From an uncultured Verrucomicrobiae bacterium (GTDB lineage Bacteria; Verrucomicrobiota; Verrucomicrobiia; Chthoniobacterales; JAATET01), in assembly GCA_963719495.1 (NCBI GenBank), contig CAVRCI010000001.1:64001-128000 (forward strand): DNA of 64,000 nucleotides, written 5' to 3'. Positions 1 through 64,000 of this stretch are shown here, in pieces. How positions within the stretch are numbered: the stretch's first letter is position 1; each line of letters begins with the position of its first letter. The translations under genes were made by a program, and so were the position numbers. The notes beneath the pieces were generated by a model that worked only from the letters and a program-made list of their open reading frames with translations, was not told where the DNA came from and did not search any database.

Positions 1-2
1 GC

Positions 3-1754
3 ACCATCCTCGGCGGCGGCAACAGCAGCCCGCTCAACCAGGAGATCCGCGAAAAGAAGGGCCTCGCCCACACCATCGACGCCGGCTCCTACGCCCTCGC
101 CGCCGAAGGCATCTTCGTCATCCAAGCCGTCACCGATCCCGGCAAACGCGACGCCGTGACCACCGAATCCCTCGCCCTCGTCGAGCAGCTCAAAAAGGAC
201 GGCGTTACTGAGGCCGAACTCGCCAAGGCCCGCAAGTCCCTCCTCTCCTCGCAGCTCGGCGCCCTGACCACCGTCCGCGGGATGGCCTCCGACCACGGCT
301 CGAATTGGCTCCTCACCCGCAATCTCAACTTCTCCCGCGACTACCTCAACGCCCTCAACGCCACCACGGCTGCCGACGTCCAACGCGTCGCCAACCAATA
401 CCTCCGCGAGGACAAACTCACCGTCACCTCCCTCAACCCCGTCGGCTCCCTCGTGGCCACGGAGAAAAAACAAACCGCCCCGCGCGAAGCCACGGTCAAG
501 GAATTCACCCTCCCGAACGGCCTCCGCCTCCTCGTCCGCGAGAACCACCGTCTCCCCCTGGTCTCCATGGTCGCCGTCTTCAAAGGCGGCCTCCTCGCCG
601 AGACCGCCGAGAACAACGGCATCTCGACCCTCCTCGGCAGCACCATCACCAAAGGCACCACCACCCGCTCCGCCGAACAAATCGCCGACCAGATCGAATC
701 CGTGGGCGGCGATATCGCCGGCAGCTCCGGCAACAACAGCTTCAGCGTCGCCGTCAGCGTCATGAAGCCCGACTACCAACTCGGCCTCGATCTCCTCACC
801 GACGTCCTGGAAAACCCCACCTTCCCCGACGCCGAAGTCGCCCGCGAAAAGGAAGCCCAACTCGCCGGTATCAAAGCTGAAAACGACCAACCCACCGCCG
901 TCGCCCGCAACGTCCTCCGCGAGCACCTCTTCGTCGACCACCCCTACGGCCTCCGCGGCAACGGCAGCCCCGAAGTCGTCCCGACGCTCACCCCCGAGCA
1001 GGTCCGCGAGTTCCACGAAAAGACCGTCACGGCGAAAAACGGAGTCCTTGCCATCTTTGGCGACGTCGACGCCGACGCCGTTTACGAATCGGTAAAGACG
1101 GCGCTCTCCGGCCTCCCGCAAGGCCGGGACATTCTCACCGACCTCCCGGAAGGCCCACGGCCCACCTCCGACGAGACCTTCACCGAGATCCGCGAGAAGA
1201 ACCAAGCCATCGTCATGATCGGCTACCCCGGCGTCGATCTCACCAGCGACGACCGCGTCATCATGGAGCTCATCGACACCGCCTCCAGCGACCTCGGCTC
1301 CCGCTTCTTCAACCGCATCCGCGAAGAGCTCGGCCTCGCCTACTTCGTCGGCACCACCCAGCTCATCGGCCCCACGCCCGGCATGCTCGTCTTCTACCTC
1401 GGCACCGACCCGACCAAGGTCGAGCGCGTCCGCACCGAATTCAAGGACGAGATCGCCAAGCTGGCCAAAGACGGTCTCACCCCCGAAGAACTCGCCCGCG
1501 CGAAAAGCAAGCTCCTCGGAGCCGAGGCGATCCGCGACCAGAGCGACAGTGCCACCGCGCAGGCCACCGCCCTCGACGTCCTCTTCGGCCTCGGCACCGA
1601 CTACCGCGACACCCGCCGCGCCGCCGTCGAAGCCGCAACCGTCGCCGACACCCAGCGCGTATCGTCCGAGTATTTCGGCAAACCCGGCAGCGTCGAAACC
1701 ATCGTCACGCCGAAGGTCGAAACAACCACCCCTTCCCCCACCCCCGAACCCTAG
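3..1754 (+). CDS. M16 family (pitrilysin-like) zinc peptidase, 5'-truncated by window edge
   Basis: Frame open from base 3 (TILGGGNSSPLNQEIREKKGLA); repeated M16 modules (LPNGLRLLVRE, SRFFNRIREELGLAY). Confidence 0.9.
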   Translation, partial: TILGGGNSSPLNQEIREKKGLAHTIDAGSYALAAEGIFVIQAVTDPGKRDAVTTESLALVEQLKKDGVTEAELAKARKSLLSSQLGALTTVRGMASDHGSNWLLTRNLNFSRDYLNALNATTAADVQRVANQYLREDKLTVTSLNPVGSLVATEKKQTAPREATVKEFTLPNGLRLLVRENHRLPLVSMVAVFKGGLLAETAENNGISTLLGSTITKGTTTRSAEQIADQIESVGGDIAGSSGNNSFSVAVSVMKPDYQLGLDLLTDVLENPTFPDAEVAREKEAQLAGIKAENDQPTAVARNVLREHLFVDHPYGLRGNGSPEVVPTLTPEQVREFHEKTVTAKNGVLAIFGDVDADAVYESVKTALSGLPQGRDILTDLPEGPRPTSDETFTEIREKNQAIVMIGYPGVDLTSDDRVIMELIDTASSDLGSRFFNRIREELGLAYFVGTTQLIGPTPGMLVFYLGTDPTKVERVRTEFKDEIAKLAKDGLTPEELARAKSKLLGAEAIRDQSDSATAQATALDVLFGLGTDYRDTRRAAVEAATVADTQRVSSEYFGKPGSVETIVTPKVETTTPSPTPEP

Positions 1755-1768
1755 TCCAAGGAGACCCC

Positions 1769-2065
1769 ATGGCCGAAATCTTCAAATCTCAAAACAACGG
1801 CGAGATGACGCAGCGCTTCATCGAGTTCATCATGATGCAGGCGCAGCAATGCGCCCTCTTCCTGGGCCGCATCCCCAACCCCCAGTCGGGTCAACCCGAG
1901 CCCAACTTGGCGGTAGCCCGCATGCTCATCGACCAGCTCGAGATGCTCCGCGAAAAAACCCGGGGAAACTTGAACCACGAAGAAACCGAGATCTTGGAAA
2001 GCATCCTAACCGACCTCCAACAAGCCTTCGCCAAGGCCGAACGGGAAGAGCTGGTCCCCGCGTAA
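1769..2065 (+). CDS. DUF1844-like protein
   Basis: LGRIPNP...ARMLIDQLEMLREKTRGNL..EE..L pattern; GGAG upstream. Confidence 0.85.
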   Translation: MAEIFKSQNNGEMTQRFIEFIMMQAQQCALFLGRIPNPQSGQPEPNLAVARMLIDQLEMLREKTRGNLNHEETEILESILTDLQQAFAKAEREELVPA

Positions 2066-2079
2066 GCCAACAGGGCCCA

Positions 2080-2230
2080 AGGGCACGCGGGAACCCCGGT
2101 CCCCCGGGGGACCCGGGGGACCGCGGGGACCGCGAGCTTCCAGCTCGCCGTGCTGGGCTTCCAGCCCAGCACCTCCAACCCAAACGCGAAGCGTCAAACC
2201 AAACCTTCCGACCTCCCGACCTTCCGACCC
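2080..2230 (+). repeat. REP-like hairpin cluster plus 8-mer tandem (CCTTCCGA x3)
   Basis: GCGAGCTTCCAGCTCGC and GCTGGGCTTCCAGCCCAGC hairpins related to those at 23436 and 27123. Confidence 0.7.
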
Positions 2231-2270
2231 CCACAAAAAACGTTTGACACCCCCAACCAACCGGAGTTCC

Positions 2271-2387
2271 ATGACTCTCGTAGAGCAGGTCATCCCATTC
2301 CGCCCCCCGCGGAACCCCGTGAATCGCAGCCACTGGCCGACACGTTTCCTCCGCTCGACACTCACCCCACTCCGGGCACCCGCGTAG
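2271..2387 (+). CDS. candidate 38-aa leader peptide (uORF) upstream of yebC
   Basis: GGAG at 2263-2266 then ATG; MTLVEQVIPFRPPRNPVNRSHWPTRFLRSTLTPLRAPA*. Confidence 0.35.
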   Translation: MTLVEQVIPFRPPRNPVNRSHWPTRFLRSTLTPLRAPA

Positions 2388-2442
2388 AACGACGCTCCCC
2401 GGCCCTGGAGACTTCACCAAGTTATTCCCATCAAGGCACAGC

Positions 2443-3201
2443 ATGAGCGGCCACAGTAAATGGTCGAAAATCAAGCGCTCGAAAGGCGCTCTCGACGTCA
2501 AACGCGGGAAATTATTTTCCCAGTTGTCGAAGGAAATCACGATTGCCACCCGCTTCGGCGGCGGCAACCCGGGATTCAATCCGCGACTCCGCGCCGCCAT
2601 CCAGTCGGCGAAGTCCCAATCCATGCCCGCCGACAACATCGACCGCGCGATAAAGAAAGGCACCGGTGAACTCGAATCCGCCGCCGTCGAAGAGATCATC
2701 TACGAAGCCTACGCCCCCGGCGGCGTCGCCCTCGTCATCGAAACCGCCACCGACAACCGCAACCGCACCGCCGCCGAGATCCGCAATGCGATGACCAAAA
2801 ACCACGGCAACCTCGGCACCTCCGGCAGCGTCGCCTTCATGTTCCACCGCAAGGGCCGCATCACCCTCCCCCTCGACTCCATCGGCGAAGACGCCCTCCT
2901 CGAAATCATCCTCGAAGCCGGAGCCGAGGAACTCGCCGCCGAAGACAACGCCCACGTCATCACCACCCCCGTCGACCAGCTCTACAACGTCGCCGAAGCC
3001 CTCGCCGCCTCCGGCCACGAGCCGCTTTCGCAAACCCTCACCTTCATCCCCGAGAACCACGTCGCCCTCGGCGACCCGGCCACCGCCGAGCAGGTCCTCA
3101 AACTCTGCGACGCCCTCGACGAACTCGAAGACGTCGTGAACGTCCACGCCAATTTCGACATCCCCGAGGTCATCCTCGAAGAACTCCAGGCCCCGGCCTG
3201 A
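2443..3201 (+). CDS. yebC: YebC/PmpR (TACO1) family protein
   Basis: MSGHSKWSKIKRSKG N-terminus, YEAYAPGGVA, TDNRNRT, LDELEDVVNVHAN. Confidence 0.97.
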   Translation: MSGHSKWSKIKRSKGALDVKRGKLFSQLSKEITIATRFGGGNPGFNPRLRAAIQSAKSQSMPADNIDRAIKKGTGELESAAVEEIIYEAYAPGGVALVIETATDNRNRTAAEIRNAMTKNHGNLGTSGSVAFMFHRKGRITLPLDSIGEDALLEIILEAGAEELAAEDNAHVITTPVDQLYNVAEALAASGHEPLSQTLTFIPENHVALGDPATAEQVLKLCDALDELEDVVNVHANFDIPEVILEELQAPA

Positions 3202-3229
3202 CGACTCAAACCATCACCCAATCTCCAAA

Positions 3230-4573
<1,344 letters not shown>

Positions 4574-4587
4574 AAAGAGCCACTTCA

Positions 4588-4783
4588 AGGAGGGCACCTT
4601 CCAGGTGCCGAAGTCGGGGAGCGCACGCGTCCCCGCGTGCGTGCAGCGGCGTCCCGCCGCTGCAACCAAGGCAAATCGAGCGAAGCGAGAGAGCCGTCCT
4701 TCTCAAGGAGCGGCGATTTGCAATTGGCTCCGCCCGTCTCCGCTTCGCTCGGCTGCCGAACCAACCCAATCCGGCGAAGCCGG
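4588..4783 (+). repeat. composite REP-like element, family A+B, with a nested insert
   Basis: GGGGAGCGCACGCGTCCCCGCGTGCG / GCGGCGTCCCGCCGC / CAAGGAGCGGCGATTTGCAAT modules shared with 29241, 36624, 40486, 47003. Confidence 0.85.
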
Positions 4784-4887
4784 ACACTTCCCTCACCCAA
4801 AGGCGACCTCACCAATTCCGACAGTGCCACCCAATCGACGATCAAGCGCCAGCGTATCGTTCAAGCCCAGCGCCCGCGCCCGCGCGT

Positions 4888-5409
4888 CTAATATCCGCGA
4901 TAGTGATAGCTCAACATCCGAAAGCTATCCGCGTCCTTTTCGGCTAAGTAATAAAACAGCCGCAGCGACGTGTAGGACTGCGTCCACTGATACCCGAGCA
5001 CCGTTTGCACCACGCCATCCTCGCGCGTCTTCGAACGCGAGATGTTCCGGCTCGTCCCGTATTTCCGATCCAGATTTCGCCGCGTCTGCTCGAAGACCGC
5101 GTTCAATTTCGACGTGTCCCACGAAGGATCCGCGTATTGCAGTTCCACTTCCACCAGCGCGTCGTTGGTGAAATAAAAAATCGACCGCTTCAACCGCGGA
5201 TCCGGATGCCCCTCCACGACGATCGCGCTCTTGCCGTCGATCTCGCGATGATCCACCACCTCCGCCTTCGCCCTGGTCACCGTGCTCTCGACGATCCCGG
5301 GAGGATCACCCCACCGAAAATTGAAGGGCACCTTGATGTCCTCCGCACCCTGCGCCACCGCGACCAGGCCGATCGACACCGCCAGAAACCAGCGCCGCAC
5401 CGCACTCAT
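4888..5409 (-). CDS. hypothetical exported protein
   Basis: Signal-peptide-like N-terminus; start overlaps upstream stop (ATGA). Confidence 0.75.
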   Translation of the reverse strand: MSAVRRWFLAVSIGLVAVAQGAEDIKVPFNFRWGDPPGIVESTVTRAKAEVVDHREIDGKSAIVVEGHPDPRLKRSIFYFTNDALVEVELQYADPSWDTSKLNAVFEQTRRNLDRKYGTSRNISRSKTREDGVVQTVLGYQWTQSYTSLRLFYYLAEKDADSFRMLSYHYRGY

Positions 5410-6761
5410 TCCGCGTCCACGCCGTAGAGATCGAAATCCCCGCAGTCGAAGGCCGCCATCCGCGACAAATTCGAAACTACGAACTCCTCCACCACCGAGC
5501 CATTCCCCTGAAACAACCGCACACTCCCCGGCTCCGTCCCCGGCACCACCGCCACCCCCTTCAATCCCGCGCGGTCGCTCACCCGCACCAGCAGTAGACC
5601 ATTTTCCGTCGCCAAATAGCTGCCCTGAGAGTCGAACGCGGCAGACAATTCGATCACCCGGCCATCCGGGTCGAGCTCATTGGGATCCAGAGCGACCTCG
5701 GCCGTCAGACCTCGCGAATCAGCCCCGCCCGCCGGAGTGGCCCGACCGTCCGCGACTCCAAATTCTTCGTTCGGCGTAATCATGCGTTCCAGGACAATTC
5801 GCCAGTCGGACACCGGTCGGTCCCCTTCGCCGTCCGTCGCAACGGCCGTCTCGAGCACCATCATCCGAACCCGCTGAATCGCTCCGTTGACCTCCAACAC
5901 CGCGATGGCCTCCGCCGTATTCGAAGCTCCAATCCCCGTTGGAACGAACCCCGCTTCATCCGGCGGAAGGGTTCGCAAAATTTCACCATCGGTGCCGACC
6001 TGCACGACCGCCGTCAGAGCCCCGGTCTCGACCACCGCCCACTTCGTGCCGTCCGGACCCGCCGTCCAATCGAGCACCCGCGCGCCTTCAACAACCGGAG
6101 GCTCACCCGCATCGCCCCCCCGCACTTCCGAAGCCACCGCCGTCCCGTCCTCGAGGGCGTAGGCCCGATCTCCCGCTTCCGTCACCACGCGCACCGCACT
6201 CCCCGCGATCCCGGCGAGACCCGTGGCCCCGGGCACGGAGATCGTCCAACCCGTCCCCGCCTCGCTCACCGGCACCCGCTCGAGCACCGGTCCCGTCTTC
6301 GACTCGAACAGCACGACCAAGTTCGCCGGATCCACGAGTTCAACGTCCATCACCCGCGTCACCGCAGCATCACTCGCTTCGTCGACCCAGTCGTTGAAAT
6401 GAAACGCCTCGCCCCGAATGCTCACCGCGTCCCCGACGACGAATCCCCTCGCCGCGTAGGTCCCCGCCGGGCAGCGCAGCCCCGCATCGTCGAGTCCGTC
6501 CCAATACGTGATGTAACCGTTGAGCCCCTGGTCGAAGACCGAGGCATCCCGATCCGTCACCAACCGCCGCACCAACGAACCGGTGGCATCGAAGACACCC
6601 AGCACAAAACGCCCCGGCAGCTCCGGCGGCGCGAAGATCAATCGGATCGGCGGCTGCCCGATCGCCGGTTCGACGGGGGGTTCCTCCGGCACGGTCATGA
6701 GCTGCGCGCGTAAACCCGTCACCGCCACGAGCAGCGCAAGCATCGTTAAAAATTTCTTCAC
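5406..6761 (-). CDS. hypothetical exported protein with FlgD-like Ig domain
   Basis: GTG start overlapping the GH57 stop; signal peptide MKKFLTMLALLVAVTGLRA; VFDATGSLVRRL...WDGLDDAG..CPAGTY FlgD-Ig pattern. Confidence 0.75.
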   Translation of the reverse strand: MKKFLTMLALLVAVTGLRAQLMTVPEEPPVEPAIGQPPIRLIFAPPELPGRFVLGVFDATGSLVRRLVTDRDASVFDQGLNGYITYWDGLDDAGLRCPAGTYAARGFVVGDAVSIRGEAFHFNDWVDEASDAAVTRVMDVELVDPANLVVLFESKTGPVLERVPVSEAGTGWTISVPGATGLAGIAGSAVRVVTEAGDRAYALEDGTAVASEVRGGDAGEPPVVEGARVLDWTAGPDGTKWAVVETGALTAVVQVGTDGEILRTLPPDEAGFVPTGIGASNTAEAIAVLEVNGAIQRVRMMVLETAVATDGEGDRPVSDWRIVLERMITPNEEFGVADGRATPAGGADSRGLTAEVALDPNELDPDGRVIELSAAFDSQGSYLATENGLLLVRVSDRAGLKGVAVVPGTEPGSVRLFQGNGSVVEEFVVSNLSRMAAFDCGDFDLYGVDAE

Positions 6762-8347
6762 AGGTAATGCCGCCAATCGACGTCGGCGAACAGACTGTCG
6801 CGCCCTTCGCAGAAGGCAAGGAAGTCCGTGTCGTCCCGGCCCGCAATCAGCGCGTCGTAGAGTCGGTTGAACCGCAGAACGTGGTCCTTCGTCCGCTTCG
6901 TCGCGTATTCGCTCGCCGTCCCCGTCTTCATCAAAAACGCCCAATCGCTCGCCTGCGCCAGCAACAACTCGCGCACCATCTGCCGCAAAATTCGCTCGAT
7001 CGCCGGAGTCGGCGCCTCGCCCTCCGGGCCACCGTATTTACGCGCGCTTCGGATCATCCGTCCCGCCGCCGCGTGCAGGTGCGGGTAAATCCACGAATTG
7101 CACCGATCCAGCCACACCTCCCAATACCCCTTGTTCCCCCAACTCGACGGCGACGGCGACACGAGCTGAAGCGTCGGGTGCCGTCGCAGGTATTCTTCCG
7201 GCGTCGTCAGCCGGAAAGTATCCTGATCGAACGCCGCCTTCCGCAGGAACATCTCCAAAAATTCAGGCCCCTCGAACCACCAATGACCGAACAGCTCCGC
7301 GTCGAACGGACTCACCACCATCGGCTCGACCGGCAACTGACCCGCCAACTGCTGGATCTGACGCACCCGGCTGTCGAGAAAATGCCCGGCGTGCGAGTCC
7401 ACCGCCGCCTCCGCCCACCCGCGATTGTAGAGTTCTTTCTCCGGCCCGCCGGTAATCCGGTGATACTTGATCCCCGTGAAACGCCGGTGATCCGTCTTGA
7501 GAAACCGCCCCAGGTATTCCTCCGGCAGATCCTGGCCGATATCCCGATAAAATTCCCGGTAAGCCGGATCGCCCGGATACCCTTCTTTCGCGCTCCAAAC
7601 CTGCCGACTCGAGTCCCGGTCGCGCCCAAAAACCGCCGGCCCCTCGGGCAAAAAATACGGCGAGTAAATCGCAAAACGTGGCTTCGGCTGACCAAACATC
7701 AACCCGTGCGCATCCACCACGAACCAGCGAATCCCCGCCTCGCGCAGCAAGTCCCCCACCCCCGGCACGTAGGCGCACTCTGGCAGCCAAATCCCCCGCG
7801 GATCCCGCCCGAAGCATTCCCGATACGAGTCCCGCCCAATGAGGATCTGCGCCCGCATCGCCTCCGGAAATTGCTCCATCAGTGGCAGGAACCCATGCGT
7901 CGCCGCGCAGGTGATGATCTCGATCACCCCGTCGTCCTGTAGCTGGGCAAACGCCCCCACGATGTCGCGCCCCAGATCCTTCGTGTAAAATTCCAGCCCC
8001 TCCTCGAAACGGCCCAGATAAAACCGGGCCAGCTCGTTCATCGCCGCGTCGCCCTCCGTCCGCTCGATCTCCGCCCGCGCCAGCTCGACGCCGCGCGCCA
8101 GGTAACGCTCCGCCCGTGACTGCAACAACGGATCCCGCAGCATCTCACACAGGGTAGGCGTCATCGTAAACGTCAGCCGCGCCCCGACGCCCTCCGATTT
8201 CAACCGCCGCAGCATTCGCAACAGCGGCAAATACGTCTCCGCGATCGCCTCGTAGAGCCAATCCTCCTCGAGAAATTCCTCGTGCTCCGGATGCCGCACG
8301 AACGGCAAATGGGCGTGCAAAATCAGGGCAAGCGAACCAACGGGCAT
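6758..8347 (-). CDS. glycoside hydrolase family 57, DUF1957-type 1,4-alpha-glucan branching enzyme
   Basis: HAHLPFVR, ETYLPL, GIWLPEC, FDAELFGHWWFEG, QASDWAF motifs; start moved to ATG 8347. Confidence 0.93.
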   Translation of the reverse strand: MPVGSLALILHAHLPFVRHPEHEEFLEEDWLYEAIAETYLPLLRMLRRLKSEGVGARLTFTMTPTLCEMLRDPLLQSRAERYLARGVELARAEIERTEGDAAMNELARFYLGRFEEGLEFYTKDLGRDIVGAFAQLQDDGVIEIITCAATHGFLPLMEQFPEAMRAQILIGRDSYRECFGRDPRGIWLPECAYVPGVGDLLREAGIRWFVVDAHGLMFGQPKPRFAIYSPYFLPEGPAVFGRDRDSSRQVWSAKEGYPGDPAYREFYRDIGQDLPEEYLGRFLKTDHRRFTGIKYHRITGGPEKELYNRGWAEAAVDSHAGHFLDSRVRQIQQLAGQLPVEPMVVSPFDAELFGHWWFEGPEFLEMFLRKAAFDQDTFRLTTPEEYLRRHPTLQLVSPSPSSWGNKGYWEVWLDRCNSWIYPHLHAAAGRMIRSARKYGGPEGEAPTPAIERILRQMVRELLLAQASDWAFLMKTGTASEYATKRTKDHVLRFNRLYDALIAGRDDTDFLAFCEGRDSLFADVDWRHYL

Positions 8348-8468
8348 CAGGGAAATCGGGCGAAAACCGCCCCGCCAAACATCACCCGCCCCCCCACAAA
8401 CCCGCAAGCCCCGACTTCCCGCTTCAACGCCGCACACCTTCCCACGAAACCGCCGAGCCACCCACCGA

Positions 8469-11400
8469 TCACCCCTCCTTCACCCAGCTCAGCAACGGCC
8501 TCAATCGCGAACCACAAGTTTCGCCCCGCACGAACCTCTCGAAGAAAACCATACCCCGCGCGTCCCCCCGGATCGCATCGGCGACCGCCACCCGTTTCGA
8601 GTCATCCAACAGCTCGAGGTAACAACCCGCCAAAGCAATGGCCGCGTCGAGGTGAAGATCCCGCTTCGACTCGTCGGCCAGCGTCCCAGCCAACAGCCGG
8701 ATCGCTGTCGAATAGTCCCCCACCTCCTGCGCCGCGCCTCCGCGCAGCAACCGGACATCCGCCGCGTAGCGCCCTTCCGGAAAATGGGCCTCGTATTCGT
8801 CCAGCGCGCCGAAGACCCGCTCCGCGTCGAACGTCTTCGCCCGCTTCGCCCCGATCTCCTTGTAGCCACTCCAGATCGGAGCCTCCGGCCAATCGATCCG
8901 TTCCACCCCGACCTGCGTCCGATATTCCCGGCAGATCAACCGCGTCAGACGGAACTGCGCCGCATCAGCCTTCGGACTGTCCGGAAATTTCGCCAGATAT
9001 TCCCGCCACCCCTCGACCGTGTCGTTGCGGGCCGTCTCACCTTCGCTGGTCGCGTCCGGCTTTTTTTCCAACCGCGCGAGGTAATCCACGAAGTCCGCGA
9101 CCACCGCGAGTTGCGGATCATCCCCGGGGATCCCCCGCCCGCTGATCCGCAACCCGACATACTTCCGCCGAAGCGCCAGAGTCGTCGGGCGCTCCAGAAA
9201 CAGATCGAGATCATCCAGCACGTTGATCACCGCCGCCTGCTCCGGTGTGTTGAAAACGGGAACAAACCGCTCACGGAGAGCCGCCACTCGAACCGCAAGT
9301 TGCTCCGCCGAATCCGACTCGGAAGCCTGGATCAGCCCAGACAGCTCTTCCATCCAATCCCGACCCTCCCCCTGCCGCCTCCAGGGTACTTCGTCCCGCA
9401 TCGCCGCCCGCATTTCCTCCTCCGCCCGCCAGGGAGCTTCATCCCCCGGCATCCACTCGCCTCGCTCGATCAACGCTGGAAAGTTGTAAAACACCGCCCG
9501 TCGAGCTTCCAAAGTCCCGAAGCAATCTCGTTTCAGCCGAGCGAAGATCAATCGAGACCGAACCGAATCGTCCCGTTCGAAAGCCCGCGCCGCCTGATAC
9601 GGCGTCAGCTCCGCCATCCGAAAGGCGCACCAATTCTCCCCCGCCAGAGCCCGGGCCAGCGTCGCCGGATCGCCCGCCAGTTCCGCCGCCAACGCGAAGG
9701 CCCGCCGCGCGTGCCAAGCCTCGTCCCGCCGATCCAATTCGCCCGTCGCCTGCTCCCGGCCCACGCCCACGAACTTCGCGTTCTTCCGCCGCTGCAAATC
9801 CGCCAGTTCCGGCTCGCTGTTGTAGATCCACCTTGGATCGAGCGACGGCATCGTCACCTTCCCCCGCACCGCCATCCAACGATCCGCGATCCGCAACGCC
9901 AACCCCGCGCGCTCCTCCCGCGTCGCTGCGGATTCCATTTCGCGGTCCAAGGCAATCAGCGGCTCGATCAGTTCCTGCCACCGTGCGCGATCCATCGCCT
10001 GCCACGACCGAAGATCGAATCGCTCGTCGTCGACCGATTCCCCCGCGTCCACCTCGAGCCACCGTTCCGCCGTCGCGTAGTCACGACCGCCAACGCCCGG
10101 CACCGGACCATCGAGCGCATCCGCTCCGCGAGTTCATCCGACAGAGCCCCACCCTCCAAAGCCACCTCCAGCTCCTCGAGCGGCGCAAATTGCAGCAGCG
10201 AATCCACCCATTGCTCCAACTCCCCGCGCATCCGCAAAACCGGAAATGCCCGCTCTTCCCGCTTCTCCGACAGCAGGCGATCCAAACTTCCCGCCGCCTC
10301 GCCCGCGTCCCCCAGCTCCCGTAGGCACGTCCCCATCCGGTAAAGCAAGTCCACCCCCAACGCACCGTCCAACCCCCGCCCGGCCAATTCCCCGTAGACC
10401 AGCAACGCCGCCGCATACTGCTCATTCCGCTCCAGAGCCACCCCGCGACACGCCAGCAGATCGTCATCGACGTCGACCGCTCGGCTCGCGTCGTCCGTGA
10501 GGGCGATGGCCTGCTCGTATTCGCCGTTCTCGATTGCGACCCACGCGAGAGTCGCCAAATAAAACGCCCGCTTCCCGCCCCCATCATCCGGCCTGGTCGT
10601 CGCAACAGCCGCGCCCAATCGCAGCAGAGTCCGCCCAGCATCCCGGCGCGGCCGAACGATCCGCCGCTCGATCCGCCGGATCTCCTCTCTGCCACCCGAC
10701 CCATCGTCCGCGTAATCCAGTGCAAAGGCATCGCGGGCAGCCGCGTCGAGGCACCGGTAAACGAACATCATCGCCGCCGCCGGATGCGCCGCTAATTTTT
10801 CCACCGGCAGCCCGTCCAGAACGCCCTCGTCCTTCAACATCTCGCCAAAGACCCGGTCACACTCCCGCAACGCCGTGCGGATCACCTCCCGCGTCGGCGT
10901 CCCCTCCAGCATGCTCAGATACGACTTCAGCGCTTGCGGCCAATCGACCCGATCGGACGCCACCGCCCCCTTCCATCCGATCGCGTCCGAAACGAACCTC
11001 CCGTCCGGATACCGCGACAAATAATCCTCGAGCGTCACCTCGGCCTTTCGTCGGACTTCCGCCGCGTCCAATCCGTCCCGCTCCAGATCACGCGCCATTT
11101 CGATCTCGCACCGTGCCCGCATCAGCAACGCCACCTCGGCCCGCGCCGTCGTCGGATACCGCCGCGCGACTTGATCAAAATCCTCCGCCGCCTCCCGGAA
11201 CATCCCCCGCTTGAAATTCACCGCCCCCCGTTGCACCGACCAATGCACCCGCATCGGCTCCGACGCAACTCCCCACTCCTCGTCGACCCGCGCCAGCTCC
11301 GCGGAATACTCCGCCCACCACTTCGACTTCGCCGCCGCCCTTTTCTCGTCCGAGACGTAGCCTCCCCTCCACTTGTCGGGACTCCGCCAGACAAACCCAT

Positions 11401-11825
11401 CGTCCTTCTCCAATCGCCCCACCCGCCAAGCCAGCAGCCGCCGCACCTCGTCCACCGGCGCCCCCTCGTCCAGCAATTCCCGCCATTCGATCAGCAGATT
11501 CGCATACCGCACCCGGTAATCCCCGGCCCGATTCTCAGCCAACAACGCGTCGACCTCCGGCCCCGGATCGGACCCATCCCCAACGCGCGATCAACTCCAA
11601 GCACCTCCGCTCAACCTCCTCCGTAACCAGCGCGTCGACGGGCGGCGGATACGCCTCCGGAAAAATCTGTCGCCACGTCTTCACCCCGAACCGCTCGGGG
11701 TAGGCGTCCAGGGTCGGCGGAGCTTGATCGAAATACCCGCCGCAACCCGCCGCCGGTTCCGTCCCGGCAAAGAGCGCGATCAGAGCCGATCCAACGAATA
11801 CCAATCGCCGCCGTCCACTCGCCAT
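8469..11825 (-). pseudogene. large exported TPR-rich protein interrupted by two single-base frameshifts (real or sequencing error)
   Basis: ORF pieces 11535-11825, 9968-11545 and 8469-10103 join by removing one G at 11578-11581 and adding one G at 10087-10088; YLSRYPDGRF/YEAHFPEGRY TPR-like motifs. Confidence 0.75.
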
Positions 11826-13198
11826 CGCACGCCAGTCAATCCGGATTCCCGCAACTTCACCACCCCGGAGCGCAGACTTTCGCCCGCCCCCAGCCGCGAG
11901 AACCAAAACGTCAGCCGCTCCGCCTCCCCGACCGGCACCCGACGTTCCGTCGTCAGCTCCGCGTCCACGTGACCCGCCATCCGCACGAACTCCCCCGCCG
12001 ACCCGTCGACGAACCCACCCGTCGCCTCCACCTCCAATTGCCGCCCCCGGTCATCCGGCCCGTTCCTGCCCGCCCACGCTGGAGGCAGACCCGCCGTGCC
12101 CGCGTTCGTCAATTCCAGGCGACCCTTCGCGTCCACCCCCAACCGCGGATCCGCCGCGACCACCTCACCCCGCGCGATCCGCACCAACTCTTCCACACCT
12201 TGCAGCGAATCGGCTTCCGGCAGCCGAAACCAAGTCACCCCCCGCGCACCGGCGTCCTCGACCCTTTCAACCGTCAAGCGCAATTCGTCGATCTCAGGAT
12301 ACCGCATCACCACGACTTGGCCCGCCTTCAACCCAGCGTTACCAAGAGTCGAATCCCGCATCACGTCTGCCACCTCCGTCCCGGCTCCACCACCACCCAG
12401 TGGTCGTAGATCACGATGAAAAACCAACTCGTCCCAATCCCACCACCGCGGATGCCCAACCAACTCCCCAGCTTCTTCGAAAATCGAAATCCGCGCAAAC
12501 GCCGGCAATCCCGCCGACCAAGGCACCGGACAATCCTTCCACCCTTCGATCCACTCGCCCGCGTCGACGATCGGCTCGATTTCCCCCGCCACCACCGCCT
12601 CCGGCGAGTCGGCCCGCAGATCGTAAAACATCGGAAAAAGCTCATCCACCGCCGCCGCCAATTCCCCGAAACCCGCCACCCGCGGCCAACCCGCCAACGC
12701 CGTCGCGCTCACCGAGACCGGCGCAACCGCGTCCTGGATCGTCCGCAGCAGCGCCGCGTAGTTTCTCAACAACCGATCCGGGCAATCGTAATCGATCTGC
12801 ACTCGCTCCGCCCCCGCCCGCCCGCAGTATTCCGCGACGATCGCCGCCAATTCCTCGAACGATTCCACGTCCTCCACCGACCGCCCCTCCGCCGCCATCC
12901 GGATCACCGGCACCACCTCGATCCCGCCCGCCTTCGGCGAGCCGCGCACCAGCGCCCGAAACTCCCACCCCTCCGACTCAAGCCGACAATCCGCCACGTG
13001 CCAGAAGAGCGTCCCGACACCAAGGTCCGTCAGTCGGCCCACCTCCGCCTCCCTCAACCCCTCCGACCGCCCCCAGACCCAGAATCCCGGGTCAGTTGCT
13101 TCCGCCAGCGCCGAAGACGGCATCCCAGCAACCAACCCAAGCGACCCCAACAGCGCGATCCGGAGACGCCGACCGATCGGTCGACCCGCCCCCGTCAC
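11780..13198 (-). CDS. DUF3142-like exported protein (TIM-barrel, glycosidase-like)
   Basis: FWVWGR, VQIDYDCPDRLLRNYAALL, SATALAGW, GVTWFRLP motifs; signal peptide. Confidence 0.75.
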   Translation of the reverse strand: MTGAGRPIGRRLRIALLGSLGLVAGMPSSALAEATDPGFWVWGRSEGLREAEVGRLTDLGVGTLFWHVADCRLESEGWEFRALVRGSPKAGGIEVVPVIRMAAEGRSVEDVESFEELAAIVAEYCGRAGAERVQIDYDCPDRLLRNYAALLRTIQDAVAPVSVSATALAGWPRVAGFGELAAAVDELFPMFYDLRADSPEAVVAGEIEPIVDAGEWIEGWKDCPVPWSAGLPAFARISIFEEAGELVGHPRWWDWDELVFHRDLRPLGGGGAGTEVADVMRDSTLGNAGLKAGQVVVMRYPEIDELRLTVERVEDAGARGVTWFRLPEADSLQGVEELVRIARGEVVAADPRLGVDAKGRLELTNAGTAGLPPAWAGRNGPDDRGRQLEVEATGGFVDGSAGEFVRMAGHVDAELTTERRVPVGEAERLTFWFSRLGAGESLRSGVVKLRESGLTGVRWRVDGGDWYSLDRL

Positions 13199-16100
13199 CG
13201 ATCGCCCTCGGCGAAGATCTTGATCCGTCGGAAACGAGATTTCATCCCCGAAGGAGCGACCGCGCGAACTTTCACGACGGTCCGACGCGACTCCAGGTCC
13301 ACCCTGACGACGAACCGACCGCTCCTTCGGATTTTCCCAGTCCGCAGCTTTTCACCGCTGACCTTGTAATCCACCCGCGAACACCGGCGGGCATCCAGCA
13401 AGCGGCCCCGCACCTTGTAAACGGCCCGATCCGTCGTCACCCGAGTCGGACCGGAAATTTCCGGCATCTCGGGACGCAATTCGACGACCGGGCTCGGCAC
13501 CGGCGTTGGTCCGGGAAGAATCTCCGGCATTGGCCCCGGAGTTGGTGTCGGCGCTGGTGTTGGCTCAGGAGTCGGAGTCGGCTCCGGTGTCGGAGTGGCT
13601 GTCGGATCCGGCGTGGGAGTCGGAGTCGGAGTCGGTTCCGGCGTCGGCGTCGGCGTTGGCGTTGGCTCTGGCGTCGGGGTTGGCTCTGGAGTCGGCGGCG
13701 GCGTTGGCGTCGCGTTCGGATCGGGACCGGCGCTCGGGTCATCGACCAACGCGACGGCGTGAGATCGCCCGCCTTCGGCCTCCACCGCGAATCCGAGGCT
13801 CGGCGGCACGGCGGCCTGGCCATCGGAATTTCGACCCCAGGCGGTCAGCCGGCCCGTCAACGAAACCGCCAGTCCAAACCCACTTCCGGACGCAACGCCC
13901 ACGATATCTTCCAGATCTGGTGGGAAAGGCGCATCTGAGCTTCCGGCGTAAAATCCTTGTCCCCACGTCACCACGCGGCCGTTGGCGGTGATGCCGATGC
14001 CCGAATGATCACCCGCGGCCACCCCGACCATGGCCCCCAAGCCGTTCGAAGGAGTCGTGACCCCGTAGTAATCGTAACCCCATCCGACGACCCGACCATC
14101 GCTTCGCAGCGCCAACGCGTAGTTGTCACCCGCGGCAATCGCGACGATACCCGTCGCCGCGGCGGGCATTTTGTCTAGGTCGTAGGACGTCGATCCCCAA
14201 CTCACCACCGTGCCGTCAGCCACCAGAGCGAGGCTAAAGCTCCCGCCCGCCGCGATCGCGACCACGTTCGACAGATCAGTCGGCACGGTCTGCAGCGCCG
14301 TGGACGATCCACCCCACGAAATGACATTCCCATCCGCCAGCAACGCCAGACTGTGCGACCCGCCAGCCGCCACCGCGGTCACGGTCCTCAACCCCGCCGG
14401 CACGTCGGTCTGACCAGAATTGTTGCGACCCCACGCCGCCACCGTGCCGTCCGCCCGCACGGCGAGCGAATGATAGTCCCCGGCGGCAATTGCCTTCGCT
14501 TCGCCCAGATCGAGCGGAACGTTGCACTGCCCGTAAGTGTTCGATCCCCAGGCCGCGACGTAATTTCTCGGCCGACTGGAACCCAGACGAGGATTGGTTC
14601 CCCGATCGATCTCCAATCCATCGCCGGCACCGTCCCCGTCCGTGTCGCGCTTGAGCGGATCGGTGCCAATGAGGATTTCCTCCGCTTCGGTGAGCCCATC
14701 GCCGTCGTCATCGTCGTCCGTTCCATTCACGACTCGGATGGCGAAGATCGCCTCCACGCTCTCGCCGTTCGCGCCGTCCGCCGCCAGGCGCACCGACATT
14801 TCGGGCCGGGTTTCGAAGTCCATCGTCTCTCCCGCAACGAGTTTCCCACCGACGACTTTGAAGCGACCGTTGTCGTTCGACCCCACCCCGGCCGCCAACC
14901 GGAAGGTCACCTCTCCCGTGCTGCCCAGCCTGATCACCGCCAGATCCCCGACGTCGCTACCGGTCGGCTGGCCGTCCGCTACGGTGGTGTTGCTCAGCGT
15001 GACTCCGACCAATTCGGGCGCGCTCGAGAATTTGAAACTCACCACCCGCCGGGCGAGGTCGCTGTCGGTCCGGGCCAGAAGAAGCGCGTTCCTCACTCCG
15101 CCCTCCGTCGGCGTTCCCGTGATGAGACCAGTCTCCGGATTCAAGGAAAGCCCGGTTGGCAACTGACCGGCCTCGAAACGAGCCGCCGGCTCCGAGGCCC
15201 GAATCTGGTAGCGAAACGGCTCACCTACCCGCCCCTCGGCAGTCTGCGTGGACAGGATCCGCAGTTCCGGCTTGAGACTTCGGATGGACAGCCCATACCT
15301 CGAAGCAACCGCCAGTGACCGCACGTCCGTCGTCGCACCCGAGAGAGCTGGCGACGGAGGCGAGCGGTAGAAGGACGAGGGGAATCCGTAGGGATCGGCG
15401 ACCGGGGCCGAGGCCAGGCCGACCACGCCGCGATCCTTCCGCAGAACGATCGCTCCCGACAACCGTCCCGAGATTTCGACCGCTCCACCGCCGTCCACGC
15501 CCGAGGTCGTTGCCACGGGGGAACGATAGCGGTCGGATTGAAACTCCGTCACCCGTCCATCGCGATGGACTCCCCAAGCCGACTGCGCGGAGTCGAAGAA
15601 CGGAGAGTAAAAATATGGGGACCCCTGCCGACCAGCAGCCACCGAGACGTAGCCGGGACCACTCGAGAGTGACCCGTTGGAGCCAACCACGTATCCCGAG
15701 CGGGTCAGGCCGACCGCAAAATCCGTCCCGCTCGGATACCCGCCGTAATAGGGATCATTGGAACCAGCGACATCCAGGCCGATCAAATCTTTCCCCAGCC
15801 CCGCGAGCGATTCCGGGTAGTAGGGATTCAAGCCAACGGAGCGAGCCGTTCCATCCGCCAGCAGCACGGCTCCGGCGGTGCCCGAGGCCCGCACCGCGAC
15901 CGCGTTCGTCGCCACGATCGGGTCTCCGCTCGACGGATAGCCGTTCGACGAAGCCCAGCGCGTGACGGTGCCGTCGGCCCGCAGGGCGAGGCTGAAACCA
16001 TTGCCCGCCGCGATCTCGACGACATCCGCCAATCCACTCGGAACCCCACCCGCCGAGTTCCCCCATTGGATGACCGTCCCGTCCGCGAGCAATCCGAGCG

Positions 16101-19100
16101 AATGAGAATCGCCGACCGCCACCTGAACGAAATCGCCCCGGTCCACCGGCGGCGCGGCCGGAGCGGATCCCCACGCCGAAACGTAGGGACCGATGAAGAT
16201 CCGCACCGTCCGCCTCGACCGACCCTGGGCGTTTCGGGCGACGATCGTGACGAGTCGGTCCCCACCGGTCGGCGAGGTCCCGTGAATCACGCCGCTCGCG
16301 GCGTCGATCGACAAGCCCGTTGGGATGCGGTCCGCCTCGAAGGAAACCGCGTTGCCCGCCGCAATCGCCTGGGTCAGCGATTGACCGGGCTTGCCCGATA
16401 TCAAGCGCGGCGCCGTCAAATCGGGAGCGGGCGCATTCGCCCGCAGGACCACGCTCCAGTCACCGCCCGCCGCAACTCCGTGGGCACCCGACAGGTCGCC
16501 GGGCGGAGTGGCCTGGCCGGACCAATTGGCACCCCACGCGACCACCGAGCCATCCGAGCGCCGCGCCAGGCTGTGGCTCGCGCCCGCCGCCAACTCGACG
16601 ACGTCGCCCAGTCCGTCAGGCGGCGTGGCCTGCCCCGACCCGTCGGATCCGACGGCGGTCACCGTGCCATCAGCGCCCAGCCCCAGCAAGTGCGCCCGAC
16701 CCGCCACGATCGCGACGAAATCCGATCCATCCAGCCCGTCCAGCTGACCTTCCGCGCCATCCCCCCATCCGATCACCGTCCCGTCCGATCTCAGCGCGTA
16801 ACTCGTATTCCCACCCGCCGCGATCGCGATCACACCGCCGAGTGGCTGCGGAATCGTCGACTGACCGCTCCCGTTCGCGCCCCACGCCGCGACCGTCCCG
16901 TCGCGCAGCAGAGCGAGTGAATGGTAGGCCCCGGCTGCGACCGCCACCGCGTCGCGCACGGTCGAAGGCACCGTCGTCTGCCCCTCGCCCGCACGTCCCC
17001 AAGCGGCCACCCGACCATCGGCCTCGAGCGCCAGATTATGAAAATCACCAGCCGCCACCGCAACCACGGCACCAAGCGAAGCCGGGACCGTCACGGCACC
17101 ATCGAAATTCCCACCCCACGCCCGCACCCGACCGTTCGCCCCCAGCGCCAATCCGTGGAACTTGCCCGCGGCCACCGCGATCGTCCCGGCGAGATCCACG
17201 GGAGGCACCCGCTGGCCCGCCACGTTGTCGCCAAACCCAATCACCGCCGGCGAGTTCGCTTCGAAATTCCACTCCGTCAGTTCGCCCGGCACCACCACCG
17301 ATCCCCGCGGTGTCGCCAGCACGACCTGCCCCGACGACACTCCGCCGGGCAGCTCGATCGCGATCCGGTCGTCGGCCAACACCCGGACGTTCGCGGCCAT
17401 CCCGCCGATCGTCGCGCCCGTCACCTGCGTCAGGTAGCGACCCGCGACGATCACGTTTCCGCCCGCCACCACCGCCCGCGGGAAGGCTCCGGCAATTTCC
17501 GCCGGAGGAGCCGCCGCGATTGTGACGTCGACGACCGCCGTCCCCGTGCCACCCCCGTTGGTCGCCAAGAGATTGACCCGCGTCGTGCCCGCAGTCGTTG
17601 GGATTCCACCCAAGCGCCCAGTCTTTAAATCGAAGGTCAGTCCGACCGGCAATGGCCAAGCCTGGTAGAGCGTCGGCGATCCCGACGCGTAAAACGATCG
17701 ACTCACCTCCTGACCGACCACCCCCGTCACCGCGGAGGTCGAACTAAATTCCGGCAGCTTCGGCACCACCTCGAGGACCGCCTCGCTCTCGACCGTGCCC
17801 CCCGGCCCCGTCATCCGCACCTTCCCGCTCACCGTATTACCCGGTAGCTCGACGGACATCGAGGTATCCGACTGCACGGTGAACGTGGCGAGCACCACGC
17901 CAATCCGAACGGACGTCACGTCTTGAAAATTCCGCCCCGTCACGGTGATCGTCGAATCCGCCGAGACCGTTCCGGACGGAATTCCCGTCACGGCCACCGT
18001 CGTCGCCCCGAGCACCCGTAGCACCGAAGCCGTCTCCCGCTGCCCGTAGGCGTTGCCGACCGAGATCGTTCCCGTCTGCGCGCCCGACGGCACCGTGATT
18101 CGCGCCGCCGTCTCACCGATCCGCACGATCGAACTCTCCGGCACACTCAACCCGCCAATCCTTGCGGTCGTGACCGTCGCCAGATTCGACCCCGTCAACG
18201 TGACCACGTCACCCGGCCGAACCGTCCTGGGCGAAAACGACCCCACCGCCGGAGCCGTCGCCGCCGACCCCAAATTCAACGCCGCCAACCGCGCGGGCGC
18301 CCGACCGTTCACCGCATCGAACCGACCTCCGATAAAAATCCGCCCCGGATATTCCACCGACAGCGCCTCCACTTCCCCGTTGAGCCGATTCACCGTGTCG
18401 AAACCGGAGTCCGCCGACCCGTCCGCTCGCAGGATCGCAAAGTAGTTCCGCGAAGGTCCCCCCGCGCCCAGAAATTCACCCCCGATCAGGATCCGCCCAT
18501 CCGGCAGCACCTCGATCGCATTCACGTCGTCGCTCATCTCAGGCCGAAACTCCGCATCCTGGGCACCGTCCGGTCCCAGCCTAAGAAAGTATTTCGACGA
18601 GTTCGAAGAACTCGAGAAACTCCCCCCCACCAGCACCCCACCGCCGGCGTCCACGGCAAGCGCCAGCACGCTCGATCCGTTCGGCTCGGTCGGCGCAAAC
18701 GTGTTGTCCAACGTCCCGTTTGGGTTCAACCGGATGACCGACTTCGTCGAAGTCCCGTTGAACGACGAAAAACTCCCACCGACCAGAATCCGACCGTCCT
18801 CGAGCAATCGGATCACGTTCACCGTCGAGCCCGCCCCGGATCCAATCAGGAAACTCGAATCGATCGACCCGTCGACGTTCAACCGAGTCAGCCGACGCGT
18901 GAACGTCCCACCCGCGATCACCTTGCCGTCGGGCTGCACCGCGATCGCGTTGACCGATCCGTCCACCGTCGCCGAGGCGTCGAACGCCGGATCCACCACC
19001 CCGTCGAACCCAACCCGCGCCAACCCCTTCCGATCCGCCACGGTCGTCCCGCCGATCAGGTATCCGAGATTTCCCTGCCGCACGATCCGACGAAGCGAAG

Positions 19101-20685
19101 AAAACGCGCCCACCGGCGCAAAGGTCCCGTCCACCCGGCCATTTGTGGCGATCCGCACGACTCGATTCGCCGACGTCCCGTTGACCGAGGTAAAGTCGCC
19201 CACCGCCACCAAGCCGCCCACTTCACGGACAAAATCGTAAACGGTCGAACTCGCCCCGACCCCGACATCGAAGGTCGGATCGAGCTCCGTCGCCCGTCCG
19301 GGCAGGGGGTAAAACCAAGCGGTCGACCAGCTCGAGCCACTGGCGGACGACAACGCAATCCGTCCAGGCTCCGCACCCACGGGCACCGTCACCTCCGCGA
19401 CAAGGGGTGTCAGCACCTGGAACGCGGCGGAAGTCCTCCCGGCGATCGAAACGGACGTAACTTGGTCCAAATTCGAGCCCCGAATTTTGAAGATCGATCC
19501 CGCGTTCCCGTAGGCCACGTCCAACGTCCCGACCGCTGGCACCGCCGCCGCGCTCGGCCCCTGCAGCCGCGCAATCCGCCCGACCATGCTCCCGTTCGAA
19601 CTCGTGAACGATCCGCCGATCAGCACGCCACCGCCCGCCAATGGCACCACGGTCTCGACCGACCCCGACGGTCCGCTCGAGGTCACAAATCTAGTGTCCA
19701 GGCGCCCGTCCGCCCGCAGCAGCGCGATTCGGGACGCACTACCACCGCCCGCCGACGAAAAACTCCCGACCACCAGGATCCGCCCGTCGGCTCGAACTTC
19801 GATTCCATTGACGGTCGAGCTGATGTCCGCCGCGAAGCTGGCATCCAGACGTCCATCCCGGTCGATCCTCGCCAACCGCCCCTGGTTCACGCCGTCGAAC
19901 GACGAAAAATTTCCACCGATCAGCAAAAATCCCGCCGTCTCCTTCGCGATCGCATTCACCGGCGAACTCGGTCCCCCCGTCGTCCCGCCGAAGGTCGCAT
20001 CCAGCGTCCCATCCGCGTCCAGTCTCGCGAGGTAGTGTCGCTCCACTCCGCCGACCCGATAGAAGTCTCCGCCGATGACAATCCGCCCCTCCTCGACGAT
20101 CTGGATCGCGTTTACGCTCCCGTCCGATCCACTACCCGCGTCGAAGGATGGATCGACGGCCCCGTCGGCCAACAGCCGCTTGATCCGCCCCGTGAAATTC
20201 CCTCCAACGAGAATGCGCCCGTCAGCCTGCACGACAATGTCGCGGACCGATCCGTCGATCCCACCACCCGCGCCGAACGTCGCGTCCAACGACCCATCCG
20301 CGTTCAGCCGCGCAATCCCGCTCCGCAGATCGGCACCCGACCCGAAGGAAGAGCCGCCCACCAGAAATTTCCCGTCGCCCAACCCCACTACGCAGTCCGG
20401 CGACGACGTCACGCTGGGCGGCACCCAGCCCGCGTCCAGCCCGCCATTCGGCCCCAACTTGGCCAGACCCCGCCGGACCACGCCGTTCACCGAATAAAAC
20501 GACCCGGCCATCACGACCGATCCGTCCGCCAACTCGACCGCGTCCTTGACCGTCCCGTCCGCGCCGGTCCCCGCCGAAAACGTCGCATCCAACCCACCCG
20601 GCGCCGCCCGCCCCACCGTCGCGATCCCGAGAGCGAAACAAAGCAGCAGCCGCCAAATCAGGTTATTTCTCGGAGTTGAAATCAC
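13195..20685 (-). CDS. giant (~2500 aa) surface/extracellular protein: delta-60 propellers, IPT/TIG, putative Ig, RCC1 repeats, cadherin-like, Asp-rich Ca-binding, Pro-Thr linker
   Basis: Repeats [23 protein letters not shown], AAGxx[27 protein letters not shown]; probable GTG start before signal peptide [12 protein letters not shown]; the first ~354 aa of the track ORF are antisense to real + strand genes. Confidence 0.9.
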
Positions 20686-20880
20686 GGGGCGGGCGGGCGG
20701 ATTAAGCCGATAAATGCGGAGGACGAAGCGCTGATGGGCCACCCTAGGTCGCAAGCCGATCACGGCAAACTCAAAGCATCCCCCGGCCATAGGGAAATCC
20801 CCGATATTTTCGACGCCAAAGCGACGCCAAAGATTCGGTTGCCCGTCCCCCGCCGCCCGACCTACCGTTCCCCCTCCCAA

Positions 20881-21585
20881 ATGAACCGCCTGCTCCGCCT
20901 CGCCCCCCTCCTCTGCCTCGCGTTCGTCTCCCCGCTCGCCGGTCAGCCGGAACCCACCCCGCGACCCAACCCCGAACCCGGCCTCTCGCGGAACGACGCC
21001 TTCGTGAAGATCCAATCCAGCGCCGCCGCCGGGACGGCCCTCGAACTCGCCTCGGAGGACCTCGAAGCCAAACGCTACGACGCGGCCCTCGCCCGCCTCG
21101 ACGCCATTCCCGCCGACGTTCGGGACTCGAACCCAGCCCTCCTCAACGCCCGCGGTGCCGCCCTCGTCCAACTCGACCGCATCGAGGAAGCCTCCGCCGC
21201 ATTCGCCCAAGCGCTTGCCATCGATCCGAATTTCTTCCCGGCCCGGTTCAACGTCGGCGAAATCTTCTTTCAAGAAAAACAATACTCCGAGGCTGCGAGC
21301 CACTTTCAGGTCATGATCAGCGAGGTCGGCGTAAATCCACTCCTCAAATTCAAGCTCTACCTCGCCTATCAGCTCGACGGGGAAGGCGGTCGCGCCGACG
21401 CCGCGCTGCGCAACATCCGATTTCCACTCGACGGACCGGCCTGGTATTTCGCCCAAGCCGCGGCCAGCGCGGCCGGCGGGGACGAGGCCCGGGCGAAGAA
21501 GCTCGCCGCCACCAGTCGGAAGATTCACCCCAAACTCTCCTCCACCTACCAGGAGTCCCTCGAAGACGCCGATCTCCTCCCCTGA
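20881..21585 (+). CDS. exported tetratricopeptide repeat protein
   Basis: Signal peptide MNRLLRLAPLLCLAF; TPR pattern EEASAAFAQALAIDPNFFPARFNVG. Confidence 0.85.
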   Translation: MNRLLRLAPLLCLAFVSPLAGQPEPTPRPNPEPGLSRNDAFVKIQSSAAAGTALELASEDLEAKRYDAALARLDAIPADVRDSNPALLNARGAALVQLDRIEEASAAFAQALAIDPNFFPARFNVGEIFFQEKQYSEAASHFQVMISEVGVNPLLKFKLYLAYQLDGEGGRADAALRNIRFPLDGPAWYFAQAAASAAGGDEARAKKLAATSRKIHPKLSSTYQESLEDADLLP

Positions 21586-21589
21586 TCCC

Positions 21590-22615
21590 ATGGGCAAAAA
21601 GAAAAAGCACTCCCACAAACGTCCCCGCGTCCTCGTCACCGGGGCCGCCGGATTCATCGGCAGCGCCATCGTCCAGGCCCTCAACGCCCAGGGCATCGAC
21701 GACATCCTCGTCACCGACGTCCTCGGCCACGACGAGAAGTGGCGCAACCTCGCCCCCCTCCGCTTCGACGATTACCTCCAGGCCGACGACCTGCTCGCCC
21801 GCATCACCGCCGACCCCGACGCCTTCGGGCGCATCGACCGCGTCTTCCACCTCGGCGCCTGCTCCGCCACCACCGAGACCGACGGCGATTACCTGATCGC
21901 CAATAACTACCGTTACACGCAGACGCTCGCCGAGTGGGCCCTCGCCCGCAACGCCCGCTTAGTCTACGCCTCCTCGGCCGCGACCTACGGCGACGGCGAG
22001 GAGGGCATGGACGACACCGACGCGGATCTCCACCGCCTCCGCCCGCTCAACCTCTACGGCTACTCGAAGCAACTTTTCGACCTCCACGCCCAACGCCGCG
22101 GCTACCTCGACGACATCGTCGGCGTGAAGTATTTCAACGTCTACGGCCCGAACGAATACCACAAAGCCGACATGCGCAGCCTCGTCTGCAAGGCCTACGA
22201 CCAGATCCAGGAGACCGGCCGCATCAAGCTCTTCAAGAGCCACCGCAAGGACTACCGGGACGGCGAGCAAATGCGCGACTTCGTCTACGTGAAGGACGCC
22301 GTCGCCATGACCCTCCACCTCGCCGACAGCGAGGACGCCGGCGGTCTCTACAACGTCGGCTCCGGCGTCGCCCGCACCTGGCTCGACCTTGCCCGCGCCC
22401 TCTTCGCCGCCTTGGACAAAAAGCCGGCCATCGACTTCATCGACATGCCCGAGTCGATCCGCGACCAATACCAATACTACACCTGCGCCGACATCGGCAA
22501 AATCCGCGCCACCGGCTACGAAGCCGAGACCACCTCACTCGAACGCGCCATCCACGACTACGTCACCAACTACCTCGAGCCCCACGCCCGCCTCGGCGAC
22601 GAACCCACCGACTGA
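21590..22615 (+). CDS. rfaD: ADP-L-glycero-D-manno-heptose 6-epimerase
   Basis: VTGAAGFIGS, HLGACSATTE, YASSAATYG, PLNLYGYSK, YFNVYGPNEYHK, RDFVYVKD. Confidence 0.95.
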   Translation: MGKKKKHSHKRPRVLVTGAAGFIGSAIVQALNAQGIDDILVTDVLGHDEKWRNLAPLRFDDYLQADDLLARITADPDAFGRIDRVFHLGACSATTETDGDYLIANNYRYTQTLAEWALARNARLVYASSAATYGDGEEGMDDTDADLHRLRPLNLYGYSKQLFDLHAQRRGYLDDIVGVKYFNVYGPNEYHKADMRSLVCKAYDQIQETGRIKLFKSHRKDYRDGEQMRDFVYVKDAVAMTLHLADSEDAGGLYNVGSGVARTWLDLARALFAALDKKPAIDFIDMPESIRDQYQYYTCADIGKIRATGYEAETTSLERAIHDYVTNYLEPHARLGDEPTD

Positions 22616-22616
22616 C

Positions 22617-23429
22617 ATGCGATTCCTCACCACCCTCCTCCTCGCCTCCGCGTTCCCGACCTTCGCGGCGACCGAATCCGCCATCGAAGCCCGCGCCGCC
22701 GACTCGCAATCCCGGCTCGCGAAGTCCGAAGGCGGTCAGCTCATCCTCGACTCCGTCGAAGCCCACGGCGGCTTGAAGAAATGGTTCAGCAACGGCCCGC
22801 TCCGCTTTCGCTGGACCTACCACCTGAGCGACAAGGGACCCGACGCCGTCGTCGACACCGTCCAGACCGTCGACACGTGGTCGTCCCGCGCCGTCCACAC
22901 CGTCCCCGCCCGCCCGGAGGTTTCCTTCGGCTGGGACGGCAAGGAAGCTTGGATCGTTCCAGCCGACGCCGAGTTCACCCCGCCCCCGGCCTTCTGGGCC
23001 CTCACGCCCTACTACTTCGTCGGTCTCCCCTTCGTCCTCGCCGACCCCGGCACCAACTTCGAAGTCCTCCCCGACATCCGGTTCGAGGACAAATCCTACC
23101 GCCAGGTGAAAGTCACCTACGACTCAGGCACCGGCGACTCACCCGACGACTACTACATCGCCCTCATCGACCCCGACACCAAGCAACTCCGCGGCGTCCG
23201 CTACATCGTCACAAGCCCCCTCGTTGCCCCGAACGGCCCGGGCCCCGAGAAGTTCCTCACCCACGAAGGCCTCACCGAATTCGAAGGCATCCTGCTCCCC
23301 ACCGCCCACGTCACCTACGAGATGAATGGCGACGAGATCGGCCAAAAAATGCGCACCGCCGAAGTCACCGAAATCAAATTCGTAGATGGAGCCGACTTCA
23401 CAATCCCCAAAGGAGCAAAGCTCCTGTAG
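22617..23429 (+). CDS. hypothetical exported protein (DUF6503-like)
   Basis: Signal peptide MRFLTTLLLASA; EAHGGLKKW, YYFVGLPFVLADPG, GDSPDDYY. Confidence 0.7.
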   Translation: MRFLTTLLLASAFPTFAATESAIEARAADSQSRLAKSEGGQLILDSVEAHGGLKKWFSNGPLRFRWTYHLSDKGPDAVVDTVQTVDTWSSRAVHTVPARPEVSFGWDGKEAWIVPADAEFTPPPAFWALTPYYFVGLPFVLADPGTNFEVLPDIRFEDKSYRQVKVTYDSGTGDSPDDYYIALIDPDTKQLRGVRYIVTSPLVAPNGPGPEKFLTHEGLTEFEGILLPTAHVTYEMNGDEIGQKMRTAEVTEIKFVDGADFTIPKGAKLL

Positions 23430-23510
23430 GGGAGCGGGGGAGCGCGGGCTTCCAGCCCGCCGTTCTGGGCATCCTGCCCGGAACTTCCAAACCAACCGCC
23501 GAAGGCGCAC
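23430..23510 (+). repeat. REP-like element family C
   Basis: GGGGAGCGCGGGCTTCCAGCCCGCCGT, same core as 27123. Confidence 0.8.
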
Positions 23511-23531
23511 TTCCTCCACCCACCCACACCC

Positions 23532-24233
23532 ATGCCCGAAACCATCCTCATCACCGGAGCCAACCGAGGCATCGGCCACGCGCTCGCCCTTGCCTTCGCC
23601 GCCGCCGAATGGACCGTCTACGCCGCGGGTCGCGACGCCGAAGCCCCCTCCCTCACAACCGCCGCCGAAACGCACCCCAACCTCCACCCCATCGAGATCG
23701 ACGTCCTCGACACCGCCACCCTCGCCCGGGCCGCCGCGACCCTCGGCGACATCCCGCTCGACGTCCTCGTCAACAACGCCGCCATCTTCCCCGGCAACGG
23801 AGACGAGACTCTCGAGACCCTCGACCCCGATTGGTTCGCCGAAGCCGTCGAGACCAACGTCGCGGGAGTCGCCCGCGTCACCCGCGCCTTCCTCCCGCAC
23901 CTGCGCCGCGCCCCGAGCGCCCGCATCGTCAACGTCTCGTCCGGAGCCGCCTCCATCGGCGAAAAGGAAGACAATTCCTACTACCCCTACGCCGTTTCCA
24001 AGGCCGCCCTCAACATGCTCACCCGCGCCATGGCCGCCGAATTCTCGCCGGAGAACATCATCGTCACGCCCATCAGCCCTGGCTGGGTGAAAACCGACAT
24101 GGGTGGCCCCAACGCCCAGATCACCCCGGAAGAATCAGCCGCGTCGCTCTTCCAAACGATCACAAAACTCACGTCGAGCGACTCAGGAAGATTCCTGGAC
24201 CGCGACGGCGAACAAGACCGCTACCAGTGGTGA
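23532..24233 (+). CDS. SDR oxidoreductase (CsgA/C-factor-like)
   Basis: ITGANRGIG, LVNNAA, YAVSKAALNM, ISPGWVKTDMGG. Confidence 0.92.
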   Translation: MPETILITGANRGIGHALALAFAAAEWTVYAAGRDAEAPSLTTAAETHPNLHPIEIDVLDTATLARAAATLGDIPLDVLVNNAAIFPGNGDETLETLDPDWFAEAVETNVAGVARVTRAFLPHLRRAPSARIVNVSSGAASIGEKEDNSYYPYAVSKAALNMLTRAMAAEFSPENIIVTPISPGWVKTDMGGPNAQITPEESAASLFQTITKLTSSDSGRFLDRDGEQDRYQW

Positions 24234-24306
24234 CCCGAAAAATCGCCCCAGCGATTCAAACCCGACCTTCAGACCTTCAGACCTTCAGACTCGAAAGACC
24301 CGCTCA

Positions 24307-24648
24307 TCACATATCACGCTCGGCTTTCACCAGACCCAGCGACTGACCGAACACGACGCGCGCCCGGTCCAGCAATTCGCCCGCCCCGGCGACCGATCCG
24401 TCCCGCGCGTCGCTCTCGATCTTCGCCATCAACGACGTGAAGCCGATGAACCCAAAGTTCGCGGCGCTTCCCTTCGCCTGATGCGCCGCCCGGGACGCCG
24501 CGTTGGCGTCCGCCGCGTCGATCCCGGCCTGAACTTCGTCAAGAATTCGCGGCAAATCCTGCTCGAAATCGCGGTAAATTTCCACGAAGTCCTCCGTGTA
24601 GCCATCGGCGATCATATCGAGCTGCTCGAAATCGACTGGTGCATCCAT
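24307..24648 (-). CDS. stand-alone Hpt (histidine phosphotransfer) domain protein
   Basis: AAHQAKGSAANFG motif; start moved to ATG 24648. Confidence 0.85.
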   Translation of the reverse strand: MDAPVDFEQLDMIADGYTEDFVEIYRDFEQDLPRILDEVQAGIDAADANAASRAAHQAKGSAANFGFIGFTSLMAKIESDARDGSVAGAGELLDRARVVFGQSLGLVKAERDM

Positions 24649-24729
24649 TTGTCCAGCTTGCGACGAAGATCCGGGGCCGTAAAGGCTAATGGCGAGAAAC
24701 GGCAATAGCGATTTTGCCGACGCGAAATC

Positions 24730-25320
24730 TCACGCCAAGGGCCAGCGGAAATCACCCTTCAACTCGACCCCGACCGCCAGCCGCCGCTCGTATTCGGCCC
24801 GCGGAATCTCCACCGCCCCGAATCCCACCAGATGCGGAGTCGTCCATTGAATGTCCAAAAGCTGAAACCCACCCGCCGTCAAAATCCGCATCAGCGAAGC
24901 AAGCGCGACCTTCGAGGCCCCACCGAACCGCGAAAACATCGACTCGCCGAAAAACACTCCGCCCAGCGAGACTCCGTAAAGCCCCCCAGCCAGCTCCCCA
25001 TCGCGCCACACCTCCACGGAATGCGCGTGCCCGATCTCGAAAAGCCGCCCGTAACTCCCCACGATCACGTCGTCGATCCAAGTCTCGTCCCGCTCGCCGC
25101 AAGCCCGCATCACACCTTCGAACTCCGTGTCGATCCGCACCTCCCACGCCGGATCCCGCAGCGTCTTCCGCGCTCCGTGCGGCACCCGAAACCCATCCAA
25201 CGGCAGAATCCCCCGCGGATCCGGCGCGTACCACCGGATGTCCCCCGGCCCCATCGCCATGGGAAAAATCCCCGTTCGGTAAGCCAACAGCAGGGTCTCA
25301 ACAGGAATCAGCATTGCCAT
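24730..25320 (-). CDS. aat: leucyl/phenylalanyl-tRNA--protein transferase
   Basis: LLLAYRTGIFPM, AHSVEVW..GELAGGLYGV..GGVFFGESMFSR, ASKVAL. Confidence 0.95.
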   Translation of the reverse strand: MAMLIPVETLLLAYRTGIFPMAMGPGDIRWYAPDPRGILPLDGFRVPHGARKTLRDPAWEVRIDTEFEGVMRACGERDETWIDDVIVGSYGRLFEIGHAHSVEVWRDGELAGGLYGVSLGGVFFGESMFSRFGGASKVALASLMRILTAGGFQLLDIQWTTPHLVGFGAVEIPRAEYERRLAVGVELKGDFRWPLA

Positions 25321-25347
25321 GTCAGTCGTCTCCACTATGCTGCCGCG

Positions 25348-25524
25348 GTGAAAATTGTCTCCATCCTTTGCGCGATTTCTGCCGCGATCCTCTGCGGCGG
25401 CTGCGCCCTCTCCGAGACCTCCGCCGACGATGTGGGCGAGCAGTTCCAGGACGGCATCCAGGGCCGCGGCCGCATCGTTCCGAACGACCCGACAAACGAC
25501 GGCTTCGGCAACGAGTATCAGTAA
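25348..25524 (+). CDS. small lipoprotein (58 aa), not called separately in the ORF track
   Basis: GTG start; [19 protein letters not shown] lipobox; TATGCT 6 nt upstream. Confidence 0.65.
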
Positions 25525-25531
25525 GCGCAAG

Positions 25532-27118
25532 GTGTCCGACCCCACTCCGCCCACCCCCCGCGTCAGCGGGATCGTGATCCTGGATTTCGGTTCCCAATAC
25601 ACCCAGGTCATCGCGCGCCGAGTCCGCGAGTGCTCCGTTTATTCGGAGATCCTCCCGCACGACACCAAGGCCTCCGCCATCGCCAAGCTCGGTGCCCGCG
25701 GCATCATCCTCTCCGGCGGTCCCGCCAGCGTTTACGCCAAGAACGCGCCCAAGCTCGACCGTAAAATCTTCGACCTCGGCCTACCCGTCCTCGGCATCTG
25801 CTACGGCATGCAGCTCATCGCCCACAACCTCGGCGGCAAAGTCGAACGCTCCACCCACCGCGAATACGGCCCCGGGACCCTTCGTGTCACCTCTCAAACC
25901 AAGCTCTTCGCCGATCTCCCGAAGGATCTCGAAGTCTGGAACTCCCACGGCGATCGCCTCACCGCCCTCCCGCCCGGCTTCAAACCCCTCGGGCGCACGG
26001 AAAATTCCCCCCACGCTGTCATCGGCGACACCAAGCGCAGGATCTTTGGCCTCCAATTCCACCCCGAAGTCGTTCACACCCCGCGCGGTAAGGAGATCGT
26101 CGCCAATTTCGTGCACCGCGTCTGCGGCTGCCCCGCCGACTGGACCATGGGCTCGTTCATCGAGACCACCTGCGAACAAATCCGCGCCCAAGTCGGCGAA
26201 GACCGCGTGATCCTCGGCCTCAGCGGCGGCGTCGATTCGTCCGTCGCCGCCGCCCTCCTCCACCAAGCCATCGGCGACCAGCTCACCTGCATCTTTGTCG
26301 ACAACGGCCTCGTCCGCGCGAAGGAAACCGAGTCGGTGAAAAAACTCTTCGCTGGCCACTTCAAGATCAACCTCAAGGTCATCGACGCGTCGTCCCGCTT
26401 CCTCACCAAGCTCAAGGGCGTCACCGACCCCGAGCGCAAACGCAAGATCATCGGCAATGAATTCATCAAGGTCTTCGAGCAGGCCGCCCGCGATCTGAAA
26501 AAAGCCGTCAAAGGCAAACACGGCTACAAATTCCTCGGCCAGGGCACGCTCTACCCCGACGTCATCGAATCCGTCGCGATCGCCGGCAACCCCGCCGCCC
26601 TCATCAAATCCCACCACAACGTCGGCGGCCTCCCCGAGCGCATGAAATTCCAACTCGTCGAGCCGCTCCGCCAGCTCTTCAAAGACGAAGTCCGCCAGGT
26701 CGGGCGCGAACTCGGCCTCCCCGAATCGCTCGTCGGCCGCCAACCCTTCCCCGGCCCCGGCCTCGCCGTCCGCATCCTCGGCGAGATCACCCCCGAGCGC
26801 CTCCGCATCGTCCGCGAAGCCGACACCATCGTCCTCGAGGAAATGAAGTCCTCCGGCTGGTATGGCAAAGTCTGGCAATCCTTCGCCGTCCTCCTTCCCG
26901 TCCGCAGCGTCGGCGTCATGGGCGACGAACGCACCTACGACTACACCATCGCGCTCCGCGTCGTGGACAGCCAGGACGGCATGACCGCCAACTGGGTCCG
27001 CCTCCCCTACGAATTACTCGGAAAAATCTCCACCCGGGTCATCAACGAAGTCAACGGAGTGAACCGAGTCTGCTACGACATCAGCAGCAAACCCCCCGCC
27101 ACCATCGAGTGGGAGTGA
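25532..27118 (+). CDS. guaA: GMP synthase (glutamine-hydrolysing)
   Basis: [41 protein letters not shown]. Confidence 0.98.
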
Positions 27119-27122
27119 GGAA

Positions 27123-27195
27123 GGGGAGCGCGGGCTTCCAGCCCGCCGTCCCGAGCTTCCAGCTCGGGACCTCGTAACCAACGGCGAAGCCGCAA
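27123..27195 (+). repeat. REP-like element family C
   Basis: GGGGAGCGCGGGCTTCCAGCCCGC and GTCCCGAGCTTCCAGCTCGGGAC hairpins just after the guaA stop. Confidence 0.8.
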
Positions 27196-27204
27196 ACCCC
27201 GCAC

Positions 27205-27729
27205 CTAATCCTCCGGCGGCTCCCGCCCCTGCGAAGCAAACAACCGCCGCAGAAAGTCGATGTCCCCTTGATCCTTCGGTCGATTCGCCCGCCGCTTCAT
27301 CCGCCAGAGCAACTCCGGACTCGCGAACGGAATCGCCACACCATCCAGCTCCCGCACCACCACGCTCTTCGAAGCCTCCGCGTAATCGATCCCGGAAGCC
27401 TTCGCCATCAAATCGACAAGAATTTCATCCGCGACCCGCACGACGATGTGTTTGGCCACCTCCCCGGGCTCCAACTCGCGAACGCACCCGTCCGGCAAAG
27501 TCGCCAACGCGTCGAAGACCAGAGCTTCATTTCTGAGGTCTGCGTCGACCACCAGATCGACGTCTTTGGTAGGACGATCGTATCCAACGGCTCGAATCGC
27601 AAAGCCACCAACGACGAGATAGGAAGCCCCTCGAGCATTCAACTCCCGGCAGAGGCTCACAAGATCCTCCAAAGAAGGATCGCGGGAAGTCAGTTCGCCG
27701 GTTTCGGGATCAAACGGTCCATCAGCCAT
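27205..27729 (-). CDS. minimal nucleotidyltransferase-like protein
   Basis: YLVVGGFA...RPTKDVDLVV Pol-beta NTase motif; C-terminal RPKDQGD. Confidence 0.8.
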   Translation of the reverse strand: MADGPFDPETGELTSRDPSLEDLVSLCRELNARGASYLVVGGFAIRAVGYDRPTKDVDLVVDADLRNEALVFDALATLPDGCVRELEPGEVAKHIVVRVADEILVDLMAKASGIDYAEASKSVVVRELDGVAIPFASPELLWRMKRRANRPKDQGDIDFLRRLFASQGREPPED

Positions 27730-27908
27730 TGGTCTGCCTCCTCGAACGAATTGAACCGATAAACCCCACGCGGCGCGCGCGCGCCATGACCCGCTTTCCA
27801 CCAGCTGACTTTTGCCGCGGTTTCCTGCGGCGAGACGCGGAGCGGGTCACAAACTCGCCGACCGACCGTCTTGCCGATCGGATCATCAAGATTGAAAATC
27901 GCGTCCAC
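27690..27908 (-). CDS. small hypothetical protein, putative partner of the nucleotidyltransferase
   Basis: 72 aa with PRGVYRFNSFEEADQW; overlaps NTase start; TAGGAT 6 nt upstream of GTG. Confidence 0.65.
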   Translation of the reverse strand: MDAIFNLDDPIGKTVGRRVCDPLRVSPQETAAKVSWWKAGHGARAPRGVYRFNSFEEADQWLMDRLIPKPAN

Positions 27909-27980
27909 TTCTGAATCCTACGCACCTAGACCCCAAAAACCAAATTCCAAAATCCCCCCGACCCTGCTAGTGGTAAGCCA

Positions 27981-28484
27981 ATGAGCGTGGAACGAGCCAT
28001 CTACCCCGGCAGTTTCGACCCGATCACCTTCGGCCACCTCGACATCATCGAACGCGCCCTCGCGATGTTCGACCACCTCATCGTCGCCGTCGCGGCCAGC
28101 GACTCGAAGACCCCCCTCTTCACCGTGGACGAACGCGCGGCCATGATCCGCGACTCCGTTCCCGCCGGAGCCAACGTCACCGTTCTCACCTTCGACGACC
28201 TCCTCATCAATTTTGCGCAGCGCGAGAAAACCTTCACCGTCATCCGCGGCCTCCGAGCCGTCTCCGACTTCGAGTTCGAATTCCAAATGGCGCTCATGAA
28301 CCGCCGCCTCGACGCCCGGCTCGAAACCGTCTTCCTCACCCCGAAAGAAGACTGCACCTTCATCAGCTCCCGCATCGTAAAGGAAGTCGCCCGGCTCGGC
28401 GGAGACGTCTCCGCGTTCGTCCCCACCTCCGTCGCCCGCACCCTCCAAGCCCGCGCCGGAAAATCACCAACCGCCACCTCATGA
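27981..28484 (+). CDS. coaD: phosphopantetheine adenylyltransferase
   Basis: AIYPGSFDPITFGHLDII, IRGLRAVSDFEFE, ISSRIVKEVA. Confidence 0.98.
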   Translation: MSVERAIYPGSFDPITFGHLDIIERALAMFDHLIVAVAASDSKTPLFTVDERAAMIRDSVPAGANVTVLTFDDLLINFAQREKTFTVIRGLRAVSDFEFEFQMALMNRRLDARLETVFLTPKEDCTFISSRIVKEVARLGGDVSAFVPTSVARTLQARAGKSPTATS

Positions 28485-28954
28485 TCACCCGACTCCAGGC
28501 CCACCGTGCCCAGATTCCCCACGACGGCGCGCTCCACATCGACGGCGACCTCGACCCCGCCATCCTCGATCTCGACGCGACCGAATGGACCGCCACTTCG
28601 CCCATCCGCTTCTCCGTCGACGTCACCATCTCCGACGGCGACATCTACGCCCTCGGCTACACCGCGATCGACATCGAATCCCGCTGCGTCAAGTGCCTCG
28701 AAGACTTCGCGACCAGCCTCGAAATCCCCGATCTGGCCCTTCACCAGGAAGCCGACGGACGTGAACTCGTGGACTTGACCGACACCCTCCGCGAGGATAT
28801 TCTCCTCCTCTTACCCTCGCATCCCAGATGTGATGTCGATGGTAATCGCGAATGTCCCGCCACGTTCCGCACCGCACCGCAGGCACCGCTCGCCAATGAG
28901 CCGGCTCCCCGGTCCGACGCCTGGAACGTGCTGGACGAGTTCAAATCCAAGTAA
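28481..28954 (+). CDS. yceD: YceD/DUF177 family protein
   Basis: CVKCL, LREDILLLLP; canonical position upstream of rpmF. Confidence 0.85.
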   Translation: MITRLQAHRAQIPHDGALHIDGDLDPAILDLDATEWTATSPIRFSVDVTISDGDIYALGYTAIDIESRCVKCLEDFATSLEIPDLALHQEADGRELVDLTDTLREDILLLLPSHPRCDVDGNRECPATFRTAPQAPLANEPAPRSDAWNVLDEFKSK

Positions 28955-28984
28955 CCAACAACCCGGCCCGCAAGGCCCGATCCC

Positions 28985-29167
28985 ATGGCAGTCCCGAAAC
29001 GCAAAGTCTCCAAAATGAAGCTGCGCAGCCGCAAGGCCGCGAACCGCTGGCACGCCCCGCAGCTCAGCAAGTGCACCCAGTGCGCCGCCCCCGTCCTCTC
29101 CCACATCGCCTGCCCCTCCTGCGGTTACTACAAGGGCCGCCAGGTTTTGACGATCGACGCGCTCTGA
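28985..29167 (+). CDS. rpmF: 50S ribosomal protein L32 (Zn-binding CxxC/CxxC form)
   Basis: MAVPKRKVSK...CTQC...HIACPSCGYYKGRQV. Confidence 0.98.
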   Translation: MAVPKRKVSKMKLRSRKAANRWHAPQLSKCTQCAAPVLSHIACPSCGYYKGRQVLTIDAL

Positions 29168-29180
29168 GTTGAGCCGGCCT

Positions 29181-29440
29181 GTGATTGGTGGCTGGTGAAT
29201 GGTGATTAGTGGAATGCGCCCACTAGCCGGCAACGGCGCTGGGGAACGCACGCGTCCCGCGTGCGAGATGCGGCGTCCCGCCGCATCACCCCGGCAATTC
29301 GAGCGAAGCGAGAGAGCCGTCCGCATCCCACCAATGCCTCGCTCGCTCCCGCTCGTCTCGCCCTTCGGGTCCCGCAGAGCCGGGAGCTGCCCCGAGCCTT
29401 CCCAGGCTCCGGTGCTCACCATTCACCCCTCACCAATCAC
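29181..29440 (+). repeat. inverted heptamer-array arms enclosing a family A REP cluster
   Basis: 29181-29205 and 29416-29440 are reverse complements at 22/25; REP module from 29241. Confidence 0.8.
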
Positions 29441-29449
29441 GCAACCCAA

Positions 29450-30481
29450 ATGAGAGTCGCCCTCGACGCCATGGGCGGCGACCACGCCCCGCGCAATACC
29501 ATCGAGGGCGCCGTCATGGCCCTCCGCGAGTTTCCGAAGCTCGAGACCATTTTTCTAACCGGCGACAAAACCGCCGTCGAAGCGGAGATCGCCCGCACCG
29601 GCTGCACCGACAAGCGGCTCAAAGTCGTCCACACCACGCAGGTCGTGGAAATGTCCGACCACCCCGTCGAAGCCGTCCGCCGCAAGAAGGACAGCTCCCT
29701 TTCCCGAGCCGTCGACCTCGTCAAATCCGGCGACGCCGACGCCGTCGTCTCCGCCGGCAACACCGGAGCCATGGTCGCCGCGACCACCATCAAGCTCCGC
29801 ACCCTCGAAGGCGTCGAACGCCCCGGCATCGGATCCTACCTCCCGACCGAATCCAACGTCTGCATCCTCATCGACGCCGGCGCCAACGTCGACGCCCGCC
29901 CCATTCACATGCTCCAATATGCGATCATGGGATCGGTCCTTTCTAAGCACGTTCTCGGCTTCGACAACCCGAGCGTCGGCCTCATGTCCATCGGGAGCGA
30001 GGATGCCAAGGGCAACGAATTCACCAAGGAAATCTTCAAGCTTCTCCGCAAAAGCTCGCTCAACTTCCGCGGCAACGTCGAAGGCCACGACCTCTTTCAA
30101 AATCCCGTCGAAGTCGTCCTCTGCGACGGCTTCACCGGCAACGTCGTCCTCAAGACCTGCGAGGCCACCGCATCCGCCGTCTTCCGCTGGCTCAAGCACG
30201 AGCTCATGGCCAATCCAATGCGCAAGATCGGAGCCGTTCTCGCCAAGGACGCCTTCATGGCCATCCGCGACAAAACAAATTACGAAACCTACGGCGGCAG
30301 CCCCCTCGTCGGAGTCGACGGCGTCGCCATCATCGCCCACGGATCCAGCACGGCCCTTGCCATCAAAAACGCGATTCGCGTAGGGTGCGAGTTCGTCGAT
30401 CGGAAGATCAACCCTCGCATCATCGAGGCCATTAAAGAGTTTAATGAAAAAGTCTCCTCGGACCCGGACCCAGCAGCCTAA
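29450..30481 (+). CDS. plsX: phosphate acyltransferase
   Basis: MRVALDAMGGDHAP, SAGNTGA, DAGANVD, CDGFTGNVVLK. Confidence 0.97.
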   Translation: MRVALDAMGGDHAPRNTIEGAVMALREFPKLETIFLTGDKTAVEAEIARTGCTDKRLKVVHTTQVVEMSDHPVEAVRRKKDSSLSRAVDLVKSGDADAVVSAGNTGAMVAATTIKLRTLEGVERPGIGSYLPTESNVCILIDAGANVDARPIHMLQYAIMGSVLSKHVLGFDNPSVGLMSIGSEDAKGNEFTKEIFKLLRKSSLNFRGNVEGHDLFQNPVEVVLCDGFTGNVVLKTCEATASAVFRWLKHELMANPMRKIGAVLAKDAFMAIRDKTNYETYGGSPLVGVDGVAIIAHGSSTALAIKNAIRVGCEFVDRKINPRIIEAIKEFNEKVSSDPDPAA

Positions 30482-31460
30482 CCGCACCGTCTCCATCATC
30501 GGCACCGGCAGTTACGTCCCCGAACGCATTCTCACCAACGCCGAACTCGAAAAACTCGTCGACACCAACGACGAATGGATCACCTCCCGCACCGGGATCA
30601 AAGAGCGCCGCATCGCCGCCGAGGGCGAACACACCAGCCACCTGGCCGCCGAGGCCGCCCGCCGCGCCATGGAGCAAGCCGGCATCACCGCGAACGAGAT
30701 CGACCTCATCCTCGTCGCCACCGTCACCCCCGACACGTTCTTCCCCTCCACCGCCTGCCACGTCCAGCGCCACCTCGGGGCGAAGGAAGCCGCCTGCTTC
30801 GACGTCTCCGCCGCCTGCTCCGGATTCCTCTACGGCGTCGAAATCGCCCAGCAATTCATCGCCAACCACACCTACGAGACCATCCTCGTCATCGGCGCGG
30901 ACAAACTCTCGTCCATCATGAACTGGGAGGACCGCAACACCTGCGTCCTCTTCGGCGACGGAGCCGGAGCCGCCATCCTCCGCTACCGCGCCGGGTCCCA
31001 CGGCGTCATCACCACCTACATGGGTAGCGACGGCAATTACGGCGACATCCTCCACATGCCCGGCGGGGGCTGCGCGGTCCCGGTCACATCCGAAAACGTC
31101 GATCAACGCCTGAACACCCTTCACATGAACGGCCGCGAGACCTTCAAGCAAGCCGTTCTCTCCATGGGCCACTCCGCGCGGAAGGCCCTCGAAGCCGCCG
31201 ACCTCACCATCGACGACCTCACCTGCATCATCCCGCACCAGGCGAACATGCGCATCATCGAAGCGCTCTCGGACCGGATGAAAATCCCAATCGAGAAGTT
31301 CATGGTCAACCTCGACCGCTACGGCAACACGTCCGCCGCCGCCGTCGCCATCGCCCTCGACGAAGCCAACCGCTCGGGCCGCTTCGTCGAAGGCGACTAC
31401 ATCCTCCTCGTCGTCTTCGGCGGAGGCCTCACCTTCGCCAGCAGCGTGATTCAGTGGTAA
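30444..31460 (+). CDS. fabH: beta-ketoacyl-ACP synthase III
   Basis: WITSRTGIKERR, AACSGF, LFGDGAGA, PHQANMRI, YGNTSAA. Confidence 0.98.
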   Translation: MKKSPRTRTQQPNRTVSIIGTGSYVPERILTNAELEKLVDTNDEWITSRTGIKERRIAAEGEHTSHLAAEAARRAMEQAGITANEIDLILVATVTPDTFFPSTACHVQRHLGAKEAACFDVSAACSGFLYGVEIAQQFIANHTYETILVIGADKLSSIMNWEDRNTCVLFGDGAGAAILRYRAGSHGVITTYMGSDGNYGDILHMPGGGCAVPVTSENVDQRLNTLHMNGRETFKQAVLSMGHSARKALEAADLTIDDLTCIIPHQANMRIIEALSDRMKIPIEKFMVNLDRYGNTSAAAVAIALDEANRSGRFVEGDYILLVVFGGGLTFASSVIQW

Positions 31461-31512
31461 TCCCTCGTCCGCGACCGGCCAAACCCGGAAAGGATTGGAT
31501 TCCCTTTGGGTT

Positions 31513-31630
31513 GTAGCGGCGTGTCTATGACCGCCGCCGATTGCGCGACAATTGAAGATCCCCCTCCCGCGAGCCCACCGGCGGTCACAGACACGCCGCG
31601 GCAAAGATCAGGTCAATCGCGCAATTCGGC
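31513..31630. repeat. inverted GTAG-type REP doublet (REPIN-like) between convergent genes
   Basis: 31516-31536 and 31579-31599 are reverse complements at 20/21. Confidence 0.75.
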
Positions 31631-31672
31631 AAAACTCACCAGCATCCACCGGAGGCGAGCCAACGCCTGACC

Positions 31673-33691
31673 TCAATGCACCTCGACCGGACACTCCGGT
31701 AGCGCTTTCAAAAACTTCCGCCCATACCCCTTCGACATCACGCGGCTATCGAGGATCACCGCGATCCCCCGATCGCTCGTCGATCGAATCAGCCGCCCCA
31801 CGCCCTGCCGCAGCTTGAGAATCGCCTCCGGCAGCGAATACTCCGCGAACGCATCGCCCCCCGCCTCCTTGATCGCGTCCAGCTTCGCCTCGATCAACGG
31901 ATGATCCGGCATCGCGAACGGCAGCCGCGTCACAATCACGTTCGACAGCGCCTCGCCCGGCACGTCGACGCCACCCCAGAAACTGTCCGTCCCGAAGAGC
32001 ACGGCCTGACCCGATGCCTTGAATTCCTGCACCATCCGCGTCCGCGCCATCCCCTCACCCTGGACCAGCAGGGGCCACCCACGATCCGAAAAAAACTCCC
32101 GCATCCGGTCCGCCACCCGGTGCATCAACTGGTAGCTCGTAAACAAAACGAAAGCCCGCCCCTGCGTCTGGTCGGTAAAATGTCCGATCCACCGCTCCAG
32201 CGCCTCCTCGTAACCCGCATCCCGCGGATCCGGCATCCGCCGCACCACGTGCACCGTCATCTGTCGCTCGTAATCGAACGGACTCCCGATCTGCACCGCC
32301 TCCACCTCGTCCGCCCCCACCCGATTCCGAAAATATCCCAAATCCTCGCCACCCACCGAAAGCGTCGCGCTCGTCGTCACCGAACAAGCCCCCTCGCGAT
32401 ACAATAACCGCCGCAAGCAAGCTGCCAAATCGACCGGCGCTGCGTGCAGATTGTGCAGCGTCTCTCGCTTCCCCGTTTCCTCCACCCAATAGACGTGCCC
32501 CCGCTCGGTCTGATCCAAAAACGCCATCACCGAAGCCCGCGCCTCCCGCAACCGCCCCGCGAGATCCCCCAGCTCCGACTTCGTCACGTCGTCATCGGTC
32601 TTCGTCATCGCCACTCCGACCAGTTCGATCAACCCCGTCAACCCCTCGCACAACTCAGACCCATCGACCAAATTCGGCTCCCGCACCCGCGCCTCCCGCC
32701 CCCGTCCAAACCGGCAAGCCCGCCCCACCTCGTCGAAAAAACCATCCGCCGCCGGCAGCAAATCCATCACGGCCTGCATCCCATCCGCCCGCCCGAGCAC
32801 TTGAAACAACCCCTTCTTCGTCCGCGGATTGAACAGCCGCTGCAGCCCATTCCTTAACCCGTATTGCGAAACCGAAAACCCAATGTGCCGCGAAGCCACC
32901 CCCTCGATCGTGTGCGCTTCGTCGAAAATCGCGAAGTCGTTCGGAAACAAAAACCCGCCCCCGTCCTTCTCGTCCACCTCCCACTCCGACCCCAGCAGCG
33001 TGAAGAACAACGTGTGATTCACCACCAGCACGTCCGCCCCCTGCATCCGCCGCCGCGCCGCCTGGTAAAAACACTCCCGATTCCGCCCGCACGTTTTCTG
33101 CGTGCAAATGTTCCGCTCGCTGCAGACTTGCGACCAGATCTGCGAATCCGGCTCGACCGTGAAATCGCTCAGCGACCCATCCTTCGTCACCTTGCTCCAA
33201 TCCCGAATCCGCTCCAGCTCCGTCCGCTGCACCGTGGTGAAAAGCCCATCCGCGTGCCGCAGCGCCCGGTCGAGCCGCGTCCCGCACAAATAATTCTGCC
33301 GCCCCTTCATCAGCGCCGCCTCGAATTCCACCGGCAGGATCTCGCGCACCGCCGGGATGTCTTTGAAAACCAGCTGCTCCTGCAGATTGATCGTGTGCGT
33401 CGAGATCACCGCCTTCCGCTTGTGCCGCACCGCAAAAAGGATCGCCGGGATCAGGTAAGCGAGCGATTTGCCCACCCCCGTCCCCGCCTCGATCACCACG
33501 TGTCCGCCGGCATCCAACGTCCGCGCCACCGCGCACGCCATCGCCTGCTGCTCCCGCCGCCACTCGAATCCCGGGCGCTTCGACAATGCCCCCGTCGCCG
33601 AAAAAATCTCCGCCACCTCGCTCTCGAAAGCCCGAGCCCCAGTCCCGCCCCCTTCCACCAGCGAAATCAAAGCGTCGTCTCCCCCGGCCAA
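31673..33691 (-). CDS. DinG/YoaA family ATP-dependent helicase (start uncertain)
   Basis: EAGTGVGKSLAYL, STHTINLQEQL, DEAH, FWGGVDVPG, QGVGRLIR; Cys residues consistent with an Fe-S domain. Confidence 0.93.
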   Translation of the reverse strand: MAGGDDALISLVEGGGTGARAFESEVAEIFSATGALSKRPGFEWRREQQAMACAVARTLDAGGHVVIEAGTGVGKSLAYLIPAILFAVRHKRKAVISTHTINLQEQLVFKDIPAVREILPVEFEAALMKGRQNYLCGTRLDRALRHADGLFTTVQRTELERIRDWSKVTKDGSLSDFTVEPDSQIWSQVCSERNICTQKTCGRNRECFYQAARRRMQGADVLVVNHTLFFTLLGSEWEVDEKDGGGFLFPNDFAIFDEAHTIEGVASRHIGFSVSQYGLRNGLQRLFNPRTKKGLFQVLGRADGMQAVMDLLPAADGFFDEVGRACRFGRGREARVREPNLVDGSELCEGLTGLIELVGVAMTKTDDDVTKSELGDLAGRLREARASVMAFLDQTERGHVYWVEETGKRETLHNLHAAPVDLAACLRRLLYREGACSVTTSATLSVGGEDLGYFRNRVGADEVEAVQIGSPFDYERQMTVHVVRRMPDPRDAGYEEALERWIGHFTDQTQGRAFVLFTSYQLMHRVADRMREFFSDRGWPLLVQGEGMARTRMVQEFKASGQAVLFGTDSFWGGVDVPGEALSNVIVTRLPFAMPDHPLIEAKLDAIKEAGGDAFAEYSLPEAILKLRQGVGRLIRSTSDRGIAVILDSRVMSKGYGRKFLKALPECPVEVH

Positions 33692-33819
33692 ACCGACCCG
33701 CCATCCCGCGTCCCAAAATCAGCATTGCCCCGCATCGCCAACGCGCGAATAGTCCTCCACCCGCGCCCCGCCGCCCGAGAGGCCAATCTTAAATCGTAAA
33801 TCATCAATCGTAAATTTCC

Positions 33820-34944
33820 GTGTCCCTGCTCGATCGCTACGTTCTGAAGAAATTTCTCGTTCCTTTCGTCTACTGCTTCTTCGGATTCATCGCCATCTGG
33901 CTCGTCTTCGATCTCAGTGACAACGGACCCGACTTCATCGCCGGAAAAGTCGGATTGGACACCATCCTCGAGTTCTACGCGAGCCAGATTCCCGAGATCG
34001 TCGTCATCAGTCTCCCCGTCGGCACCCTCCTTGCCCTCCTCTACTCGCTCACCCAGATGTCGCGCTCCAACGAGATCATCTCGATGCTCGGCTCGGGCCG
34101 CAGCGTCGTCCGCATCCTGATGCCCCTCTTCGGCTTCGGGCTCCTCCTCGTTTTCGTCACCGGATTCTTCAACTACGAAGGCGCCCCGCACGCCGCCGCG
34201 ACGAAGAAAATGATGCTCAAAGAGATCAACAGCGGCAAAAAGCGCGAACGCTCCATCGTCGGCCACCTCTTCGTCAACCGACAGGACGACCGCGTCTGGT
34301 ATATGCGCAAGCTCCGGCTCGAAAGTAACGCCATCGACGACCTTCAGATCATCCAAATGGACGGCCGGGGCGTCCCGCTCAAACAATGGTATGCCCGCGA
34401 CGCCGTTTACGACGCGGCGCGCAAAGCGTGGAATTTCGTCGACCTCAAATACGTTGAACTCGCCCCCGACGGCGACATCGCCCGCACCGAATTCGAAAAA
34501 GAATTTCAAATCACCGGCTGGAGCGAAACCCCCGAGCGCATCGCCAGTTCCCGCATGGTCCCCGAGTATCTCTCGGTCCCCGAACTCCGCGACTACCTCG
34601 ACTACAACGCCGACTTCCCCAGCGACCAGCTCGCCCCCTTCGCCACCCACCTCCAATACCGCTTCGCCCTCCCCTGGGTCTGCATCCTCGTCGTCTTCCT
34701 GGCCGCCCCCATGGGCATCGTCTACTCCCGTCGCGGCATCCTCGGCGGCGTCGCCGTCGCCATCGCCCTCTTCTTCCTGCTCGTCATCGCCAGCAGCCTC
34801 GCCATCGCCCTCGGCAAGGGCGGCCGCGTCACCCCCGTCGAAGCCGCCTGGACCCCCCTCGCCGTCTTCTTCGTCATCGGCCTCCTCCTTCTCTGGTTCC
34901 GCTCCACCGCCCGCGACATTCCCATTCCGAAAGTATTTGGTTGA
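33820..34944 (+). CDS. LptF/LptG family LPS export permease
   Basis: LLDRYVLK, SRSNEIISMLGSG, 3+3 TM layout, AAWTP. Confidence 0.92.
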   Translation: MSLLDRYVLKKFLVPFVYCFFGFIAIWLVFDLSDNGPDFIAGKVGLDTILEFYASQIPEIVVISLPVGTLLALLYSLTQMSRSNEIISMLGSGRSVVRILMPLFGFGLLLVFVTGFFNYEGAPHAAATKKMMLKEINSGKKRERSIVGHLFVNRQDDRVWYMRKLRLESNAIDDLQIIQMDGRGVPLKQWYARDAVYDAARKAWNFVDLKYVELAPDGDIARTEFEKEFQITGWSETPERIASSRMVPEYLSVPELRDYLDYNADFPSDQLAPFATHLQYRFALPWVCILVVFLAAPMGIVYSRRGILGGVAVAIALFFLLVIASSLAIALGKGGRVTPVEAAWTPLAVFFVIGLLLLWFRSTARDIPIPKVFG

Positions 34945-35022
34945 TGGTTATTGGCTATTGGCCTGATCCGCCGCTCCGCGGCGGCAGTCCCCAATAACCA
35001 ACAACCAATAACCAACCAACAC
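34938..35022 (+). repeat. inverted TGGTTAT/CCAATAA heptamer arms around a short GC hairpin
   Basis: Same repeat unit as the arms at 45966/46214; encloses only GCCGCTCCGCGGC. Confidence 0.8.
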
Positions 35023-35032
35023 CCCTCACCAA

Positions 35033-35530
35033 ATGACCGACTGGGAAATCAAAAGCCGAGCCCACGCCTGCAGCCGAACGAAGACCCCGTTCACCGAAGG
35101 CGATTTCTTCCACACCCTCCTCTTCCGCGAAAAGGACGGCACCTTCCGCCGCGAAGACCTCTGCGAAGCCGCCTGGAACGATCGCAACGACAACCTCGCC
35201 CCGTTCTCATTCTGGCGCAGTAAATACGAGCCACCCCCGCCCGCCCCGCCCGAGGCGCTCAAAAAAAACGACGCCGAATCCCTGCTCCGCGCCCTCGCCG
35301 AGACCAACGACCCGCGCTACCGAAACGCCATCTACATCCTCGCCCTCATGCTCGAGCGCAAGCGCATCCTCCGCCCCATCGAGCAGGAGGACGCCGATAC
35401 CCTCGTCTACGAATTCCCAAAAACCGGCGAAACGATCATCCTCAAAAACCCCCACCTCAGCTTCGACCAAATCCCCGCCGTCCAGGAAGAAGTCAGCGCC
35501 CTACTGGACGAAAGCCTCTCGAAAGGTTGA
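35033..35530 (+). CDS. conserved hypothetical protein
   Basis: Typical codon usage; WEIKSRAHAC, RREDLCEAAW, YILALMLERKRIL. Confidence 0.8.
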   Translation: MTDWEIKSRAHACSRTKTPFTEGDFFHTLLFREKDGTFRREDLCEAAWNDRNDNLAPFSFWRSKYEPPPPAPPEALKKNDAESLLRALAETNDPRYRNAIYILALMLERKRILRPIEQEDADTLVYEFPKTGETIILKNPHLSFDQIPAVQEEVSALLDESLSKG

Positions 35531-35540
35531 GTGTTGAGAG

Positions 35541-36614
35541 ATGAGTGTTGAGTGGAAAGGAGGTGCCCCGACGCCGCAAAGCGGCGAAACCTCACCCACC
35601 AGTCACCAGTCACCAGTCACCAGTCACGCGCTGTATCTAGCCCCCATGGCGGGCGTCACCAACACGATCTTCCGCCAGATCTGCCTCGATCACGGAGCCG
35701 ACGTCCTCACGTCCGAATTCGTCTCCGCCGAAGGCATTCTTCACCGCAACCAGCGCACCCGCGAATACCTCGACTTCTCCGAGCGCGAGCGCCCCGTCGG
35801 CGTCCAGCTCTTCGGTGGCAATCCCGAAGCCCTCGCCGAAGCCGCCCGCCACGTCGCCGATTGGGTCCACCCCGACTTCATCGACCTCAACTTCGGCTGC
35901 CCCGTCAACAAAGTCGTTTCCAAACAAGGCGGCTCCGCCCTTCTCAAGGATTGCCCCCTCCTCGAGCGGGTCGCCCGAGCCGTCGTCGCCGCCGTCCACC
36001 CGCTCCCCGTCACCGCCAAGATCCGCACCGGCTGGAACGCCAGCACCATCAACGCCACCACCACCGCCACCATCCTCGAACAAGCCGGCATCCAACGCCT
36101 CGCCATCCACGGACGCACCAAAGAACAGGGCTACACCGGCGAAGCCGACTGGAACGTCATCGCCCAAGTCGCCGACACAGTCTCCATCCCCGTCATCGGC
36201 AACGGCGACATCGCCAGCGGCGCCGACGCCAAAAAGCGAATCACCGAATCCCGTGTCGCCGGCCTCATGATCGGCCGAGCCGCCATGACCAACCCCTGGA
36301 TCTTCACCGAAATCAAATGCACGCTCAACGGCGACCCCTTCACTCCCCCCACCGACGCCGACCGCTGGACCCTCCTCATCGACCACGCCCGCCGAGAAGC
36401 CCAGCGCCGAGGAGACGAACGCCGAGCCATCCACAGCCTGCGAAGCCGCCTCATGGCCTACAGCCGAGCCCTAAAAAACGGAAAAGCCCTCCGCCCAAAG
36501 TTCACCAAGGTCGACTCGGTCACCGAACTCGAAGACCTGGCGGCCGAGCACCAGGAAGGGGAAAACCGGGTTGCCTTCGGCGGTCTCCGCTCCGCTCCGG
36601 CTCCAGTCCGGTAG
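35541..36614 (+). CDS. dusB: tRNA-dihydrouridine synthase (DusB-like); start uncertain
   Basis: LAPMAGVT, IDLNFGCP, KIRTGW, HGRT, GNGDI, MIGRAA..NPW. Confidence 0.92.
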   Translation: MSVEWKGGAPTPQSGETSPTSHQSPVTSHALYLAPMAGVTNTIFRQICLDHGADVLTSEFVSAEGILHRNQRTREYLDFSERERPVGVQLFGGNPEALAEAARHVADWVHPDFIDLNFGCPVNKVVSKQGGSALLKDCPLLERVARAVVAAVHPLPVTAKIRTGWNASTINATTTATILEQAGIQRLAIHGRTKEQGYTGEADWNVIAQVADTVSIPVIGNGDIASGADAKKRITESRVAGLMIGRAAMTNPWIFTEIKCTLNGDPFTPPTDADRWTLLIDHARREAQRRGDERRAIHSLRSRLMAYSRALKNGKALRPKFTKVDSVTELEDLAAEHQEGENRVAFGGLRSAPAPVR

Positions 36615-36623
36615 CCGCAATCA

Positions 36624-36806
36624 GGGGGAACGCACGCCTCCCGGCGTGCGAGCAGCGGCGTCCCGCCGCTGCAACCCGGGCAACCCGCGAAGCGGGAGCC
36701 GAAGAAATCCCACCATTGACTCGCTCGCTCCCGCTCGTCTCGACCTCCGGGCTACATCGCAGAGCCGATGCAGTCTGCCCCGCGGCTTCCCAGCCGCCGG
36801 TGCTCA
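36624..36806 (+). repeat. composite REP-like element family A
   Basis: Module order matches 29241-29415, including CTCGCTCGCTCCCGCTCGTCTCG and CCGGTGCTCACC. Confidence 0.85.
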
Positions 36807-38108
36807 CCAGTCACGCACTCCTCCCCCCAACCGTCGCCCCACAAAATACGCCCCCATCCCCGCCAACAAAGTCCCCGCCCCCCAAGCCGCCTGCTTCGGC
36901 CGCTCCACCGCCGTGTAAGCCAGCGAAAACACCCCAATCGCCGCGAACAATCCCGGAGTCACCGGATATCCCCAGCACCGAAACGGCCGAGCCAACCCCG
37001 GCTCCCGCACCCGCAGCACCACAACCCCCACCACCGTCAACAACCCGCACGCCACCAGCGCAAACTGCGTGTAAATCAGCACATCCTCGAACGTCGCCGT
37101 CAGAATCAGGATCATCACCAGCACCCACTGCAACCCACACGCCAGCAGCGGAATCCCACCCCGCGACCGCCAGGCCAGCACCCGTAATCCAACGAAATCC
37201 TCCCCGATCGTCGCCGCCACCCGCGGCCCCGCCCACGTCATCGCGCTGATTGCCGAAATCAGTCCCAGCGAAATGAGCCCCGACATCACCCGCCCGCCAC
37301 TCGGCCCGAAGATCGCCGCCGCCGCCAGATTTCCGACGTCCAGCTGACCCGCCAACTCCCCCATCGGCACCGTCTTCAGAAACACCGCATTGAGCAACAC
37401 GTAGAAGACCCCCACGATCACCGTTCCCAGGATCAGCGACCAAGGCACGTTCCGCGCCGGATCCCGCACCTCCCCAATGATGTAGGTCGACGCGTTCCAC
37501 CCCGAATACGAATACATGACATACATCAGCGCCACCGCGAACGGCGCGCTCGCGATCCGCTCCCCGTCCCCCAAGACCGGCCAAAACGAAACGTCCACCG
37601 TCGGCCCGACCAAAAACCCCGCCGCCACGAGCACCAGGATCAGCGACACCTTCAGCCCAGTGAACACGTTCTGGAAAACCCCGCTCGACCGGATGGAAAT
37701 CCCGTGCACCCCCGCAACCAAAGTCGCGATCCCCACCGAAACCCAAACCACCGGCACATTCGGGATTAAATTCTGAGCGTAGCCGCCAAAAGCCATCGCC
37801 GCCAATGCCACCGGAGCCGCAAACCCCACGGTCGCCGACATGATCCCCGCCATGAACCCGACCGACGGATGATAAATCCGCGATAGAAAGTTGTATTCGC
37901 CCCCCGACCGGGGCAAAGCCGCCGCCAACTCCGCGTAACTCAAAGCTCCGCACACCGCGAAAACCGCCCCGAGAGCCCAAACCGCCAGAATCGCAAAACC
38001 CGAAGGCAACGGCCCAACCTGGAACCCCAGACTCGTAAAAACCCCCGTCCCAATCATGTTGGCCACCACGATCGCCGTGCAAGTCACCAACCCAATCTTC
38101 GCGTTCAT
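36804..38108 (-). CDS. APC family amino acid permease
   Basis: ANMIGTGVF, ALSYAELAAALPRSGGEY, YSYSGWNA..GEVRDP.RN, RPFRCWGYP. Confidence 0.93.
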   Translation of the reverse strand: MNAKIGLVTCTAIVVANMIGTGVFTSLGFQVGPLPSGFAILAVWALGAVFAVCGALSYAELAAALPRSGGEYNFLSRIYHPSVGFMAGIMSATVGFAAPVALAAMAFGGYAQNLIPNVPVVWVSVGIATLVAGVHGISIRSSGVFQNVFTGLKVSLILVLVAAGFLVGPTVDVSFWPVLGDGERIASAPFAVALMYVMYSYSGWNASTYIIGEVRDPARNVPWSLILGTVIVGVFYVLLNAVFLKTVPMGELAGQLDVGNLAAAAIFGPSGGRVMSGLISLGLISAISAMTWAGPRVAATIGEDFVGLRVLAWRSRGGIPLLACGLQWVLVMILILTATFEDVLIYTQFALVACGLLTVVGVVVLRVREPGLARPFRCWGYPVTPGLFAAIGVFSLAYTAVERPKQAAWGAGTLLAGMGAYFVGRRLGGGVRDW

Positions 38109-38261
38109 CAACCAACCATCATCACCGCCCCCACGAAGGAAGCCATTCCGAAAAATCACCACAAAGCGCTCCTCACCAAACTCCACGCCCCCCGTTACAA
38201 AACTCCGATGCGGCCGCACCGAAGTTTTGTAAAGCCACCCTCGACCCTCGACCCTCGACCC

Positions 38262-38867
38262 ATGACCTTCGACCTGGACAACGACCACGCCGACCGCGCC
38301 TACTCCATCCTCTCCTCCCTCGTCACCCCGCGCCCCATCGCCTGGGTCACCACCCTCTCGCCCACCGGCCAGTTCAACGCCGCCCCGTTCAGCTTCTTCA
38401 ACGTCCTCGGCGCCAACCCGCCCATCGTCGGCTTCTGCCCCGGCGACCGCGCGCCCGGCGTCCCGAAAGACACCGCGGCCAACATCCGCGCGACCCACGA
38501 ATTCGTCGTCAACCTCGTCGACGAGGATCTCGCCGAAGCGATGAACACCACCGCCGCCGACCTCCCCCCCGGCGAAAGCGAACTCAACCACGCCGGCCTC
38601 ACCACCGCCCCGTCCACCCTCGTCACCCCGCCCCGCATCGCCGAGGCCCCGGCCGCCCTCGAATGCACCGAGTGGGGCACCCTGCAAATCGGCGACAACC
38701 GCCTCATCATTGGCCTCGTCCACCGCGTCCACGTCCGCGACGAACTCGTTGATCACGACAACCTCCGCATCGTCAGCGAGAAGTTTCGCGTCATCGGTCG
38801 CATGGCCAGCCCAAGCAGCTATTGCCGCACCACCGACCGATTCGAACTCGAGCGCCCCGGGAACTAA
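38262..38867 (+). CDS. flavin reductase family protein
   Basis: PRPIAWVTT, NAAPFSFFN, KDTAANI..THEFVVN, PPRIAEAP.ALEC. Confidence 0.92.
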   Translation: MTFDLDNDHADRAYSILSSLVTPRPIAWVTTLSPTGQFNAAPFSFFNVLGANPPIVGFCPGDRAPGVPKDTAANIRATHEFVVNLVDEDLAEAMNTTAADLPPGESELNHAGLTTAPSTLVTPPRIAEAPAALECTEWGTLQIGDNRLIIGLVHRVHVRDELVDHDNLRIVSEKFRVIGRMASPSSYCRTTDRFELERPGN

Positions 38868-39162
38868 AACCCGACCGCCCACCCGCTCCCGAACGAAAGG
38901 AAAAAAACGGCTTGCGCCCCCCGCACCCGTTCCTTACCTCTTCAAAGCGCCCGCACCGTGCGGGCCAAACCCGTTACTCATTGAATCAGCACGACAGATT
39001 GAAACTCGGAATCCCCCAATGCCCCGGCTCGCCCTCGTGACGTCAGCTCGCATTTCCGCACCCCATCGCATCACGGCGCTCTCGCGACCATGACCGTGCT
39101 CATTACTTCAACCGGCACCGACGTCTTCACGGCGCGCCACACACCAACCCACAGGAGGTCTT

Positions 39163-39801
39163 ATTAAACCAAAAAGAGGTCGTCGTCCCATCGTTCCGCG
39201 CTGGGATCATCGCGTCAACGAACGCATCCGCGCCCGCGAGGTCCGCGTCATTCTCGCCGCCACCGGCGAACAGCTCGGCATTCTCAAAACCGAGGACGCC
39301 ATTCGCAAAGCCAAATCCTACGGCCTCGACCTCGTCGAAGTCACCGCGAAGGCCGATCCGCCCGTCTGCCGAATCGTCGACTACGGCAAATTCCGCTACG
39401 AGATCGCCAAGCACGAAAAGGACAAAAAACAGACCGTCAACAAGGTCAAGGAAGTCAAATTCCGCGCCAACATCGACGAGCACGACTACGTCACGAAGAT
39501 CCGCCGCGCCGAGCAGTTCCTCGACAAGGGCAGCAAGCTCAAGGTCGGCCTCCAATTCCGCGGACGCGAAATGGCCCACCAGGAAAACGGCCACGCCGTC
39601 ATGCAGCGCGTCAAAGCCGATCTCGCGACGATGGCCAACGTCGACATGGAGCCCAAGCTCACCGGTCGTGCCATCGGCATGACCCTCAGCCCCCTGCCCG
39701 CCAACAAGCGGGTTCGGAAATTCTCCAACGCCGCCGACGACATCGAAGACGACGAGGAAGACACCGACACGGAAGAGAACGAACAGGACGATGACTCCTA
39801 G
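39163..39801 (+). CDS. infC: translation initiation factor IF-3 with ATT start codon
   Basis: AGGAGG at 39153-39158 then ATT; RVNERIRAREVRVI, GLDLVEV..ADPPVCRIVDYGKFRYE, FRGREMAH. Confidence 0.95.
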   Translation: MKPKRGRRPIVPRWDHRVNERIRAREVRVILAATGEQLGILKTEDAIRKAKSYGLDLVEVTAKADPPVCRIVDYGKFRYEIAKHEKDKKQTVNKVKEVKFRANIDEHDYVTKIRRAEQFLDKGSKLKVGLQFRGREMAHQENGHAVMQRVKADLATMANVDMEPKLTGRAIGMTLSPLPANKRVRKFSNAADDIEDDEEDTDTEENEQDDDS

Positions 39802-40486
39802 CCCAGGACGTCGCCTTTTCCTCTTCGACATCGACGGCACCCTCATCACGTCGGGAGGTGCCGGGGAAAACGCGCTCCGCGACGCCGTCCGGGACCGCTT
39901 CGGCAAAGAGGAGGACCTCGAGGGCGTCACCATCGCCGGCAACACCGACTCCGCGATCAGCCGCCAGCTCCTCGAAAAGCACGGGATCGAACCCACGCCG
40001 GAAAACCTCACCGCTCTCCTCGACGGCTACCTCCACAATCTCACAAAGCGGCTCCCCAAACATTCCGGCCGCGTCCTCCCCGGGATCGTCACCCTCCTCG
40101 ACGCCCTCCGCGACCGCGAAGACTGCGTCCTCGCCCTCCTCACCGGCAACCTCGCCCGCGGAGCCGAGATCAAATTGAGTCACTACGGCGTCTGGGATTA
40201 CTTCGAATTCGGTGCCTACGCCGACGACAGCCACGACCGCAACCAACTCGGCCACTACGCCCGCACTCGGGCAAAGGAAACCAGCGGCGAAGATTTTCCA
40301 CCCGAAAGAATCTACGTCATCGGCGACACCCCGAGAGACATCGAGTGCGGCAAAGCCATCGACGCGAAAACGGTCGCGATCGCCACCGGCAACTACAGCC
40401 AGGCCGAGCTGGCCGCCCACGAACCCGACCACCTCTTCGAAGACTTGAGCGTCACCGAAAAGGTCATCGAGTCCCTCTTCAGCTAG
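39791..40486 (+). CDS. HAD family hydrolase/phosphatase
   Basis: LFDIDGTL, LTGN, IGDTPRDI. Confidence 0.92.
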   Translation: MTPSPGRRLFLFDIDGTLITSGGAGENALRDAVRDRFGKEEDLEGVTIAGNTDSAISRQLLEKHGIEPTPENLTALLDGYLHNLTKRLPKHSGRVLPGIVTLLDALRDREDCVLALLTGNLARGAEIKLSHYGVWDYFEFGAYADDSHDRNQLGHYARTRAKETSGEDFPPERIYVIGDTPRDIECGKAIDAKTVAIATGNYSQAELAAHEPDHLFEDLSVTEKVIESLFS

Positions 40487-40621
40487 GGGAGCGCACGCGT
40501 CCCCGCGTGCGAGATGCGGCGTCCCGCCGCATCAAACCAGGCAAGTCGAGCAAAGCGAGAGAGCCAAACCTCAAGGAGCGGCGATTTGCAATCGCCGAAC
40601 CAACCCAAATCCGCAAAGCGG
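40486..40621 (+). repeat. composite REP-like element family A+B
   Basis: Begins at the HAD stop codon; near-identical to 47003-47137. Confidence 0.85.
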
Positions 40622-40656
40622 ATCACTCCCCTCTCCGACCCCCGCGAGCCACACCC

Positions 40657-41709
40657 GTGACGACCCTCCGTCAAAAAGCCACCACCCTCCTCCAGCACCT
40701 CGCCGAGATCGCCGCCCTCTTCGCCACGATCGGCTTCATCCTCGGCACCCTCGGCCGCCACCATTGGATCCTCGATCTCGCGAGCCACTTCCGATTCCAA
40801 TATCTCGCCGCGTTCGCGGCCGCCACCATCGTCTTCGCCGCCTCCCGCCGATGGAAATCCGCCCTCGCCGCCGCCGCCGCGACCACCCTCGTGGCAATCA
40901 GCCTCGCCCCCTACTACCTCCCGTCGTCGGCAACGCCAGCCAGCCCAAAAGGCACCCCACTGAAGCTCATCACCTTCAACGTCAACACGGCGAACGACCG
41001 CCACGCCGAAGTCACCGACTATCTCTTTCGCGAAAACGCCGATGTCGTCATCCTGCTCGAAGTTGGCCCCCGCTGGATCGAAGGCCTCACCCCGCTGCAC
41101 GCACTCTACCCCCACCGCTACGAGAACCCCCGACGCGACAATTTCGGCATGGCCTTTTTCAGTAAACATCCGTTCGAAGACCGTTCACCCGAAGCCTCAG
41201 ACCGATTCGGTCGCCCCGTCGTCGACGCCCTCGTCCATCTCCCGACCCAATCCGTCGAAATCGTCGGCACCCACCCCGACCCGCCCACGAGCAGCTTGGC
41301 GTCCGCCTCCCGGGACGAAATGCTGGTTGCCCTCCTGCCGACTACCTCGGACCCGAGGGATCACCCCTTCATCGCCGCCGGCGACTTCAATCTCTCGCAA
41401 TTTTCTCCAAATTTTCAGGCGCTCCTCCACGGAAGCGGCCTCCAGGACACCGCCGTCGGGCACGGCCTTGCTCCCACCTGGATGCGACGCAATCCCGTCT
41501 TCGCGGCACCAATCGATCAAGTCCTCATCTCCCCCGACGTCGAGATTCTGTCGCGCCACGTCGGCCCATCCATCGGTTCCGATCATTCCCCTCTGATCGT
41601 CGAACTCTCGCTCCCAGCTCGGCGAGCAGAGCCCTTTTCAAGGCCAGTCCGAGCGCGCCCCCACGAGCTCACGCCGCCGCCGCGAAAGCCTCCAACCCTT
41701 CGCGAGTGA
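40657..41709 (+). CDS. membrane-anchored endonuclease/exonuclease/phosphatase family protein
   Basis: N-terminal TM helices (SHFRFQY), TFNV, AGDFN, IDQVL, GSDHSPL. Confidence 0.88.
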   Translation: MTTLRQKATTLLQHLAEIAALFATIGFILGTLGRHHWILDLASHFRFQYLAAFAAATIVFAASRRWKSALAAAAATTLVAISLAPYYLPSSATPASPKGTPLKLITFNVNTANDRHAEVTDYLFRENADVVILLEVGPRWIEGLTPLHALYPHRYENPRRDNFGMAFFSKHPFEDRSPEASDRFGRPVVDALVHLPTQSVEIVGTHPDPPTSSLASASRDEMLVALLPTTSDPRDHPFIAAGDFNLSQFSPNFQALLHGSGLQDTAVGHGLAPTWMRRNPVFAAPIDQVLISPDVEILSRHVGPSIGSDHSPLIVELSLPARRAEPFSRPVRARPHELTPPPRKPPTLRE

Positions 41710-42463
41710 TCGCATGCTTCGCCCCGCACCGCGGGCACCCCATCCGAATCACCGCCTCGTCCCCGAACAAATCATCCGCGTCCCGCTCGAACACCGGCAG
41801 CAACGCCCGCATCATCCGGTCCTGATTGCACCCGCACTCAAACCGGTAATACCGCTGCTCCAGCAAGCTCATCTCCTCGTCCTCGTCCAGCCGCCGAATC
41901 GCCTCGGGCGTCAGTCCCTCCAACCACTCGACGTCACAATCCGGCTGGGCGCCGACGAGCACGTAGTCGTCGTCCGAGTGATGAAAAAACCGCGAGGGCC
42001 GCTGCTCGCTGTGGGCGTAAAACCGCTCCGCCGCCGCGAAAAATTCCCCGGTATCGAAATCCACCACACTCCGCCGCGACTCCCCGCGCCCCGGGATCAC
42101 GTCCGCGTAAAACAACCCCGAAGCCGCCGCCTTCACATCCTCCGTGAAGACCGTCGCCACCACGGTCCCAATTGGGTTATCCACGGACGCAAACACGTTG
42201 AGTAGAGGTTCCTGAAAGTTCACCGTCCAAGCCACGCGATCCGCCCGCGGACGCGAAGCCCCGTGCAGCGTGATCGCCGTCAAAGCGTTTTTCACGTATT
42301 CCGCTGCGTCGGGATCCACCTTCTGGGCGTAATCTGCAAGGTGAAGATAATAGTCGACGTAGATTTGGGAGAATTCCCCCCGAGCCACGAGAGCGTTTCT
42401 TCCCCGAACAAAATAAGTCCGAATTTCAATGCTACGGTCGTCGATCGATTCCTCTGCGCTCAC
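41669..42463 (-). CDS. hslO: Hsp33 family redox-regulated chaperone
   Basis: SEQRPS, FECGC...CPRC zinc motif at C-terminus. Confidence 0.85.
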   Translation of the reverse strand: MSAEESIDDRSIEIRTYFVRGRNALVARGEFSQIYVDYYLHLADYAQKVDPDAAEYVKNALTAITLHGASRPRADRVAWTVNFQEPLLNVFASVDNPIGTVVATVFTEDVKAAASGLFYADVIPGRGESRRSVVDFDTGEFFAAAERFYAHSEQRPSRFFHHSDDDYVLVGAQPDCDVEWLEGLTPEAIRRLDEDEEMSLLEQRYYRFECGCNQDRMMRALLPVFERDADDLFGDEAVIRMGCPRCGAKHAITREGLEAFAAAA

Positions 42464-42502
42464 TTGTTAATCATAAAAATGAATGGTATCCATTGCACGC
42501 TG

Positions 42503-43057
42503 ATGCTCGAAAATCAAAAGGAAGAAACCGCCTGCCTCCACGTGCTGGGCCTCCTCGACCCCGATCAGTCCGCCGATTTCGAGCAGACGATGGCCGATGA
42601 CGCGGACCTGGCGCGCACCGTCGCCGACCTCAACGAGACCCTCACCAACCTCAGCACCACCACCACGAAAATCGAGCTCCCGTCCGACGCGTTGAAGAAC
42701 CGCGTCCTCGATCTCGTCGACCTCGTCGCACCCCGCGTCTGGACCGACACCCGCGGCCACGTCACTGGGATCAACTCCGCTTTCACCGGTCTCTGCGGCT
42801 ACACCTTCAGCGAAATCGCCGGACGCAAACCCGGCCACGTCCTCCAAGGACCCGGCACCAACCCGGCCGCCATCGAAGCCCTCCGATCCGCCGTCACCGA
42901 AGCCCGCGAGCACCGCACCGAGATGCTCAATTATCACAAGGACGGCACCCCCTACTGGGTCAAAATCCACGTCCGCCCAACCCGCAACGAGCAAGGCACC
43001 CTCACCGGCTACGAAGCCGAAGAAAAGAAAACCGCCTTCCCCGACGGGGTAGCGTAG
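42503..43057 (+). CDS. anti-sigma-like N-terminal domain fused to a PAS (LOV-like, Cys-less) domain
   Basis: LHVLGLLD...FEQ...PSDALKNRVL; NSAFTGLCGYT..EIAGRKPGHVLQGPGT, LNYHKDGTPYW; alternative start 42479. Confidence 0.75.
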   Translation: MLENQKEETACLHVLGLLDPDQSADFEQTMADDADLARTVADLNETLTNLSTTTTKIELPSDALKNRVLDLVDLVAPRVWTDTRGHVTGINSAFTGLCGYTFSEIAGRKPGHVLQGPGTNPAAIEALRSAVTEAREHRTEMLNYHKDGTPYWVKIHVRPTRNEQGTLTGYEAEEKKTAFPDGVA

Positions 43058-43097
43058 GCGTCCCGCCTGCGGCGATGGGCGTCCCGCCCATCACCCG
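43047..43097 (+). repeat. GTAG-type REP-like hairpins overlapping a stop codon
   Basis: GTAGCGTAGGCGTCCCGCCTGCG and GATGGGCGTCCCGCCCATC. Confidence 0.7.
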
Positions 43098-43206
43098 TTC
43101 CCAACCGGCGAAGCCGCACTTCCCCACCCGAAGTCGTGCCCCCCTCTCCCCCCGGGAAAGTCCGCCATTGAACCCGCCCCGACATAAGCGTATCTAATAC
43201 GAGAAC

Positions 43207-44031
43207 ATGGCCACCACCGCCGCTCCCACCACCCGCCGCCCCGCGAACCCCATCATCGCGTGGCTCCTTTCCTCCATCGGCAAAAAGACCGTCGTCGCCG
43301 TCACCGGACTTGCCCTCGTCGGTTTCGTCCTCGGCCACATGGGAGGGAATCTCACCTTCTTCTTCGGCCCCGACGCGATCAACGCCTACGCCATGCATCT
43401 GCATGACCTCGGCCTCTTCCTCTGGGTCATCCGCCTCGCCCTCCTCGCCACCGTCACGCTCCACATCATCTTCACGATGTTGCTCTGGAGGGAAAATCGA
43501 ACCGCCCGACCAACCGGGTATCAAGTCAAATCCCGCGTCCAGGCCACCATTTTCTCCCGCACGATGCGCCTCAGTGGGCTGATCCTCCTTTCATTCATCG
43601 TCTTTCACCTCGCCCACTTCACCGCGAAAATCATCTACCCATCTTACAGCACGCTCGAAGCAACCCTTCCCGACGGCCACGTCGTCAGCGACGTCTACGC
43701 CATGGTCACCATCGGCTTCAGCCACCCGCTCGTCGCGATTTTCTACGTGATCTCGATGGGCCTCCTTGCCTTCCACCTCAGCCACGGCATCTCGAGCCTC
43801 TTCCAAACCCTCGGCCTCAGTAACCGCCGGGTCTTCCCACTCTACCGCACCGCCGGACTCGCCCTCGCGTGGACCCTCTTCCTCGGCTTTTCCGCCATCC
43901 CGATCTCGGTCGGTGTCTTCGGCCTCGGCAAAACCTACACCGACAAGATGCACCCCAAGGCCCCGCTCAAAACGAGCTATCAGACTCCCGAATCGGATTT
44001 CAGCCGTATCTTTTTACGTCCATCCGTTTAA
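43207..44031 (+). CDS. sdhC: succinate dehydrogenase cytochrome b subunit
   Basis: SSIGKK.VVAVTG, GHMGGN, FIVFHLAHF, HLSHGISSLFQTLG. Confidence 0.93.
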   Translation: MATTAAPTTRRPANPIIAWLLSSIGKKTVVAVTGLALVGFVLGHMGGNLTFFFGPDAINAYAMHLHDLGLFLWVIRLALLATVTLHIIFTMLLWRENRTARPTGYQVKSRVQATIFSRTMRLSGLILLSFIVFHLAHFTAKIIYPSYSTLEATLPDGHVVSDVYAMVTIGFSHPLVAIFYVISMGLLAFHLSHGISSLFQTLGLSNRRVFPLYRTAGLALAWTLFLGFSAIPISVGVFGLGKTYTDKMHPKAPLKTSYQTPESDFSRIFLRPSV

Positions 44032-44049
44032 CCCGCGGACCAAAAGCTC

Positions 44050-45966
44050 ATGACCCTCGACGCCAAAATCCCCGAAGGCCCGCTAGCCGACAAGTGGACC
44101 AATTACAAAAACAGCGCCAAGCTCATCGCGCCCAACAACAAGCGCAAATTCAAGCTCCTCATTGTCGGCACCGGCCTCGCCGGCGGATCCGCCGCCGCCA
44201 CTCTCGCCGAGCAGGGCTTCCAGATCGAATGTTTCTGCTACCAGGATAGCGCCCGCCGCGCCCACTCCATCGCCGCGCAAGGCGGCATCAACGCCGCGAA
44301 AAATTACCAGAACGACGGCGACTCCGTCTTCCGCCTCTTCTACGACACCATCAAGGGCGGCGACTTCCGCAGTCGCGAGGCCAACGTTTACCGCCTCGCC
44401 GAAGTCTCAACCTCCATCATCGACCAGTGCGTCGCCCAGGGCGTCCCGTTTGCCCGTGAATACGGCGGTCTCCTTGCGAACCGTTCGTTCGGTGGAGCCC
44501 AGGTCTCCCGCACCTTCTACGCCCGCGGTCAGACCGGCCAGCAGCTCCTCCTCGGAGCCTACCAGGAAATGTCCGCCCAAGTGGCCCGCGGTCAGATCAA
44601 GATGCATCCCCGCACCGAAATGCTCGACCTCGTCGTCGTCGACGGCCACGCGAAGGGCATCATCGTCCGCAACCTCGTCACCGGCGAAATCTCCGCCCAC
44701 GCCGGCGACGCCGTCCTCCTCTGCTCCGGCGGCTACGGCAACGTCTTCTACCTCTCGACCAACGCCAAAGGCTGCAACGTCACCGCCACCTACCGAGCCC
44801 ACAAGAAGGGCGCCCTCTTCGCCAACCCCTGCTATACGCAGATCCACCCGACCTGCATCCCGGTGAGCGGCGAATATCAGTCCAAGCTGACCCTCATGTC
44901 CGAGTCGCTCCGCAACGACGGACGCGTCTGGGTGCCCAAAAACGCCGAGGACACCGGCAAAAACCCGTCCGAAATCCCCGAGGACGCCCGCGATTACTAC
45001 CTCGAGCGCAAGTACCCGTCCTACGGCAACCTCGCCCCGCGCGACATCTCGTCCCGCTCCGCCAAGGAAGCCTGCGACAACGGCCTCGGCGTCGGCCCGT
45101 CCGGTCGCGGCGTCTACCTCGACTTCGCCGACGCCATCAAACGCCAAGGCGAGAACACGATCCGCGAAAAATACGGCAACCTCTTCGAGATGTACGCCGA
45201 GATCACCGACGAAAACGCCTACGAGCGCCCGATGCGCATCTACCCGGCGGTCCACTACACGATGGGCGGTCTCTGGGTGGACTACAACCTCATGTCCAAC
45301 GTCCCGGGCCTTCACGTCCTCGGCGAAGCTAATTTCTCCGACCACGGAGCCAATCGCCTCGGCGCCTCCGCCCTCATGCAGGGCCTCGCCGACGGCTACT
45401 TTGTGATTCCCTACACCATCGGCGACTACCTCACGACCCAGTTCGGCAAGGAGAAAGTCACCACCGACCACCCCGCCTTTGAGGAAGCCCTCGCGACAAC
45501 GAAGGCCCGCGTCCAGCAACTCATCGACATCAAGGGCACCCGCAGCGTCGACTCCTTCCACCGCGAGCTCGGCCTCCTCATCTGGGACAAGTGCGGCATG
45601 GCCCGTGACAAAGCCGGCCTCGAGGAAGCGCTTCAAAAAATTCCCGCCCTCCGCGAGCAATTCTACAAGGACGTCAAAATTCTCGGCACCGGCGAAGCGC
45701 TCAACCAATCGCTCGAAAAAGCCGGTCGAGTCGCCGATTTCCTCGAGTTCGGCGAGCTCATGTGCCTCGACGCCCTCACCCGCGAAGAAAGCTGCGGCGG
45801 CCACTTCCGGACCGAACACCAGACCGGCGAAGGCGAAGCCCTCCGCAACGACGACGACTACATGTATGTCAGCGCCTGGCAATACGGCAACGGCTCCGGC
45901 CACAAGCTCGTCAAGGAGCCCCTCACTTATGAGACCGTCCATCCGGCGACGCGAAGCTACAAGTGA
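44050..45966 (+). CDS. sdhA: succinate dehydrogenase/fumarate reductase flavoprotein
   Basis: [43 protein letters not shown]. Confidence 0.98.
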
Positions 45967-46245
45967 TGTTGTTGGTGTTTGGTTATTAGTTATTGGAGAT
46001 TCCGCATGTTCAACTTTGAGAAGCTCGACGCCTGGCATAGGGGAATTGATTTTGCCGATTTAATCTATCGTTCGACGAAGAGTTTTCCTCAGGACGAACG
46101 AAATCGCGAAACGCCAGGGATTTTTAAACGAGTCAGCGCACCGAGAAATTTATTCGCAAGCTGAAGTCTTGGGCAAAATGCTGAACAGCATGAAGTCGTC
46201 CTTATTGGCCAAATCCAATAACCAATAACTACCAACCAATAACAT
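45966..46245 (+). mobile_element. AT-richer cassette bounded by 32-nt inverted heptamer-repeat arms, between sdhA and sdhB
   Basis: 45966-45997 vs 46214-46245: 26/32 Watson-Crick plus 2 G.U pairs; ATG at both junctions; mobility is inferred, not shown. Confidence 0.6.
46006..46228 (+). pseudogene. four-helix-bundle protein (23S rRNA IVS-protein/Avd-like family) with internal deletion and frameshift
   Basis: 46006-46101 MFNFEKLDAWHRGIDFADLIYRSTKSFPQDER; +1 frame 46103-46228 IAKRQGFLNESAHREIYSQAEVLGKMLNSMKSSL; central QxRRAxxSxxxNIAEG segment absent. Confidence 0.8.
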
Positions 46246-47002
46246 GAATTTCACGATCAAGGCCTGGCGCCAACCGTCACCCAACGCCCACGGTGAACTG
46301 AAGACCTACCAAGCGAACTCCATCCCCCCCGAGGCCAGCTTCCTCGAGATGCTCGACATTCTCAACGAATCGTTGATCGAGCAGGACGAGGAACCCATCG
46401 TCTTCGAGCACGATTGCCGCGAAGGCATCTGCGGCTCCTGCAACCTCACGATCAACGGCATCCCGCACGGCAAGGACCGCGGAGTCGGCACGACCTGCCA
46501 GCTCTACATGCGGAAGTTTCAGGACGGCGAGACAATCAACATCGAACCATTCCAGGTCGGATCGTTCCCGGTCATGAAGGACCTCGCCGTCGACCGCTCC
46601 GCGTTCGACCGCATCATCCAAGCCGGAGGCTTCATCTCCGAGCGCAGCGGCTCCGCCCCCGACGCCAACGCCGTCCCGATTCCCAAGCCCATCGCCGACG
46701 AGGCCATGGACGCCGCCGCCTGCATCGGCTGCGGAGCCTGCGCCGCCGCCTGCCCGAACAGCTCCGCCATGCTCTTCGTCAGCGCCAAGACCGCGCACCT
46801 CAACCTCCTCCCGCAGGGAAAGCCGGAAAAGAACCGCCGCACCCTGGCGATGGTCCACCAAATGGACGCCGAAGGTTTCGGCAACTGTTCGAACTACTAC
46901 GAGTGCGAAGCCGTCTGCCCCGCCCACATCCCAGCCAGCTTCATCTCAAAGCTAAATCGCGACTACACCAAAGCCTCCCTAGCCCACAGCGCCGGAGCGT
47001 AA
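46244..47002 (+). CDS. sdhB: succinate dehydrogenase iron-sulfur subunit
   Basis: [38 protein letters not shown]. Confidence 0.97.
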
Positions 47003-47137
47003 GGGGAGCGCACGCGTCCCGCGTGCAAGATGCGGCGTCCCGCCGCATCACCCGGCAAATCGAGCGAAGCGAGAGAGCCGCACGTCAAGGAGCGGCGATT
47101 TGCAATCGCCGAACGAAACCAAATCGCCGAAGGCGAC
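47003..47137 (+). repeat. composite REP-like element family A+B
   Basis: Starts directly after the sdhB TAA; same modules as 4616 and 40486. Confidence 0.85.
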
Positions 47138-47179
47138 ATCCCCCTCTCGCCAACGAGCCGATACGTTTGCCCCAATTCT

Positions 47180-47207
47180 TTGCGCGAACCAAAATCACCG
47201 CTAGACT
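47180..47207 (+). promoter_or_regulatory. sigma70-like promoter TTGCGC-N16-TAGACT, predicted leaderless start at GTG 47214
   Basis: Consensus match; 6-nt spacing to start codon. Confidence 0.5.
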
Positions 47208-47213
47208 AAAGGC

Positions 47214-48767
47214 GTGAGCCCCCTCTCCGCCATGCCCGCCCGGTTCTTCAATCCGGAGCGAGCCGCCCGCCTCCTCTGGCGGGCCGGATTCGGCGGCACT
47301 TGGCAGGAAGCGACCGCTCTCGCCGACCTCGGCCTCGACGAAGCCGTCAATCGCCTCGTCGACTACGCCCCCAGCCCCGACCTCGCCGCACCCACCTGCG
47401 CCGCCCTCCCCGACCTGACCGACAAGCAATTCCGCGAGTCCATCGAAATCTACGACGAAGACGAACGCCGCGATCTCGCCCAAGACCGCCGCCGAGCCGA
47501 AAGCGACAACATCGACTCCCTCAAAACGTGGTGGCTCCAACGCATGCACGCCTCGTCACCGCTGACCTCCTCCGCCCCGCCGCCCCTCGAGGAAAAACTC
47601 ACCCTCTTCTGGCACGGCCACTTCGCCAGCGGTTTCCAAGACAAAATCGAGCGCACCCATCCACTCTGGCGGCAGAACCAGACCCTCCGCACCCACGCCG
47701 CCGGCCCCTTCCCCGACCTCTTCGCCGCCATCCTGCGCGATCCCGCGATGCTCGTCTGGCTCGACAACGCCTCGAGCCACAAGGGCCGCCCGAATGAAAA
47801 CCTCGCCCGCGAGTCGATGGAGCTCTTCTCGACCGGCGTCGGACCCTACACCGAAACCGACGTCAAGGAATCCGCCCGCGCCCTCACCGGTTGGTCCGTT
47901 GATCGCGACACCTGGACTTTCGACTTCCGCGAAAACGCCCACGACACCGACCCCAAGACGTTCCTCGGCGCGACCGGCAACTTCGACGGCGATGACCTCG
48001 TCCGAATCATCTGCGAGCAACCCGCCCCCGCCACCTTCCTCGCCAGAAAGCTCCTCGACTTCTTCATCGTCACCAACCCCGATCCCGACCTCGTCGCCGC
48101 AACCGCCGATTTCTACCGCTACCGCAACTACGACACCCGTGAGCTCCTCCACGTCCTCCTCCGCTCCCAGATCTTCCACGCCAACGAGAACGCCCAGTCC
48201 ATCGTCAAAAGCCCCGTCGTCCTGGCCATCGGCGCGCTCAAAGCCATGGAGGTCCCCTACCCCGATCGCCAGATCCTCCTCGGACCACTCGGCGTCATGG
48301 GCCAGAATCTCTTCTTCCCACCCGACGTCAACGGCTGGCCCGGCGGCTTCGATTGGATCAATTCCAACACGCTCCTCATCCGCTACAACTTCGCCAACTT
48401 CCTCCTCAACGGCGTCAGCCCCGACGAATTCAAGACCTTCGACGACCGCATGGTCGGCAGCCAACGCCGCGACTTCATCGAAGGCCAGCGCAACCAAAAC
48501 GCCATCGACTGGTCTCCCAAGCGCCAGCTCGAAGCCAACGACGCCACCCGCACCCTGCTCACCACCGGGGACATCATCGAACACTTCACCCGCCAATTCC
48601 TCCAACGCCCCGCCCCCCCGGAACTCCAAGCCGCCCTCCTCAAATTCGCCGAAACCGACGCCGCCGGAGGCCGCCGCAGCATGAGCCTCAACGACACCAA
48701 CTTCGACGAACGAGCCCGCGGCATCGCCCACCTCATCATGTCCAGCCCCGACTATCAGCTCTGCTGA
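47214..48767 (+). CDS. DUF1800 family protein
   Basis: LLWRAGFG, EKLTLFWHGHFA, PAMLVWLDN, NENLARESMELF, PPDVNGW. Confidence 0.92.
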   Translation: MSPLSAMPARFFNPERAARLLWRAGFGGTWQEATALADLGLDEAVNRLVDYAPSPDLAAPTCAALPDLTDKQFRESIEIYDEDERRDLAQDRRRAESDNIDSLKTWWLQRMHASSPLTSSAPPPLEEKLTLFWHGHFASGFQDKIERTHPLWRQNQTLRTHAAGPFPDLFAAILRDPAMLVWLDNASSHKGRPNENLARESMELFSTGVGPYTETDVKESARALTGWSVDRDTWTFDFRENAHDTDPKTFLGATGNFDGDDLVRIICEQPAPATFLARKLLDFFIVTNPDPDLVAATADFYRYRNYDTRELLHVLLRSQIFHANENAQSIVKSPVVLAIGALKAMEVPYPDRQILLGPLGVMGQNLFFPPDVNGWPGGFDWINSNTLLIRYNFANFLLNGVSPDEFKTFDDRMVGSQRRDFIEGQRNQNAIDWSPKRQLEANDATRTLLTTGDIIEHFTRQFLQRPAPPELQAALLKFAETDAAGGRRSMSLNDTNFDERARGIAHLIMSSPDYQLC

Positions 48768-48812
48768 CAAACCATTTCAAATTCCACATTTCAAATTTGT
48801 AATTCCGAAAAC

Positions 48813-50066
48813 ATGAATACCCGCCGCGAATTCCTCACCACCGGACTCCGGGGAACCGCCCTCCTCGCGGCCACCCAGTTCGTCCCCGCCTTCCTCACCC
48901 GCACTGCCATCGCCGCCACCCCCGGCACCGACGCTCCCATCCTCGTCGTCGTCCAGCTCAGCGGCGGCAACGACGGTCTCAACACCCTCATCCCCTTCAC
49001 CGACGACATCTACCACCGCAGCCGACCCACGATCGGCATCGGCGGCGATGCCGCCCTCCGCGTCAGCGACCACCTCGGACTCAACCCGGCCATGACCGCC
49101 GCCCGCGCCGAATTCGACGCTGGCCGCCTCGCCATCGTCCAGAACGTGGGCTATCCGAATCCGAACCGCTCCCACTTCCGATCGATGGAAATCCTCCACA
49201 CCGGCCGCAACGACGACCGCGCCAAGGTGGGCAACGGATGGATCGGCCGCTACTTCGACGCCGAGTGCGCCGGAGCCGACCCGACCGACGCCGACCTCGG
49301 ACGCATCGGCATCAATTTCGGCAAAGTCATGCCCCAGGCCTTCCGCAACGACGCCAACGTCGGCCTCGCCATCAACGATCCCGAGACCTTCCAATGGAAT
49401 GCCAGCGGCGAAACCCCCGCCCTCGCCTCCGCCCAGGAAAAACTCTTCGCCAAACTCAACCGTCCAAAACCCGCCGCCGCCGACACGGTCGCCGATAACT
49501 TCCTCCGCCACACGGCGATGAACGCCACCCTCGCCGGCGACGACCTTCGCCGCGTCCTCAAAGCCGAGCGCAACAAAGCCGAATACCCCGACACCGGCCT
49601 GGCCAGCGAACTCCGCCAAGTCGCCCGCCTCATCGCCGGCGACTTCCCGACCCGCGTCTACTACACCGGCCAGGGCGGCTACGACACCCACGAACGCCAG
49701 CCCGACCGTCACGCCCAGCTCCTCGGCGACTTCAGCGACAGCGTCAGCGCCTTCCTCGCCGACCTCCGCGCCCAAAAAATTTCCGACCGAGTCGTCGTCC
49801 TCGCCTTCAGCGAATTCGGTCGCCGGGTCGCCGAAAACGGCAGCGCCGGCACCGACCACGGAGCCGCCGCCCCGATGTTCATTTTCGGCGACGCCATCCA
49901 AGGCGGCCTCCACGGCACCCCGCCCGACCTGGCGAACCTCGACAATGGCGACGTCCGCCACACCACCGACTTCCGCCAAATCTACGCCAGCCTCCTGAAC
50001 AATTGGCTCAAAACCCCAGCCGAAACGATCCTCGGCGAGCCCTACTCACCAATCGGAATCATCTGA
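48813..50066 (+). CDS. DUF1501 family protein with Tat-like signal
   Basis: TRREFL, LSGGNDGLN, NRSHFRS, GGYDTH, SEFGRR..ENGS.GTDHG. Confidence 0.92.
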   Translation: MNTRREFLTTGLRGTALLAATQFVPAFLTRTAIAATPGTDAPILVVVQLSGGNDGLNTLIPFTDDIYHRSRPTIGIGGDAALRVSDHLGLNPAMTAARAEFDAGRLAIVQNVGYPNPNRSHFRSMEILHTGRNDDRAKVGNGWIGRYFDAECAGADPTDADLGRIGINFGKVMPQAFRNDANVGLAINDPETFQWNASGETPALASAQEKLFAKLNRPKPAAADTVADNFLRHTAMNATLAGDDLRRVLKAERNKAEYPDTGLASELRQVARLIAGDFPTRVYYTGQGGYDTHERQPDRHAQLLGDFSDSVSAFLADLRAQKISDRVVVLAFSEFGRRVAENGSAGTDHGAAAPMFIFGDAIQGGLHGTPPDLANLDNGDVRHTTDFRQIYASLLNNWLKTPAETILGEPYSPIGII

Positions 50067-50116
50067 GGATCCGGGCCACCGACCTCAAGGCCAAAGGCCG
50101 CCCATCCCCAAAACCT

Positions 50117-50145
50117 TGTCATGTTGAGCGAAGCGAAACATCTCT
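50117..50145 (+). repeat. short GTCA-type palindromic repeat
   Basis: TGTCATGTTGAGCGAAGCGAAACATCTC, with the GCGAAGC mini-hairpin seen in other repeats. Confidence 0.5.
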
Positions 50146-50185
50146 GGCTTACACTCCTCACTCCCGCCAAGCCAAACCCCGCGAA

Positions 50186-51205
50186 TCATCCCCCAACCAC
50201 CCGCGAATAAACCGCCAAATACTCCCGCACCATCCGCGCCACCGACCACCGCTCCCGGGCCACCCACCGCACCTCACCGCGATCCAATTCCTTCAGTCGC
50301 CCGACCGCGGTCACCGCCGCCTCCTCGTCTTCCCCGACAAGCCACCCCGTCCGTCCGTCCGCGATCAGCTCCGGCATCGACCCCCGGTTCACCGCGATCA
50401 CCGGAGTCCCGCAAGCCATCGCCTCGACCACGCTCAGCCCAAACGGCTCATCGAACCGAATCAAGTGCAGCAACCCCGCCGCCCGTCCGAGCAACTCCCC
50501 CCGCCGATCCGCCCCGACCTCCCCCAGAAACGTCACCCGATCCCCATCCACCCAAGGCTCGACGCATTCCTCGAAATACCCCGCGTTCTGAATCAATCCG
50601 GCCATCACCAACCGCCGCCCCGCCGCCCGCGCCACCGAGATCGCCTCCGCGGCCCCCTTGTCCGGGTGAATCCGCCCGTAAAATAACAAATAGTCGTCCG
50701 GCACGGCGACGAACGGAAACTCATCCACGTCGATCCCATGATGAATCGTCGCCGCGTAGGTCAACCGTGCCGACCGATCCGAGTCGCTGATCGCGACATA
50801 ATGACAGTCCGCATCGTAGCACTCGTAAACCGGCAAAATCCGCTCCGACGAAAATCCGTGAATCGTCGTCACCACGGGCGTGTCGACGAGCCTTGAGTAA
50901 CTCAGCGGCAAAAAATCGAATTGATTGTGAATCACGTCGAACTCGCTCGCCCGCTCGAAACAATTCGCCACGTGCAGGCACTCCATCACCTTCGCGTCCA
51001 TCCCAGCGGTCTCGGAATAGCCACCCGGACACACCGCCTCCAGCCGAGCCGAGGTCACCGAATCCCCCGTCGCGAAAAGCGTCACGTCCACCCCCGCCGC
51101 CACCAACCCCTCGGTCAGCAACGAAGTCACCAACTCCCAAGGCCCATACCGCCGAGGCGGCGTCCGCCAAGAAATCGGCGCGAGCATCCCCACGCGAAAC
51201 GTCAC
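50186..51205 (-). CDS. glycosyltransferase family 4
   Basis: PPRRYGPWE, VTLFATGDS, GRIHPDKG, EPFGLSVVEAMACGTPV. Confidence 0.93.
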   Translation of the reverse strand: MTFRVGMLAPISWRTPPRRYGPWELVTSLLTEGLVAAGVDVTLFATGDSVTSARLEAVCPGGYSETAGMDAKVMECLHVANCFERASEFDVIHNQFDFLPLSYSRLVDTPVVTTIHGFSSERILPVYECYDADCHYVAISDSDRSARLTYAATIHHGIDVDEFPFVAVPDDYLLFYGRIHPDKGAAEAISVARAAGRRLVMAGLIQNAGYFEECVEPWVDGDRVTFLGEVGADRRGELLGRAAGLLHLIRFDEPFGLSVVEAMACGTPVIAVNRGSMPELIADGRTGWLVGEDEEAAVTAVGRLKELDRGEVRWVARERWSVARMVREYLAVYSRVVGG

Positions 51206-51310
51206 GACGAAAAGGTAGGGCAGCCGCGCTGCGGGTGCCCACTTCGGTTACCACCGACGCCCGCCAACCAAAGCCCCCCCGGTATGCTACAAAAGCCGCC
51301 GCAGATCATC

Positions 51311-51362
51311 ATCCCACCATTCACCATTCACCATTCACCATTCACAGATCACAATTCACCCC
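51311..51362. repeat. heptamer tandem array (CATTCAC)n directly after the GH130 stop
   Basis: Four exact plus two degenerate units; reads GTGAATG on the coding strand. Confidence 0.8.
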
Positions 51363-52820
51363 TCACGCCAACCGCCCCAACAGAGCATTCAGCTCCACCG
51401 TCGCAAACCCCGTCGCGTAATCACTCATGGCGTAAGGCAAAATCAACCGCCCCGCGTGCACCAGCGCCCCGCACGTGTAGACCACATTCGGCACGTAACC
51501 CTCCCGCTCGTTCTCGTCCGGACCAAGCAGCGGCTCGGCCATCCGCCCGATTACCTTCCTCGGATCGTCCAAATCGAGCAACAAAGCCCCGATACTGTAT
51601 TTCCGCATCGGCCCCACCCCGTGGGTCAGCACCAGCCACCCCGCGTCGGTCTCGATCGGTGAACCGCAATTTCCCATCTGCACCAGTTCCCAAGCCTGCT
51701 GAGGCTGAAACAAAGGCTCGGCCTCGTTCCAGAAATGCGGATTGTCCGAGAACATGAGAAACACGTTCTCGTTGTCCTGCCGCGACAGCATCACGTAACG
51801 CCCGTCGATCTTCCGCGGGAATAGCGCCATCCCCTTGTTCTGCGCCGCCGGGCCGTTGAGCGTCCGAATCTTGAAATGCAGAAAATCCGTCGTCTCGATC
51901 AATTGTGGCAGGATCGTCCGCCCATCGTAAGCCGTGTAGGTCGCGTAAAACCGCACCGTCCCGTCGTCCTCGCGAAACTCCACGAACCGCGCGTCCTCGA
52001 TCCCATTCCGCTCGCTCGGCGAAGATGGGAAGATGATCCGCTCATCGACCGACTGACCGATCTGGAACCGTGTTTCGTAATTCGACTCCGCCAGCCACTG
52101 CATCCCGTTGCGCACTTGGTCGACCATCCCATCCGGGTGCGGCCAGTCGATTTCGTTCAGCGCCCGCCGCAGCTCCCCGAGCGTGAACGACTCGCCCAGC
52201 GCGCCCAGCACCGCCTTGGCGAAATCCGTCTCGAGCCCGAGCTCCGCCAACTTGCGCTGGAACATCCCCGATTCGTAAGCGGCGTTCTCGACCCGCTCCG
52301 GCTCCGTCACCATCGACCCCGCTTCCACCACCGTCACTCCACCCTTCGCGTCGATGACTCCCTCGCGAAATTCGATCGACGAGATGTGACCCTCCCCCGT
52401 CGCCCGCAGACTCATGATGAACCGCAGCCCGCCCTTCACGATCCCCGTCTGATCCGGAGCCGGCACGATCGACGGGTTGAACAACGCCGCCGACTCCAGC
52501 GCGTATTCGCTGGTGAAATAAGCACCCGCCAGCAACCGCCGCTGCTCCGACCAATCTTCCCAGCCCCCGAAGTGCACCGACGCCCGGTGAAAATTCCGCC
52601 GAATCACGCTCGGCATGTCCTCGTGCCGCGCCGCGAACTCCGCCAAGACGGTTTCCAACGCCGCCTCAACCTGCGCTTCGTCCAACGTCCGGAGGCGCTC
52701 GACCAAGTGCCGCACCCGCTCCCCGTCGTCGGCGAGAAACGGCCGCACGAGCACCCGCCGACTCTCCGGCTCGAGCACCGTCCCGGTTCGTTTCACATTG
52801 AGAGTCCCGCCCGTCTTCAT
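51363..52820 (-). CDS. glycoside hydrolase family 130-like phosphorylase/glycosidase
   Basis: ESAALFNPSIV, GEGHISSI, GIEDARFV, NKGMALFP, REGYVPNVVY. Confidence 0.9.
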   Translation of the reverse strand: MKTGGTLNVKRTGTVLEPESRRVLVRPFLADDGERVRHLVERLRTLDEAQVEAALETVLAEFAARHEDMPSVIRRNFHRASVHFGGWEDWSEQRRLLAGAYFTSEYALESAALFNPSIVPAPDQTGIVKGGLRFIMSLRATGEGHISSIEFREGVIDAKGGVTVVEAGSMVTEPERVENAAYESGMFQRKLAELGLETDFAKAVLGALGESFTLGELRRALNEIDWPHPDGMVDQVRNGMQWLAESNYETRFQIGQSVDERIIFPSSPSERNGIEDARFVEFREDDGTVRFYATYTAYDGRTILPQLIETTDFLHFKIRTLNGPAAQNKGMALFPRKIDGRYVMLSRQDNENVFLMFSDNPHFWNEAEPLFQPQQAWELVQMGNCGSPIETDAGWLVLTHGVGPMRKYSIGALLLDLDDPRKVIGRMAEPLLGPDENEREGYVPNVVYTCGALVHAGRLILPYAMSDYATGFATVELNALLGRLA

Positions 52821-52835
52821 TGCCCGCGCGTTATT

Positions 52836-55082
52836 TCACCCTTCCAGTTCATCCGAAAGGGAAATCCCCACCGACGCCATCCGCATCTCCGCCAGCGACA
52901 AGTGGAACGCCAGCGTCGACTCCGCGCCCTGATTCTCGTTCACCCGGTCCGCGTGCAACCCGTCACGGCAACCGCCCGTCGAGAAATCGTAGAGCGGCAG
53001 ACCCAGATCGTTCCGCCCCAGAAACCACTCGAACGCCCGCCGCGCCTCGCGCCACCACCTCTCGTTCCCCGTCACCCGATACGCCTCCAGGCACGCCGAG
53101 ATCATGGACTGCGACTCGAGCGGCTGCTGATCGAATTGCGCCCGCTCACCGCCGCGCACGAAAAATCCATCCGACCCCACCGGCGAGAAATACCCCGCCG
53201 CCGACGTCTGCACCTCGGCCAACCACGCCAGCGAATCCAAACCAATCTCGAGCGCCCGCGCGTTCGGCGTCCACCGGCCGCTCAGGATCAACGCGTGCGA
53301 CAGCACCGCGTTGTCGTAGTAAAGCCCCTGCTCGAACCACCGCCAACCGTCGCCGGCGACCAGCTCGAACGCGGCGACCAGTTTCGCCGTCAGCGCGTCC
53401 CGCAATTCGTGAACCGGGCCGTCACCCGGATTTTTCCGCAGGTATTCGTGGATCGCCAGCAACACGAAGGCCCACGCCCGCGGCGACGGAAAATCCGCCG
53501 CTCCCGGCAGCGCCCGCTCGAACAATTCCTTCGCCAGCGCGCGAAATCCTTCGTTCTCTCCGCGCCGCCCCAGCGCCGTCCCGAGCGCCCACAGCGCCCG
53601 CGCGTCCGCCACGTCGGAGTCGCCCGGCTCGTCCAACCACCGCCGGTCGTAACTGAAAAAATTCCGAAACCGCCCCGTCTCCCAATCGAACGCCTCCCAC
53701 AAAAACGCCAGATACCGCGCCGCCCGCATCTGGATTTTCGCCACCTCCGCGCCGCTCGTTTCTTCGAGCCAATAGACGAGAATAATCGCCCGCGCGTTGT
53801 CGTCCGTCGTGTGCCCCTCCCGATACCGCGGCACCGTGTAGACGGCGTGCTGCAGGATGCCCGTGTCGTCGGTGAGCGTTGCCACGTGGGAAAGGTTCAG
53901 CGGCGGGAGCTGATACGGACGCTCGTCCGTCGTCAGCTCCGCCCGGGTCGCCGCCGCCCCGCCGAAGGTTTCGACGTAACGCTCCGCCGCCCGCGGCCAG
54001 ATCATCTCCCGCCCCAGCCGGTGCGCCGACTCCCGCGTCCGCCGCAGCAGATCGGGGTCACCAAGGTATTCGTTCACGCCCCGCGCGAGCGCATCCGCTT
54101 CGCCGAAGGGCACCAGGATCCCGCGCCCATCGGCCAGCAATTCCCGCGCGTGCCAGTAAGGCGTCGAGACCACCGCGTTCCCCGCTCCGAAGGCGTAAGC
54201 CAGAGTCCCCGAAGTGATCTGCTCTTCGTTCAAATAAGGCGTCACGTAAATGTCCGTCGCGCCCAAGAATTCGAGCAGCTGATCGAGCTCGACGAATTGA
54301 TCGTAAAAAACCACGTGGTCCGTCACGTCCCGATCCTCCACCCGCCGCTGCAGCGAAAGCCGGTAAGCCTCGCCGTCCCGCTTCCGCAGGTTCGGATGCG
54401 TGGCCCCGAGCACCACGTAGGTGACCTCCGGATGCTCGGCGATGATCGCCGGAAGCGCGTCGATCACGTGCTCGATCCCCTTGCCGGGCGAGATCAGTCC
54501 AAACGTCAAAAGCACCTTCCGACCCTCGAGACCGAATTGCGCTTTCGAATCCGCGGGATCGCTCTGCGCCACGTCGGGAATCCCGTGCGCCACGACCACG
54601 ATTTTCGCGTCGTCCACCCCGTAGACGTCCCGCAGCATTTCGCGCCCCAGCTCCGTCATCACCACCAACCGCGCCGACACCTCGACGATCTGATCCATCA
54701 CCTCGCGTTGTTCGCGATTCGGCGCGCGCAAAACCGTGTGGAGCGTCGTCACGACCGGCATCCGCACCGCGCGCAGCAACGTCAACAGATGGCTGCCCGA
54801 CTTCCCTCCGTAGATCCCGAACTCGTGCTGAACGCAGAGCAGATCGACCTTGGAAATATTCAAAAACTCCGCCGCCCGCCGATACGACTCGAGGTCCCGC
54901 TCGTCGATCTCGAACTTCACCCGCGCGGGGTAATCGTAACCCTCCGCGCGGTCGTTGACCGCGACCACCAGGCATTCGATGTCCTCGAACCGCGCCGCGA
55001 TCGCGTCGCACAGATCCGTCGTGAAGGTCGCGATGCCACACTGACGGGGGAGGTAGTCCCCTAGAAACGCAATTTTCTTCAA
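52836..55082 (-). CDS. GT4 glycosyltransferase fused to a C-terminal helical glycosidase-like domain
   Basis: YLPRQCGIATF, QHEFGIYGG, SGTLAYA, TTDDNARA, FDQQPLE, NQGAESTL. Confidence 0.9.
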   Translation of the reverse strand: MKKIAFLGDYLPRQCGIATFTTDLCDAIAARFEDIECLVVAVNDRAEGYDYPARVKFEIDERDLESYRRAAEFLNISKVDLLCVQHEFGIYGGKSGSHLLTLLRAVRMPVVTTLHTVLRAPNREQREVMDQIVEVSARLVVMTELGREMLRDVYGVDDAKIVVVAHGIPDVAQSDPADSKAQFGLEGRKVLLTFGLISPGKGIEHVIDALPAIIAEHPEVTYVVLGATHPNLRKRDGEAYRLSLQRRVEDRDVTDHVVFYDQFVELDQLLEFLGATDIYVTPYLNEEQITSGTLAYAFGAGNAVVSTPYWHARELLADGRGILVPFGEADALARGVNEYLGDPDLLRRTRESAHRLGREMIWPRAAERYVETFGGAAATRAELTTDERPYQLPPLNLSHVATLTDDTGILQHAVYTVPRYREGHTTDDNARAIILVYWLEETSGAEVAKIQMRAARYLAFLWEAFDWETGRFRNFFSYDRRWLDEPGDSDVADARALWALGTALGRRGENEGFRALAKELFERALPGAADFPSPRAWAFVLLAIHEYLRKNPGDGPVHELRDALTAKLVAAFELVAGDGWRWFEQGLYYDNAVLSHALILSGRWTPNARALEIGLDSLAWLAEVQTSAAGYFSPVGSDGFFVRGGERAQFDQQPLESQSMISACLEAYRVTGNERWWREARRAFEWFLGRNDLGLPLYDFSTGGCRDGLHADRVNENQGAESTLAFHLSLAEMRMASVGISLSDELEG

Positions 55083-55134
55083 GCGCCCATCGTATCCGGT
55101 CCCGATGGAAACCGTGCCAACAATCGGCGCCCGA

Positions 55135-58100
55135 TCAGCTGCCGCCCACGCTCACGAGCAGCTCGCTCAAATCATCCCGCAGCCCCCGCTCGTCCCCGAC
55201 ACCAAACTCATCCCCCGCCCGCAGTCGCACGTGCTTACTCCCCGCGACGAACTCGAGCACGACCGGCCGCTTGCCCGGGAACTTCCGGATCGAATCGCCG
55301 ATCCGATCCAGATCGCCTTCGCTCACCTTGGCGCGCTCGAACCGCAGCTCCACCGGCTTCCGCGAAGCCCGCGCCTTGAGCGCCACGAACGAATTCGCGT
55401 TCGCGCGAATCTCCTCGTCGCGACGCGACACCCGCACCGACACGCCCACCGCCGACCCCGGCACGAGCAGCGCCGCGTTTTCACCCGACGCCGCCTCGTC
55501 CCACGCGATCATTTCGAGCGATCCCGTGAAATCCTCCACCACCAGCACCGCAAAGGGTTTGTTGTCCTTCCGCGTAAACTTCCGCTCCACCGACACGATC
55601 ATCCCCGCGACCTTCATCGACGTCGGCTCCTCGGTCTTGAGCGCGTCCGCGATCGACGTGTACTTCGCGCTGTCGAAGACGCCCGCGTAGCTGTCGAGCG
55701 GGTGACCCGTGACGTAGAATCCCAGCAGCTCCTTCTCGTAACCGAGCGTCTCGAGCACCGACCAAGGCTCGATCTCCCGCCCCGAGTGCCGGGTCATCGG
55801 CTCGGGCTCGATGTCCAGCGAGTCGAAGAGCGAAACCTGCCCGCTCGCCCGATCCTTCTGCACCGCCGCCGCGCCCGCCATCGCGTCCTCGATCTGCGAA
55901 AACACCTTCGCGCGATTCGGCTCGAACGAATCGAACGCCCCGCACTTCGAAAGCGATTCAACGATCTTCTTGTTCACCGTCCGCGAATCCAGCCGCGCGC
56001 AGAAATCCTCGATCGATTTGAAAGCACCGTTCTCTTTCCGATCCGCAATCGCGTTCTCCATCGCGCCCGCGCCGACGTTCTTGATCGCCGCCAGTCCGAA
56101 CCGGACTTCCGCCCCCGCCTTTCTCCGCACGGGCGCGAATTTGAGCTGACTCTCGTTCACGTCCGGCGGCAGGATCGCGATCTGCATCCGCTGACACTCC
56201 GCGATCAGCGTCGCGATCTTGTCCGTGTTGTCCGAGTCGTTGCTCATCAACCCGCACATGAACTCCACCGGATAATGCGCCTTCAGATACGCGGTCTGGT
56301 AGCTGATCAATCCGTAGGCCGCCGAGTGAGATTTGTTGAACCCGTATTCCGCGAATTTCTCCAGCAATCCGAAGATCGCGTTCGCGACCTTCTCCGGAAT
56401 CTGATTCACCCGCAGACACCCGTCGACGAACGTCACGCGCTCCGCCGCCATCTTCTTCGCGTCCTTCTTCCCCATCGCCCGGCGTAGCAGATCCGCCTGA
56501 CCCAGCGAGTAACCCGCGAGGACGTTCGCCGCCCGCTGCACCTGCTCCTGGTAGATCATGATGCCAAACGTGTCGCCCGCCACCTGCTCCAGCAGCGGGT
56601 GCGCGTATTCGACCTTTTTGAGCCCCTTCTTCCGCTCGATGTAATCGGGGATGAACTGCATCGGACCCGGCCGATACAGCGCCAGGATCGCGATGATGTC
56701 GTCGATGCTGCCGACGTCGAAGCGTTTGCAGCAATTCGTGATCCCTCCACCTTCCAACTGAAACACCCCGACCGTCTCGCCCCGGTTCAGCAAATCGAAC
56801 GACGCCTGGTCGTCCATCGGGATTTTCCCCAGATCGAAATCCGGCGCGACCTCGTGGATCAACGCGATGGCGTCGTGCATCACCGTGAGCGTCTTCAGCC
56901 CCAGAAAATCCATCTTGAGCATCCCGAGATCGGTCAGCGGCGACATCGAAAATTGCGTCACCACCTCGTTCTCCTTGCCGCGGCACAGCGGAATGTATTC
57001 GTCCAGCGGCCGGTCCCCGATCACGACGCCCGCCGCGTGAATCCCGGTGTTGCGGCTCAGCCCCTCGAGCGTCGTCGCGTAGTCCCAGAGCTGCTTCGTC
57101 GCCGGCTCGGTGTCGATGGCGGCCTTCAGCTCCGGGTTCATCTCCTCCGCTTTCGCCAGCGTCATCCCGAGATCGAGCGGCACCATCTTCGCCAGTCGAT
57201 CCCCATCGCCGTAGCTCATCCCCATCACCCGCGCGACGTCCCGCACCACACTCTTCGCCCCCAGCGTGCCGAACGTCACGATCTGCGACACCGCCCGCTC
57301 GCCGTATTTCTGCCGCACGTATTCGATCACCTCGCCCCGCCGTGTCATGCAGAAATCGATGTCGATGTCGGGCGGACTGATCCGCTCCGGATTGAGAAAT
57401 CGTTCAAAAATCAGCCCGTAACGCAGCGGATCCAGATCGGTGATCCGCAGCACGTAAGCGATCAGCGACCCCGCCGCCGAACCGCGCCCCGGCCCGACCG
57501 GAATCCCGCGTTCCCGCGCGTAATTGATGAAATCCCAGACGATGAGAAAATAGCTCACGAACCCGGTCTTCTCGATGATCCCCAACTCGTATTCGAGGCG
57601 CTCGAGCAACGTCGCATCGTCCTCCGCCCGCTCGCCGTAACGCGCCCGCAATCCCGCGAAGCACAGCTCGCGCAGATACCCGCTCCGGTCCTTCCCCGGT
57701 GGCGGCTCGTAGGCCGGATACTTCGTCGACTTGAAATCGAACTCGATCCCGCACCGCTCCGCGATCCGCACCGTGTTCGAGATCGCCTCCGGGTGATCCG
57801 GGAACAGCGCCGCCATTTCGTCGCCGTTTTTGAAATACAACTCCGGCACGTAGCGCACCCGCTTCTCGTCGTGCACCATCGACCCCGTCCCGATGCAGAT
57901 CATCACGTCGTGCGCCTCGTGGTGCGAGCGGTCGAGGAAATGCACGTCGTTCGCCGCCACCAGGCCTAGCCCCAGGTCCCGCGAAATGTCCAGCAGCCCC
58001 GCCCGCGTCTCCCGCTGCGCGTCGATCCCGTGGTCGTGCAGCTCGATGAAGAAATTCTCCTTCCCGAAAATGTCCCGATACGTCGCAGCCGTCTCCAACG

Positions 58101-58572
58101 CCCGATCCGGCTGACCCGCCAACAGTTGCGAATTCACCTCCCCCTTCAGACACCCGCTCAGCGCAATGATCCCCTCCGAGTGCTTCGCCATGAGGTCGTG
58201 GTCGACGCGCGGCTTGTAATAGAACCCCTCGAGGTGCGCCAGGCTCACCAGCTTCACCAGATTCCGATACCCCGCGTCGTTCTCAGCCAGCAGCGTGAAG
58301 TGATGGGCCGCCTCCTTCCCCGACGACGCCTTCTTCTCGTGCATCGACCCCGGCGCGACGTAGACCTCGCAACCGATGATCGGTTTCACCCCCGCCTTCA
58401 GCCCCTGCTGATAAAAATCCACCGCCCCGAAGAGGTTGCCGTGATCCGTCATCGCCACGGCCGGCATCCCGTATTCCACCGCCCGTTTCATCAGGTCGGG
58501 GATCCGCACCGCCCCGTCGAGCATCGAGTATTGGGTGTGCAGATGAAGGTGAACGAAGGGCGCGTAACTCAC
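55135..58572 (-). CDS. dnaE: DNA polymerase III alpha subunit
   Basis: HLHLHTQYSMLDG PHP domain, GRGSAAGS, PPDIDIDF, KMDFLGL, YGFNKSHSAAY. Confidence 0.98.
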   Translation of the reverse strand: MSYAPFVHLHLHTQYSMLDGAVRIPDLMKRAVEYGMPAVAMTDHGNLFGAVDFYQQGLKAGVKPIIGCEVYVAPGSMHEKKASSGKEAAHHFTLLAENDAGYRNLVKLVSLAHLEGFYYKPRVDHDLMAKHSEGIIALSGCLKGEVNSQLLAGQPDRALETAATYRDIFGKENFFIELHDHGIDAQRETRAGLLDISRDLGLGLVAANDVHFLDRSHHEAHDVMICIGTGSMVHDEKRVRYVPELYFKNGDEMAALFPDHPEAISNTVRIAERCGIEFDFKSTKYPAYEPPPGKDRSGYLRELCFAGLRARYGERAEDDATLLERLEYELGIIEKTGFVSYFLIVWDFINYARERGIPVGPGRGSAAGSLIAYVLRITDLDPLRYGLIFERFLNPERISPPDIDIDFCMTRRGEVIEYVRQKYGERAVSQIVTFGTLGAKSVVRDVARVMGMSYGDGDRLAKMVPLDLGMTLAKAEEMNPELKAAIDTEPATKQLWDYATTLEGLSRNTGIHAAGVVIGDRPLDEYIPLCRGKENEVVTQFSMSPLTDLGMLKMDFLGLKTLTVMHDAIALIHEVAPDFDLGKIPMDDQASFDLLNRGETVGVFQLEGGGITNCCKRFDVGSIDDIIAILALYRPGPMQFIPDYIERKKGLKKVEYAHPLLEQVAGDTFGIMIYQEQVQRAANVLAGYSLGQADLLRRAMGKKDAKKMAAERVTFVDGCLRVNQIPEKVANAIFGLLEKFAEYGFNKSHSAAYGLISYQTAYLKAHYPVEFMCGLMSNDSDNTDKIATLIAECQRMQIAILPPDVNESQLKFAPVRRKAGAEVRFGLAAIKNVGAGAMENAIADRKENGAFKSIEDFCARLDSRTVNKKIVESLSKCGAFDSFEPNRAKVFSQIEDAMAGAAAVQKDRASGQVSLFDSLDIEPEPMTRHSGREIEPWSVLETLGYEKELLGFYVTGHPLDSYAGVFDSAKYTSIADALKTEEPTSMKVAGMIVSVERKFTRKDNKPFAVLVVEDFTGSLEMIAWDEAASGENAALLVPGSAVGVSVRVSRRDEEIRANANSFVALKARASRKPVELRFERAKVSEGDLDRIGDSIRKFPGKRPVVLEFVAGSKHVRLRAGDEFGVGDERGLRDDLSELLVSVGGS

Positions 58573-58660
58573 GCGTCCACCCTACCCAACCCCCACCCAA
58601 TACCCGAAAACTTAAATCCGAAAAATCACCCCCCAGCCCGCCGCCCAACCAAAAATCCCG

Positions 58661-58700
58661 CTACCGATGAAACGTAACGGCCGTTACGTTTCATCGGTAG
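58661..58700. repeat. perfect 40-bp spacerless palindrome
   Basis: CTACCGATGAAACGTAACGG|CCGTTACGTTTCATCGGTAG. Confidence 0.95.
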
Positions 58701-58752
58701 ACGCGAAATTGCCGTTGCGGATTTCCGATCCCCCGCGCCCTTCGATTGAGCG

Positions 58753-59565
58753 TTATGTCGTTCGCCGACACACGAGAATTACCTCGTCCACCCCGTCCCC
58801 CACCACGAACCCCGGCTCGAAAACCAGCCGCCGCTGAAACCACAGCCCCAGCGGCCCGATCCACCGCGCGTATTCCCGCGCCGCCTCCCGCGGATGGTGC
58901 CGCAGAAACCGCACCCCCAGCTCCAGCAACCACGTCGACCGCGGAGCCATTCCGTAGACAGCGCCCCGTTCGATCCCGAACCCCGCCGCCGCCAGTTTGC
59001 CCTCCAGCTCCGCCGGCTCGTAACGCCGCCGGTGCCCCACGAAATCATCGAAGTCCGTCCACCCGCTCTGGAAAAGTGGCACCGCCAGCAGGAGAACCCC
59101 ACCGGGCCGCACGACCCGCGCCAGCTCCGCCAAAGCGCCCACGTCGTCCTCGACGTGCTCGACCACGTCCAACGCCGCCGCCAGATCGAACGGTCCATCG
59201 ACCGGCAATTCCGCCAGCAACCCGACCCGGGCATCCGCGCCCGCCGCCCGCAGTTTGCCCACCGCCACGTCGCTCAAATCCACGAAGACCCCGCCCGCCA
59301 GCGGCAACCGCGGATTCAGACCGCACCCGACCTCGAGCCGCCGCGCCCCGAGGGCCAGCAACTCACTCACCAGCGGCCACGTATTGAATTTTTCCGGACT
59401 CGTCACCTCGGCAGCCCCCCACAGCAGTTGGTAAAAATCCCGGTTCGTCGCGGTCAGATCCAACGTCACCGCGGCACCGTCCCGCCGCACGAACCCACTG
59501 AACCACCACGAAATCCGCCAAGCGGCAAAAGCCAACACCGCAGCCACCATCAAACGCCAGATCAT
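58753..59565 (-). CDS. class I SAM-dependent methyltransferase (start uncertain)
   Basis: LEVGCG, FDL...DVVEHVEDD...ARVVRPGG, GHRRRY. Confidence 0.85.
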   Translation of the reverse strand: MIWRLMVAAVLAFAAWRISWWFSGFVRRDGAAVTLDLTATNRDFYQLLWGAAEVTSPEKFNTWPLVSELLALGARRLEVGCGLNPRLPLAGGVFVDLSDVAVGKLRAAGADARVGLLAELPVDGPFDLAAALDVVEHVEDDVGALAELARVVRPGGVLLLAVPLFQSGWTDFDDFVGHRRRYEPAELEGKLAAAGFGIERGAVYGMAPRSTWLLELGVRFLRHHPREAAREYARWIGPLGLWFQRRLVFEPGFVVGDGVDEVILVCRRTT

Positions 59566-59627
59566 CGAAGCCCGCGACTCTCTCCCGAACCCGCCCACCT
59601 GAAAACCCAAAACTCCCTGAGACCCCT

Positions 59628-59662
59628 CGGAGGGCGAGGCTCCCGCCGAGCCACTTCGGCAC
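59628..59662 (+). repeat. GGAG-type REP-like element
   Basis: GGAGGGCGAGGCTCCCGCCGAGCC. Confidence 0.55.
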
Positions 59663-59719
59663 CACAACCCAGCGAACCACCAGAAACCGCCGCACCGGCA
59701 CAAAAACCACCGAGCCACC

Positions 59720-59760
59720 AAAGAAAAACGAAGGCCCCGCGCTCACGCGAAGGGCCTCCG
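59720..59760 (-). terminator. probable intrinsic terminator of rnpB
   Basis: AGGCCC...GGGCCT stem followed on the minus strand by TTTTTCTTT. Confidence 0.6.
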
Positions 59761-59767
59761 AAAATTC

Positions 59768-60152
<385 letters not shown>

Positions 60153-60207
60153 GGAAAAAATCTAATCATCACCCCCAAAGCAGTCACCCCATTTCTCATT
60201 CCCCGTT

Positions 60208-63200
60208 TCAAATCTCCGCCACTCGAATCGTTTCACCCCTCGCTCGAGCCAGATAATAGACGACCGGGTAGATCAAGAGCTCCAGCAGGAAGCTAGTCCC
60301 CAGCCCGCCGATCATCGGCACCGCAAGACGCCGCATGGTGTCGGCCCCCGCCCCGTCCGCCCACAGCAGCGGCAGCAACCCTACGAAGGTCGAGGCCACC
60401 GTCATCGTCTTCGGTCGGATTCGCTTCACCGCCCCGTCGTGCACCGCGGTCCACAAATCCTCCCGTGAGTTCAGCCGCCCCTCGGCCTTGAAGCGCTCGT
60501 AGCTCGTGTCGAGATACAACAACATCACCGCCCCCGTCTCCGCGTCCAGCCCCGCCAATGCGATGAGACCAACCCACACCGCCAGCGACATCTCGTAGTC
60601 CATCCACCACAGGAACCAAATCGCCCCCACCAGCGAAAACGGCACCGCCAGCAGGATGATCGCGACCCTGAGCCAACTCCGCGTCGACAAATAAAGCAGC
60701 AACACGATCCCGACCAACGCGAGCGGGATCGCGATCTTCAACCGCGCCGCCGCCGCCTGCATGTATTCGTATTGCCCCGACCACTTCACGGTCACCCCCG
60801 GCGGCAGCGGCACCTCGCGTGCCACCACCTCCTTCGCCCGGTCGACGTAGGTCCCGACGTCGATCTCCGCGATGTCGACGTAGACCCAGCTCGTCAGCCG
60901 CGCGTTCTCGCTCTTCACCATCGGCGGCCCCTTGCTGATCGCGATGTCCGCCAATTGTGCCAACGGCACCTGCGCGCCGCTCGGCGTCGCCACCAGCGTC
61001 TGCCGCACCGATTCGATCGTGTCCCGCAGCTCACTCGGATAACGCACGTTCACCGGATACCGCTCCAGCCCCTCGACCGTCGACGTCACCGTCATCCCGC
61101 CGAGCGCCGTCATGATCACGTCCTGCACGTCACCGACGACCAGGCCGTAGCGCGCGATCGCGTCGCGGTTCACCTCCACGTCGAAGTAATTCCCGCCCAC
61201 GCTTTTCTCCGGAAACGCACTCGTCGTGTTCGCGCTCGTGGCCGCGTCCGACTTCAACGCGTGCGCCGCCTCCTGCGCCAACCCAGCCAGCACCTCGAGG
61301 TCTGGTCCCATGAACTTGATCCCGACCGGCGTCCGGATCCCGGTGGATAGCATGTCGATCCGCGTCCGGATCGGCATCGTCCACGCGTTCGTCAGGCCCG
61401 GAAATTGCAATGCGTCGTTCATCCCCGGCACCCGCAACGTCCCGCCCCGCCCGTCCGGAATCTCGTAGCCGTAAATGATTTCGTCCATCGTGATCGCCCG
61501 CGTCGAGGCGAAGACCCGCTCCGGCAACCACCGCGCCCAACCCGGCCACCCGTCGAAAAACCGCGACACGCGAACCGCTCGCCACTTCGATTTGTCACGG
61601 TGCAACGTGAGCGTCGTCTCGAGCATCGACATCGGTGCCGGGTCGGTCGCCGTCTCCGCCCGCCCGATTTTTCCGAACACCGACTTCACCTCGGGAAATT
61701 GCGCCAGGATCTTGTCCGTCTGCTGCAAGACTTCCCGCGCTTTCGTCGGTCCGATCCCCGGATCCGTCGTCGGCATGTAAAGCAGATCGCCCTCCTCCAA
61801 CGGCGGCATGAACTCGCGCCCCAGCTGCGTGAACGGCCACCAGGTCGCCGCCAGCACCAGCACCGCGACCAGCAAAGTCAGCCCCTTGAATCGCATCACC
61901 AGCGCAAACGCCGGGTTGTAGATCGCCTCCAGCACCCGGCTGATCGGATTCCGCTCCTCGTCCGGAATCCGCTGCGGCAGCAGCACCAACGCGGCCAGCA
62001 CGACCCACGCCGCCGCCCACCACCATGAAAAATAAATCCCCAGCCCCACCGCTGGCACCAGCATCAAGCCCGCGTAAGTCCCCCACCGCCGACGCCGACC
62101 CCAAGCCTCCGGCAAGGTCCGCTCCGTCACGAAAAACGTCATGAGCACCGGGATCACCGTCACGGCGAGAATCGCGCCCGACGCCATCGCGAACGTCTTC
62201 GTGAAAGCCAGCGGCTTGAACAACCGCCCCGACTGCTCGCCCAGCACGAAGATCGGCAAAAAACTCACCACGATGATCAACAGCGCGAAAAAAAGGCTCG
62301 GCCCCACCTCCTTCGCGGCGTCCCCGATGATCTCGATCCTCGGACGCGGCGCCGCGCCCTCCGCCACGCGCCGCCGCTCGATCTCGAGGAACTTGTGCGC
62401 GTTCTCGACCATGATGATCGAGCTATCGACCATCACGCCGATCGAGATCGCGATCCCGCCCAGCGACATGATGTTCGCGTTGATCCCCGCGAGATGCATG
62501 ACCGTCAACGTTGCCAACACGCCCGCCGGCAGCACGAACGCCGCCACCAAAGCACTCCGCGCGTGCAGCAGAAATAGAATGCACACGATCGCCACGACCA
62601 CGACTTCCTCGGTGAGCGTCTTCGTCAACGTCCCCACCGCCCGCTCGATCAAATCCGAACGGTCGTAAGCGATCTCGATCCTGACACCTTCCGGCAGACC
62701 CTTCTCGAGCTCCGCCAGCCGCGCTTTCACCCGGTCGATCGTCGCCTTCGCGTTCTCGCCGAACCGCATGATCACGATCCCACCCACGACCTCGCCCTCC
62801 CCATTCCACTCGGCGATCCCCCGCCGGATATCCGGCCCGATCCGCACCTCCGCCACGTCCGCCAACCGGATCGGCGTCCCGCTGTCGTTCACTCCCAGCG
62901 CGATTCCGGACAGATCCTCGAGCACCTGCGCCGACCGCGCGTCGTCCGGCCCCGAAGACCCGAGGTAACCCAGTCCGCGCACCATGTATTCCGTCTCGCT
63001 CTGCTCGATCAACCGCCCGCCGACGTCCGCGTTGGAGCGCGAGATCGCCGTCCGCACCTTCGACAGCGGAATGTCGTAGGCCCGCAGCTTCACTGGATCG
63101 ACCACCACCTGATACTGCTTCACGAACCCACCCACCGGCGCGACCTCGCTCACCCCGTCGACAGCCGTCAGCTCGTAGCGCAGATACCAGTCCTGCAGGC

Positions 63201-63675
63201 TCCGCAGCCCCGCCAAATCGACGTCCGCCCCCGGCTCAGCGGTGAGGACGTATTGAAAGATCCACCCGACCCCCGTCGCGTCCGGCCCGAGTTGCGGCGC
63301 CACGCCCGTCGGCAGCCGGTTGGTCACCGAGTTCAACTGCTCCAGCACCCGGCTCCGAGCCCAATAAAGATCCGTCCCGTCCTCGAAAATGACGTAGACG
63401 AAGCTCGTCCCAAACATCGAATAGCCCCGCACCACCTTTGCGTAAGGCACCGCCAGCATCGCCGTGGTCAGCGGATACGTCACCTGATCCTCCACGATCC
63501 GCGGCGCCTGTCCGGCGTATTCGGTCCGAATGACCACCTGCACGTCCGAGAGATCCGGAATCGCGTCGACGGTGATGTTGCGAGCCGAATAAACGCCCCC
63601 GACCACGAGAAACGCCCCCAGCAGCAGAACCATCACCCGATTCCGCACGCACCAATCGATGAGCCCGGCGATCAT
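60208..63675 (-). CDS. cusA: CusA/CzcA family heavy-metal RND efflux permease
   Basis: DAIPDLSDVQV, GPDATGVGW, ANIMSLGGIAI, GRAETATDPAP, RIRPKTMT. Confidence 0.95.
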   Translation of the reverse strand: MIAGLIDWCVRNRVMVLLLGAFLVVGGVYSARNITVDAIPDLSDVQVVIRTEYAGQAPRIVEDQVTYPLTTAMLAVPYAKVVRGYSMFGTSFVYVIFEDGTDLYWARSRVLEQLNSVTNRLPTGVAPQLGPDATGVGWIFQYVLTAEPGADVDLAGLRSLQDWYLRYELTAVDGVSEVAPVGGFVKQYQVVVDPVKLRAYDIPLSKVRTAISRSNADVGGRLIEQSETEYMVRGLGYLGSSGPDDARSAQVLEDLSGIALGVNDSGTPIRLADVAEVRIGPDIRRGIAEWNGEGEVVGGIVIMRFGENAKATIDRVKARLAELEKGLPEGVRIEIAYDRSDLIERAVGTLTKTLTEEVVVVAIVCILFLLHARSALVAAFVLPAGVLATLTVMHLAGINANIMSLGGIAISIGVMVDSSIIMVENAHKFLEIERRRVAEGAAPRPRIEIIGDAAKEVGPSLFFALLIIVVSFLPIFVLGEQSGRLFKPLAFTKTFAMASGAILAVTVIPVLMTFFVTERTLPEAWGRRRRWGTYAGLMLVPAVGLGIYFSWWWAAAWVVLAALVLLPQRIPDEERNPISRVLEAIYNPAFALVMRFKGLTLLVAVLVLAATWWPFTQLGREFMPPLEEGDLLYMPTTDPGIGPTKAREVLQQTDKILAQFPEVKSVFGKIGRAETATDPAPMSMLETTLTLHRDKSKWRAVRVSRFFDGWPGWARWLPERVFASTRAITMDEIIYGYEIPDGRGGTLRVPGMNDALQFPGLTNAWTMPIRTRIDMLSTGIRTPVGIKFMGPDLEVLAGLAQEAAHALKSDAATSANTTSAFPEKSVGGNYFDVEVNRDAIARYGLVVGDVQDVIMTALGGMTVTSTVEGLERYPVNVRYPSELRDTIESVRQTLVATPSGAQVPLAQLADIAISKGPPMVKSENARLTSWVYVDIAEIDVGTYVDRAKEVVAREVPLPPGVTVKWSGQYEYMQAAAARLKIAIPLALVGIVLLLYLSTRSWLRVAIILLAVPFSLVGAIWFLWWMDYEMSLAVWVGLIALAGLDAETGAVMLLYLDTSYERFKAEGRLNSREDLWTAVHDGAVKRIRPKTMTVASTFVGLLPLLWADGAGADTMRRLAVPMIGGLGTSFLLELLIYPVVYYLARARGETIRVAEI

Positions 63676-63680
63676 AATTC

Positions 63681-63787
63681 AAGGAGCGGCTGCTTCCAGC
63701 CGCCGATGTTCGGCAAAGCGAAGCGAGCCGCACCCTCAAGGAGCGGCGATTTGCAATCGCCGACCCAACCCAATTGAGCGAAGCGAA
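63681..63787 (+). repeat. REP-like element family B between cusB and cusA
   Basis: GGAGCGGCTGCTTCCAGCCGCCG and CAAGGAGCGGCGATTTGCAATCGCCG. Confidence 0.85.
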
Positions 63788-64000
63788 TCATTTCCCTTCC
63801 CCACCCCCCGCGACGGGCAGCACCACCCGATCGTCGAAACACCCCAACATCCGCGCCCCCATGTAAGGATTCTCGATCTCCCCCGCCGCCTGCAGCCACA
63901 CCGCCCCGCCCTGATCTTCGGTGAACATCGGACAATGCATCGCGAGCAAATTCCCCTCGAACCCCTCCGGCACCCCGGTCGCGGTCACCAGCTTCCGCAG
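63788..64000 (-). CDS. 3' end of probable CusB-type periplasmic adaptor (DUF3347-like C-terminus), truncated by window edge
   Basis: HCPM...GAVWLQ...ENPYMGARMLGC; directly upstream of cusA. Confidence 0.75.
   Translation of the reverse strand: MRKLVTATGVPEGFEGNLLAMHCPMFTEDQGGAVWLQAAGEIENPYMGARMLGCFDDRVVLPVAGGGEGK

Follow-up and report, generated by a model that had tools for sequence, protein, structure and literature searches.

What occupies the AT-richer junction between sdhA and sdhB in this uncultured Verrucomicrobiae bacterium, and how can such an insert persist inside an operon of central metabolism? We analyzed a window of 64,000 nucleotides (contig CAVRCI010000001.1, positions 64,001 to 128,000), in which the operon starts with an open reading frame for an sdhC-type cytochrome b558 subunit (43207..44031; TIGR02046, 181.3 bits). 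The open reading frame of the sdhA/frdA flavoprotein subunit (44050..45966, TGA stop 45964-45966; NF005749, 1165 bits) and the gene of the sdhB/frdB iron-sulfur subunit (46244..47002; NF005746, 394.5 bits) follow, all on the + strand, as is every feature described below. Based on its sequence and on junction comparison, the 277 nt between the sdhA stop and the sdhB start (45967..46243) are filled entirely by a cassette remnant. Its G+C content is 0.43, compared with 0.63 for sdhA and sdhB, in agreement with the initial annotation, which had called the insert AT-richer. Promoter and terminator scans of positions 45700-46500 returned no promoter-like and no terminator-like sites. In Rfam, the spacer has no match, and the sole match, Xoo5 (E 0.86), lies inside sdhA. 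The cassette site is the sdhA–sdhB spacer and not a 23S rRNA helix; the single 23S rRNA detected in the host genome aligns colinearly to its model, with no insertion (2,848 nt, covering model positions 1-2925).

Based on repeat and pairing analysis, the insert is bounded by two arms. The left (5′) arm (45966..45997) consists of G/T-rich degenerate heptamers (GTTGTTG GTGTTTG GTTATTA GTTATTG), and the right (3′) arm (46214..46245) is the C/A-rich complement. Over 32 positions, the arms form 26 Watson–Crick pairs, 2 G·U pairs, and 4 mismatches, and our recount of the pairs gave figures identical to those first reported. The reported reach of the arms is likewise borne out by the coordinates: the first letter of the left arm is the A of the sdhA TGA, and the last letters of the right arm are the AT of the sdhB ATG (46244-46246). 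The deletion of 45966-46243 in silico was also reproduced and yields AAGTG joined to ATGAAT. An inverted-repeat search returned a slightly longer arm pair (45961-45997 and 46214-46250, 37 nt, 78% complementary). The Smith–Waterman score of the arm pair is 34, compared with a mean of 18.0 and a maximum of 29 at 300 random genome positions. Moreover, the self-similarity of each arm is highest at lag 7 among lags 3-11, and its value of 0.67 was matched in 27 of 5000 shuffles for one arm and in 9 of 5000 for the other. The arms had been described as built from TGGTTAT/CCAATAA 7-mers; the period of 7 stands, whereas exact copies are few: the left arm contains a single TGGTTAT, and the right arm has three copies of CCAATAA. 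RNA folding of 45950-46260 pairs both arms (−88.5 kcal/mol, z = −3.1, equaled by 0 of 100 shuffles). According to this predicted fold, the arms likely pair as an mRNA hairpin that brings the sdhA stop beside the sdhB start. Trivially, any cassette inserted into a very short operon spacer would also have arms that abut the stop and start.

The loop between the arms holds two pieces of a gene in two different frames, which were located with an intact ortholog, PF05635, and our own HMM. The N-terminal piece (46006..46101) corresponds to residues 1-32, and beyond it the open reading frame continues in the wrong register until the stop codon at 46162-46164. The C-terminal piece (46103..46228) lies in the next frame and ends with a TAA (46226-46228) inside the right arm. 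For PF05635, the pieces score 19.3 bits (profile 1-29) and 14.8 bits (profile 77-106) against a cut-off of 33.8; for TIGR02436, they score 12.7 and 16.1 bits against a cut-off of 24 bits. Both ends therefore match the four-helix-bundle family, as the initial annotation had expected of an HMM search, but below the curated cut-offs, so the window contains a pseudogene and not a member protein. Additionally, we built an HMM from 69 order-level relatives and ran it on 81,250 six-frame genome segments. The two pieces rank 10th and 11th genome-wide (E 7.2e-6 and 0.016; next match 0.55), and the C-terminal piece covers HMM positions 84-123. Furthermore, both pieces align to P0001, the intact ortholog at the same junction of congener G002, which scores 131.6 bits with the family HMM. 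The N-terminal piece is identical to its residues 1-32 at 21 of 32 positions (E 2e-15), and the C-terminal piece matches residues 82-115 with 12/34 identical and 23/34 positive positions (E 9e-7). Approximately 49 middle residues are missing relative to P0001; this deletion was mapped at the residue level by protein comparison, and a global DNA alignment misplaced the 3′ part. The closest solved structure to the small protein is 2GSC, a pentameric four-helix-bundle protein (E 9.6e-25). Collectively, the matches to PF05635, to our HMM, and to P0001 agree with the gene remnant first proposed and indicate that the loop is a dead PF05635 four-helix-bundle gene, orthologous to the intact family member at the same junction.

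To place this copy in the history of the junction, we compared it with relatives. For close relatives (n = 30), 3 junctions are occupied, 26 are empty, and 1 contains another insert of 725 nt. The spacers of empty junctions range from −4 to 51 nt, with 5 nt in two congeners and an ATGA overlap in one relative. The predicted empty alleles thus exist (26/30), but their sequence is not the expected TGATG (spacers of 2-51 nt and one ATGA). The losses in congeners are clean, with leftover spacers of 5-39 nt. Metagenome contigs of ~88-90% relatives contain both the empty site and full cassettes, and in one relative's metagenome contig, 29 other letters replace exactly 45967-46242. Public genomes yielded 79 close relatives of P0001. 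Of these, 19 are flanked by sdhA and sdhB, and another 2 have sdhB as a neighbor on a contig that is cut short, giving 21/79 at this junction and showing that inserts of this type recur there in many related soil bacteria. In the protein tree, the sdh copies group together (7 label changes vs. 20.3 when shuffled; 0 of 500 shuffles as low), and copies at this junction are orthologous across distant Verrucomicrobiota. G002 is basal in the genus tree. The sdh copies of G002 and G013 and a G023 copy between two pilT-like genes form a protein clade with 95/84 support, and the same cassette lineage is also found at unrelated junctions. This clade also includes one long-branched pair, G015_C41 and G023_C20. 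Dead or dying sdh copies are the window copy and that of G013. Based on the trees and the sdh clustering, the cassette is an old and not a recent occupant of the sdhA–sdhB junction in Chthoniobacterales-like Verrucomicrobiota, mostly vertically inherited and cleanly lost many times.

The association of family genes with paired heptamer arms at stop and start codons, which the initial annotation had suggested, was found both here and across the order. In this genome, 7 of 8 full-length family genes have arms scoring 37-61, all above the random maximum of 29. Arms above 29 accompany 60 of 77 family copies in 30 genomes of the order (48 of those 60 with period 7) and 64 of the 79 P0001 relatives (57 of those 64 with period 7); arms are weak or undetected in the remaining 17 and 15 copies, respectively. 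An intact cassette spans ~440-460 nt and comprises a G/T-rich array, a short leader, a ~119-residue PF05635 gene, and a complementary C/A-rich array, with 3-5 clear 7-mer units of the GTTGAGN type per array in intact relatives. The arms of the 60 order-level cassettes lie a few bases from the neighboring stop and start, and for 14 strong-armed sdh copies, the median gap is −2 nt from the stop to the left arm and 1.5 nt from the right arm to the ATG. Both neighbors are on the same strand for 39 of the 60 cassettes, a raw count for which flank genes were called crudely from ORF length plus GC3. Cassette copy number varies between 0 and 9 across 41 related genomes, and at metK-type junctions the copies in three families of the order are orthologs. 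As first stated, a transposase is absent from the unit, and we found no mobility enzyme for the cassette; no recombinase or reverse transcriptase was found either, PF00078 giving 0 matches in this 98.6%-complete genome. Inspection by eye of the cassette borders and of five hairpins from one unit family showed no target-site duplication, and no template/variable repeat pair was present in the junction sequences examined.

For the P0001 lineage, the unit GTTGA[G/T][A/G], with a GTTGA core, is present in 57 of the 64 strong-armed relatives. Across 114 arm consensus units, conservation at unit positions 1-5 is 83-97%, and the unit is kept in a wide variety of flanks, the peptides of which fall into 70 clusters. 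For pairs from different contexts, the Spearman coefficient between protein identity and unit similarity is −0.196, and 0 of 2000 permutations were as low. This correlation could reflect plain co-inheritance with slow arm change, and recognition is not proven by it. In the window copy, the arms have drifted from the lineage unit, with pairing still at 26/32.

The family genes are under purifying selection, with a dN/dS of 0.04-0.18 in 11 orthologous-site pairs with estimable dS and of 0.32 for the G023/G013 pair, which involves the decaying G013 copy. Between congeners, the arms are 81-99% identical and synonymous sites are 48-59% different. A column-wise covariation analysis, for which six orthologous cassettes were aligned with MAFFT, was dropped; one row hit an inner arm copy, and the best register paired 116 of 177 cells only. 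Because the repeats were mis-registered in this alignment, we instead compared within-cassette complementarity with between-ortholog arm identity, and complementarity was higher in the deep ortholog sets (0.90/0.73, 0.91/0.74, and 0.80/0.59). In orthologs, a change of the unit is found throughout both arms, in every repeat. If selection acted on the sense RNA helix alone, G·U should outnumber A·C among arm mismatches. No such sense-strand excess was observed for the 60 order-level cassettes (G·U vs. A·C, 51/63) or for the 64 strong-armed cassettes of P0001 relatives (47/47), and the pooled 124 cassettes contain 98 G·U and 110 A·C mismatches. Since G·U mismatches do not exceed A·C mismatches, selection on the sense mRNA helix was dropped as a demonstrated point, and the initially proposed mRNA stem-loop, processed like an intervening sequence or keeping the flanking genes coupled, gains no support from this test. 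One dead copy suggests that the arms drift after gene death; this is only a suggestion because an intact pair of equal depth has a similar arm identity (0.76 vs. 0.72).

We consider it fairly probable that the sdh operon holds a decayed cassette that is cut as an RNA stem, whose arms are corrected at the DNA level and whose protein reads its own heptamer. The cassette occupies operon spacers, so that the upstream stop lies within or next to its first unit and the downstream ATG comes after its last. It is likely cotranscribed with its host operon, as neither a promoter-like nor a terminator-like site was found. The transcribed arms would then form a stem of ~30 bp, at the base of which the stop and start face each other. 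Host RNase III, the gene of which is present in the genome, likely cuts this stem, by analogy with the homologous 23S rRNA cassette. The cutting would leave both host cistrons usable, and the cost of the insert would thus be low. The arms may be kept alike by a strand-symmetric process, such as DNA-level correction between them. Finally, the protein of the cassette likely recognizes the heptamer of its own lineage; this would account for the stronger conservation of the unit relative to synonymous sites. A wider model, which we put forward tentatively and with some doubt, is that PF05635 proteins are lineage-specific heptamer readers and that the cassette is a "spliceless intron" of operon spacers and rRNA helices, cut by RNase III and spreading by a hairpin-based route free of transposase. 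If so, these readers would act on the arms around their own gene and on gene-less satellite hairpins, and the model would account for the family of IVS proteins as well as for the excess of heptamer repeats that has long been noted in bacterial genomes.

Several other explanations were weighed against this cut-and-corrected cassette. The arms might matter as DNA only, with a hairpin or cruciform serving as the substrate for insertion, clean excision, and arm correction (by template switching during replication) and with the RNA stem as a by-product. The equal frequency of G·U and A·C mismatches, the unit changes that reach all units of both arms, the clean losses, and the scattered gene-less inverted arrays with the same units, two of which have near-identical loops, all fit this explanation. 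However, RNase III experimentally cuts the homologous 23S rRNA cassette as RNA (PMC4990558), and the predicted ~30-bp stem is expected in any read-through transcript. Moreover, the preference for co-directional operon spacers (39/60) and the purifying selection on the gene are left unexplained, and no recombinase or reverse transcriptase was found in the genome; we judge a DNA-only role rather unlikely. Alternatively, the cassette might be a domesticated host module, in which the stem stabilizes or insulates the halves of the operon mRNA and the protein works for the host, for instance by chaperoning RNA or by modulating RNase III. Against such a role, which we consider improbable, stand the swings in copy number, the 26 of 30 close relatives with an empty junction, the dead or dying copies in the window and in G013, and the presence of the same cassette lineage at unrelated junctions, whereas the low dN/dS, the conservation of the arms above synonymous sites, and the deep orthology of the metK-type and sdhA–sdhB copies speak for it.

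Two further explanations are very improbable. For an ordinary inverted repeat or an in-place regulatory hairpin, the four-helix-bundle similarity would have to be due to chance, and every Pfam and NCBIfam match of the remnant is indeed below its curated cut-off. However, the matches are colinear with each other, and none of the 300 random positions reaches the score of the arms; this explanation is refuted by the ranks in the order-level HMM search and by both ortholog alignments. The small gene might also be an Avd-type accessory of a diversity-generating retroelement, with the repeats as part of that system. PF05635 resembles Avd (PMC10053308), and the four-helix-bundle protein 2GSC is the closest solved structure, yet the genome has no PF00078 match, the neighbors are sdhA and sdhB, and the examined junction sequences contain no template/variable repeat pair, which makes an Avd-type role scarcely credible.

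Of the known systems, the cassette most closely invites comparison with the intervening sequences (IVSs) of 23S rRNA, and the family's link to these and to Avd, noted initially, is in print (PMC4990558, PMC10053308). As described in the accessible text of PMC4990558, the 23S rRNA IVS of Coxiella burnetii carries GACAGAT heptamer repeats in its stem, where RNase III cuts; these heptamers are in tandem beside the ORF start, and their number varies between strains. ORF-bearing IVSs, also cited for Leptospira, have been an oddity for more than 25 years (PMC4990558). Similar to these IVSs, the cassette places a small four-helix-bundle (S23p/PF05635) ORF in a terminal-inverted-repeat stem loop, has tandem heptamers in the stem (lag 7 in the window arms, GTTGAGN units in relatives), lacks a transposase, and has lost its ORF to decay in some lineages (PMC4990558). 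In contrast, its host RNA is a protein-operon spacer and not 23S helix 45 or 25, and RNase III excision is predicted here only by analogy with Coxiella (PMC4990558). The accessible text of PMC4990558 describes no cassette outside rRNA and no protein-lineage-specific units, and the literature searched contains no paper on a cassette outside rRNA; within that literature, the system remains undescribed, as initially claimed.

Avd binds nucleic acid. It shares the fold family of the cassette protein, and homology is suggested by aligning the sequences and structures of BPP-1 Avd (4DWL) and 2GSC; Avd is an essential partner in retrohoming (PMC10053308, accessible text). Unlike Avd, the gene studied here stands alone between heptamer arms, in a genome without reverse transcriptase, and the junction sequences examined show no template/variable repeats. 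In Xanthomonas, intergenic GGGAATC 7-mer arrays occur as convergent pairs able to form stem-loops (PMC4692102, accessible text); the terms "four helix," "intervening sequence," and "S23" have no match in that text. This genome likewise has many gene-less inverted arrays, similar to such pairs and to MITE-like hairpins. For the cassette, no terminal target duplication was seen and no transposase was found. The alleles at the junction can also be compared with those of selfish elements.

Selfish introns and inteins pass through a homing cycle in which intact, degenerate, and empty alleles occur at one conserved site. Similarly, intact (G002 and 19-21 others), degenerate (the window and G013), and empty alleles coexist at the sdhA–sdhB junction, whereas the tree, unlike that of a homing cycle, fits mostly vertical descent. 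To our knowledge, no endonuclease or splicing activity has been assigned to a PF05635 protein.

These data show the rRNA cases to be a small corner of a larger class, in which the same gene-plus-heptamer-arm unit sits in ordinary operon spacers; the example here lies in a central-metabolism operon and persists at one junction across deep divergence. The function of the IVS protein becomes testable through heptamer-array binding, mRNA cutting, and stop-to-start ribosome passage. The window copy provides a natural decay intermediate, with a broken gene and arms that are paired yet off consensus. Such cassettes could also have given rise to the many gene-less heptamer hairpins and solo arrays found in this and other genomes. 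In this genome, gene-less inverted arrays that share units with its four-helix-bundle cassettes are scattered over the sequence. Our HMM detected no other dead four-helix-bundle remnant at E <0.5 besides the truncated copy L009, so the loops of these hairpins are without detectable gene remains. Two of the gene-less inverted arrays, located at different sites, have near-identical loops.

The operon around the spacer is a Bacillus-type succinate dehydrogenase/fumarate reductase operon, with a gene for an sdhC-like cytochrome b558 at 43207-44031, sdhA at 44050-45966 (stop TGA at 45964-45966) and sdhB at 46244-47002. The sdhA-sdhB spacer (45967-46243) comprises 277 bases with a G+C of 0.43, compared with 0.63 in the flanking genes. 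The initial annotation had described here a four-helix-bundle cassette with inverted heptamer arms joining the two genes, and both arms and cassette were confirmed at this junction. The arms are exact: 45966-45997 pairs with 46214-46245 through 26 Watson-Crick and 2 G.U pairs, with 4 mismatches, over 32 positions. A repeat search recovers the same pair, and the predicted RNA fold pairs both arms (-88.5 kcal/mol, z = -3.1). By local alignment the pair scores 34, and the maximum over 300 random genome positions is 29. The strongest self-similarity of each arm lies at lag 7 (0.67), a value attained in 27 and 9 of 5000 shuffles; the units are degenerate, with TGGTTAT present once and CCAATAA three times.

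Based on translations of the loop, frame 1 (46006-46161) starts with MFNFEKLDAWHRGIDFADLIYRSTKSFPQDER, and frame 2 (46064-46225) terminates in ...AEVLGKMLNSMKSSLLAKSNNQ. The first piece matches PF05635 profile positions 1-29 and the second 77-106, both under the cut-off. With an order-level HMM built from 69 relatives, the pieces rank 10th and 11th of 81,250 six-frame genome segments, with E-values of 7.2e-6 and 0.016; the next match has 0.55. In the congener G002, an intact gene of 119 residues (P0001; PF05635 131.6 bits) lies at the same junction. The first window piece aligns to P0001 residues 1-32 (21/32 identical, E 2e-15) and the second to residues 82-115 (E 9e-7); consequently, approximately 49 residues have been deleted and the frame shifted, a deletion placed by protein alignment and with an approximate DNA break point because the global DNA alignment is poor there. 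On sequence grounds, the two pieces are both ends of one PF05635 gene. The closest solved structure to P0001 is 2GSC (E 9.6e-25), which PMC4990558 describes as a homopentamer of four-helix bundles. The initial interpretation stood in part, namely for the identity of the insert, its class membership and the existence of empty alleles, and the window copy is a decaying relic of an IVS-type cassette in an operon spacer.

We compared 30 sdhA|sdhB junctions, from the source genome and 29 relatives of the same order. The cassette occupies three of them, with 277 nt in the source genome, 464 nt in G002, where it is intact, and 430 nt in G013, where the arms are weak and the gene scores poorly. One junction (L036, G023:C16) holds another insert of 725 nt, with an ORF and no noticed arms, while the spacer in the other 26 measures -4 to 51 nt; it is 5 nt in two congeners (GTCCC, GTCTC) and 39 nt in a third, and in one relative sdhA and sdhB overlap at ATGA. 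Empty alleles therefore exist among relatives, but none of the 30 junctions has the predicted TGATG form. In the sdhAB tree, G002 branches basally within the genus; the source genome groups with three empty-site genomes. Three forms of the junction appear in metagenome contigs with approximately 88-90% identity to the window: an empty site with 29 other letters in place of exactly 45967-46242, a form with 531 letters from 45899 to 46244, and a form with the arm GTTGATG immediately after the stop. A search of public genomes with P0001 returned 79 loci at 57-70% identity, mostly in MAGs of Verrucomicrobiota and Planctomycetota; 19 of these lie between sdhA and sdhB, and two more adjoin sdhB on a truncated contig. 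The sdh copies cluster in the protein tree (7 label changes versus 20.3 in shuffles; 0/500 as low), and its starred branches may be compatible with a single origin of these copies. Collectively, we read the cassette as an old occupant of the junction, inherited mostly vertically, lost many times and dying in the source genome.

Paired arms had also been expected at other genes of the family, and this proved to be the case for most of them. The source genome has nine PF05635 matches, and seven of the eight full-length genes lie between inverted arrays (scores 37-61) with the units TTAAGAA, GTCGGAAG, GGTGAAT, GAAATGN, GCGGATT, ATGATTT and GAGGGNG, one each. Across the order, near-full-length copies number 77, in 30 of 41 genomes, and 60 of them have arm scores >29, with period 7 in 48 of those 60; mismatched upstream/downstream pairs score 18.1 on average, with the 95th percentile at 25 and a maximum of 59 contributed by pairs of related cassettes. 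Similarly, 64 of the 79 P0001 relatives score >29, 57 of them with period 7. At G003:C3:640663-641905 (L048/L051/L053/L055), three partial copies (profile positions 30-103) lie in tandem behind a full gene at a spacing of ~315-322 nt, which looks like local amplification of a cassette. An orthologous cassette at a metK-type junction in G038 (L063:1341-1938) has an additional inverted arm copy upstream of the gene, so that two hairpins could form.

The cassette genes are under purifying selection, with dN/dS of 0.04-0.18 across the 11 orthologous-site pairs that allow dS to be estimated; a pair including the decaying G013 copy gives 0.32. The arms are more conserved than synonymous sites: for example, between the source genome and G003, 75/76 arm positions are identical at one site at pS 0.59, and arm identity at the gap-type junction is 81-89% at pS ~0.56. 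In deeper ortholog sets, the two arms of a cassette match each other better than they match their orthologs (0.90 vs 0.73, 0.91 vs 0.74, 0.80 vs 0.59), and changes of the unit, for instance from TTTTAAG to TTTTCAG, are present in every unit of both arms. GTTGA cores occur in 57 of the 64 cassettes of the P0001 lineage that have strong arms. Over 114 arm units, the consensus reads G (97%), T (85%), T (83%), G (93%), A (93%), G/T, A/G, a unit kept across many flank contexts (70 flank-peptide clusters). The G023 copy between two pilT-like genes groups with the G002 and G013 sdh copies (support 95/84), in a clade that also includes one long-branched pair. For 43 period-7 cassettes of the order, unit distance and protein identity in different detected contexts correlate at a Spearman coefficient of -0.196 (0/2000 permutations as low), among pairs that may still include some orthologs because context detection is incomplete. 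To judge from these comparisons, the arm unit tracks the protein lineage. The window left arm has no GTTGA core, and the right arm, read as its reverse complement, shows none either; the units of this dead copy, GTTGTTG, GTGTTTG, GTTATTA and GTTATTG, altered in both arms together. This single case is suggestive of unit change after gene death; arm identity is similar (0.76 vs 0.72) for an intact ortholog pair of equal depth.

In 39/60 order-level cassettes, the genes on either side share the strand of the cassette gene (a raw count from crude ORF calls), and the arms lie a few bases from the upstream stop and downstream start. For the 14 sdh copies with strong arms, the median distance from the end of the stop codon to the left arm is -2 nt, which makes TAG a part of the first unit (TAGTTGAGAG); from the end of the right arm to the ATG the median is 1.5 nt (...CTCAACTA|TG). 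Because the arms abut both codons, stop and start would face each other at the stem base, which fits the proposal that the stem juxtaposes the cistrons; equally, the abutment would result if the cassette had inserted into a spacer that was already very short. In 55/60 cassettes, the 5' arm is rich in G and poor in C. Among arm mismatches there is no sense-strand excess of G.U over A.C, either in 60 cassettes (51 vs 63) or in 64 of the P0001 lineage (47 vs 47); these counts speak against the sense RNA helix being the sole target of selection, and they do not favour the proposed mRNA-level mechanism. Since RNase III is encoded in the source genome and, according to PMC4990558, cuts inside the heptamer-bearing stem of the homologous Coxiella rRNA cassette, it is reasonable to infer that RNase III would cut the operon transcript at the cassette stem. 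Scans near the cassette found no promoter-like or terminator-like site and no Rfam family. The source genome has no reverse transcriptase, the cassette contains no transposase, and no target duplication was seen by eye at the borders examined. At L007 (G000:C9:196052-196414, source genome), the right arm, CAATCCG x4, leads directly into a reading frame resembling biotin carboxylase (…FTKILIANRGEIA); no ATG is obvious behind the arm, and the host gene may start inside or before it.

The window cassette is of the same type as the 23S rRNA IVS of Coxiella, the subject of PMC4990558, but lies in an operon spacer. PF05635 resembles Avd, as stated in a DGR paper (PMC10053308). Heptamer arrays of Xanthomonas and Nostoc are treated in PMC4692102, in whose text 'four helix', 'intervening sequence' and 'S23' give no match. 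Openly searchable full texts yielded no description of the cassette outside rRNA.

A TRF-based scan of the source genome returned 92 loci with inverted tandem arrays of period 5-10, most of the period-5 and period-6 pairs being coding noise. Further array families, with periods 8-10 and short loops (ACAGGATTA, CGCGAATGAA, CGCGAAGC, CTCTGCGA), have units that match none of the four-helix-bundle genes resident in the genome. Solo CCAATAAC-type arrays, with 93-97% identity to the window right arm and no inverted partner nearby, lie at six sites, namely G000:C7:10692-10720 (flanked by a stop codon on one side and the ATG of a gatC-like gene on the other), C13:705644, C13:511769, C13:687184, C2:742789 and C1:349145; they may be leftover single arms. 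Gene-less hairpins among the 92 loci share their units with five resident cassettes (GTGAATG, GATTGCG, AATGAGA, GTCGGAAG and GTCGAGA) and, as AGTTGAG, with the dead sdh lineage; at two separate sites the hairpin loops are nearly identical (91% over 129 nt). One gene-less hairpin lies in the window at 29181-29440 (G000:C1:93181-93440), with inverted GTGATTG/GTGAATG arms and a 209-nt loop; it shares its unit with the intact cassette at C1:196161-196663, and three further hairpins of its type occur elsewhere in the genome, the loops of two being nearly identical. Its loop is filled by a short repeat, of which a copy (94.9% over 79 nt) lies at 47003-47080, directly 3' of the sdhB stop. As a blastn query, this hairpin gives 220 matches genome-wide, so the short repeat is an abundant dispersed element.
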